From the NCBI GenBank assembly GCA_020891255.1, contig BQFW01000010.1, positions 1,736,001 to 1,800,000 of the forward strand: a stretch of DNA of 64,000 bases. Reading direction: 5' to 3'. Every line of letters begins with the position of its first letter. Within the stretch, counting starts at the first letter, position 1. Positions 1 through 64,000 of this stretch are shown piece after piece. Both the position numbers and the translations under genes were made by a program. The DNA comes from Entomortierella parvispora E1425 (lineage: Eukaryota > Fungi > Mortierellomycota). The notes beneath the pieces are model-generated. The model saw only the letters and a program-made list of their open reading frames with translations, was not told the origin of the DNA and made no database searches.

Positions 1-474
1 TAGTGACAATTGATACAAAACAAGGCTCGGTTGTAGTAGGAAACCAGGGAGCGGAGATAGAGACCGTGTTCCAGGAACCAGGGACAGGTCTGCTAATGAT
101 CCGACCATGGGGATCGTCTAATTTAGCTATGGTAATTGCGGGCTTGGATGCTCAAGGATTGGAGATGGCCTCAAGACTCTTTCCTAAACGAACTGGAATT
201 TTGGTGCCTGACTGGAGTAAGGTTTTTTCTTCGCTATTGTTGCTGTTCACATGTCTTTCAAGGTGATATTCCTGCTAACATACAATCGAACAGTCGTCGC
301 AGGTCCGGAGATGCCGTGGAAAGGGGCTGGAGGAGTCTTGGCTGCCGGGTGAGTATATATTGGACTTTGGCGCGCTATGTGCTCATACATTCTGAAGATA
401 TTCTCAACTAACACGGATTTCTCGGTAGATATTGGGGAAACAAGTGGGAGTATCTTCCGTCGATGTCTGCCTGA
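1..474 (+). CDS. 3' end of a conserved fungal secreted protein (probable alpha/beta-hydrolase family, ARB_06907-like); gene starts before the window
   Basis: Splicing GT-AG introns 217-293 and 349-428 gives ...GLEMASRLFPKRTGILVPDW-IVAGPEMPWKGAGGVLAAG-YWGNKWEYLPSMSA* (TGA 472-474). This resembles a conserved fungal C-terminus (RLFPxRTGxxxPD...WKGAxG). Family name is from memory. Confidence 0.55.
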
Positions 475-1193
475 GCGTAAATGGCGCGCACATGTTAATC
501 TCCACCGAGGCCATGTTTATCCAGCTGCTGCAAATAAAGAAGCCAAGGTTGCACCAACGGTTATTTTTGCAATGGGGAGCCGTGGAACTCAAGGAAAAAC
601 AAGCAAAGATGCTCACTCTCCCTTCTGTGCGACCCAAGCAAAGGGAGGCTGGCACACCACCCACCCAACGGACGATGTCAGGGCGTTTGTGTCCGACATT
701 GTGCGCAAATGACTGGAGGGTGGATGGGGGATGACAAGGGGGGGAAAACAGAGGGATGGAGGAACAATAATGATGAAGATAAAGCACGGCACGAGTTCAC
801 CGTTCAAAACTTTTTTCCAGGCCCTTTCCTCTCCCCCTTTCTTTCTCTCTCTCTCTCTCTCTCCTTTCAGGCACAACCTTCTTTCTCCACCTCCCCACAG
901 TCGCGCAGGCCGCACTTCACTAACGAACCCCTCACTTCCTTCATCTCATCTTGGCTGAATCAACAATCTCCATTCCTTCATCTCTTTCTCTCCTTTCATT
1001 CCTCGTTCATCAAGGTAAAATAAAGAAGGGAGACCTTTCGGGGCTCCCCGACGTTAAAATTGACGCGTGAATCGGATTTCGACATAGGGTTTCTTCTCCA
1101 CAGCGGAACAGACCACCTTTCGTCTGCTTCCTGGTCTCATGCTCTCCCTCTCCCTCTCTCCCTCCCCTCTCCTCTCCTCTCCATAGCATCATC

Positions 1194-2132
1194 ATGAAGT
1201 CCTTCCAATCCATCGCCATCCTCGCCACCTTGTCGGGCCTCCAGTTGTTGAGCGGCTCTCAAGCTCAGGCTCCTTACTGGAACGCCGTTTCCAATGCAGT
1301 CTCCTCCTCCGCAGGAGCTGCCCCCTCCTCCCAGCCGGCCACCTCAGCCCCCGCCTCGGCCACCACCACAGGTGGAGTTGTGACCCCAAGCCCAGCTTCT
1401 TTCATCAACACGGCCGGTCTTCGCGTCAACTCTCCCTTTGACGGCATGCAGATCAGCCAGAATGCCTTCTTGACCATCTCGGCTAGCCTGCAAAGCGGTC
1501 AGGCCATTGGTGAGTCTTTTTTCTTTTGTTGCGTGTTTCTTTCTCTGTTGCTCTACAATATTCTTACTAAAGAGTACAAACTAAATTGCCTTCCTTCACC
1601 TTCACCTGCTTTTCTTTTGAATTGTGTTTACCTGGTGAAAAGGCTCTGCCTTGATCACGGTCGCTCAATCCGATGGCTCCCATAACACCACCATCGTCAG
1701 CCTCCCCTCCACCAACACTATGGCCTTGGCCGAGACTTGGAATGTCAATTCCACCCTCTACCCGGTCGGTACCTACTTGGTAAGGACAAAACGATACTTA
1801 CTTTTTCCGTTTCTAGCCTTTGCCCCATGATTATAAATCCCCCCTATGTTGCGACCAATGTCCAACGGGTGCTAAAATATGTGGGATCACCCCCTACTTT
1901 CTGGGCATAGATGAACATGATTGTCACCCCCAACTTGACGACCCCACAGCCTGTGGAGCCCGGTCCCTCCATCTATTACTGGCAAGCTCACATCAAGGTC
2001 CAGGTTCCTCCTTCCCCCGTCGCCCAACCTAACGGGGCCTCGTCTTTCTTGAGCGGCTCAAGCTTCAGCAACACGATGATGGCTACCGTTGCTGCTAGTG
2101 CTCTGGTCCTGGGATCTGCGCTGTTGCTTTAA
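1194..2132 (+). CDS. Secreted Ser/Thr/Ala-rich, probably GPI-anchored cell-surface protein (3 exons)
   Basis: Signal peptide MKSFQSIAILATLSGLQLLSGSQA, a S/T/A/P-rich linker and a hydrophobic C-terminus (VAASALVLGSALLL*). Exons 1194-1509, 1643-1779 and 1911-2132 join in frame through GT-AG introns. Confidence 0.8.
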
Positions 2133-2445
2133 ATGTAGAGTTGTCCTCGATTGGCAGCACATACCATATAATTGCCATATTTACATCATAATAATAACGA
2201 GACCCCCCCCCCCAATGCAGTTCAAAAATCAGCAGAAGAATATTGATGTCTTTTTGTGAAATACGTGTATTTATATGACCTTGACAAAAGCAAGGGGATT
2301 CGTGTCGAGGCGATGGGAAAGGATGGAGAGTAGAGAAGCTAGTGTTTTGGAGGGTGAAGCGTGATGAAGTTTTTTTTCTTTTTTTGGGAGAGTTGTTTGT
2401 TCTAAATGGAAGGGTGGTGGGGAGCAGGGATCATAAAGACAACGC

Positions 2446-4816
<2,371 letters not shown>

Positions 4817-5323
4817 GGTCGGAAATCCACTTGGGATGGATGTGATGGATGGGGGATGGGGATGGAAGGAGAGGAGAGAAGAGAGAAGGGGAGACTGGAG
4901 GCGAAAATAATGCGGGAGTCTCGCTCAGGGCAGTCCTGTGTGTGTTTTGTGTGTGTGTTTTGTGCTGTTTTGTGCGGTGTGCAAATACAGAGGGTCGGTG
5001 GCTGTACACCCTTAAGGCGCGTGTCGACGTCACCCTTTTTTTTTTTTTTTTGGCTTTTTCCGCGTACTCGTTTCTCGCGTCGTACATGTATGTATGTTTT
5101 GTAAAAAAGCGTGACTGACAACATTGGACCATCCATCAGACATCCCACTCACATTCCACTCCCTGCTGCTCTCCATCATATCTGCCTCTGTCTCTCTATT
5201 CTTCTCTATTCTCGTCACCTCACACTCTTATTCTGGCCTAGATTATTAAAGGTAATGTAGCATTGAGACGCTCAAACGCGTCCAATGACGTTTCCGACGA
5301 TTGGTCTCAGCGAGATTGTTGTT

Positions 5324-5645
5324 CCTAGCGTGCCTGAGGGGGTGGAACACCCAGCATTTCTGCTGCGTGTTCATACGGATGTCACCTTTCAGCCACTGTC
5401 CAGAAACCCTCTGCATCTGGTTATGCTCATCGTTGCTCATCTGATGCCCCTCAGGTGCAGGCAGAGAGGGGAACATACCTTTTTTTATTGCTCCTAGCGT
5501 GCTTGAGAGGGTGGAACACGCACAGAAATGCTGCGTGTTCATACGGGTGTCACCTTTCAGCCACGGGCCAGAACCCCTCTGCATCTGGCAATGCTCATTG
5601 TTGCTCATCTGATGCCTCTCAAGTGCTGGCAGGGAGGGGAGCGTT
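5324..5645. repeat. Two tandem ~169-bp copies of a foldback element (candidate structured ncRNA or small DNA element)
   Basis: Copies begin CCTAGC at 5324 and 5493. Each has 12-bp terminal inverted arms (5330-5341/5447-5458 and 5499-5510/5615-5626) and two internal hairpins (GAACAC/GTGTTC, CCAGA/TCTGG). Confidence 0.9.
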
Positions 5646-5735
5646 TTCTATTCAATCCGATATTCAATTCGATATTCTGCCAATGTAAATATATTGGAAC
5701 TTGACAGCTAACAACGTGATAAATATACGACTAGG

Positions 5736-8276
5736 ATGAGGTCGTTCAAAGATTTCATTTACGAAGACACGCATGCGCATGTTTCTTTTGACGCGATGTA
5801 TGCCTGCTACATGGCTTATCTCGGTCGTGAGATTCGAAGTGGAAGGAAGTCAGTCAAGCCCAGGATCGATGAGTGTTACAAGATTTACAAGCACATATAG
5901 GCCCAAGGAACAACGAGTCAAGCGCAGGGTTGTGCCACCAAAATTGTTCGCACCGCCATTGACCAGCATACTCATGGTATGATTCGAATTCCTCAAAAAA
6001 AAAAAAGAAAAAAAAAAGAAAGGGGGACTACTCTAACCACTGTGCTCTGTTTTGACTATAATAGATACAATTAACACGCTGGCCGGAAACGAAGATGGCG
6101 ACTCTGTTCAAACTGTGGTACAATGTAGGCTGCGTCAATGATTATCACATGGTACACCGTTCACTGTGTAGCGATACTGAACATGGAGTCAGCGTCGCCT
6201 TCAATTTTCTTAGCACTCGGTATCTCGAATTCGGCCACGACTGCTGCTTGGACAAGCTCGTCTAACAGAACTACGACCAGCACGACGGCCGGCTCCACTG
6301 ACACAACTCAAACCGGATTCTCCAGCAAAAGATCAGATGAAATCCCTGGCGACGACAATCTTCCCATAGGAAACCGTACATTCCAAGGACATGTCTGGTA
6401 TCAGCACGGTGTTAACAATTAGAATGGTCTCTCACAATCGTATATTTTCTTTATAACATTGGACTTAGGAACTTTCCTAACTTCGCTGGAGAAATCTATG
6501 ACCTTCTCAAGATCGTCCCCCAGTACGTATTCTTAATAAGTTATGAGGAAGCATCTTGGTATCTATAGCCACCAGCACCGCAATAACACCACGTTACATT
6601 AGCCAAAAGGAAGAATGCATTCCAGACCCGACCAGAAGATCATGAAGAAGATGTGACTAAAAAGAAGCCCCACGCGAAGATGACACCAAGAGTTCATGTA
6701 TGATTATTTGATACAACCATCGATGCATCCCAGTCGTCATATGTACCACGAACGGAGCAGTCCACTTGATATGTAGCTCAAGATCAATGTTAACATAATA
6801 CTGATACCCGTCCTTTCCTATGACCAGTCCAAGCCCTCGGCCGCCTCTAGGAAGCCGCTGGCCCAGTCTCATAGCGAGAGCGAGGAGGAAGAGTACGAGG
6901 ACGAAGAGGACATTACTGAAGAGCTCGCCATGGTCGCTAGCTGCACCCCATTTGCTCATTTGGTGTCAATACTCTACTCAAAGGTAAGGTGTGTCATCTA
7001 TGAGTCCGCACGATCAGATACTTTGATGACTTACACCTCAACTCTCTCTGTAGTATGGCTACACGCTTCCTTCAGGACTCGATCCTCATGTCTCTTTCCC
7101 AACGGATACCACAAAATATCTCTACGACTTTGCCAAAAATGCCTTGGACAATTGGCATACCTGCAGCAAGATTGATCAAAAGAACTGTCTGTATGGCGTC
7201 GAATCTGTCTGTTGCGCCCTAATGAGTTCAGTGGCCCATGCTAAATTTTGGTTTCATTCATCTTTTTAGCGTCGCTCTGAGTGGGATTGTTAATTCCATG
7301 GATCCACATTTCTCCACCTCATCCGAGGTGGTGAGCCTGTGCCTTGACAAGAATTTTTTTACTGTGTCCCCGCAGCAGAAGGCGATCTTTCGTCAACTGA
7401 AGCGCAAATTGGGACTTGGAACTATGAAAGAGCTCCGAGCACTACGACGCCACTGTTCGCATCGCCGCAATGAATTGGAGGAGAGTTACGACAATGATGG
7501 TTGGACAACAGACGAAGAAGACGACAAGAAAGAGGAATTCAAAATAATGCAAATGATGGAGTTCATGTACGTAGCCTGATCTGCTTGCTTATCAACCCGT
7601 CAATATTCTATGTCCGCGATGATTAACCTCTCTTTCCTTCTATTTCAATCATAGCTGCGAAGAGATTATCTCGAGGGAGCGTATCTCAAAAACTTCCGAA
7701 CATGAGGATGTCTTTGTGTGGAGAGGTCTGGCCAGAATTCTTTATGAACATGATCTGGTAGTTCGTGTGGGAGAACTTGGATCATCATCAACACGAGAAG
7801 ATAGGACAGTGGTCGAGAAGGAGTTCGGTAAAACTGATTCGAATGTGCGAGGCCGTAAGATTGATATCTTACACCAGCTTTGTGTACAAGGCAGCAACAA
7901 ACCAGTGGAGATGGTGGCCTGAGAGGCCAAATCCGAATCGACTAGAGGAGATGCTCTACAAATTCAATTGAGAAAAAACATAAGGATCAACGCCTCGATC
8001 ATGAATCAGTTGTCGGGGTATATGGAACGGGATTTTCCCCGGTCTTCGCCGATGGTGCTGGACATTGTAGGATCTAGGGCATTGGTCTACATGGTTCGAA
8101 AGATGGAAGCCGGGATATTTGGCGTTGGCGCGGTTGCTGATCAGATGGTTGAGTTGCCCATGAACACGGATGAGATTGCCGGATTTCTCGATGGCGGAAG
8201 TTTGACTGCACTGCTGAGAGTCGGGGTAAGTTTCAAGGGTATATGGTCGAACTTCCAGTTGAAACGTTCATCTTGA
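5736..8276 (+). pseudogene. Decayed multi-exon gene with a C-terminal PD-(D/E)xK-like nuclease domain, of the kind expanded in Mucoromycota
   Basis: The 3' exons read ...VRVGELGSSSTREDR...GRKIDIL...EMVA*EAK...QLRKNIRINA, a D...ExK arrangement. There are in-frame stops at 5898-5900 (TAG) and 7920-7922 (TGA) and apparent frame breaks at 6.1-7.2 kb. GT-AG introns are still recognisable. Confidence 0.6.
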
Positions 8277-8965
8277 AGCTCTGTATTTACTTCTCTTTTT
8301 TTTTTTTTTTTTTGAACAATAGCTGCACAACTCTGACTTTGCCGACATGCTCAAAGAAGGATACCGAAAGGCAAAGAACCGAGAAATTCTACTGAAAATG
8401 ACAGGGGGAGCAAGTACTAGGAAGGAGGGGCCGCCTATCATCTTCACACCTAAAAAGAAGCAGCAGAGGCGGAGCAGCAAGTAATCAGACAATGAGGACC
8501 GACCCGGTGGGAAGGCCCTTTTCAACAATAAAATAAATAAAAAAAGTGGGTAGCTTTCTGAGCTGTTCCTTTCTATCGTCGCTCAATCACCTAGGACAAT
8601 TGTCAGCGAGCAGAAACTAGATTCGGCGAAGGGAACCTCTTCTACCTATTGAAGGGACCATTCCTGGACAGTTGGAAGTAGATAATATTGCTGTCATTGC
8701 TGTGGGAGGGCCAAGTTCAGATATTCTATAATCGACTGATCCTCTCTTGCTGTACGCGACTTGAGCATCCAAGCGTGGCACGGATGTCCAATGTCACCCC
8801 CTTGTCGCCCCTCTCCTCATATGATGCTCCACTCCTAATTTTCCGCATCCTCGGCTTGTTGCCTGAACATTTTTTATCTACTTCCTTCGCATTGCTTCTC
8901 CTATTCTTCTTCCTCTACTTCCTCTACTTCCTATTTAGCCCCTCTTTTCTTAACTTCAGCCAACC

Positions 8966-10724
8966 ATGTCCATTCTCGATACTGCCGCACCCGTTTCTCC
9001 CACAGCGACCTCAGTGAACACTGGGGCCAAGAAGCAGCAACGCATTTATGTCAAAAAGCCAAACCCCGAAGACAAGAAAAGGGCCTTGAACGAGATCGAG
9101 GTCAGAATCGCAGTGCTTCGACCTCAACTGGTAAACAGCCCGAGCAAAAAGAGAGTCCTCTCCCTTTTTTTTTTTTTTTTTCTGACAAACTTTTCTCATG
9201 TTTAGGATGCTGTTCGTGATGCAATTGCATCTATTGGCGACAAGAAAGAGGCGGATGCAAGAGCGCCACTTCGCAAGAAGCTCGCAGAACTGCGAGACCT
9301 TCAAACGACGCAAAAGAAATCCAAGAAAGTAAAGCTGGATGAACTCAGTACCTTGAACGCTTCCTTGAAGAAGAAGGTTCGTGTTGATGGTCTTTCATGA
9401 CTCGAGATACGAGAGAAGATACCCACGTCCCATACTGAGTCTTCTCTTGAAAGTACAGATCGCAAACCTGAAGGCTCTGCAAGACAAGCTGCCTCTGAAA
9501 ACCATGGCTGCCGTTGAATCACAGATTGAGTATGTATCCAAGAACATGGAACAAGGCGAAGGATCTCACACCCCATGTCTCTGACACTGCCTTCGATTGA
9601 ATATCTAGTGCACTCGAGAAGCAAATCCAGGCTGGCAAGCTCAAGTTGGTCGAGGAGAAACGTCTTTTGAGCGAGATCTCGCTCTTGACCCGATCTAAAA
9701 AATCTGTCGAGACTGCTCAAAAGATGCAGACTCAAATCGACGAGGACAAGAAGGCAATTGCTTCTTTGAAGACAGCCTTGGACGACCCAGCCACGAAGGC
9801 TCTCAGTGATGAGTACAGCACAATTCAAGCACAGTTGGATGAGATGACAAGATCAAAGGATGAGGTCTGGAAGAAACGCAATGATCTCTACGGCGAACGC
9901 ACTCGACTCCAAAAGGCCCTCGAGACTGAGTTCCAGCTCAAGAAGTCAGTCAACGATGACTATTTTGCGGCTTTGCGAGAGCACAGCAAGTTCATTCAGG
10001 AGGAGCAAGATCGCAAGCGCGACGAAATCAAGGCAAGAAAGCAGCAAGAGTTGGAAGAGAAGTTGCTGGCCAGAGCAAGAGATGAACGTGAGGATGCAGA
10101 GATTCCTGCCTTTCAAGAAGAAATCACCATCTGCGACAATGTGTACAAGTATTTGCTGCAGTTCAGCAATGACCCCAAGCGCTCCATGGAGACATCCCAG
10201 GCAAATGCCTCCACTGAGGCGCACAGTTCAACTGTGCGCCCCGTGGACACTACCACGAATGTTCCTCGTGGTGTCATGTTGACCAAAAAGGCTGAAAAAG
10301 TCGAAGATGTTTTCTTTGTTGGTGGAAAAACCGGAAAGAAGGTGAAGGGTCCCAAGGAAAAGAAGTCAGAAGTCAGCACGCTCAAGTTCCCTCTTGCCAT
10401 TTTGGAACAACTGGTAACGTCTCTTAAGCCTTGGCGCACTCACATCGTCAGTGGAAGGGATATCTTGTTTCTAACCATTCCTTTGATCTCTAATAGTTGG
10501 AACTAAAGATTGTGGTGCCTACATCTGCTTCTGACCTGCGAAAGACGTTGGATTCTTTGGAGGAAAAGAGCAAGGATCTTAAATCTCGCCAGGCAGAAGC
10601 GACAGCCGAAAACAAGCGCAAGGCGGAAGAACGAATCGCAACGTTGACATTGACTGATGTCGACCAGATTGAGGCAGCGGTCGAGACCACTCAGATCCTG
10701 CCAGAAATCGAGGCTACCGCCTAA
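8966..10724 (+). CDS. BFR1: Bfr1-like coiled-coil mRNP/polysome-associated protein (multi-exon)
   Basis: Spliced exons give ...KKP...LQDKLPLKTMAAVESQIE...LEKQIQAGKLKLVEEKRLLSEIS...EIPAFQEEITICDNVYKYL...FFVGGKTGKK...LKFPLAILEQL..., the motif order of fungal Bfr1. Confidence 0.8.
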
Positions 10725-10986
10725 CTCGCTTTCGATTGCCATGTTCAAATGTCACATGTGCGCATTGGCGCACGCACTGAAACGCAGCTGAAATAAAAAA
10801 AATGGTTTTTGCTCTTTTATCATAAAGAATTCTTATTGTGAAGTTACTTCAAAACGAGAAGGGCCGCAGTCAAGGCTCAAAATGTATAGAGATGAATGCT
10901 GGGTGAGAACCTCCTCATGCTCCCTTCTCTTGAACTTCCTTCCTCAAGGTGATATGCCTTGAGAGTGTGATCTCGCCTCCATACAA

Positions 10987-12068
10987 TTAGGCCTTCAGAC
11001 GGTTGGCGATCTCCTGCTTGCGGGATTCGACATGAGCACGCTCTTCATCTCTGTTGGCATCGTAAGCAAGGACGTTGGCTTGGTTGAAGGGGTTCTCGGG
11101 CGACTTCTGGAATTGCTTGTAAAGCATATCCTGCATCTGGTTCTGTCTCAATCCTGGGTGCTCCTTCTTCAAGATGGGCATTTCACGCTCCACATAGGCA
11201 GCAAAAGCAGCCTAAAAGTACCAATTGAGAGAGAAGGGTGCAAACGACAATGTTAATAAGTCGACCTGGTACACAAAGAGAAAGGGTTGGTGGATCAAGG
11301 AGTGATTGAAGGCGCAGTTACCTTGAAGCGACGCTCAGGATGACGGTCAACATCCTTTCCTTTGCCAGTGGTGATGGGCCCAGAATCGCCCGATCCCTTT
11401 CCAGTGAGAGACAACAGGTCGAGGGCATCGTCCAAGTTCGAAGCAGAGAACTCCTCCACAACCTTGACCTCGTTTCCAAAAGCCTCAGCCTTGGCAGTCT
11501 TCTTGATGGCCTTTTTCTGCAGGCGACGTTCGAAAAAAAAATGATGTCAGACATACCTGAAGATACAATAGCAGAGCCTTTAACAAGTTTCTTCCTTATC
11601 AGATCGAAAACTTACCTCCTCTCCCTTGATGGGCTTCAAGGGCTTGCTCTTGATGCTCTTCTCCTCCTCCTCCAAGGCACGCTGAGCCTCCTTCTTCTTG
11701 GCCAACTGCTCTTGCTGATCATATAAACGAACGAAAGAGATACAAAAGCCAGTGCATCAGAACGAGTCGTACAATAGGTTACAGCACAAAGACAACATGG
11801 AACTTACTCTCTTTTGCTCCTCAGCTTCCTTCTTGTTGGCCTTGGCACCCTTGGACCAGTCTGCAGACTCTGCGGCCTCAGTCTCCTGTGCCTTCTTTGC
11901 GTTCTTTACGTTCTGGGCAGCAGCCTTGCGTTCGTTTGCAGCTGCGACTACGAGATTGTAAAGAGATTAGAGAAATGATATTAAAGTCAGTTGTCCATTC
12001 AATGATGAGAATGAGAATCAAGAGAAAGGTGGAGTAGTACCCTTGCTGTTTTCCTTGCGGGGAGCCAT
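10987..12068 (-). CDS. CCDC124: CCDC124/Lso2/Oxs1-family (DUF1014) protein (multi-exon)
   Basis: MAPRKENSK...ESADWSKGAK...ASNLDDALDLL...DRHPERRFKAAFAAYVEREMPILKKEHPGLRQNQMQDMLYKQFQKSPENPFNQ is the family signature. Confidence 0.87.
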
Positions 12069-12924
12069 TGTGTGTATAGTATAGATGTAGGTTAGGTAAT
12101 GATTCTGGGGAGTGCGTGGAAAAGAGAGAAAAGAGTGCTCGATGCAATTGATCAAAAAGTGATCTTGGCTCGCGCTGCTCTCAAAGCCACCACACCAACT
12201 GCGCCCATGTTCGACTGAATGTAGATTGAGGGCCTCGAAAGGAAGTGTTTATTTTTGCTGTGTTTGCAACCAGACTGGACTCCGCAATGGAGAGAATCGG
12301 GACTAGGGATTGTAGGGTACGTTCATTCTCGCACCAATGGCATGGGTCCTCCCGCGTAGTCATGCGGCTGTAGACTGTCGCGGTTGGGCCAAGGGAGAGA
12401 GAATAACACGGCAGGGAGAAACTGCTGGTAACCCGGTCTTGTTTTCTAAAAAAAACACCCAGCTCTCATTTCTGGGATAGACATCGTTGCTCTTTGCTCG
12501 ACTTATACGTAGTCATGAAAACGATATTCATGGGTACACCTGAAGGAGCATGGTGAAGAAGGAAGGAAGGGATGGAGAGAGGAGGAAAGAATAAAAAAGA
12601 GTTGGCGAGAGTGCAGACGAGCACCACGGCAACGCGCAGTTCAATCAGTGCCTGATGTTGATCGTGTAAAGGTTTATTATCAGTCTATGTCGGCAGAGTC
12701 CCGACTCGGTCATCTGCAGTAAAGAGGAAGGGGTAATCCTGCGACGATGGGCATCAATGCACGAAAGGAAGGGATGTCAAGGAAGGGAGGGACAAGGGTG
12801 ATGAATGGCGAGAAGACAAGTCGACTCGGTGCGACTTAAGGGTCTGAGACTGAATTTTTTCTGTCGAGCTATTTGAGGCTGCAGACCGCAAGCCTGGAAA
12901 AACCCTCTTCAACTTCTAATCAAA

Positions 12925-14492
12925 ATGGTACTAAGGGGAAACACGCTCGATCTCCGATCGGTCACCATGTGGCGCATCCATCCATCGGGACATCGGGACG
13001 ACCATCCATCGATCCCTACACGCCAATGCAACCATCGACCTTCTCTCAACCGACGGCACCATCGTCTTCGAGTGGAGGGGAATCCTTACGTCGAGACTTT
13101 CGGGAGGCACTATGACCAAAATACACCTATCGACATGCATTCTGATTCTCCATCAGCCATGATGCGATGGAGAAATCCAATCGACTGTACTGTCGGCTTC
13201 ACTGAACGCCGCTGTCAATGACGACTGTGGTTACACTCTTGAAGGTCGTCCAGCATCTCAACATCATCCAGGAAAGACCATGACATCGATCAGTTTGCAA
13301 GGGATCATGGATTGGATGTTGAAGCACTAACTCGTTCTGAACAACCGTTCATCAACAACCGAACTTCACATGGGAACTTCAACAACGCTTGCTCATTGCG
13401 TCACTTCTGAACTCGTCCGAAACAAATCAGGAAAACATCAAGACTCTGCTCATGTAGAGAACCCTTTGATCAAGAAAGGCATACTGATCAGACGTCGTTG
13501 TGTTTATTGGCCTCTTTTCATCTGTAGGGTATTGACATTAAGAAGCACCACGTTCGCAACAAGAACCGTCAGGCTCCCAAGTCTGAGGATGTCTACCTGT
13601 TGTTGCTCGTCAAGGTATGAGGCGGGAAAGGCACAAAAAAAACAGGAATCAGGAGTATCAAAAAGGGACAGGAAAGCACAGGGATAGTCGACTCTTGCTT
13701 GCCGATCTTTGCTGCAACCAATATCCCAGCCTCCTCTATATTTCCGACTATGACGATGCACCATTCAGGACAAATATTTTTTAGCACCAGGTTGCTCAAC
13801 GTATCGAAGCGCGGTTTAGAAATTAACAGGACAATATGGCATGGAGAAGATCGGTGATTCAGCTGCTTTGGCTCAGGACAAACAGTCGATTCGGATTCGA
13901 GTGGTTGGGCACAGTTGACAAGCAGAGAAGCGGATGCAGATTCATTGTCCGGAGCAATCTTCAAACGGGGCACAGGATGAGTAAAGGAATGCAGCTCGAC
14001 TCACTCTTTTTCTTTTTCTTCGACCAACAGCTCTACCGCTTCCTCGCTCGCCGCACGGACTCTGCCTTCAACAAGGTCGTCTTGAAGCGTCTTTTTATGT
14101 CGCGCGTCAACCGCCCCCCCATGTCGGTTTCCCGTGTTGCCCGCAACATGGCCGGTAAGGATGGAAAGACCGCTGTCGTCGTTGGTACCGTCACCGATGA
14201 CAACCGTTTCCTCGAGGTCCCCAAGCTCTCCCTTGCTTGCTTGCGCATCACCAAGACCGCCAAGGCCCGCATCTTGAAGGCCGGCGGTGAGGTCATCACC
14301 TTCGATCAGCTTGCTCTCCGTGCCCCCACCGGTGCCAACACTGTCTTGCTCCGCGGTAAGAAGAACACCCGTGAGGCCGTCAAGCACTTCGGCATGGGTC
14401 CCGGCAAGCACGCCAAGCCCTATGTCCAGAGCAAGGGTCGCAAGTTCGAGAAGGCCCGTGGTCGTCGTGCCTCCCGCGGCTTCAAGGCTTAA
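12925..14492 (+). CDS. RPL18: 60S ribosomal protein eL18
   Basis: Exon 1 is ATG only (12925-12927). Exon 2 (13528-13614) is [29 protein letters not shown]. Exon 3 (14031-14492) is [24 protein letters not shown]...[18 protein letters not shown]. Confidence 0.97.
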
Positions 14493-14807
14493 ATGTCTTG
14501 CTTGCTTTCCAACAAACAAAAGTCAAGTGTTTGTGGTGGTGCTGTCAATCATTCCTACATTCGCTGTCGAAATAAAAAAAGAAAAAAAAAAGCCCTCCTC
14601 TTCCCTTTGGCTTCAAGAAAATGTATATAATATCAATTGATTTATTACGACAAGAAGCAAGTGCAGACGGAAAATATTACAAGGAGGGGGATTCGATGAT
14701 GAGTTGCCGGGACCAGAGGCTGGTATCGGAGTCAGTGAATAGGTGAACGAAAAGGACAGAAAGGAACATGTTCGTGAAATTGCAGACAAAAGAAACTGCC
14801 AAGTCAA

Positions 14808-16360
14808 CTACTCGCATTCATACCAACGAGCGTACACCTCTGGATGACACCGATGGACGGTCTCGAAGATATGGGCACCATTGCTCCAGGTGGACTCTGT
14901 ACTGCTGCTTTCCTCTACACTCTTGTCTTGTTTTTCACAGGTGAAGTCCAAGATTGCACTTTGGTCAAGGTTGTGAATACGCTCGGGAATCTTGGCACTC
15001 AAGGAAGGGTCAAAGAAGAACGGAATGCTGTAACGATCTTGACCCGAGGTGTTGTTCAAAACTCGGTGGACAGTGCCGTGGTAAAGTCCTCCGGTAAGAC
15101 GCTCGACGGACTGGCCCATGGTCACGATAAAGGTTTCTGGGATGGGCTGTGTCTCCATCCATTGGAGTGAAACTGGATCTTGACCCTGCAATCCACCCAC
15201 CATATCTTGGAGAAGGACAGTCAAGAAACCAGTATCCTTGTGGGCTCCACACCCGATCGTGGCCTCTTTCTGGACCGAGGGGTACTTGGCGCACTTGAGT
15301 CTGTAGTATGGGTCCTCACCAAACATTTCCTTGAAGTAAGAGCCCTTCAAACCGAGCGATAGAGCCACCGCTTCCATCAGGTGCTGCGATAGGGTCTCGA
15401 GCTGATCCATAAAGTCCAAGATGGTGGGCTGGAACGTGGGCAGGAGTTCCAAAGTCGAGGCGGGCCATTGGTTGGGTCCCTTCAGACCGTCATAGTCTGG
15501 CGAGTGCGAGGGACGGAAAGATTCGTTTGGAGTTTGCTCTGGACCAAACTGAAGCTGCTCACGATGGTCCACTTGATTATTTGTGAACTCATCGCCTGTG
15601 GTTGAAGATGGAGGCAGGATTTCGTTTGTTTGTTAGCAAGTGGATTGTGGAGCTCAATAACAGCGAAATGGTGTCTTTTTTGCATGAAAAGACCGCGCTT
15701 TGGTGTGAAGGACATGAATCAAACACGGAGAAAAATAATAAGGAGAAAGGGGAGTGGCCACAAGGAGAATTAATGAAGGTGAAGGAAGGAGAGCAACGGT
15801 TCAGGAACGTGCTGCTCAGTCGTTAATACTTTCTGAGAGAGTGCCGAAGGTGAACAGCAGAGGAGCATCCACACAGAGGCAGGTACAGGATCTCGGCGCC
15901 TGAAGGAAGCAGTAAAGGAAGGGCTATAAGCAATGGCTGAGAAGGGTCAGGAACCGCGTCACCTACCAATGAGCTTGTAGCCCCTGAAGTGCCGACTGTT
16001 GCCGATCATCATTTTCTTTTTTTCTTCAATGGGCAACGAGAAGTAATCCTGGACTGTCTTCATTGCCTGGGCTGTCATCTGGGTTGAGATGCCATGGTCT
16101 TTGATGTAGAATGTACCGAGCTCCATTAAAGATTGGCGCATCGCTTGAAGAAAGGTAGGGCGTGTCTGTGGATTGTGGAAGTCGGCCAATGACAAGGTCT
16201 TGACCTTTATGGAGGAGTGCGCCTTCGATGATTCTTTGAGAGTAGGGGGGGTGGCTGCAGTGGCAGTGGTTGTGCTGAGAAGAGCTTTAGTCAGAGTTTC
16301 GATCGAGTGGTTGCTGAGGATGGTTGGGTTCACCAATGAGGCCTGGGAGAGATGTAGCAT
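14808..16360 (-). CDS. 2-oxoglutarate/Fe(II)-dependent dioxygenase (isopenicillin N synthase-like, DIOX_N + 2OG-FeII_Oxy)
   Basis: GTFYIKDHGIS, RHFRGY, HKDTGFLTVLLQD (HxD), HRV and RYSIPFF (RxS) motifs. Exons 16360-15967 and 15595-14808. Confidence 0.92.
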
Positions 16361-19300
16361 TGCTGAGAAGATTGTTGGTTGACTGTGTAATGGAGTGTAA
16401 AGATGCTAGTGATGAAGCTAGGATGCTGGAACTGATGGGATTGTTGTAAGGTGGGAAGTTGGACGGATGAAAGGACAGACCGGACCTTTTTATAGATGCA
16501 TGCCCCAATAGCCATTTCGTTGGTAGCAACCCCAGATCTGAGATCATGATGGTGAGGTTGCGATGGGTGGTTGTTGTGTACCCGAAGGAGCCATGCAGTG
16601 AGATTCTCGATTGATGCGACAATGCAGGAGACGATACGGGTCGCCAGCTGCTGCATTGAATGGAACCATGCTCAACAATACAATCGACACTTTGCAAACG
16701 ATGATCCTGGGCGGGCTATTCTCAAAGAGGGAAACAGACAAAGTTCGTCAGGGGTCAGAGCTGGCTATTGTCTCCCTGTCTTCGGTGAAATGCAGAAGAG
16801 CACACAAAACAACAACAGCAATAACAAAACCGCTAAAAAAAAGGCCTATTCTCCACAGCTAGAACCAACTCGATTTCACGAAGACCGAAGAGGAGAGCAT
16901 GCATTTAGCTCCTTTCCTACAGGTCTCCTCTTTCTGCTCCTCTTCCTTTTGTTTTTACCCCTTGAGCTTGACGCCCTGTGGCCCTTCAACGGACAAGAGG
17001 CGATAAATGAAAAAAAAAAAAAAAAACGCGATCGAGAGAGCAAGCGAGCGAGCAGGCCTGAATATAGGTCGCGTTCCTGATTCCAGAGTTCATTTCACCA
17101 TTTCACGCGAGCTCAAGCTCAGTCTGGAGCTAACCGGGAGCACTCTGGTTGTGAGTGAGCAATGGCACCGAGTATTATTCAGTCCATTCCTCTCCAATTG
17201 ACTAGAGAAGGATTGAATTGCGCCCACGTTTAAGTAAAATGGTCAACAAAGCATGGTCCCCTCCGTTCTCGAACACATCCTTCTCTGCTCATGCCTCACA
17301 GGCATCTTGCAGCATCGTTCCATCCCCCTTTGTTTTCGCGTTTATTCCACTGGCATGTCGATAATTGAACGAACCCACAGACTACAAGAATCATTTGGGT
17401 TGTACGCCAGAAAATTAGTCCAAACCTGCACTTGTCGATCAGCGCTTCTCAAGGAGACACAAGACGATGCATGGGGTTGGGGGTAAGAAGAGAAGGGGAG
17501 GAGGGAAAGAGGGGCAAGGGGAGGGGCAGGACTAGCGGGACACAAGTGGGCGAGAAGAAGGAGCCCAGTGTTAGTCTTTGAGAAATTGCCGTATCCCTAT
17601 CCTAACAAGCATGCATCGGGAGCTTTGCGTTGATCTCAATTTACTTTCCTCCCGCAAGCAGCACCCACCCTCGTTTTCGTCCTTCCATGCAACTGACTAT
17701 GGGGTGCAGTGCAGCTGTACAGCAATGTCTTATTCTACTGTGATACTGTAACCGATCTGTGTAGGCTCGCTCAAGATGAACATGCTGTAGTTCAGTGTCA
17801 GGAACAAGCACTGTGCTATCGGTTGGCAGCCGAAATCGGAAAGAATGCGCGAGGCAATACCGTGGTGCAGATGTCTATTTCCGTCCAGGACTCGTTTCCT
17901 AGTGAGCGAGGTGTAGTTGATGCGTCGCCAAAGATGAATATGAAAATAAGTGTCATTAGTGACATCAAAAGCAACTCGAGGGGAATGGCTAATTGGGCCC
18001 AAACCAACGTTGACGCCCAATCCTTGTTGAGCACGACAGTAGCACGCCCTTTTGAGCCTCAAAGAATAGGTTTGTGACATCCATCAGTCTCCCGCACCCT
18101 CCTTTTTTTGAACTATACTATGGCCGCTGCCCTCCGTGTTCCTGGCGCTTTCTTCTGCTGGGCTCCCCCCAGACCGAAACAATTCTCTTTCAACGGCAAA
18201 ATAAAGTAGCCGTACCTGTATTTTTCATCCCGTCTTTGTTTGTTGATGTGATGGCGTGAATTTTCGTGATCTCTCTTGGGGCAGCAATTGGGTGCAGGAT
18301 CAAGAATCCCTGAGGGCTATAGATCAGACAAAGGTAAGGCAGATGACGGTCCCGTCCCAAAGTCAACAAGCATGCCTCAATCTCTTCAGGCAACGTAAAC
18401 ATGAAGGTTGCCCTGCTCTTAGCCCGCATCCCCGCCTTCCCATAGTTTCATCATACATATCTATCTAATTTAGTGGTCGGAAGCATAGCACTAAGATGGT
18501 CAATCGCCTGTGGAGCTGCCGCTGCAGCAGCTCGAATCATCTATCTGCCTTGGTGCCATTGAACTGAAAGTGAGCGCATTCAGAGTATTGTCCTGGAGGT
18601 CTCCTGCTTTTTTTTCTGGTCTCTGGGCGTCCATCGTCCCCTGATAATATTCTACAGTTCCCTCCCTTCCTCGCTCACCTCTCTTTAGATCGATTCAGTC
18701 CCCCACAAGGGCCTAAAGATTCTTAAGAGCAGTAGTGGAGGTTCTCTCCGCGCGATTGAGTCCTTGCATTCAAGTAGGAAGATCAGACCATAAGGGACTT
18801 AGTTCTGGGACGGTTACCGACTCTCGCCTTGGAACAAATCTTAAGGTTGCACCTCCTGCATCTTACTATCCCGATCTGCTTGAATCTCGGCAGTCGCGAC
18901 AAGAGAAAGATCACACAGGACACACAGCAAATCCAGAGACTGGCTTTTTTTTTTTTTTTTTCTTTTTTCAGAAATAACGAGGGGAAGGAGACAGGATCAA
19001 CGATGGTAGCGTATGACGCCGGATCGTCTGAGTAGTGACCATGTTGTTGCATTCTCCCCACGCGTGGGCAGATAGGTGCAGAGATGCACAGGTGGCAAAT
19101 GTTGTTTCAAGGCGCCTGCAGTTTCTCCACGCCTCTCGTGGCTTGCGTCTGTGCGTATTCATGCTGCCTGTCTGGCTGAAATGAGGGCGAGGTCATGACA
19201 GCAAACTCTGTGGACGATAGTGATGGTATCTTCCTTTAGAGTTAATACCAGCTATTGCCCCTGGAAACAAGGAATTGGGGGCAGTACAATCAACCCATTC

Positions 19301-19737
19301 ATGCATTTCCAGGTGAGGCACAAGCCAAATACGAGGGGAGCCATCAGGCTGCAAGGCTGATTATCTCGCAAAGAGACTGTGCACGAAAGTGACCATTGCC
19401 CGTGTTTGTATTTCCCAAATGGAGCACCAACAATGGCACAGTATCTAAAGCAGGCCTCACCTTGAAACGCGACGCGCCTGACCATGGACATGTTCAACAG
19501 CGCCAGGGGGTGGGGGGTCGACCTAGGCAACCTCACCGCTAGATTTTTTTTAGAAGAGTCTTCCTGCCTTGCACATCGATACTCTGTTCTCCCAATGACG
19601 TTTGTAGTACGTTTATTATATAGAATAACTAATATGATACAAGCTGCCTCTATGGAAAGGTGGCAGCAGGGTGCAGGCGAAGCCTGCGTAGGCACTCTCC
19701 GTGCCAAAAAGCCGACCCCATGTCATATATTGGTGGC

Positions 19738-20170
19738 TCAGTCAAGTTCACGGGCTTCGGCAGCCTTGCGATCAGCGTCCGCCTGCATTCTTGTCAGCTT
19801 TTCCTGGCGCTTGGCTGCCAACTCTGCATCCTTCGCGGCCTTCTTCTTTCCTTGACGAGTTTTTGGCACGGGTGGTGGTGGTAGATCAAAAGCCGTTGGC
19901 AAGAAGTAGTTAAAGGCAGTCATGGAAATCTTGTAACCCATGTACATGGCAATTGGGTAGTAGACATAAGCATTGCTGATATCGAACGCCTAGAGTGGAG
20001 TCGATCGATCCGCGATTGGAGTATTAGAGTGCAGTCTTGTGAGGATCCTTTATCTTCTGCTGCAGAAGGACGATGCAGGTTTGGGCAGTGACATCACTTA
20101 CAAAGCAAAAGAGGAGGGCAACGATGAGGATCCCAAATCCTACTGCAGCGAACAAGGGTGTGTTGGACAT
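19738..20170 (-). CDS. Small (~106 aa) orphan membrane protein with a basic helical tail
   Basis: Exon 20170-20102 (MSNTPLFAAVGFGILIVALLFCF), a GTAAGT...CTAG intron, then exon 19989-19738 in frame (AFDISNAYVYYPIAMYMGYK...KKKAAKDAELAAKRQEKL...). Confidence 0.65.
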
Positions 20171-20564
20171 TAGAGATGACCGACCGGAAGAGAGAGAAAA
20201 CGGAGGATGGGGTGATGAAAGGCGGATGAGGAGAGCAACTGAAAGGCAGCGAAGTCGTGGGATACCTGTCCCATGGGCGAATGGGGGCGATTGGGGCACG
20301 AAGGGAGCCAGGGTCTCTTCCCATTGGCTTGTTCGTCGGCATCCAATGAAACACCTTCGCGATTTTCATTACTGTCACGTGAAGGTACGTCGAGATGATG
20401 CGGATGCTGCAACCGCGAGGGGCAAAAAAAAAAGTGTGACTTTGATCTGTCGATTGATGTGTGTTTTTTTTCTTTTTTTTTTTTGTTTGCCCATTTCGGT
20501 CTTTTTCCTGCTCCTCATCCCCCTCTCACTTCCCTGCCATCCCTCAAGCAAAGGAACTTACAGC

Positions 20565-23179
<2,615 letters not shown>

Positions 23180-23475
23180 GGAGCTTTCCTTATATTTTTT
23201 AGTCTTGTTCATCATTTTGCATTTTTTCATACACCCGCCCAGAACCGAGGCAGCTGGGCCATGGTGCCATCGGGTCACTCACCCAGTCAGTGTCAGTCTG
23301 CCTCTCACACCCTCCACAATAAACAGTCACTTTCACTTATCTTCTTTCCTCCTCCACTCCTGTTCATCACATTCATCGCTCCGTCGCCCATCACCCAGTC
23401 TCTCCACACCTTGAACTTCATTGTCATCCACCACTCTATCCTCCCTTTGTTCCTATACTCTATTATTGCCCCGCC

Positions 23476-26400
23476 ATGTTGGTCGTTGCGATGCGTGCTG
23501 GGAGTGCAACTCAGAGGTCTATAACCCTTGCCGCCTTGCGACGCGCCCACCACCACCGGTCTGCCTTGCTCCTGACCCAGCGAGGACAGCGCTCCCACAA
23601 TAGCCATACTCATGCCACATCCTCCATAGTCCAGCCCAGCCTACCCTCGCGTTTCTTCACCTCCTCCTCTCATACCCGCTACGCGAACCAGCCTCCCAGA
23701 AACTCGACCTCCAACACAGGAGCCCAAGACGGTTCAGAGTCCGCCACCACTCGACTCACCCGGAAACGCCAGTCGAAGCAGGCCACCGCAGTCGAGTTTG
23801 GTCAGGCCGGCAAGGATACCACCTCTTCCACCCCCTCTGCCGCCTCTACTGCTGCTGTGCATTCATCTGATGAAGCCCGGCCTAGGAATCGCTCACATTC
23901 ATCGAAAGGTATATGCATCAACAATGCCCCCCCCCCCCCGAAGGGGGCTACCTCTGTGCCATAGGTGCGACCATGGGTCTGTGAGTGCGTTCTAACACGG
24001 GCGATGTTCTTTTGTTTGCCAACATAGCTGGAGATCCGTCGGCCGGTGATCCTATTCACTCTGCCTCAACCTCATCTACCCTCTTTCCGACACAGCCGCC
24101 CTATGGGCCCAGCTTCCAGGCTCGAGATATTGTTGGGGGAGGAGGGGGTGGAGGCGGGGACTCGAGCACGGGTGCAGCCAAGAGAAACGGAGTTGCAGGA
24201 CAGTCAGAGTGGATGGGCAATATCCAGAGCCCTCGAACCGTATGTCAGACTGGCTCTTGTGCTTATTGTCTTGCATGAGGAGACTAGGGTTGGACATCCT
24301 TTACTGACCTTTACTTTTCCCTCGCTACTGACGTTGCAGATTGTAAAGCATCTGGACGAATATGTCATTGGACAGGAAAAGGCAAAGAAGATACTTGCCG
24401 TGGCAGTCTACAACCACTACTCGCGCGTCAACGAGAATTTGCGGCAACAGCAGATCCAGGAGTCGCTCGCTGCGATCTCAAACTCATCTCACTCACCCTC
24501 CACGACCAACCCGATTTACTACGGGTCCAGTGTTTTGATGAGCGATGGACCAAGCACACCTGATCCCATTATTGAGCCATACAACACCCCCCCTTCTTCA
24601 CTTGCCTCGCCGACATCTTCGTCGACGCCTAGTTCAACCTCGACTCAGCCCGCAACGGACACTGCCAGTGGTGCAAGCAATGACATGCAATATGTCCCTG
24701 GTCGACGTAAGTGGGTGGTGACTCTTTCTCTCTCAATCCAGTCATGTCATGTGAAAACTCTATCGACAGGGGCACATTTGCCCTAAATAACTTTAGTCTG
24801 CGCTTGACCACTGGGGCCTGCGTGGGTGCTACAGGAATCTGCGGTTCTACGAACTGGGCTGGAGAGTGGCGTGCGCAGCTGACACCGGCATTATCTAACC
24901 TTGTCTTTCCACTTGTCCATGTAGAGGCAATCCACTATCCCCATCGGCAGCCCTGGATAAACTCTGCCTCCAGTGGCCACGGACATGGTCTTCCTCAGAA
25001 TCCACCCTCAATGTTTTCGCAGCCATACGATACATACCAACGACCTCCGGTGACCCCAACTCAACAGCAACAGCAACAACAGCAACAACAGCAACAATAC
25101 CAACAGCAGCAGCAGAGTGCACTCTCGGATGCTGCATCAAGGCAGCCACCCACCATCTTCGACAAGAGTAACGTGCTGCTTCTCGGACCTACAGGATCGG
25201 GGAAGACCCTGTTGGCTAGGACTCTAGCAAAGGTGCTCAATGTGCCCTTTTCTATGTCAGATGGTATGTATCTGATAAGCGCCCTCCCCTGTTGACGTTT
25301 GGCTGGCAAACAGAAATCCAATATACTAATATATGGTTGTGCAATAGCGACCCCATTCACGCAAGCCGGCTATGTAGGCGAGGATGTCGAGATGGTCATT
25401 CATAGACTCCTCCAGGTATGCGGTTTTGATTATTCTTGTCCTTTGGAGTAACAAAGGGGCTCGTCTCTAACCACACTGTACATGTTCAACTAGAACTGCG
25501 ACTACAACATCAAAAAAGCAGAGTGTGGGATAGTCTTTATTGATGAAATTGACAAGATCTCAAAGCGACCTGATACGATGTCTATCTCAAAGGATGTATC
25601 GGGTGAAGGTGTCCAACAAGCGCTTTTGCGAATGCTGGAGGGCACGGTGGTCAACGTTACCGAGAAGAATGGAAACAACTGGAATGGATCGACAGCAAAT
25701 GGTGGCAATGGTAGGAAAGGTGGTCTTCCCGGCATCGGGGGACCTGGCGCCAATGGCGGCAGTGGCGGACCTGGTGCTAAGGGCGAAGTTTACTCTGTGG
25801 ACACTAGCAACATCCTGTTCATCTTGAGTGGTGCTTTTATTGGACTGGAAAAGATTGTTTTGGACAGAGTCTCCAAGGGTTCGATCGGGTTCGATGCCAT
25901 GGTTCGCGCCCCTACCTCTGAACTAGGTTCTGCCAAGGGAGCGTCCTCTCAGGTCAGTCGTTTGTTGGACCAGGTCGATCCAGTAGGCAAGTACATTGTC
26001 CGAGTCGATTCACCATACGTAACGCTGGTGTTTATATACCAAGCTAACCTTCAATTCACCTCGTTGTCGTAGATCTTATCAAGTTTGGACTAATTCCAGA
26101 ATTTATTGGACGCCTGCCAGTTGTGGCTTCTGTAAATCATCTGGACTCTGCAGCGTTAGTGAGGGTTCTGACCGAGCCACGTAACTCTCTCGTCAAGCAG
26201 TATCAGGGTCTCTTTGGGCTCGGTGATATCAAGATCCACTTTTCACAAGAGGCACTTTTTACGATCGCCAACCAAGCCATTGAGAAGCAAACAGGTGCTC
26301 GCGGCTTGAGGCGCATCATGGTACGTCAGTTATTTTTGTGATTGAAACCCAACCCACAGGTTACAGATAGCTCCTTGAATGCTCACATTTGCTATTTTTG

Positions 26401-26653
26401 CTTGCTCTCCACAATCATATAGGAGTCACTGTTGCTGGAGGTCATGTACGAGGCCCCTGGATCATCCATCAAACACATTGTTATTGACAAGGAAGTAGCG
26501 CTTGGAAAGAAGCCCGCGTTGTGCTTCACCAGGGGTGCCGAGTCTAGCGTGACGGCAGCCTTGGATCGGGACGATGTAAATCGAAACAGGAATGCAGCTG
26601 TTAATGGGGTGCAAGAAGATGAGTCGGTGCCCGTAGAAGCAGTTTCTTTGTAA
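23476..26653 (+). CDS. MCX1: Mitochondrial ClpX AAA+ unfoldase
   Basis: Presequence-like N-terminus; [66 protein letters not shown]-like [13 protein letters not shown] and TGARGLR motifs. Poly-Q insert near 25060-25113. Confidence 0.93.
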
Positions 26654-26815
26654 TGCCTCCGAACGCAAATTGACGATCAACCCTTACGACACCCCGTCGT
26701 TCAGTCGACTTTCTCAATGACCGAATTGTAAATAAATTGATACATGAAACTGAGATGGATGAAATGTATATTGATGAATAGTATGGTACATGGGCACAAG
26801 TTGCTATGGTAATAT

Positions 26816-28587
26816 TTAGTACTTCCAGCTAGAAAACAGAGAAGAGTAGTGTTAGTACAATGGAGACATTGAGGCCATACATTCCAAGGAGAGAAAAAAA
26901 AACTGAAACAAGACAAAGCCGAGAAACATACATCTTCAAAGTCTTGTCCTTGCTTCCACTGGCGGCTTTGTCACCCGATGGACTCCAATCGACTGTGAAG
27001 ACCTCGTCCAAATGTCCTGGGAGTTCCATCTTCATCTTCTTTGTCTTGATATCCCACAGCTTGATGGTGCTGTCCTTACTGCAGGAAAGCAACATTCTGC
27101 TATCACTCGACCAAACAACCTGGTACACCTCAGCGACGTGGCCTCTGAGTGAGGCAATGAATTTACCATCGCGACTGTCCCAGATCTTGACTGACTTGTC
27201 AAAACTGGCCGAGGCAATATAGCGACCATCGGGTGAGAAGCTGACGTGGTTGACAGTTTTTTGGTGACCCACCATTCTTTTGGGTGCAGCCTTTTTGCCC
27301 TCGGCGCCTTCTTCCTTCTTGTTGGGCCAGAGATACATTGTGAAATCGTCGGATCCGGAGCAAAGTCTCTCCGGGTTGAGGGCAATTGCCTGTTCATAAC
27401 GCTGAAGCGCCCTCTTCTGAGCTTCAGCCTCATCCTTGTACATCTTTCCAGTGTGATCGTTGGCGCCTGTTCTCAAAACCCCATCCGTGCTCAAGGCCAA
27501 GGTGGTGACCCAATGAGCATGTCCCGAGAGAACCTTCACCAACTTTCCTGGGTGAGGTCCAGTCGAAGCCCAGACCTTGATGGTCTTATCTCTGGAAGCC
27601 GAGTAGATCAATCCATCTCCTGCCCATTTGACACACATGACGGGTGCGGTATGTTGAGCCATAGAAAACTCGAGTTGTTTCTTAACAACATCCCACACGC
27701 GAACAGTCCCATCTGAGGAAGACGATGCCAATCTCCTGCAAGCAGAGTTCCTATTTTTTTTTTTTTTTTTTTTTGAAGACGATACATATCTCAAAGTTAA
27801 CAAATGACTCTTATAGAAACACAATATGACAGACTCCATGGTCAAACTTACAAGTGCAAAGGCTCCCAGGCAAGGGCGCTCACCCACTTCTGATGTCCCT
27901 TCAATGTCGCATGTTGCTTTCCAGTCTTGGGATCCCAGACAATGACCAATCCATCCATGCCAGCCGAAGCAAGATACTTTCCATTGGGACTCCAGGAGAC
28001 GTGCTGGACCCAATGCGTATGGCCCTTCAATTGATGCTGGGGTGTCTCTGTATTCAAATCCCAGATGCGAACGGTGGTGTCGCCTCCTCCAGAAGCCAAC
28101 ATGGTACCACAAGGCGAGAACTGCACGCAGAGGATAGCGTCCGTATGACCGGTGAGCGAAGACGAGCAGCGAGTCACAGCTCTAACACGGAAGACAGCCT
28201 GGGGTCTGTAAATAATCTTGAATGTTTCTTCAGTTGAGTGCTTCCCGCTCTGAATGATATCCTGATCCAATGTGTTGACAATCTCGGTCTCGGCAATCTC
28301 AAAAGTATATGGCAAAGGATCCTCTTCCTGTTGGTTGAAAAAAGAAATGGAGAAAGAAAATGTTAGTTTGCTACCAGAAAATGACGAGGGAAGCGCTCTG
28401 TTCAAGCATTTTCAAGCTTGGGAAAATCGTATCATATTTGTCTGATCTTACAGTGCCCAAGAGGCTGTTCAACAACAGGGCAAGGTGCTCTTGATTCACA
28501 TCGACGGGCAAGCTCAGGGCGGGACCCGAGGCTACACCCTCCTCATTGTAGAACTGAGCGATAACGTTGGCCTTTTCTTCAGCCATG
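26816..28587 (-). CDS. RSA4: Notchless/Rsa4 WD40 ribosome assembly factor
   Basis: N-terminal NLE/UBL domain (MAEEKANVIAQFYNEEG...PYTFEI...IIYRPQAVFRVRAVTRCSSSLTGH), followed by WD repeats, ERLCSGSDDFTMYLW and a terminal micro-exon IWKY*. Confidence 0.93.
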
Positions 28588-28919
28588 ATATTGTATTGCA
28601 GAGTAGAGGAGAGATAGGGAGAGTGGGGAGATGGTATAAGAAAGAGGGGATGACAGAGGAGGATGGGATGAGGCACAGACAATCAAATGAACAATGCTGT
28701 AGAAACGACCCATTCGCCACCAACCAATGCCTCAAAAAAAAAAAAAAAGAAAGAAAAAAGGTAAACAAGCCACAAACCAAACAATACATCATGTGACCAT
28801 CGAGTTAGTGGCGAAAAATAATGAGCTTAATTTAATTTTATTATTTTTATTCGAAGTAAAAATGTTGTAGTTTTTGGTATCTTTCGTTTTTTTACTTTTT
28901 TTAGGTGGCAGGCAGGGAA

Positions 28920-30749
28920 TCACGATCTGAGAATCAAACCCGCCCATCCAACAACAAAAACCGAAGGTGGAACAGCCTTACTCTCCTTTACCACCTGCGC
29001 AAGAGTTCCTAAAGTCGCGTCCATAGTCCTCTCGTTCGGACAGTGTGCATTCTCGACAATCACCACAGGCACATCGGAAGGCCAGCCCAGACTTGAGCTC
29101 TGCATCAACTCTGAGATCTCCTGGGCCTTGCCCACACCCATCAAAATCACCACCGTTTTCTTCAGATCGTAGGTGGGAAAGTTGTCTGGTAATACTCCGC
29201 CTTTAGCTTGTGCCGTTGTAATGATAACCTGATCTGCAGATCCCCTGTGCGTCAAAGGCACACCGGCCGCCAAAGGTGCAGAAAGCGCAGATGAGATCCC
29301 AGGAACAACCTCAGCCTCGAATCCATGATCCCTGAAAAAAAGGACTTCTTCTGCGCCTCGACCAAAGATGAAGGGATCACCTTGCTTCAGTCGTACAACC
29401 GTCTTGCCCTCACGAAGACCTTCCAGGCACCATTCATTCAGCTGATCTTGAATATAATCGGAGGCCGTTGATGTCGACGAGTTTTGATCGGTCCCTGACT
29501 GGAGTTCGATCTGCAGAGATGCACGTTTCTTTGGTGCAATTCGAACCTCGCCCTTGGCTAGGTCAATGACCTCACTTGGGATAAGTCGATCTGAAATGAC
29601 CAAATCTGCCTCCTCCAGAAGCCGGACCGCCTTGCGTGTAAGGAGCTCTGGATCTCCGGGACCTGCTCCAACGAGAATGAGTCTTGGGCCTGCAGCAACA
29701 GTGCTGTCAGATGAGGGGATGGACAGCAGATTCTTCTCGTCGGTTGGAGCAGCATCCGTGCGCTTGAATTCAATATTCTTGTAGGTCTCGTCCTTGATTT
29801 TTTTGCGCACCTCCTCCAAAGAGTAGACAATGTTATCCTTGAATCCTTGCAAGACCCACTTTGTAGACTCATCATCAAGCTCCGCGAGTTCCTCCATCTT
29901 CCACTCCTCACAGACACGACTCATCCACTGCATGCGCTTTGGTCCTACTTCTGGTCCAGGCGCCATTTTTCGAAGTTGAGCCCTCAGCTTCCCAACTTTC
30001 TCAATTGCTTCACCAACCCGGTTCGGCAGATGATCGGCAATATGACGTCGAATCAGGTTCGCAAGCTTGGGTCCTTTACCCGAGGTCGAGACTGCTACTT
30101 GCAGGCTTTGATCGCGATGTGTGGAGCAAAAGTAGAAGTCGCATTGAGGTGGGACATCAGCGATATTCACTGGGATTCTCAGTGATTTGCAAAGATGATA
30201 AATGTGGGTTGAGAGAGGGATGTCGTCAATGGCGGACAGGACCATGTCAACTGGAGGCTCGGCTGATCCTAAACCGCTACTCTCTCCAGTAATCGTAGGG
30301 CATGTTACGATCTGCTCCTTTCGTTCTTGGTTGTATGCAATTGTTGAAGTTGAGAACGAATAGGTGTCTTTGTGCTGCCCAAAGGCCGTGGTAAGATCTG
30401 AATCTTGGAATGAACGCAGGACTAGTCGAGTAGTGTCAGGGTGATCCTGTAGATGTTGTCGAACAGTTTCTGAGAGTGGGTCCTGTTCAGAATCGGGACA
30501 GATAACGGTGACTTTTGCATCAGCCTCAAGGACATTGACAAGTCCTAAGAAAGTAATCATGGGTGAGATGAAGTTTGATTCCAGCCACAGTTAACCCTGG
30601 GGAAAAATCTAGGAATCAAGAAGTGAATAGTTCTTACTGCCTGCGGCGACAAATCCTCCGCCAATGATGATGGCATGCCTCTGCTTAATCTGCCAAGCAA
30701 GGATGAGTGAGGCTCCAGGACGAATAGGGTCGATTGCTGAACGGACCAT
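28920..30749 (-). CDS. MET1: Siroheme synthase (Met8-like dehydrogenase/chelatase domain fused to uroporphyrinogen-III C-methyltransferase)
   Basis: Exon 1 (30749-30638) has IIGGGFVAAG; exon 2 has VNIADVPPQCDFYF and VSTSGKGP, then LVGAGPGDPELLT, VRLKQGDPFIFGRGAEE and VPGISSA. Confidence 0.92.
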
Positions 30750-31297
30750 TTTGACGGAGCTGTTTGATGTTGGTTGCAAGGTAGCGGAAGATAATGAGTA
30801 AGTTAGGAAGATCAGGGAGAGTGAGAGAGATGAAGAGCTGGAAGAGGCGAGAAGATCGAGTCGAAGATAAAGGGAGGGGTGGGTCAGCTTTGATCATCAA
30901 ATGGCGCGATAATGAAATGGCGCGAAAAAGCGCAGAGCCAGTGACTGCCTGTTCAATTGCACCATCAAACCTTGGCGGCCAATCACCGAGAGGAAGCATT
31001 TTTGGTGGCGTTCCAAAGGTGCGTTTTGTCACGTGGGCAAACCCAGTGGTCCATTTGGACAGCCCTATCTGCATATCTGCCAGACAGACTGAAAGTCCGT
31101 CAGTGCGGGGTCCACTGGCCTTCTTTTTTGTTGTCCGCACCATCCCTCTGTCGCACACGCCATCTCAAAAACTTCGGCCTCGTTGGTTGCCAGACCATGT
31201 CCCAGCAGCCTCCGCTTGATTGACCAATCCATCCAGAATCGGGAATTAGGAATCCTCCTTTTGCTCTTGACCATCTTCATCGCCACCCTCTCTGACC

Positions 31298-33672
31298 ATG
31301 GCAAAAGCTGGCCTGCAACGGTCCGGACATGGTCTGTCCGCCACGCTTTCGCTGGCCCATAATCACGACCCCCAAACTCTTAAATCCGAACATCCTAATG
31401 GCCGTCTTGATCAGCAGTGCCAGGGAGCCTCCAAACATGAGCGCTTTGCCATTCAGCGCGCGCTCGGATTCAAGAATGTTGTCATTTATATCCTCCTTTT
31501 CCTTAACATTGCCTTAATCACCCGGATGTTTTCAAATTACCATCGCGCACCTTCCAAGCATTGCCGAGGCCATGCTTCCCACTCAAGCGACTTTACCCTT
31601 TGGACCCTACCCGAGCAGGAACACGAGGGAGAGGATGCTACCTCGATTGATTTTTGGATCAAGATGGGCCTTATCGTATTCCTTGTCATGATTGGCGGCA
31701 TCTTTGCGGGTATGTTCTGCAGGTTTCTTTTCACTGGCAAGAGTTTCTATATTGGTGACTAAAACTTTACTTTGACTTGGTAGGATTGACCATTGGATTG
31801 ATGGGTTTGGACGAGACAAACCTCCACGTATTGATGGCCTCTGGATCGTCGAATGAGCAGGTCAATGCTGAGATAGTCTTTTCACTTTTGTCCCGAGGAA
31901 AACACTGGGTGCTGGGTAAGAGTTGACGCACGTAGCTCTTGGTTTTTCATCCTCCATTTTATTGCTGATGACCTGACGACCTACCTTTTCTTGATCGCTC
32001 CCTAGTTACTCTTTTGCTGGGAAACGTTATTGTCAATGAGGTATGGTGTCCACTCGATTTTGCACGTAACGATTGCATTACTGGGGAATATCTTTTAATG
32101 AATTTTCTTTCTTCATAGACGCTGCCAGTGGTACTGGACTCGGAGCTTGGTGGTGGCGTTGTAGCCATTCTGATCTCAACGTTATTGATTGTGATTTTTG
32201 GAGAGTAAGCTTCACTGTCAACCTCACAACCTCGTTCTGTTTTGACCCTTTTGATTAATTCTGTGTCCTTGCGGCATTCTCTTCTTAGGATTATCCCGCA
32301 GGCTGTCTGTGCCAGATATGGTCTCGCGATTGGCGCTTATTGTGCAAAGCCAATGTTGGTTTTCATGTACATCATGTCTCCAGCTGCCTATCCCATTGCC
32401 ATGCTCCTTGATTCTTGGTTGGGAGTTCATCATGGAACGACGTACCGTCGGACAGAGTTGAAGACCTTGGTCTCTCTGCACCAGGTCGATGGAATCGGCG
32501 AGCTCACAGATGACGAGGTTACCATCATCGCCTCAGTCCTCGATCTGAAAGAGAAACCAGTGTCTATGGTCATGACTCCTCTGGAAGATGTCTTTACACT
32601 GAGCGAGGATGCAATTCTGGATGAAGAGCTAATGGAGGAAATCATGTCAGCAGGGTTTTCTCGCATCCCAATCTATCGCCATGACGATCCAAGCAATTTC
32701 ATTGGTATGCTACTGGTGAAGAGACTCATCACGTATGATCCAGAGGATCACATCGCCGTTCGACAATTTGCAATCAGCTCTTTGCCAGAGGCTGCGCCCA
32801 ATACCTCTTGTCTGGATATCCTCAATTTTTTCCAAGAAGGCAGATCTCATATGGCGATTGTGACTTCAGAGCCAGGCGGATTTGGATTGCCTGTAGGTGT
32901 GATCACCTTGGAGGATGTCATCGAGGAGCTTTTAGGAGAGGAAATCGTGGACGAGTCGGATGTGTACGTTGATATTCACAACAAGATTCGAGTGATTCGG
33001 AAACCTGTCAGGAATGTCCATCTTATCAAGAACCTCAAGTCTCTTTTGCAGTCCCCTGCATTGAGCGATGCGGCTCTTGTCAGTGCAGCGGTCTCTCCCC
33101 ATTTGCCAGCCCCTGCAACTTTGCCTGGCTATGGTGCCGTGACTGGACACAGCGCGCCACATCAATTGGCTGTCCCCGTTGAACACTCGAACGCGTTTAT
33201 AGCCAGCGGCAAGACGATATTGCAGTCTCAACAGTCGGATGTTGCTGAAGCCAAAATGTCAAGGCACAACTCTACCGTGGAGGAGCGTCAGGCTTTACTT
33301 GAACAGAATGGGTCTCGGCATAACTGCGCGTTCAAGACTGGAGGTCCATCCAAGCCTCCTTCACTCCCAAAGGAGATCTTGTCGACGATATCATATGGCT
33401 CCACCCATAATCCTGGATCTCCGGTGTTGTCTGCTGCACCTGGGCAAGTAGTGATTGATATGTTGGCAGATGACGGGAGTAAGGCAAAGTTACCTCAGAC
33501 CCAGGGTGTTCATCAGTCGGACTCTTCATCTACGCTGCAGTCGATGGCGGAAGATAGCCAGGGTGCCGTCCTTACGACGACAACACCCCTTTCCAGCGCC
33601 AATGCCTCTACAACAGGCACGAGCCCGAAGAGCAAAAAGAAGAAGAAAAAGAGCAAATCCAGCAGGTCCTGA
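31298..33672 (+). CDS. MAM3: DUF21/CNNM plus CBS-pair metal homeostasis membrane protein
   Basis: [62 protein letters not shown] and [22 protein letters not shown] across 5 exons. Confidence 0.92.
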
Positions 33673-34074
33673 CAGAGCAACCGTGTTTGTGGTCGCCAAT
33701 ACGCCAATAAATAGCAATACACGAAGTTGAACTTCAGAAAAGAAAGCAAGAGAGCGAAAGAAAGAGAGATTGAGAACGAGAGAGGAAAAGACAGAGATAG
33801 AGTGAGAGAGGAGCATAGAGCAGTAACACTGGTTGGTGTAGATGAGAGAGGAAGGAGAGACCATTCGATGATGCCGATGGTGGTGATGATGACGGGGGTG
33901 TCGTGCCGTGTGCCCTTTCCCTTTCCCTTCTCCCCTGGCCTGTGTGTCGTTGCTGTCTGTCTTCTGTCTGTCTGTCTTTCTGTCTTTCTGTTCTCATCCT
34001 TCGTCGTCTCGCTTGCAGCTCTTCTCCGTCCATTTGTCCTCCTTCCTTTCTTCCTTTCGTCCGACCCCCTGGCC

Positions 34075-34131
34075 TCTCTGTCTCTCTGTCTCTCTGTCTC
34101 TCTGTCTCTCTGTCTCTCTGTCTCTCTGTCT
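34075..34131. repeat. (CTCTGTCT)n octamer microsatellite in the MAM3-KIN1 intergenic region
   Basis: About 7 tandem CTCTGTCT units. Confidence 0.9.
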
Positions 34132-34923
34132 CCCCTTCACTCTGCATTCATCCATTTTGCTCATTCATCCCTCCATCCCTCCATCAACCCTTCTGCCCCT
34201 CCTCATTGGAGCAGCCAGCCACCTGAGGACTCTATTTTTTGTCAATTCAAGCAGACTGGTGAGTCCCCGCTGTCCATGCCTGTTGACCATGAGATCGGCT
34301 CGTTTTGCGAGCGACTGAACATGCGGTGACCCAACCCGATATCCCTTCCCATCCATTCCATTCCATCCCCGCCCAGACGACCGTTGCTGCCTGCCTCAGC
34401 AACGAACAAGAGATGGGCAGCGGGAAGGAGAGAGAGAGCGAGCGAGCGAGAGGAGCAGAAAGAGAGGTCGGCAGCAGGCATTGGCTGTTGCTTCCTTTTT
34501 CTTTTCCTTGTCCACTCTGGCACCATCTGGTGCGTCTTTTCTTTGTTCTCAAGCACCTTTGCCTCTCTTCCCTCTGCCTCTGCTCCCCTCCTTGCGCTTG
34601 CAGTCCTTCTGCTGCCGTCCTTTGTTCCTTTGTTCCCTCGTCCTTTCGTTCTTCGGCTTTGCGGCTCTCTTTTCTCTTTATCTTTTCTCTATTTTTTGTA
34701 TCCCCTCATCTCTCTTCTCTCTTTCTCTTCTCTTCCCTTCCCCTCTTCTCTCTTGTCTTCTCCCCTCCCCACTCTCTCCCCTATCTCCACTCCATTCCTC
34801 ATTCTCATTCTCTTTCTCTCTTTTTCTCTCCCTCATTCTCATCATCTGCTCAACCCAAAACTTAATTAATCATTCTCTTCTCCCCTTTGTCATCCTCCAT
34901 CGGATAGAGTGTGCGTCTATGCC

Positions 34924-37900
34924 ATGGCAATCATGCCGCTATCCCCCAATTCCAATACCCTCGAGTCGCCCTCGCCCTCGACCAAAGCTTTGCACACCGC
35001 TCCTCTTCGCTCAACATCCCAGCCTTGCTATGACAAGGACCTCCCACCCACCCCTACATCCACGAGCCACTTGGCAACAATAGTCTCATCCATGGACCGC
35101 TCTCTGGCCCCATCCACATCCTCCTCCACAAAGACCATTCCGTCACAGTCCCACCAACACAAGCACGAGCACCATCTCCATCAGAACTCACCCCCCTCGC
35201 CTCTTCCCTCAAAAAATGGTCCTACTCCTGATACCTCCAACCCCAAGCTCCCTTCCTCGTCTTCGTCCTCCTCCACCACCTCCACCTCAGCCTCGGCCTC
35301 GCCAAAGACCCCTCAGCTCTCTTCTGCTCCATTGACCACCCCGACTGCAATGGAGACGATCCTCCCTGCAAACGGAGCACCCCCCGCAGAAGCCACGTCG
35401 TTGGCAGCCCCTTCAAGACCGGCCTCCTCGGGTTTGCCTCCAGGCGCTGCTCACGTTTCTAACAGAGCAGAGACTGGAGAGCTGTTAGCCTCACCGCCAA
35501 CGTCCTCCTTGGCGGATAACGGCAAGGAAAGGACTGTGGCCAAGAGGGTGACCCTCATGGGACCACCCCCTCCCTATCCCGGAGACGCACACACGGCTGC
35601 CTCCGCTACTGCGAGACCCACAGATATCCAAAGCGGCCCCTCTTCGCATCAATACCCTCATCATCCAGAGTTTCCTGCTCGTCAGCAGTATGAGCAGCGC
35701 ACCTCAGGTCCGGCCAGTGCCCTCATCTTGTCCCAAGATAATACCCCGTCGTCTTCACGCACCACCACGACTACCACTCGAACCCTCACTACACCAGAAC
35801 CCACAAACGGCTTTCACGGCCATCAAGTGACCCAGGAGAGAGGTGCCCCCCCTGGCCAATATGGCAGCATGGATCCAACGGCTCAGAGCTCCCCTTCTTC
35901 AAATCATTATCGGGCGGACAGTGCCTTTAATAATAATATCGACCAGGCCCAGACTTTGGCTCACATCGCCCAGGATGACCGCATGCAGCACCGCCGAGGC
36001 GACAGCACCAGCAGCCATGCAGCCGACACTCAAGCAAGTTACATCAACAACAGCAATAGCACCAGCACCAGCAACACCCAGCGTGCGGCGACAGGAGCGG
36101 CGGAAGGCCAGGCTACGACAGCGGCGGATGCCAATGGCGAGGATCCGTCACGGGTCAAACCTCGTCGTGTCCTTGGGAACTACCACATGTCCAAGACTCT
36201 TGGTGCAGGCAGCATGGGAAAAGTCAAGCTTGGAGTACATAGCCGCACTCGCGACAAGGTAAAAAGACAAACAAACACACGTCCTCAGTCATTTGAGATG
36301 AACAGACCCTCCCGTCAGCGTCCTGCTCCACCTCGGCAAGGACCTCTCTTGTGTCCAAGCTTCTTTGTTACACGTGACAAATCTGGCAACGGGCACAGGA
36401 CAGGTGCAAACAAATGAAAGAACTCCATCTAACCATGCTTTTGCCCTTGAACTGACTCCAGGTCGCGATCAAGATCATTCCAAGGGTGCAGCCCAATCCA
36501 AACATGACACCCGCCCAGCAGGAAAAGGAGGACAACCGAGAGACTAGAACTATACGCGAGGCATCCATTATGATGGTTCTGCATCATCCATATATCGTCA
36601 GCCTCTACGAGGTTATGGTCCTACCTCATCATTACTACATGGTTCTGGAGCATGTGGATGGTGGACAGATGCTGGACTACATTATTTCGCATGGCAAGCT
36701 TAAGGAAAAGCATGCTCGGAAGTTTGCTCGCCAGATTGCATCTGCTCTTGGTAAGTTTTCTCGACTCAAACATCCCGTCGCCGCATGGTACCCTACTTCA
36801 AGGCACTTACAAACCAAAACAATATCCAAACACTGTTTCTAGACTACTGTCATCGGAATTCGATTGTGCATCGGGATCTTAAAATCGAAAACATATTGAT
36901 CTCAAAGTCTGGTAACATCAAAATCATTGACTTTGGTCTCTCGAACCTCTACTCGCCTCGCTCGCACTTGTCGACCTTTTGTGGGTCGCTCTATTTTGCC
37001 GCTCCAGAATTGCTGAATGCCAAGGTGTATACAGGACCTGAAGTCGATGTCTGGAGTTTCGGAATTGTCTTGTATGTCCTCGTCTGCGGGAAGGTACCCT
37101 TTGATGACCAGTCCATGCCTGCGCTCCATGCAAAAATTAAGCGAGGCTTTGTCGAATACCCCGCCTGGCTCAGCAATGGTATGAATCAAGTTTAACTACA
37201 GCTACTGAACTGAAATGTCTCGCACCACCAGTAGTGCCAGTATCAAGTCATCTAATCCCGCCCTTGATTTTTTCCTTCGTAGATTGCAGGCATCTTCTCT
37301 CCAGGATGTTGGTGACTGTCCCAAGTCAGCGTGCAACAATGGCTGAAGTGTTGGCTCATCCATGGATGAACAAGTCATATGATCTCCCCCAGCCCAGCTA
37401 CTGTCCCCAGAGAAGCCCGTTAACAGAACCGCTGGATATGAACGTCATTCGTGGCATGACAGGTTTTGAATTTGGTACGGAGCAGGAGATTGCAGACCGT
37501 CTGCTGGCGATCATCCGCAGCGAATCATACCAAATTGCGGCCAAGAACTGGCATGCACTGAACATGTCCGTTAGTGGTACCCTGTCTCACAAGAAAAAGA
37601 TGCAAAGCTTCGCCAACAGAGAGGCGGAGCTCCAGATACCCTTGACAACTCCTCTCACTTCCATCTACCACCTCGTTCGGGAGAAGCAGGCCAGAGAGGC
37701 CATGCAGCGTATGTCTGCCCAAGGCCTGTCAGGTTCGTCTGCCCAGAACGGTGTGGGTCCTGTAGTAGATTCGGCCTCTGGATCTCACAGTCATCACCAG
37801 TATTCTCACTCATTGGCAGGACAACATCAGAGCTCTTCGCCCCATCCAGCTTACCCTCAACAACCACATCAGCACCCTTCCCAGGCGCCACTACCACCCT

Positions 37901-38601
37901 CGCATCGCCAGAGCATGAGTCATATGAATTATGACTCGGGTATGGCTGACAATCACAGCGGCCATGGCCACAGCAACACGATGGGTCATAGCAGTGCCCT
38001 TTCGTCTGCTAGGTCAACACTCAGTGGATTCGCCTCATTTGGACGCAAGAGCCTTCGACCACGCGCGAGATCGGTCGCAGGAGATCTGCTGCGATCCAAT
38101 ACTACAGGTCATGCCAATGGTGGATCGGGCAATAACGGTCACGGTCAAGAAGCGGGACACCACAATGGTCAGGCTCCTGGCCAGAGCAGAGAAGGCTCTA
38201 TCAAGAGTAGCAAGGGATCCGAGAGAGGTCTTGGCCAGTCTGCTGCAGCTCATGCGGCCCGATCGCTTTTTGGAAGTGTACGGGAGTCGAGTGGAGGAGT
38301 GTTGCGACGGCTGAGTCTGGTCTTTAACCATCATGGCGACCGTGACAAGGAGAAGGAGAAGGAGCGGGAGAGAGAACGTGTCGAAGGCGGCACTAGCGGC
38401 ACTGGTGCTAGTGGACATGCCAACCATGTGCGTCACCACTCCACCAAACTCGAACGAGCCTCCACAGCCCCACGGCCATTCAGTTTTGGCAGACCACAGT
38501 CGATGCGAGCACGACCTATTTCAATGGCTGAGTCCTTGGATCGACCATTGCCACCAATGCCCAGAGAGGCATATGAGCCTTCGTTCACATCTGTTCCTTG
38601 A
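34924..38601 (+). CDS. KIN1: Kin1/Kin2 (MARK/Par-1-like) Ser/Thr kinase with long low-complexity extensions
   Basis: [76 protein letters not shown], followed by UBA-like GMTGFEFG. In-frame ATG at 34924. Confidence 0.9.
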
Positions 38602-39350
38602 TGACATGTTGGACCGTTTTCCTTTTCCCCTTTATTTTTGATATCCCTATTCTATTCTATTTTCCCATCCCCCACCCATGGTCGATCCGTTCACCAAAAA
38701 AAAAAAAAAAAAAAAAAATAACGCTGGTTTTTTCTGAAAAAAAACAACACTAAAAATGACCTCAGTCGTAATAAAAAGCAAACGAAGCAACAGAAACTCA
38801 GAAAGTCAGAAACCCTTCAGGGAGTAAGTCAAATGGGATGCAGTAAAACTGCACTGCGGCTCTTTTCTCAAGGAGACAAATTTGAGGTCCACCAGCTCCA
38901 ATCCGTTTTGCGCAAGTCGTTGGAGTTCTGTGGGCAAAAACAACAGTCAAGCACGTCGGCGGTGCAAGTGGAATGCATGGATTCATATAATGACGATCTT
39001 GATGAGCATCGTTGGCCTTTCTAGATCAGGGTCATTGAAGCGGTTGTGTCGGAAAGTGGGTCAACCAAAGCATCAACGACAAATAGACCGTTGCTGCGGT
39101 GGTCTCTGGCGTGTGGGCAGAGCAGGGGAGGTGATCAGTCATCCGCAAATCAATTTTTTTTTTCTTTTCTTTTGATCTGCGGCGCCATTCTTTTCCCTCT
39201 CTCTCTCTCTCTCTCTCTCTTTCTTTCCTTTCTCTCTTGTCCTTCATCAGTCCATCCACACCCACACCCACTCCTCTCTCCCTCCCTCTCTTCCATCCAT
39301 ATATCGTTCATCCTCATAACTCCCGCCTTTGACCGCAAGTCACAATCTTC

Positions 39351-42300
39351 ATGGATCCTTCCACCCCAGCTCCAGCGTCAAGCAACGCTGCCGCATCGTC
39401 ATCCGACCAGCCTCCTCGGAACAGAAATCGTCGAGACGCGGGCAAAGGACAAACTGATTCATCATCCAAAGCAAACAAGGGCTCCACAGCGGAAAAGGGA
39501 AGCAAGGACAACCGTCATCACCAAAACACGCGCAAGAAGGAAAAGACCGACTCCTCTGCAGCCGGTGTTGCTGTTCCACCGCGCGCGCCTCGGACAATCG
39601 CTGCTACCGACCCCATCGATCTCCAAGCTGGCAAGACCGTGGTGGCTCCCCCAGCAGCTGCAGAGGCGCCTGTGGATGACGAGGATAGACCGCAATGCTT
39701 TATCTGCACGGAAAACATTGTCATTTTTGCTGTCTCGGACTGCAACCATCGCACATGCCATCTCTGCTCACTGCGTCTGCGTGCCCTCTACAAAACCAAG
39801 AACTGTGCATACTGCAAGGTATTCTATTTGCGAAATGGTTCTATGATATGTGAGGCTTTATGTCCAATCTGATACTCAATTGTCGAACAATTTGTTCTAG
39901 GCCGACCAAAGTCTGATGATCTTTACTAGAGACGCTGAGAAGCCTTTTCAGGAGTATGACCTCAAAGCCATGGCCTTCTTTGATCGCAAACTTAATGTCT
40001 ACTTTGAGGACCAGGAGATGTATGAGGACACCATGGTACTGTTGAGGTTCAATTGCCCGGACCCCACCTGTGAAGTTGCATGTCCTGATGGCTGGAATCA
40101 ACTCAAATCCCATGTCAAAAAAACGCACAAACTGATGCTGTGGTACGTTTCTCGACATATCCACCCGTGGATGTTTTATCCCCAACCTGCATATTGGACT
40201 AACCCCGTATTATCCCAACTGCTATTGTCATGTCATAGCGATCTTTGTGTTCGCCACAAGAAAGTCTTTGCTCATGAACATAATTTGATGACAGCTTCGC
40301 AGCTCATGAAGCACTTCAAGACAGGCGATGCTGGACAAAGCAACCAAAACTCTGCCGAACCATCCGGATTCAAGGGCCATCCAGAGTGTGGCTTTTGCAA
40401 GGAAAGTTTCTATGGTGACGATGAGCTCTTTGAGCACTGCAAAAAAAACCATGAACAGTGCTTCCTCTGTTTGCGGCGAAACATCCGTCACCAGTATTAC
40501 GACAAGTATGCTGACTTGGTAAGTGCATCGGTCGCTAGTGGGCACCAACATTTAAGGCGTATATTTTTAACTGCCCGAGAAGCTTTCGTGTGAACTGCGG
40601 CTAATCTCACACGTTTCTCCCCTTAGGAACGTCATTTGCACTCTGAACATTTTGCATGCATGGACCCCGAGTGCCTGGAAAAGAAGTTTGTGGTTTTTGA
40701 TTCAGAGCTGGATCTTAAGGGTCACGAGGCAGAGATGCACCCCCACGCCACACATGGCCAACGGACACGATTGAGAGATGCACGAAAGATTGATATCAGC
40801 TTCAACTACCAGTCTGCCAGCGACAACTCTCAAGGTCGTCGTGGCGGTCGTAATGCCCGTTCCAGCGGCCAAGGTTCGCGCCGTGAAGAGCAGGCGTCCA
40901 ATCAGCCTCAGTTGACGCCTCATCAGATCCAACAAATTGCCTTGCAACAACAGATGGCAGAAGAGCACGAAAGACGTATTCAGAATGAATCAACGGAGGA
41001 AGTCACCGAGTCTATGTCAGAGTTGTCGATGCAGGGTTCTGAGACCTCCAAGGGCGGCAAATCGATGTTGCGGACACGACCCCCAGCTGGCTTTGGCTCT
41101 TCGCTGTCAGAGCCCGCGCCAGTAAGACCTCAGAGCTCCGCAACGTCTGCTGCGGCCCGTGTTGCTGCCAATATTCAGCGCACCTCTAGTCCTCGCGCTC
41201 CTGTCCGGACAACTTCCCCTGTAGTGGTATCGCAGTCCAGGACTGAGTGGCCTGCTGTGTCTGCTGCAGTCTCTGTACCAACTGCTAGTCCCGCACCAAG
41301 AAAGCCGGCCGGTCAAGTGGCGCCAGAGACTCTTAGGTAAGATACTATTCCGCCATCAATACTTTTGCCTGTTACACCTCACCTACTCAAATACTAACAT
41401 TTAATGTTGCGATCATTATAGTAAGCATGCTCAACTCCAGGATAAGGTCCAGCAATACCTTCAGGGTACATCGGGCAGTCTCTCGCAGTTCAGGACGTTG
41501 ACTACGCAATTCCGGAATTCCCAGATCCCAGCCAACCAGTTCGTCGCTTCACTCTCGTCCCTGTTTGGATCCGACCTGGACAAGACTGGGAAAATCGTGC
41601 AAGGGCTATATGATGTTCTGGACTCTGAAACCAAGAAGGCAGAGATGATGCGTAATTGGCGAGACTTCAAGACTGTCCAGAGTCAGTTCCCCTCGTTGGA
41701 ATCAACCGTTACCTCCAACCCAACTTTGGCCGACATTGTGACGCCCTCAACCCGCCGAGTTTTGGTGATCAAGTCCTCTGGAACGACACGCGGAGGCTCA
41801 GGGCACATAAAGCCAAAGTCGACGAGCACTTGGGATCGTGCTGCTGCAGCTGCGTCGTCACTGAATCGAACCAGTTCTCCTGGATCTAGAACCAACACGC
41901 CAGTTTTTTATCCCACACCGCAGCTCAACTCATCTGCAGCCTGGTCTTTACCTTCTGAAAGCTCAGCTGAGGTCAGTAACAGCAACGCCCCCTCCTCCAG
42001 TACCAGTGCACCAAAGACAAGAGTCGGCGGCAGTATGGCCCAGAGTAGCAAGGGCCCAGGAGCAACGGTATCATGGGCAGGTATTCCGCAGACCTCCTCT
42101 GGCTCAAACTCTCCTGCACCACAGTTCCGTCCATCCTCCTCGTCGGCCTACAGACCTATAGTAGCTGCTGATCAATTCCCTTCGTTGGTGAGCCAGGCGC
42201 CTATTGGGGCCAAGCCAACTTTTGGTTTGTTGCCAATGCAAAAGAGCCGCAGTCAACAAGATGACACGCCAAATGGGTGGGTCACCGGATGGAGCAGCCT

Positions 42301-42385
42301 GTCGGCTGAGCAGGAAGAAGAAGAGGAGCCAACTAGCGGAAAGAAGAAGAAGAACAAGAAGAAGATCCTTTTCCACGTCGGTTAG
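39351..42385 (+). CDS. HEL2: RING/C2H2 E3 ligase Hel2/ZNF598 (ribosome collision sensor)
   Basis: RING CFIC...CNHRTCHLCSLRLRALYKTKNCAYCK, then FKGHPECGFCKESFYGDDELFEHCKKNHEQCFLC and HFACMDPECLEKKFVVF; ends KKILFHVG*. Confidence 0.92.
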
Positions 42386-42558
42386 AGCAGAAATAAAATA
42401 ATAATTGTAGACCTCAATATCAAGATCAAACACAGCAGTAAAGCCATGTGGGAGCTCCCAGCCCTTCATCCATGAATTAAACAACACAGAGATTGCAGCA
42501 GTTGAGAGGCATTTTTTTATTTTGTAATTTTTTTGGTCTTTTTGTATTTGTTTTCATC

Positions 42559-43770
42559 CTAAAATCGCTCAATGGATCGGCGCTGAGGGTGGTGATAGGG
42601 AGAGAATCGAAGTCCAGAAGCCTCGCGGCTGACCAAGCTGTCCTTGGAGTTGTGAGTGTCAGAGAAAGAGGAAGAAGTAAAGTCATCCAGGGTCGAGTTA
42701 TCGCCTGTAATCATGAATGCGGCGGCCATGGCTTCCACAGACGCGAGATCAATCGTAGCGGCATTGGTGGCATTGTTGTTGGTGATGGTGTCGGTGTTGG
42801 TATTGGTGCTGTTGTTCTGGTGTAAGGCGGCGGGGCGCCATACAGGGAATGCAGGCGAGGTCTCCACCTGTGCTACCAAAGCAGGCTTGTCGGAGGCATT
42901 GGAGTTGTGGAGAGGGTCGCAGAGTCTATTTCCAGTGTTCCCAGGAAAGCCCAGGAGCCGCTGCTGCTGTTGGTGCAGCTGCTGCGACCTTTCCTGTTGG
43001 AGTTGCTGCTGCGGCTGCGGGTGGCGAGCTTGAATTTGAGCAGAGGGGCGTCGGAGTTGATTCTTGGTCCTGGACGAAGATTTTTGAGCGTACTCGACCA
43101 ATTTGGTCTTGGCCTTTTGACGCATGTCCTCGTCGCGGATGAGCAAGAAGGCAAGGATGCGTCTCTTGCCCTGGTCCCAGGATTGAGTCACAGCACGAAA
43201 GAGGGCTTTGCAGTCGGATGAGGACCAGTCCGAGCCGATCCAGCGGAGGACTGTCGCCACATCCGCAAGAGGGTATTCCAAGCAAAGAGGACGCAGGCGA
43301 AGCGAAATGTAGTCGAGGTTGGAGGGGTTGTGAATCCACGTCAGGAAGCAAGTTCCATGGCTGTTATCCATGTCCTGGATTGCACTGGAAATAATATTGG
43401 GTAGAGCTCGCTTCCCGCCAAGATCAGAGGTGTTGCCATCCACCTGAAGGCGGGGGTCGTCTCTCAGGAGAGAGGTTTGGAGACTATCCTCAAGACCCGG
43501 CTTGGCAGCCGAGGTAGTGCCATTGTTGTCAGGAGCGCCAGAAATGCCCTGGATGGAGAGGTGAGCGGCAGCCTTTTGAGCTGTGATGGAGTAGCGAATC
43601 GAGGAAAGGGTGCGGTACTTTGTGGAGCGGGGGGAGGCGGTTGAAAGCTCTGTCGCAGGCCGCAGCCAGGACAGGGCCGAGGGAGGGGTAAGGGTGTTGG
43701 TGTGTTCAGTTGGATGGTCGCTGTAGGGTGTGAAGTTGGGAAGGGGTGTGTGTGCAGTTGCGAGGGTCAT
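42559..43770 (-). CDS. Intronless hypothetical protein (~403 aa)
   Basis: A 1.2-kb ORF with ATG at 43770. A central helical-looking segment (FLTWIHNPSNLDYISLRLRPLCLEYPLADVATVLRWIG...) is flanked by Q/N/T-rich low complexity. No family recognised. Confidence 0.65.
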   Translation of the reverse strand: MTLATAHTPLPNFTPYSDHPTEHTNTLTPPSALSWLRPATELSTASPRSTKYRTLSSIRYSITAQKAAAHLSIQGISGAPDNNGTTSAAKPGLEDSLQTSLLRDDPRLQVDGNTSDLGGKRALPNIISSAIQDMDNSHGTCFLTWIHNPSNLDYISLRLRPLCLEYPLADVATVLRWIGSDWSSSDCKALFRAVTQSWDQGKRRILAFLLIRDEDMRQKAKTKLVEYAQKSSSRTKNQLRRPSAQIQARHPQPQQQLQQERSQQLHQQQQRLLGFPGNTGNRLCDPLHNSNASDKPALVAQVETSPAFPVWRPAALHQNNSTNTNTDTITNNNATNAATIDLASVEAMAAAFMITGDNSTLDDFTSSSFSDTHNSKDSLVSREASGLRFSPYHHPQRRSIERF

Positions 43771-46700
43771 GGTGGGCAAAGGTTAGAGAAGTAGAGCAAA
43801 GATGTAATGAATAGAGAGGAAAGAAAAAGAAGTGAAGAACGAATGCATGCACACATGCAGTGCTCTCTGCTCCCAAGAGTCAAGACTCATCGATAGGTCA
43901 TGTGATTGCAATGATTCATTTGTACGGAGAGCGGTAGGCCAATCAGGTGGCTCGGATTTTATCAATTTTGTCTTACCCACAGCAGCAGGCGTGATCAATC
44001 TACACGTGACCGATGACTCGTGTTTTGCACGCACGTAAACCATGGAGTTGCACTGACTCACTCAACACACGCACCATGCTAGCTTCGCTGCACGACAAAC
44101 TCAAGCTGCAACCCTGCAACCTTACTTCGTGCCGAAGTCACTCTCAGAATCAATAAAGGAAGCTGACGGGATAAGCGCGAAACGAAGCTTTGTTTTCTTT
44201 TTTTTTTTTTTTTTTTTTTTGGCTGTGCGTCTGCGCCTTCGATGCACGCACTACTGACATGATCTGTGCTCTTTCAATCGGAGGCACAAGAAAGGTCAGC
44301 GGCTTTATCCTGACTCTTTTCATGTCAATCGGGGACTTGCACCTGGAGGCGTGCCGATATTCATGGATGATGGCAAACAAGCAGGCGAAAACAAATAAAA
44401 GATAACGACTAGAAGATGCTTCCTACGCAACTGTTTAAAAAGAAGGAGCGCGAAAAAGGATCCAGTTTGGGCCGCTTTTGTCAAACCTGCGTCCAACTGT
44501 CAGCCTGCATGCATTGTTTTGCGCCCTTGTCAAAATAGTTCAGGATGTGGCACCCACACCATGGTGGACTTGTCTACCGAACATGCTCGCTCTGCTGGTG
44601 AGCGCTCAGCACTGCTGCAATGGAATTGTCAAGAGCAAAAAAAACAAAAAGTTGCAAGAGCAATTTGACCTGCGGCGGGATCCAAAATTGAGGCAAGCGA
44701 AAAAAAAAAAAATGTGAGCGAGACGGGCTTCAGTGTGTGTTTCCTTCGTTGTTCCCCTGCTGCTGCTGCTGCTGCTGCTGCTGCACCTGCAGAGGACCAT
44801 CGTGGAACTCTATTAACAAACATTGCCCGAGCGTCGCACATGTATGCTGGCTACTACTCCTCCCCAGGTCAATGCCGTCTTCCAAGAAGCAGTCTGCCAG
44901 CAGGCATTGAAAAAGTCAAACGAACGAACAAACGAATGTTGGCTTCCAATCCATGGTACCTTTTTCAAAATGTTCCATCGTCCAATGGTGGCCTTTCTTC
45001 CTCGGCACAAACGCCGTATTTGTCCACCCAGGTACCTTGATGTAGTACGTGTCCTGCCGTCTGTTAGACGGGTAAAGAATTGATAAAGACAATTGCACAA
45101 TCCATCTCAAAAAAAAAAAAAAGAGAGTGAAAAGTTGAGCACTGCAGGTGGGCGAAAGAATATTCTGTCTGAACGCGATCGACACGGGAGAGTAAAAGTC
45201 AGACTCTCCCTCTGACCCACCTTTCTCGATCTCGGATATTCCCCCTTAGTTCATGCAACTGGAACATTGCAGGAAAGAGGGGTCAGGGAGAGACATGGGG
45301 GTGAGGGATGGGGGGGAAAGAACAGCCAAGGAGAGGTCGTGAGTGAGCCAAGGGGCTGATGAAGGGAATATCTGAATATCAACACAGCTACTCCTCGCGC
45401 ACCAGTCTCGGCCACTGGGCCATTGCATTCCTCTTTCTTTCTCCTTGGGGAACTCAAGGGGAGAGCGGTAGCCAGAAACAAAGGAACGGGGTGATGAGCG
45501 GGATAACTGCATGATTGTGGGATCCGCGCAATGCGTCTCCCCATCAAGTTAAAGCAACTGGAACCACACTCAACCCTCGCACTTCAATTGCTTCCCTCTC
45601 CTTGCTTCGAGCTCATCCCTGATTTTTTTTTTTTTTTTTTTTTTAAAAAAAATGTCGCGCCATGGAACCAATTGGCTCATAGATATTCCTGGCAGTAAGC
45701 ATCTGGACAGATTGTTCGGCGAACAGGCAATGAAGAAATCATCCCCGGCACAACAGGGAAAGACGATGGAGGTTTTGGTCTGTTTTCGACATTTTGTTTG
45801 CCAGTTTGTGCCAGTTTGTGTGTGTCTGTCTTGGGTGTTTGTGTCCTTTGTTTGTCCTGTGCTCCTGTCTCCTGGGAGGATGGCGACGGGAGCGGACTAC
45901 AAATCTTTGAGGTTGTCTTCCCGTGCTACTGTTCATGCATGTCAATGCAAATCAATGCAAACAGACACAAGAACAGCTACACAACAACAACAAAATAAAA
46001 CAACAACGACAAGGGAACCACTCCATTTTGCAACCGGAACATGCTCTCAATCCATGTCTGTCTCTCTGGAGGCTTTCATTGTCGGAGACGCGAACCTCTT
46101 TAGTGCAAGTGCGAATGAATGTATCCGTTTCTTGTACATGTATGGGCATCTTTTACAGGTCTACCGCACAAGAACATGTCTACAGCAACTGCGGTCCATG
46201 GTTGGGAAGGGGGGGGGCATCGCGGGAATGCAACGGGCTGGAGGTCGATCCGCACAGGCATGCACATGTCGTGAGGATAGAAGGATCGGTTGCGGAGCAG
46301 ATCGCTTCCTTGCGTCTTCCTGCTGTTACTTCTGTTGCTGCATCGACCTGTAGGCTCAGCAAACACGAACAAAGGCAACGCAAAACAATAATACGTCGAA
46401 GCCAAATACACTTTATGACTCTATTATTCAGGGTCAACTTTATTGGAGGCAAACCCACAACGCGTCTGCAGATGGTGTGTCGATCCGACAAGAAGGGCTT
46501 TGGAGGCAGAACTATTGTCATACAGTTGTTGGATACTACCGATGCGACAAGAAATATATGAACTGGTCACTCTTGGCTCCCGTTTTGTCCTTTGTCTTTG
46601 TCACCGCACAAGCACAATGAAACCGACCACTCATGGTGGCGCACTGCACTATGTACAACCTTGGGTACATGTCCACGGACGGCTCGCGGGACGTGGAGAA

Positions 46701-47707
46701 TGCAACCAATGGTGTTCTTGGAATCAATCGTCGCTTGCGCTCCCAAGGTTTGCCTCTTTCTCTCTTAAACAGAAGACTCGCGATTGGGCAAAGCGTATGA
46801 TTTCTTTACCCACCCTCGCCCAGCAGAACTAACAGGAAATTGAAGGAGAGGAGGATCATGGACATTCGCTGGCACCTTCGGTGTGGTCGACAGTCCACTG
46901 TCCGAGCCAATGACTCGGAGTAGCAAGGCAGATTCTCGTGGAAGGCTCCTTGGCCTTCTCCTCCCCCATTCTCGTGTGCTTTTCTCCCTGACGACCCCTT
47001 TCTATCGCGCTGCTCTGACAATGCAGCGGATCCTGTGAAGGACGGCACCTTTTTTTTTATCTCTTTGCGTTGGGACAGGAATGTCGTCGTCCCATGTCCC
47101 CTCTTTCTCCGATCGAGACCCATCTGGACTCTGTTAACCCTTTTTTTTTTTTTTTTTTTTTTTGACTCCTGTTGCTGTGCAAAGCCATGCAGCACTATCG
47201 CAGTGTATTCATTTTTGGTGAACAAATAGTCCATTCAATTGTGGTTTTGATTGAATTAGAACAACACTCTGAGCAGCGGTCCTGACTCTTGCGCGAACGA
47301 CAGACAAACGGAGGAAGGAATACTTGTTGTCGACATGACATGGTTGTCCCTGCATTGCCCCCGGGAGGAAGAATAAAGACTGCATCTCTGGATCACCCAC
47401 CCTCTGAATCTCTTGCTCACTCTTACTCAATTTCTCGCACTCTGGTCTGCTCATCGACGACAAGAACAAACGGGCGGACATGTGTCGTTGCTATAATTAC
47501 AAGTGAAATTCCAACGAGCAATTACACGAGCAGCAACGACACATCGGTGCAATTACCGACCAGAACAGAGAGTATAGAACTGAGCAAAGGAGGAAGAGCC
47601 ACAGCGATGAGAAGAGTTTATCTGACTGTTGGATACTTGACTATATTTATGTGTGTACCCAGCAACGCTGAGCGAGTGAAAGCACAGAGAAGGAAAAAAA
47701 AGCTGAG

Positions 47708-47711
<4 letters not shown>

Positions 47712-47738
<27 letters not shown>

Positions 47739-47756
47739 TGTGTGTGTGTGTGTGTG
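47712..47756. repeat. Compound (GA)n(GT)n microsatellite
   Basis: A GAGAGA... run is followed directly by GTGTGT...; a (CT)n run also lies near 48228-48270. Confidence 0.9.
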
Positions 47757-48224
47757 CTGTTTGTGCGTCTGTAAGAGAGGTGCTCATCCTTCATCGATCC
47801 ATTCATTCATCCACTGATACTCGGATATGTGCTCACAAGTTGAATTCCCTCTGTCTTCTTTGTTTCTCTCTGTCATCGATCAGATCGCATCCATTTTATT
47901 GTTCGTGGCTATTCTTCCTGTAGTACTGACGAGTGCGGTGCAGGCAGTGAACGGGGAGAAGAATGAAAGGCCTGAGGGTGGATACCAAGGGTGACCACGC
48001 CATGGTAAGAACATGTAGTCTACCGACAACCGACTGAATAGACATGCAGCTCGCCGGCACGTCAATGGTCGTCCGCTCTTTATCTGTCAAGCCAAGCCAA
48101 TTCAACAGAAAAAGACTATAAAAAGATGCGGCCATCTCCATCCCATCTTGCGCTGTTTTTCTTTTCCTTCTACCTCTTTCCTTTCCTTTGTCTCTCCTTT
48201 CTCTTTTCTTTCCTTCTCTCTTCC

Positions 48225-48273
<49 letters not shown>

Positions 48274-50567
48274 TTGTCTCCTCCATCATCCTCTTCCTCG
48301 TCTCTTTCCTCTTGTCACTTTCCGCACCGCTATCCATCTCTTCTTTTTGTAGTTCTATTTGACTGATCCAGTCCTCTCCCTTTTGTCCCTCCCCGGCCAT
48401 TCTCTGCATCCTCAGCATCCTCGCATACACCTGCATAAATTGCATACAAACACAAACCCCTTGTATCTGCTATTCCCACAGCTCTCCCATCCTTTCAACA
48501 CTCGCACACAACTGTCAACCAAGGACAACGATATCCAGAAGCAAGTTGTATGGTAAAGACGTCCCTCCACTCTCTTTTTCGTTTGCGTCCGTTCATATTT
48601 CGTGTTTATGTGGGTCATCGAGCCATCGGCCATGGAAATGCAACATGTCACCTGCATTGGACCTTTGGCGGAAATGGTGTGCTGATCAAGTTTGGTGCGC
48701 CGATGGGTTTCTGAAGAGTGTGTTTTGACTGCACCTGAATCAGTCTTGACTCGGCTCGACTCGACTCGACGCTTGTTTGTCAGGAGGGAGGAAGAGGGAG
48801 AGAAGGAAAGAATAGAAAAAGTAAGCAAAGACAGAGCAAAGCACAAGCCGACAAGCCAACAAACAAGAGTGGACGAGAAAAAAAGGAGACGGAGAGCAAG
48901 AGAAAGAGAGAGCGAGCTGTGTCCCCTTCCTGCCTGCCCTTCCTGCCTTCTGCCTGCCGGCAACCTGCCGGCCTGCTTCTCCCTCTCCCTTCCTTCGCTG
49001 TCCCCACCCGCTCGCCCGGGAAGATAACAAACAAATGTACGGCAGCAGAACACAATCACGAAACGAACGCGCTTTTTTTTTGCTTCTTCCCTCTTCACAC
49101 GTTCCGTTTCGCCTGTCATCCTCGCTGCCTCCCTTCCTTCCTTCGTTCCTTCCTTGCCCGTTTGTCTGCTTGTTTGCCTGTGCCTGTGCGTACTTGCGTC
49201 CTTGGACTCTTCCCTCTTGTTTTGCGGTTGCGTCGGTGCATCGGGGTGCATCGAAGCAAAATCGCGCACAGCACTGCGTCCTCCCCCCTTCCCTTCTCTA
49301 TTGCTGTTCTCCCTCAGCCTCTCTTCTCTTTTCTTCCCTCTCTTTCTCGTGCCTCCCTGCCACTACTACGCCTTGCCCAGCTGGTCCTGGAACGAAACTC
49401 CCGGTGGGACGAACATTCATTCATTTCAGACAGGGACTTTCAGTCCTGTTCTCCCATTCATTTCAATCTCACCGACGGGAAGGTGCCCATGGGACAGGAT
49501 GGGACAGGATGGGATGGGAATCCCAAAACAGCCATGTCTGCATCCTCGACTGCCCTGTCTTCTCCACTCGACCCAACCCTTCTCTCCTTCCCTTTCTCCT
49601 TCCTTCCCTCCCCTCGAATCTAATCTGTTCGATCCGGATCGTCTCGCTTGCATTCATTTGCCCCTTCCACCCTACATTCCACAAGGCGGCCACTCTTCAC
49701 CAAGTAGGTTCGTTGCCAGCCTTCTGCAACTCCGGCTCCCTTGCCTGAGGACAGCTCACCCAATCCCGGGCCTGTGCTTGCTCACAGCAGCACCTTTCCG
49801 AGTTGAAGCCGGCTCTGCCTCCTCGCCGGAGGGTCGTTTGAGGACCTGCCTTTGTCCTTCTGCTTTACGCCCAACGGGCTGTCTCCTCACCCCACCCACC
49901 CCACCCTTCCTGGCCCACTCTCCTTGTGCCGTTTGTTGTGCGTGGTTCTACCCCACCTTCTTTGCTTTGATTGCTTTGTTTCGCGCACACTGGCTTTGTC
50001 GGCATCATTGTCGGCGTCTTGCTGGAGGTGTCTGTGCTTGTGCCCATTGTTGTCGTTGTTTGTTGTCTTTTGCTGTGTATTATCAGCGAATCCTCTCTTG
50101 GTCCCTCCTGCCTATCAACCTTCTCTGTCACTCTTGTTCTCATCCCTGTCTTTGTCCTGATTATCTCTATTCAAACAACCGTTCCATCTCTAACCGTCTG
50201 CTCAACCCTTTGTCTATTCCCACGATGTAGATATCGTTCCTTCTGCACTCCTCTTTGTTTTTATCTGTTCATGAACTGTAGTCTGGTTGTCTCTCACTCT
50301 CAAAAAGGACTCTATAACGCCAACCGTCTCGCTCTGCAACGTCCGCTGCAGGACCAACAGTCCTCTTCCTTAAAGCTCTGAGCCTCGATTCATCAAGGTC
50401 TATTAGTCCCTCGGCCCCCTTACGCACTGGTCCGCCGTCATCCCTTGTCCAGCCTCCTGGACAATCGTAATTCCCACAGTCTTCCCAAGCTCAGATCCAG
50501 AACCGATCTCATATCTGGTCCTGTCCGCACTCCCTTTCCCACCCAGATCTTCCCAGCAATCTCAATC

Positions 50568-53255
50568 ATGGACAACTCTCCCTGGACAGGCAATTCTCCG
50601 TCTGCACAACCTATCATGGGCTTTGAGTGGTCCCGCGATCAGAATTTGCAGCCATCAGAGTCGATTCCTCGACCTGTCAATCTCCAAGGCGCCTTCCAGA
50701 CCGCGCCTCACCATCACAACGGCAACGGAAGTGGCGCCAACGGTGGAGCACTGATTCACAACCAGCCCTCGCCTTCATCCGTCCCCCCAAGTCACCCAGC
50801 CCAGATCGGGTTGAATGATCAAAGTCTAGGCGGTGGCGGTCTTCATAGTGCAGATGCGGCGGCGTTCAACGCAGGCCAGCTACACCAACACCAGCAGCAG
50901 CAGCAACATCATCATCAACAACAGCAACAGCAACAACAGCAACAACAACAGCAACAACAACGGCACCAGGGAGACATGCCTTCACGTGCTGGGAACTCAT
51001 CATCCCCTCGGGAGGAGTTTCATCATCACCAGCATATGCATCCTGGACAACAGCAGCTTCACCAAGGCCATTCTCCTTACAGCCAAAGCCATATTCACGG
51101 GCATGAATTTTCTCAGGAACAACAACAGCTCCAGCAGCAACAGCAACAGCAGCAGTCTTTCCAGCATCCAGTTTACTCTACCGTCCATTATTACCCTGAG
51201 GCGTCCCAACATGAAGCATATGAACACAGTCGCGCACACAGCGGAGGCCTCGTTGGGCAGCCATATGGACATTCTCAAGACAACCTGTCTTCCTTGACGC
51301 CACCCCCATCAGCTCCAGTACCGACTCACGACTTGCCACCTCTTCGTGCCCGCCTCACAAATACTATCTGGGAGGATGAACGTACCTTTTGTTATCAGGT
51401 TGATGTTAAAGGCGTATGTGTGGCTCGACGCGCAGGTAAGTCCTCGCTCACAATCCTTGGATAGGGTAATTTCGTATCAGCCTTATTCATGCTTTCCTCG
51501 TACTTCTAGACAATAACATGGTGAACGGCACCAAGCTTCTGAATGTCGTGGGAATGTCACGAGGCAAAAGGGACGGGATCCTTAAGAACGAGAAAGGGCG
51601 AATTGTAGTGAAAGTAGGAGCGATGCATCTGAAAGGAGTATGGTGAGTATTGACAAGATATGTCTCGATCCAATTTTTTTCTTCTTCCAAAGGCCTCGCT
51701 AACACATCCCCGCCATTTCCAACCATAGGATACCTCTGGAGCGAGCTGTTCATCATGCCAAAGCGCACAACATAGAGGAAATTCTTCACCCCCTTCTTGT
51801 CAATGATCCGACCCCCTTCCTATACCAGCATCCTCATGGCCCTGTCATGACCTCAGGTATGATCAATGTCATCGATTGAGTACTTTCCTTAACTTGCTTT
51901 TATAGCTTCATGATTCTAACTTTTCGCTCTCCTCCAGATCCAAGATGGACATCTCAGTCTCAACAGCAACAACAACATGATGCGTACCATGATCCCGAGG
52001 ATTCACCAAGTTTGCGACATGCGGATAGTCACGGCAACCACCACTTCAGCCAGAACATCCACGGTGACTACTACCCGCACCCACATCACGGCTCTTTCCG
52101 TGGTCACGGAATAAGCCCACATGGATCTCCAAACGGGAGCAACGGCTCTGTCTCTGGTGGTAAGTCCAACCAACATGACCACGTTGATTCTTCCCGACAC
52201 ATTAAAGTCTATAACGGCTCACTGACAGTTTGCATGGAATCATAGATGACGACCCCAATCTTGTTTCGCCCTTTGACTATCGAGTACAATCATCTATCGG
52301 TGCTGGCGGTTTGATTGGAATCCCAGGTGGAGGATCTTCAGGTGTAGCAGATCTTCGATCAGGAGCTCACCATCCTCCATACTATGGTCACCAGACCAGC
52401 CCTCATCAATACTACAACACTCATGCATCTCAAAAATACCAAGAGCCACTACTGCACCCTGGTCCGCATCAAATTCAGCTTGGAGGACCACTTGCCAATG
52501 ACTCACCTCCGTTAACTACCACGTCCACCCACGGTACGCAATCACGCTATAGAATGTAGTTTGTGCTTCTAGGAGACCCAGACTAATAAGTTGACCACTC
52601 GAATATACCACCCTATTACTCTGCTTCGATCATTATGGCTATGGATGATGTTGTCGTTGTTGTGATTGTTGCTGTGGTTGTAGTGCGGATCCAAGACCAT
52701 CCAGAAGGACTGCCATTCTCAGGGCAAAAGCGTTTATTCAATTTCAGTTGCACACCACATGGACACAAAATGTCTGGTCTGTCTGCATCGTCGGGAACAA
52801 ACACTGGCAACATATCGCCACCGTTGTCTGTAACTCCATCCGAAGGCTACTCACCAATGGCGCAGTATGATTTCCCTGGGCCATTTTCTCCTAGCCAGTC
52901 AGCAAAACGTCCACGACCAGTGGCCAGAGGCAGCTCCAACGATTCATCCATTCATACCACGTCTGGGCGCTTGTATAGTGGTGACGACGGCTTTGGAAGG
53001 ACAAACGATGCTACCAACTTGTTTTCTCAACCGTCAACACCGTCAAGCGCGTATGGATCAACTGGCACAGGTTCTCAGCAACAATACCATTCATATCAGC
53101 CTCAGTATCAACAGCAACAGTACCACCAGCAACAGGACATAGAGGCAGGACGATCAAGGTTCATTCCCGGTGACGATGACCATCCATCAACATTCCGAGA
53201 TATTGTACAGGCAGTGGCACAATCAGGGGGCCCGGTGACATTTGGACGGACTTAG
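50568..53255 (+). CDS. stuA: APSES transcription factor of the StuA/Sok2/Efg1 class
   Basis: Spliced APSES domain: [79 protein letters not shown]. Poly-Q/H tracts upstream. Confidence 0.93.
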
Positions 53256-53671
53256 CCAATACCACGACAGATCAAACCTTGGTCAAGAGGCTGATGACCC
53301 CTAATTGTTTACCCTCGGGCACTGCAGCTCAGAATCCTCAAATAAATAAGATGTATTCACCGCGATCACGACAACCATTACAAACTACCTTGCAGGAGTT
53401 CAGGATATATGATCATAGAATGATAAAGACCTCGTAGTGAATCGTGGAAGAGACAAATAGAAGAAAAGAATCGGTTTTAAAGTAAGCTGTCCTTTCTAAT
53501 TGACATATCTTGACCAGCAGAGCAACACAGCACGGAGCAATCAAACCATGCAATGAGCGGAGCCATTGCCCTCCTGCGTCGTCGTAAATTCAGTGTGCGC
53601 CTAGGCAGGAATGTCCTATTTTATTGAAGGAGTTGTGCAACTACACACTGGGGATAGAAGGCGTTATCAGG

Positions 53672-55000
53672 CTAAATGACGATGAGGGTCCGAATGGCGA
53701 TGCTGTAGCGATTTCCAGCCTGATTCTCCCTCTCCTTAACCGATCTGAATGGGTGACTTAATATATTCGTGAACAACTTACGGTACCAGTCGGCTCTCTG
53801 TAGGAACTGTAAAACAGATCCAAATTGAGGTGTAACATAAGACCAAACGAAGTCACCCTCCGATTCTGGAGTCTCATCTTCCCACTCGAGGGCCTGGCCA
53901 TTATTTTCCAACATCAGGGTGACAAAGCTGGGTTCCTTTGTTCGGGATTCAGAGATCATCGCCATGGTCATCGGGATATGTCTATTGGCATATTGAAAAT
54001 GGTGTTAGGTATCTGAGAGGGAGAGAGCTAGTAAGCGAGGGACTCGAACCCAGAGAAAACATCTGACTATCCTCGATAATAGAACGTTACATCTTTGCAA
54101 GCACGGAAACCGTCCACCAGTTTGGTACGTGTTGCTTTGCCAAGTTTTCCAACATCCTTTAAAATGACCTTGCGGATGTTTGTGTAATCCGGGAAGGCTG
54201 TTTCTTGATGGGCTGTCGGTATTTCTCTTTCTCCAAGGAAGAGGATGCCATGCTTGGCCCTATGAAAAAAAAACCCCCCACTGTGGTGAGACAGTGTACT
54301 TCCCAAGTTTGAGTACTGCACTTAAACACCGCTTACAACCGATCTGCAAGTTCTCGGTGACAGAATGTCTTGTTCTTGGCGAGCATTCAATGCTTAGTAA
54401 AGGCTGGTCCTAAGTGTTTCTTTTTAATGTTTCCCGAAAATATAAAAGGCGGTCTGGTGCTGTCGATCGAACCCGTTTAGCCGTCTGTATCACAAAGGCG
54501 GAGCTCATGTCTGCATCGGAGGCCCTCTTGGATGGAGGGGCAACTGCATCTCGACCAACTGATCCACATGTTGAGATCCTGGGAAGAATTTCGCGGTGTC
54601 CATCCGCCCTGTGAGCTTGGGGCTAGTGAAAGACAGCGTCCCCTCTCTATTCAAGAATGCAAACGCACGCGGATGTCAGCGTTCCAGGCGCATTCCATGA
54701 CTTTCAAGAATCTGTAATACCTGGTCCGCGTAGCGTTTGATCTAGGACGCGGTTGGTCCATGCAGGTGCCTTTTTCGTGGCCGCTTTCGAGATGTTGTCA
54801 ATGATTTTGATCGCCAGCCAGAACGAATCTGCACGGTTTTTTCTCCAGTCCCGGAATTGAGTTGTTAGGCGGAAACGATGTTCACCGCTTTCCTTGCTCT
54901 TGATGAGACGGCAGTAAGCTCTATGGCTCGACCGTCTGTCAACAAAGAGGAACTCTGCCACAAAATCCGTCAATGTGACATTTCAGCCCTTCCCTACTGC
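53672..55000 (-). mobile_element. Possible highly degenerate Ty3/Gypsy reverse-transcriptase relic
   Basis: Broken minus-strand frames contain NIRKVIL...CKDVTF and SVLQFLQRADWYRKLFTNI. These loosely match HVRKVL...KCxF and VQSFLGLANYYRxFI. No intact YxDD and no LTRs seen. Confidence 0.35.
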
Positions 55001-56013
55001 CCACAAGGTGAGGGTCCGAAGCAGATAGTTGACTTTCATGCTGACAGCTAGTTGACTCCCGCTCCAGAGGCTGCTCGAACTGCTTGACCGGGATTTTCAT
55101 GCGATGAGCCGACATTGCGCTGCATGCATGCGAGGACAATTAGTTTTGGTTCAAACTCTCCAAGATGTATACGGACGAGATACCTGCTGACCGAATGCCA
55201 CGATAAAGAACGCAGAGATGTAGGATCAATCACGAACGATTTGGAGCACCGTGAGGAGAGTAATGGCAGGCACGGGCTCTGTTGAATCCTTGTCCTGGAG
55301 TCCTTGACGCGTTGGTGAATGTCCTTCTGGAACGAACAAAAGGCGCGTTGGGAGAGCCGCAGCGCCAGGGTGATTTCATCACGTGATCACCAGCATCAGC
55401 TGCAGTGTCCCTGCATGCTGCATCTGCCCAGGACTCCTGCAGTGGCAACATGGAGCGCATGATGCGGCGCCGTCATCATTGTTAGTTGTTTCTTTCCCTC
55501 CTGTTGAGCATGCTACTGATCAAGTCAGTCAATTGAAGCTGTGTAGATATATAAAGAGAAATAAGGCGCGAATTGTCCTGGAGTCCCCAGGCGCGGACGT
55601 GGCCAGAGGCCTCATGGTCCACGTCTCATGGTTTTGCACACTGTCTGTTTTCCATGTTGTCACTTGATCAATACCGTTTTGCACCTCAACCTTGCATGCC
55701 GGACTACATTTAGAGGTATAGTATGGTTGCATAGGATGCATGCCTGTTTTTGATGTGATAAGGACTGGACAAACGCAAGAAAAAAAACCTTGAGATGGAC
55801 CTCTCTCTCGAGGCCAGGGGCAGCGTCATTGTTGATCAGTTTATTTTTTCTTTTAGGCCCAAACTGTCCTTGCTTTCTTGGTAATTTTGGCCGGCTCTCA
55901 ACATCAGACCCCCTTGTTCCTCTTTCTCCGTCCTCTAATTCACTCTGTCCTCCCTGCAGACTCCAAAATCCGTCTGACACTGTTCCCTGCCCTAAGAACA
56001 TACAAGTGGGGCC

Positions 56014-57249
56014 ATGCCAAGCAGAAAATATATACTGGAAAATGTCTTTGGAATGCTAGGCATTGTTTTCTGGTCCTTTCAGCTCCTTCCACAAATCATT
56101 GACAACTATAAGGCCAGGACTACCAAAGGATTGTCTTTGACCATGTTCGTCATCTGGACTCTGGCCGCCTTGGGATTTGGATGTTATAGTATCGTCGAGG
56201 AATTGTCGATCCCGATCATTTTGCAGCCTCATATTTTTGGATTATTGTCGTTGATTGTATGTCTGCAATGCTTTTATTACGGCCAAGGAAAAGGACAACA
56301 ACAAGACGACTTTGGGGACGGTCAAACTCAGGGACTGGGCGAAGCACAAGAGGTACATGGATGGTCGGTAACATCGTGGAAGAGAGGCACATTTGGACAT
56401 TCACTGAAAAGAACCGTTTTGTTGGGCTTGCCTTCGTTCTTGGTCCTCGCAGGCATTGAAGTTGGAGCCGTTTTTGGGACAAAGGTACAGCAGATGGAAG
56501 CGATGAACAAAAACAGGAGACATCCATCGACATGACTTTTTTTCTTCATTCCCTCCATTACTCCATTACTCGTTCCGTTCATCCATGCAAACTACTCACC
56601 GATCTGATGAGATGGCGCAAAAGACCACGGTTCATCCCTGACTCACCTAGTTGTTCTCTCCAATTGCTCTACCGACAAATCTTAGGCTGGGATCGCACAC
56701 AATGTCAAGGGGACGCTCAGTGCATCCGGGATTATCCCGGTTGTCTTGCTCGGCCTGGGCTTTCTGCCTCAATATGTCGACATCTTCCATCACCGATCCG
56801 TTGTTGGCGTTTCCATGGTCTTCATCACAGGAGATGCACTGGGCTCCATTTTTTCTTTGATCAGTCTGGCCTTCAGGGAGATTTTCGATCTTCTGGCGGC
56901 TATGAACTACGTGATTGTTCTAGTTTGCGATCTTATTGTGGTCGGATTTTTCATCTGGTTCAACAAGAACCACCCGGAGCTGAAACGCGAGCCCGGAAAG
57001 GATCGAGTGCTGGATGAGATTGATCCATCAACACCTGCGGGAAATCCCATGGTCGATTCAGGTTTAGAGACTTCAATAACAGTTACATCCCAAACAACCT
57101 ACATCGATAATTGCGCAAGAGGTGACCCTGGACACAAGCGGTCTTTTGGCCAGACCGCAAAGGATGAAGAACAGCAAAGCGAAGTTCCGCCAACGACAAT
57201 AATCTCTCAAACACTCCTCTCCACCCAACCTGTTGCAATATATTTATAA
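56014..57249 (+). CDS. PQ-loop repeat membrane transporter
   Basis: Two PQ motifs (FWSFQLLPQIIDNYKARTTKGLS; LGFLPQYVDIFHHRSVVGVS) with hydrophobic helices. Exons 56014-56484 and 56686-57249 join in frame. Confidence 0.9.
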
Positions 57250-59588
57250 ACTTATACCCAATTGATGTTGGATTGCTGGTTCTGCGCCATTTCAAACGGG
57301 CAGAAAGATGTTACTAGTTCAAGGCTAAATGGCGCACGAACTACAATCTCATACTTGACACACCAAGATCTGTGAAGCGGGCAACAAATGCATCTTCAGG
57401 ACCACAAGTGTCTCTGGTTAAGGCACTTGCTGTTGACATGATCAAGACTGTCCTACTTATATAACCGAAGGAGGTGGGAGCTCCTGGATCCAAGTGAACA
57501 AATGTAGTCGTCCACGCATGTAGGTATCATATGTCAGCATCGGCTAATGAACCAGAAAAAAGTGAACACTTGCCATGATCTGTGCCGCAATATCGGCGAT
57601 GCATGTCCGTTCTCCTTATCGAACAACCAGGAACTTGGGCCGAATTTGGCATGCCACCATTTGTAAGATCGATATTGTCTCTCAACAATACTGCCATGGC
57701 ATATGTTCCGCTCCCCTTCGTCGACATCTTGGTTCCCATCCATAGGACCAGCCTGGTATCATTACCCTTTGTGATGATGAGCCACTTCCTCCTTGTCCTC
57801 TCGAGTTCGCTTTGATTCAATCGTTGGCCCGTTTAGCCTACACTACACCCAGTATGTGAGTCCGAATGATTCCTTACCTTGTCCCTCAGTCTGCAATTCA
57901 TAATAAACCATGCCTTTCGACTCTTTTCTTATTCCTGCATTGTCTGGCCATGAAATCGAGTCAAGAAGTCATGGCAAACATCGAGCAACATCATGACTTG
58001 TCTCCCTTGCACTTCAGATACTTCATGGGAAAAACAAATCGAGACAGCGCGTCTCGGGAATGGCAGTAGCCTTTTCTCTTGCGTCGCCCTCCTCCCATTT
58101 CTTTCTTGTCGTGCTCTTCCACTTCCCTTTCATCTTTCCTCCCTCTTCCTTTTTGCGTTAGGCTCATTCGCGGACTGAGTGGATACATACCCATCGATGC
58201 CAGGCTCCGACGCTCATCTTCGCTTTACAGTCTTGGTTGTTGATTTGCCGCACTTCGCGTAGAACCCACCCATCTCTTCTGTTGATGGGCTGCCTAACCC
58301 AAATGTTTCTCTACATTGTCCTCTTCTAGCTTTCATGGCCTCTTTCTCTGTTGGAGCACCACTGCTATTCCCAGTGGCGCCAGAGGAAACCGGACGCGGA
58401 ATCAAAAAAAAAAAAAAAAAAAAAAAAAATCGCGTCTTGACGCGCGCAGAGCACAACATACCGAAGGGACTTGGAGGAGGAGGTCGCACCATCCACTGTG
58501 ACAACTCTCGCTCCATGCCTACATCAGGGTGCACATGTGCATCCAAGGTCTAAAGAAGGAGCAATCTTGGAGAAGCACTTTGCAGCTGCTGACACAAAAA
58601 AAAAGTCAACGACTCTTCACCGTGTTTTCGTTTGTTGTCCACATCGCATGGACTGATCGTTCCTGAACTCTCTTGCCCTTCTCTTCTCTTTCCTCTTGTC
58701 TCTACCTTCTCTTCCCTTCCATTCCCTCTCGACAATCATCCCGAGACCATTGTCGAGGGGGAGAAATGCGCGTTGTTGTTTGTTGCCGTTGGGACTGATC
58801 ATCCCTGAACTAGTCTCTTTTTCTCTCCCTTCCCTCCATCTCTCTTTGTCTCTTACCTTCCTAGGCTTGCCATCTCGTCTCTTCCATACCTCCATCTCTT
58901 CCATTTACAGCATTCGCTCATGCCGGACAGATGGGTGCTAACCCGACCTTGACTTGTTGGAAACAAATGCCCTTCAGCTCCAGCAGCAGAGGGAACCTCA
59001 AAAAAAAGGGGGACAAATGTCCTCATGTCCTGACACGTCGATCCAGTCCATGCCCTGCGGCGCGACAGCGAAGAGAATTGGAGGATACTGCGCTGCCGAC
59101 TGTGCCATCTATCTCCACATCAGAGTGGACATGTCCAACCAAGGGAGGAGTAAAATTCTTGGAAGAGCAGTTTACAGCTGCTGATGAGAAAAAAAACCCC
59201 CCAAGAGCCCTGCCCCCTTTTTGTTTGTTGTCGCATGGACTGATCGTTTCTGTCTCCTCATGATGATCGTCTCTTCTCTTCTCTCTCGGTCGTCTCTCTT
59301 TTCGGAACTCATTATCTTCCCTGTTGCTTCTCTCTTCTCTTCTCTCTTGCTCGTTTCTTCCTCCGCCTTATCCTTCTCTTTTCCCTCTTTCTCTTCCCTT
59401 CTCTTCCGTCTTGTTCCTCTCATGTCTTCCCTCTCTTCTCTTCTTTCTTGCTCCACCGTTTTCTTCCTCTTATTTTCCTTTGACGGTGTTTTCTTTTCTC
59501 TTGAACTTGTCAACTGTCCCTCTCTTCTTCTCTCTCCCTTCTTTAGTTTCTTCTCTTCCCTCTTGGTCGTCTTTCGTCTTCTCTTCTC

Positions 59589-59731
59589 TCTTGTTCGTCG
59601 GTCTTGATCGTCTCTCGTCTTCTCGTCTCTCTTGTTCGTCGGTCTTGATCGTCTCTCGTCTTCTCGTCTCTCTTGTTCGTCAGTCTTGATCGTCTCTCGT
59701 CTTCTCGTCTCTCTTGTTCGTCAGTCTTGAT
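59589..59731. repeat. 41-bp minisatellite, ~3.5 copies
   Basis: CTTGTTCGTCRGTCTTGATC starts recur at a 41-nt period (about 59590, 59631, 59672, 59713). Confidence 0.9.
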
Positions 59732-59940
59732 CATTTCTTGTCTTCACTCTCGCACTTTTTGGTCGCACGATGTGAGTTTCGTGCTCGTCCACCCTTCCTC
59801 GGGATGACAGCGCAAAAAAAAAAAAAGCACAAAAGGGACCCGCATGGACTGATCGCACCGGGGTCGTTTGTCTCAGCTGTTGTTGTCCTCTCGTCCCTCT
59901 CTTCTCTTCCTCCTCTTCTCCTCCCTCTTGTTCCTCCTCC

Positions 59941-60156
59941 CTCTTGTTCCTCCTCTTCTCTTTCCTCTTGTTCCTCCTCTTCTCTTTCCTCTTGTTCCTC
60001 CTCTTCTCTTTCCTCTTGTTCCTCCTCTTCTCTTTCCTCTTGTTCCTCCTCTTCTCTTTCCTCTTGTTCCTCCTCTTCTCTTTCCTCTTGTTCCTCCTCT
60101 TCTCCTCCCTCTTGTTCCTCCTCTTCTCCTCCCTCTTGTTCCTCCTCTTCTCTTTC
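59941..60156. repeat. 24-bp minisatellite, 9 copies
   Basis: The unit CTCTTGTTCCTCCTCTTCTCTTTC (variant ending CTCC) repeats in tandem. Confidence 0.95.
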
Positions 60157-60760
60157 CTTTTTCCTTTTTTTTTTTTTTTTTTTTTCAACATTTTATTTGC
60201 TATGTCGAGCCAAAGAAGTGAAGTGCGAGACCAAACTATCTACAACCTGAGCAAAGCCGCTTGGTCCAGACGACAAATGACCCCGGATCCCCGCGCAACA
60301 AATGCCACGACTCGTCGCCGTGTTATAAAGAAGAGTAAAATGTTACAAAAAATGGATCTTCCCCATCTTTTCTAATGTCGATAAGTGAACCTGGCCACGC
60401 ACACAAGCCAGTAGTCGCTGGTCAGCCAGCGTAGGATCGTCTTGGGCACCTGGGCAGAGGCCTTTGTGGTGGTCAGTGTAAGCCTTGCCGCATTGGCAGA
60501 TGCCTGGCGCAAGGATCGCACCAGAGGCGTTGTTCCACGGCTGCCCCGAGGGGGCCTCTTCTCTTTCCTCCTGTCCTCTTCCCTCCCAAGACCAATGTTC
60601 TTTTGGATGGGGCCAGTGCAGCCTCCATTTGTCCAAAAAAAAAGGCCGAGGGGGAAACGGGCGGTTGTTGTTTGTTGGATGGAGCGTCCCTGACCTTGTG
60701 TCTTTTTCTCCCGTCTTCTCTAGCCATCTCAACCCATCCTCCTTTCATCCCTCTCGTCTC

Positions 60761-60893
60761 TTGCATTCATCTCGTCCCTTGCATTCATCTCGTCCCTTGC
60801 ATTCATCTCGTCCTTTGCATCCATCTCATCCCTTGCATCCATCTCGTCTCTTGCATCCATCTCGTCTCTTGCATTCATCTCGTCTCTTGCATC
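60761..60893. repeat. 18-bp minisatellite, ~7 copies
   Basis: The unit TTGCATYCATCTCGTCYC repeats in tandem. Confidence 0.9.
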
Positions 60894-61122
60894 GTTTGAC
60901 CTTCTCGTCTCCTGCATTCCACAGTTCTTGCATCCCTCTCTCTTGTCTCTCTTTTTTTGCATCCCTTTCCTCTCATGTCTCTCGTCTCGATTCCTGCATC
61001 CTTCCTTTCTCCTCGACTCTTGCATCCATCCTTACCCTGTCCTCCCGTATCTAGCATCCGTCTTCTTTTTTGGATCTTTCGCCTCTTTTGCATCTCTCGT
61101 CTCCTGCCCTTTTCCTTTTTGT

Positions 61123-61253
61123 ATCTCTCTTCTCTGTTGCATCTCTCTTCTCTGTTGCATCTCTCTTCTCTGTTGCATTTCTCTTCTCTATTGCATCTCT
61201 CTTCTCTGTTGCATTTCTCTTCTCTATTGCATCTCTCTTCTCTGTTGCATCTC
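61123..61253. repeat. 18-bp minisatellite, ~7 copies
   Basis: The unit TCTCTTCTCTRTTGCATY repeats in tandem. Confidence 0.9.
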
Positions 61254-62539
61254 ATCTCGTGCATCCTTCTCCTCTCATGATTCGAACTCACATCTTGCAC
61301 CTTTTGCAGCCGCCGTCTAAACCGACCCAGTGCATCCAACTCGACTCTTGCATCAAACATAAGCGGGTCTTTTGTGCCCCTGTCTTTCTTTTCGCTCTCT
61401 TCTCCTCTCTTCTCTTCGTGTTGTCGCAAGCTTAAGCGTTACCTCTCGCTTTCTCCTTCCTTTCTCACGCGTTGCTCGCTACTCCTTCCCTTTGTCGTCA
61501 ACAACTTCTTTTACATCGAATCATACGGAGAAGAAAGCTCATTCAATCTAGCCCTGAACCAGAGTGGACATGCGACAAACGAGATGCATGCAGGAAGCAT
61601 GGAGTGATTAATTCAGGCCTGCGCACTTCTCAGGTAAGTCCTCTCTACCCTCAACTGCTAGATTTCTCTGGTCCTCAGGCAGAGCATGCAGTAGCGAGGA
61701 ACGAGACGATTCCAGGGCAAAGTCACCGCAGTCTCATGTGTTTTGCGCCCTCGTCTCTGCCCTCTTGTTCCTACTTTTGTCTAGCGTGTACAACTTTTAA
61801 TAAAAAAACTACGTGACAACTGCACGAGCTGATGTTCTTGTCTGCATGCACGATGAGGAGAGTAAACACTGCAGACTTGGCTCTTTTTCCTTCTCGTACT
61901 TCATGAAATGCAGCCACGAATTGTCGTAAGTGTCTAGCTCTCGGCTCCTGTCACCACTTCACTCCTCCATCTTACAGATGAATTTTTTTTAAAAAAAAAC
62001 GAAATCTAAGAACAGCAATTACGCATCAACTACATTGTCAATCATCGATTTTTCTTTATGAATATAGACCTGACCTTTGATGAATAGGAACCTTCCCATA
62101 TGAAAATCACCTTGGTCGTCAACGTAGATATCGAGAAATGAGCGTTCGATTTTCAAAAAAAACGAGATTGAAAAATGCAATTGCTCAAGATCCACCTTAT
62201 TGATTGACGATGTTTTTGGCCGGGTGGAATACTTGTGAGGGGAGCTATCTAATACACCATATCTTATGTCTCTACGAAGGAAAAAAAGCACCTTGTTTTT
62301 ATATCTTCAGAAAAGCAAGGCCGAAGCCGGATTCGAACCCGGGAGCAAAAGTAAACAAAAGGAACGCCTAATAGTCCAGGAGGTCTAAGCCACATATTCT
62401 TCACATATTTCCTTTTTAGGACAAAACCAAAAACGCATCGTACGGTCGATCTGAACGGCGCAAACAATGCACAGACGCTCCAGGACGTCATTAAACTGTT
62501 CAAATACGCGAGTTTAGGGCGAATAAACCCTAAAATAAG

Positions 62540-62613
62540 TTTTTAGGGTTTTTTTAGGGTTTTTTAGGTTTTTTTAGGGGTTTTTAGGGTTTTTTAGGGT
62601 TTTTTTAGGTTTT
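62540..62613 (+). repeat. Internal telomere-like tract, seven T5-7AG2-4 units
   Basis: T5AG3, T7AG3, T6AG2, T7AG4, T5AG3, T6AG3, T7AG2. It is preceded by an inverted CCCTAAAA (62528-62535) and a lone TTTAGGG (62513-62519). Confidence 0.8.
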
Positions 62614-62664
62614 AATTCTTTAATGGGGTATGCCAGTCGGCTCAATGCTTGATGGTTTACGGGG

Positions 62665-63243
62665 CTATCTGGGGCCACGCCTGGAGGCGGGGCGGGAGTG
62701 GTATGGTTTGGGGCGGGAGTGGGCACGCTTGGGCTTGGGATGGGCCTGTGGCCTGAGGCGGAAGAGGTGATGAGAGATCTGATCACTCAAATCCATGAAC
62801 TGGTCCTCCAGGTCATCCAAGCCTTGCATCGCCGAATGTTCGCCTACTTGGGCTTGCTCGTGTATCCTGAGGCGCGCTTCGACATACTCGAAGCGCCTTT
62901 GGAGAGTCTGAACGAAGGTCTCCAGGGCCTGGGTATATTGCCTCGGATGCATAGGGGTTGGGGCGTCTTGTGGTTGGTGAACGTCAACCACGGGCGCCTG
63001 GTCGACAGTGCCAGTCGCTGCCTGTGACAGGGGGGGGAGTCCACCCCCCATTGTCTCCAGCGGGCTCTGTGGCACCATCTCCAACAGGTCTTGTTCTTGC
63101 TCGAGCGCCGGCAATGGTTGGGTAGCCTCATCGTCCGCATCAGCCACTGCAATAGGAGTATCGAGGGTGGAGTGGAGACAAGAAGTGAGTTTTATTATAT
63201 TGCAAGTTTCTAGCTTTTGTAGGTACACATCGCGTGATGTCAC
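62665..63243 (-). CDS. Small ORF between the chromovirus LTR and the telomere-like tract (acidic N-part, coiled-coil-like middle, basic C-tail)
   Basis: An open frame of 192 codons. Its first true ATG lies near 63085 (MVPQSPLETMG...ALETFVQTLQRRFEYVEARLRIHEQ...LDDLEDQFMDLSDQI...RPKPYHSRPASRRGPR*). Function unknown; it may be a gag-like fragment. Confidence 0.45.
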   Translation of the reverse strand: MTSRDVYLQKLETCNIIKLTSCLHSTLDTPIAVADADDEATQPLPALEQEQDLLEMVPQSPLETMGGGLPPLSQAATGTVDQAPVVDVHQPQDAPTPMHPRQYTQALETFVQTLQRRFEYVEARLRIHEQAQVGEHSAMQGLDDLEDQFMDLSDQISHHLFRLRPQAHPKPKRAHSRPKPYHSRPASRRGPR

Positions 63244-64000
63244 CGTATTCCTGTTACACCTTCCCCTTTTAAAAAATGATACCGTGCTGCTCTTTGAAGG
63301 TTGTGACCAAGTCCATGCAGTTGTCCAAGTTGCTTACTGGGAGCCATTCGTCAGCTTCTCTGCCGTAGCCTTTGAATGACACTAGGAACTGGTGTTGTCT
63401 GCGGTAGAAGCGGTACTTTAAAATTTCGTCCACTTCATACTCCTCTTCGCCGTCAATTACAGTGGGATCCACGGGGGCAGGAGCTCGAATGCCGAGTGAC
63501 TCCGGGGACGGCAAATAGGGTCGAAAAGGTATCAACGTGGAAGACGTCATGGATTTTGTAGAATGGTGGCAGCTCGACGCGGAAGGTGACAGGTGAGTGT
63601 TGCTCCAAAAGTGTGAACGGGCCAAGGAATTGAGGTCGAAGTTTATCGGCTGGTCTGATACTGTCGGCAGGGATGGTGATATTGGTGGCACGCAGCAGGA
63701 CCTTATCGCCAACCTTGTACTTGTGATCCCGTCGTCGCTTGTTTGCCTGTTGCTCCTGATGATCCTGAGCACGCTGCAGAGCATCCTGGGCCAGGGCAAG
63801 GGTGGTCGCCTGCTCAGTCAGGAAGGTATCGACAGTGGGGACTGAGCTGCTGGGTTTACCGAGGAGAGCGGTGGGGGAGACGAGGGTGCTGGCCAGAGTT
63901 GAGGAAGAACGGCGAGTATCCCGTGGATGCATTGACAGCGTTGTTATAGGCGAATTCCAGTGACGGAAGGAGCTGGTCCCAGTTAGACTGCTTGTTGTCA
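63148..64000 (-). mobile_element. 3' end of a Ty3/Gypsy chromovirus: integrase C-terminus, chromodomain, PPT and start of the 3' LTR
   Basis: KYKVGDKVLL...KLRPQFLGPF...VELP...IHDVFHV (GPY/F-type region) and chromodomain EEEYEVDEILKYR...QFLVSFKGYGREADEWLPVSNLDNC. PPT AAAAGGGGAAGG (63270-63259) is followed directly by TGTAACAG (LTR start, 63258). The left LTR boundary at 63148 is tentative. Confidence 0.92.

Follow-up and report, generated by a model that had tools for sequence, protein, structure and literature searches.

The 64-kb stretch of Entomortierella parvispora DNA analyzed here, in the following termed the window, belongs to a genome described earlier (PMC8759367). Between ATP2 and a BFR1-like gene it holds a block with two copies of a repeated, foldable sequence, the units, followed by a gene of a fungal protein family, the host gene. 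The features are as follows.

2446..4816, minus strand: ATP2, F1 ATPase beta subunit, 99% identical to Podila verticillata ATP2
4919..8958: genome-specific block of about 4 kb with the RNA units and the host gene, between ATP2 and the BFR1-like gene
5252..5734, plus strand: putative 5'-UTR intron of the host gene, 483 nt, holding both units, assigned from splice-signal motifs
5323..5476, plus strand: RNA unit 1, from pairing and covariation (covariance-model match 5325-5476, 155.9 bits)
5330-5341 with 5447-5458, plus strand: P1 of unit 1
5345-5372, plus strand: P2 hairpin of unit 1
5376, plus strand: start of P3 of unit 1
5400-5404 with 5416-5420, plus strand: P4 hairpin of unit 1
5409-5414 (CTCTGC) with 5461-5466 (GCAGAG), plus strand: pseudoknot of unit 1
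5480..5486, plus strand: run of seven T after unit 1, with TTGCTCCTAG next to it at the 5' edge of unit 2
5492..5644, plus strand: RNA unit 2, folding as unit 1 (covariance-model match 5494-5644, 137.8 bits)
5649..5677, plus strand: 12-nt tandem repeat of TATTCAATCCGA, 2.4 copies
5735..5978, plus strand: host-gene exon with the conserved N-terminal domain (ATG at 5736, GT at 5979)
7695..8267, plus strand: C-terminal homology region of the host gene (P0231 residues 316-508, tblastn E 3e-8)
about 9194-10506: BFR1-like gene, less conserved than ATP2, 99% identical to an Entomortierella parvispora protein

The block itself is a peculiarity of the source genome. A related-strain contig from DNA run X6, about 83% identical in coding sequence, joins position 4918 to position 8959 with 441 other letters, and in six loci from Podila and Mortierella (L001-L006) the element is absent near ATP2, the gap between ATP2 and its neighbor being 600-850 bp. 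In the source genome the block is single-copy, with a depth in X1 that is flat at 74. As the stretch from about 4919 to 8958 is specific to this genome, ATP2 is a neighbor by accident. A sequence-only reading of the locus had presented the repeats as lying upstream of ATP2; this link is incidental, with ATP2 on the opposite strand and the Podila and Mortierella ATP2 loci lacking the element. Note that homopolymer runs of T or A (16-27 nt) are found in the block and at its edges, at 5036-5051, 5995-6021, 8296-8313 and 9165-9181, and that assembler contigs break at these runs. The pair of ATP2 and the BFR1-like gene occurs twice per genome, on different contigs and with diverged neighbors, in M. 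alpina (L005/L006) as well as in E. parvispora (P0121/P0146), which suggests an old block duplication in Mortierellaceae.

The two units lie head to tail with a period of 168 nt, as reported by Tandem Repeats Finder (1.9 copies, 87% matches, score 504 at 5319-5640), show 90% column identity in a MAFFT alignment and are the only two copies in the 64-kb window. They had been described from the letters as tandem foldback elements of about 130 nt, and the individual pairings listed at that time are all borne out. The closing stem is formed by GTGCCTGAGGGG (5330-5341) and CCCCTCAGGTGC (5447-5458) in unit 1 and by GTGCTTGAGAGG and CCTCTCAAGTGC in unit 2, and the two double changes between these stems, C-G to U-A and G-C to A-U, fall in columns 12/132 and 17/127. 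The tandem U.G/G.U wobbles are found in both copies and are invariant in all 14 full-length distinct units, while the inner stems GAACAC/GTGTTC and CCAGA/TCTGG, the unpaired core ACCTTTCAGCCAC and the change of GGATG/CATCT to GGGTG/CATCT, an A-U pair becoming G.U, are likewise present. What had to be revised were length and shape: the element is indeed folded, but the conserved unit spans about 150 nt, including a 3' tail that forms a pseudoknot, and its architecture is a three-way junction rather than a simple foldback.

One detail sets the two copies apart. The distal 16 nt of P2 in unit 2 (5514-5540) are the reverse complement of their counterpart in unit 1 (5345-5372). All other species share the orientation of unit 1, and unit 2 is the inverted one, the result of a DNA-level hairpin flip by which the stem was kept. 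The run of seven T behind unit 1 and the adjoining TTGCTCCTAG can be read as a pyrimidine tract with an AG, a possible alternative 3' splice site, or else a Pol III terminator-like run. Downstream of unit 2, the short tandem of TATTCAATCCGA resembles TTCAATCCGTGG, the 5' start of the unit type in L012 and L019, and is by this likeness probably the remnant of a third unit; degenerate third units are also present in L011, L027 and L037.

The same fold emerged from RNAalifold on seven units and from a model-based alignment, A10, that comprises 17 units, 16 of them distinct. It consists of a three-way junction in which P1 is a closing helix of 12 bp, P2 a hairpin of about 10 bp and P3, with internal loops and a three-pair segment, is followed by the hairpin P4, whose loop forms a pseudoknot with the 3' tail. 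The junction strands AUA and AUG are invariant. In A10, 96.0% of the cells are paired, and 15 of 39 pairs have changed on both sides, against 6.4±1.7 in shuffled alignments (0 of 500) and at most 3 in slid controls, so that the larger alignment yielded the further covariation by which the sequence-only reading had proposed to judge selection on structure. Counting the pseudoknot, the covarying pairs number 17. P1 covaries at 7 of its 12 pairs and the base of P2 at four of five, and the P3 pair 67/117 is A-U in eight units and G-C in six. The pseudoknot is formed by the P4 loop, CUCUG(C), and the 3' tail, (G)CAGAG, both of them invariant and complementary to each other; in Podila epigama (L040) CUUCG and CGAAG take the place of CUCUG and CAGAG, amounting to two compensatory pairs, and in E. 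chlamydospora and in unit 2 of the window, where the tail reads CAGGG, the pairing is kept through a G.U pair. Since it pairs with the P4 loop, the 3' tail belongs to the folded RNA.

The strand is established by the wobble pairs. In the seven-unit alignment A4 there are 37 G.U cells versus 2 A.C cells, and pairing amounts to 96.3% when the plus strand is read, versus 83.5% for the minus strand. The G.U pairs thus identify the window plus strand, which is the sense strand of the host gene, as the one that folds. Together with the covariation, this supports the earlier suggestion of selection on a plus-strand secondary structure. The other form in which that suggestion had been cast, a folded single-stranded DNA element, is disfavored by the same excess of G.U over A.C, by the absence of terminal inverted repeats and target-site duplications at the ends of the units and by the gene-linked distribution described below. 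Thermodynamic stability contributes less: the z-score of the minimum free energy is about -2.7 for the two window units and between -0.5 and +0.65 for the relatives, so that it stands out for the window units only and the argument is built on covariation. GUGGCUG in the 5' strand could alternatively pair with CAGCCAC in the core; this pairing is perfect only in L012 and L019 and shows no covariation. Between lineages the units are 67-80% identical, with invariant blocks of 10-25 nt, and their indels break every reading frame; a coding function was dismissed, as the frames differ between units and indel lengths are not divisible by three. AUGCU and GAUGCC, invariant within the units, would constitute upstream AUGs. 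The two repeats are thus copies of an undescribed, conserved RNA domain of about 150 nt that folds on the plus strand.

As evidenced by the covariance model, this domain occurs 17 times, at 11 loci that represent at least nine Mortierellaceae lineages, and is conserved across at least five genera, with nothing else detected in the approximately 450 kb searched; the search of the window, 40 loci and bacterial controls gave no matches besides these units. A pattern scan of metagenomes returned 20 matches, three of which are real loci (L011, L012 and L019) and 17 chance, and the six matches from a pattern scan of bacterial and archaeal genomes are likewise chance, none being supported by the covariance model. 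Tandem pairs are not restricted to the window. They occur in L012 and L019 with a spacing of 184-187 nt, and L028 shows that the unit type of L011 is also found in tandem. In the DNA runs of three other organisms, pieces of the unit appear on several short contigs with a depth of about 4-9 times that of single-copy sequence, and the source genome has one further, diverged unit contig, 82% identical and at 2.5-fold depth. A search of the literature on Mortierella ncRNA, vault RNA or Ro found nothing relevant.

Some of these loci have features of their own. L012 carries the intact 3' end of an ATM1-like ABC transporter gene and a second copy of it with small deletions about 6.5 kb upstream; the two ATM1-like copies (132-653 and 6632-7492) enclose the RNA units and the family gene, a local segmental duplication. 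In L019, 99 nt on the plus strand (1423-1521) match positions 2833-2984 of the eukaryotic LSU rRNA model with internal deletions (34 bits, E about 1e-6). This stretch is located some 830 nt upstream of the RNA units, on the strand opposite to theirs, and may be an rRNA-derived fragment.

The gene downstream of the units turned out to be the second constant of these loci. The last unit is followed, in the window, L011 and L012, by an ORF that begins 90-120 nt further on and whose N-terminus is conserved with the pattern M.SF.EF...D.H.H..F..MY.CF..Y.GR (pairwise E 4e-9). A profile of this N-terminus, searched against 1.84 billion cluster representatives, retrieved 39 proteins of 54 to 1283 aa, labeled hypothetical proteins at NCBI, from Mortierella spp., Linnemannia elongata, Gryganskiella cystojenkinii, Entomortierella chlamydospora, E. 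beljakovae and Podila epigama. The matches lie at residues 1-57, and most of the 39 representatives are matched from their first residues. By way of these family proteins, six genomic loci were fetched, from Mortierella spp., Linnemannia elongata, Entomortierella chlamydospora and Podila epigama. In every one of the six, the gene is directly preceded by one or two units on its own strand. The distance from the end of the last unit to the ATG is 90-136 nt in five of these six loci and 687 nt in P. epigama. In total, units are situated upstream of a family-gene ATG in 10 of 11 loci, including the window, L011/L028, L012 and the six protein-derived ones. The remaining locus, L019, has two good units and no family ORF within the 258 nt of downstream sequence available. 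The host gene family is fungus-specific and restricted to Mortierellaceae. That the RNA is real and under selection, and that it represents an undescribed family tied to this one gene family of Mortierellaceae, we hold with high confidence.

Conservation among the host proteins is confined to a helical N-terminal domain, some 90 aa long, in which they are approximately 20-35% identical, and their C-terminal regions are variable. AlphaFold2 predicts the N-domain as helical with a pLDDT of about 90-98 at residues 1-60 and lower values, still helical, up to about residue 95, while the rest of the protein is of low confidence. Foldseek searches with full-length and N-domain models revealed no structural relatives of the N-domain in the PDB or the AlphaFold DB clusters, Pfam searches on 19 ORFs and proteins gave no match for the family, and protein-atlas look-ups of ORF pieces produced nothing usable. 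P0208 (283 aa) and P0227 (1283 aa) match the N-domain profile in five and six separate stretches, respectively, and the N-terminal module may thus be an internal repeat in some proteins. In two Mortierella assemblies, genes with a Crinkler domain (PF20147) adjoin the family gene, at 10-1202 (minus strand) in L035 and 264-1631 (plus strand) in L036, which hints that the family is part of a conflict- or effector-type gene neighborhood.

In the window, the host gene is recognizable by homology at both ends. The exon matches P0203 in BLASTP with residues 1-57 (E 3e-15) and 59-84 (E 2e-14), the two segments flanking an in-frame TAG at 5898-5900 where relatives have a glutamine. Toward the C-terminus, 7968-8273 matches the family (BLASTP E 3e-9), and seven family members used as tblastn queries align to 5736-5987 and 7695-8267, so that the gene runs to about 8300; a second stop, at 7923-7925, lies inside the C-terminal homology region. 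To judge from these stops, the window copy of the host gene is probably decaying and resembles a recent pseudogene. Both RNA units still pair well despite them, and at this locus the RNA-gene system as a whole may be in decay.

Splice-signal motifs frame the units. In the window these are AAAG/GTAATG at 5252 (the slash marking the putative exon boundary), a branch-like CTAAC at 5708-5712 and TAG at 5732-5734. The motif AAG/GT(A/G) is located 42-77 nt upstream of the first unit in five loci (window, L035, L036, L038 and L040), in nine of ten loci a YAG precedes the ATG by exactly one base, and CTAAC-like branch sites are found 20-45 nt upstream. For the five loci in the order given, the putative introns would measure 483, 302, 487, 486 and 880 nt. 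Indirect support comes from the L. elongata member (L038), where mapping of the intron-less P0231 (a 576-aa product from a 1731-nt ORF on a 1998-nt Logan contig) delineates six coding introns of 80-106 nt. The intron-less contig indicates that the L. elongata gene is expressed and spliced, and as its 267 non-coding bases are too few for the 447-nt span that reaches from the first unit to the ATG, the units appear to be removed from the mRNA. Furthermore, a leader that is scanned would suffer from the invariant AUGs and the very stable helices, which makes the units unsuitable as a part of the mature 5'-UTR. From these signals we consider it likely that the units lie in a 5'-UTR intron of the host gene. 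The earlier view of the repeats as a pair of undescribed noncoding RNAs therefore holds as far as a structured RNA without an Rfam match is concerned, but probably not in the sense of free-standing genes, as they are tied to a downstream gene family and to an apparent 5'-UTR intron.

In most lineages the unit begins right after a pyrimidine run and CUAG, which from its sequence could plausibly serve as an alternative 3' splice site. The CUAG is missing in L012, L019 and L038, so that alternative 3' splice sites would not be a universal mechanism. We also noted that AC(C/U)UUU, conserved in the core of every unit (5383-5389 in unit 1), is complementary over 5-6 bp to the putative 5' splice site AAAG/GU (5248-5253), with the U variant pairing through G.U. 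This complementarity could reflect a U1-like decoy that masks the site, or chance.

Comparison with known RNAs started from Rfam 15. No match overlaps a unit at E<=10 in window positions 4500-6500, and nothing in the whole window reaches the gathering score. In L011, L019 and L028 the units are overlapped by only two matches, both at chance level and on the opposite strand, SNORA26 (18.9 bits versus a gathering score of 40, E 5.9) and NPPA-AS1_3 (17.5 versus 55, E 1.1). This agrees with the by-eye dismissal of known RNA classes in the sequence-only reading, and the novelty that an Rfam hit would have removed stands. ARAGORN detected no tRNA-like gene, and there is no conserved GGTTCGANNCC-like B box in the 17-unit alignment; with no conserved A or B boxes and no tRNA-like fold, a tRNA-derived SINE or type-2 Pol III gene was rejected. 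The same applies to a box C/D snoRNA. A CUGA is found 2 nt from P1, but the window units have no GAUGA-like 5' motif, and where the motif occurs it lies in P2, in a helix that covaries at four of five pairs; a GAUGA in a covarying helix does not allow for a C/D kink-turn. Hammerhead and other ribozymes have no Rfam match here, and a telomerase template was discarded for want of conservation of the AACCCU in the P4 loop. A scan for sigma-70 promoters and terminators was disregarded as irrelevant for a fungus.

Four known systems share part of the picture. The fungal TPP riboswitches of NMT1 and THI4 resemble the units in being structured junction RNAs with invariant loops, located in a leader intron of the putatively controlled gene and with upstream AUGs and alternative splice sites nearby, and eukaryotic TPP riboswitches are commonly intronic and regulate alternative splicing (Li & Breaker 2017, PMC5640933). 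The present RNA, however, does not match the TPP model, is a pseudoknotted three-way junction that often occurs in tandem and precedes genes of an orphan, non-metabolic family. It is not among the 15 fungal motifs of the same study, which did not cover Mortierella. Autoregulatory RNAs, such as those of yeast RPL30, RPL32 and RPS14 or the fungal rpl7/rps motifs (PMC5640933), also place a conserved structure in their own pre-mRNA beside splice sites, and in our case the only part of the protein conserved throughout the family is the one encoded right beside the RNA. Here the host is neither ribosomal nor a known RNA-binding protein, its N-domain has no detectable structural relative, and the RNA far exceeds the rpl/rps motifs in size and elaboration. 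Intron-encoded snoRNAs and other stable intronic RNAs are comparable in their intronic location, their 5'/3' terminal helix, the presence of one or two units per intron and an RNA that is better conserved than the host coding sequence, but the units have neither C/D nor H/ACA boxes and their host is an orphan, fast-evolving gene and not a housekeeping one. Pol III clusters of the vault, Y or 5S kind, finally, share the size of about 150 nt, the terminal helix, the T-runs seen after many of the units, the tandem layout and the small number of copies per genome. They differ in that our units lack box A/B or a 5S-type internal promoter as well as an Rfam match and are placed between conserved splice signals upstream of a single gene family.

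From sequence and structure we tentatively favor, at just short of an even chance, that the units are cis-acting intronic RNA elements controlling splicing or expression of the host gene. The strongest competitor shares their location, in the same putative intron: the units would be released from the spliced intron as small trans-acting RNAs, protected by P1 and by bound proteins, and would work elsewhere as orphan snoRNA-like or stable intronic RNAs, with the host family mainly a carrier. We regard this as rather unlikely. It would account for units that are 67-80% identical between lineages next to host proteins of about 20-35% identity in the N-domain only, for the intact pairing in the window in spite of the stops in the host gene, for the units of L019 that have no visible host ORF and for the approximately 4-9 copies per genome. 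With the GAUGA buried in a covarying helix, no H/ACA layout and no Rfam match, however, the units do not conform to the known intron-encoded classes. Hosts of snoRNAs are usually housekeeping genes, and the exclusive tie to a fast-evolving orphan family, combined with a co-conserved N-terminal exon directly adjacent, is better explained by a role in cis.

The units might instead be independent Pol III genes, each ending at a T-run and located upstream of the family gene by chance, which we deem improbable. At least four T's start 2-11 nt past the conserved end in nine of nine units examined, against a background of 0.10 per 25-nt window, T-runs also follow the units on contigs from the X3 and X5 runs, positions 9-19 weakly resemble an A box, and size, low multi-copy number and tandem arrangement recall the vault, Y and 5S-type clusters. 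Yet there is no conserved B box, no tRNA-like region and no consistent upstream TATA, the last unit of a pair is often followed by only T4 (unit 2 of the window and of L019), and no clear T-run comes right after L035, unit 2 of L038 or L040. T-runs can also serve as intronic pyrimidine tracts, and a same-strand site 90-140 nt before the family ATG and between splice signals would have to be a coincidence. Quite improbable, too, is a selfish duplicating cassette in which units and gene move together and the fold aids propagation as RNA or single-stranded DNA. The genome-specific 4-kb block would fit this, as would the variable C-terminal regions and the unrelated neighborhoods of family members, next to ATP2, ATM1-like, Crinkler-domain, BAG and NifU genes, but the source genome has a single copy of the block, neither terminal repeats nor target-site duplications were detected, the host gene is expressed and has ordinary spliceosomal introns, and the loops are invariant across genera with G.U pairs kept at fixed places. 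A MITE, a foldback DNA or a chance palindrome within a local duplication, to which the 12-bp inverted repeat at the unit flanks and the tandem duplication could be attributed, is very hard to reconcile with the data and highly improbable. Conservation reaches past the inverted repeat asymmetrically, by 7 nt at the 5' end and by about 18 nt at the 3' end. The 3' tail has its pairing partner in an internal loop, and compensatory changes are seen in four helices and the pseudoknot. Dispersed copies with target-site duplications had been named beforehand as the sign of a MITE; the copies are gene-linked instead, 10 of 11 loci sharing the downstream gene, and target-site duplications are absent.

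In the favored cis-acting reading, the folded domain would act on its own pre-mRNA, and its reader would be either a small ligand or a protein, perhaps the N-terminal domain of the family itself. One state would lead to removal of the whole intron and to a translatable mRNA; in the other, unit-bearing sequence with its upstream AUGs and strong structure would be retained, for example by use of the sites formed by the pyrimidine run and CUAG. Fungal TPP-riboswitch introns and the autoregulatory introns of ribosomal-protein genes follow the same principle. Transcription of the units within the pre-mRNA, the intron as such and the regulatory effect are what we infer here. Among the hallmarks of a riboswitch, a covariation-supported aptamer-like structure is present, as is a position in an intron, the latter by sequence motifs only; of an autoregulatory pair, the co-conservation of RNA and N-terminal domain is found. 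As the host family has no Pfam or structural match and is non-metabolic, no plausible ligand can be named. To our knowledge, TPP is the only riboswitch class known in eukaryotes. That the unit is the sensor of a new class of eukaryotic gene-control RNA, be it the first non-TPP riboswitch or the RNA partner of the N-domain, we consider doubtful. Were it true, the sensor would be one that often works as a tandem pair, and if the partner is the N-domain, this domain would be a new RNA-binding fold that autoregulates the splicing of a fast-diversifying and possibly conflict-related family.

We know of few large, covariation-supported RNA structures in early-diverging fungi beyond rRNA, snRNA and snoRNA. 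The units offer a concrete and testable case of either intron-based gene control or a new intron-hosted RNA in Mucoromycota. The covariance model and the gene-linked search route make it possible to gather the family from all genomes of Mortierellaceae. The RNA moreover points to an unannotated protein family whose N-terminal module is conserved and whose tails vary; this protein family may relate to the Crinkler-type conflict genes found adjacent to it.
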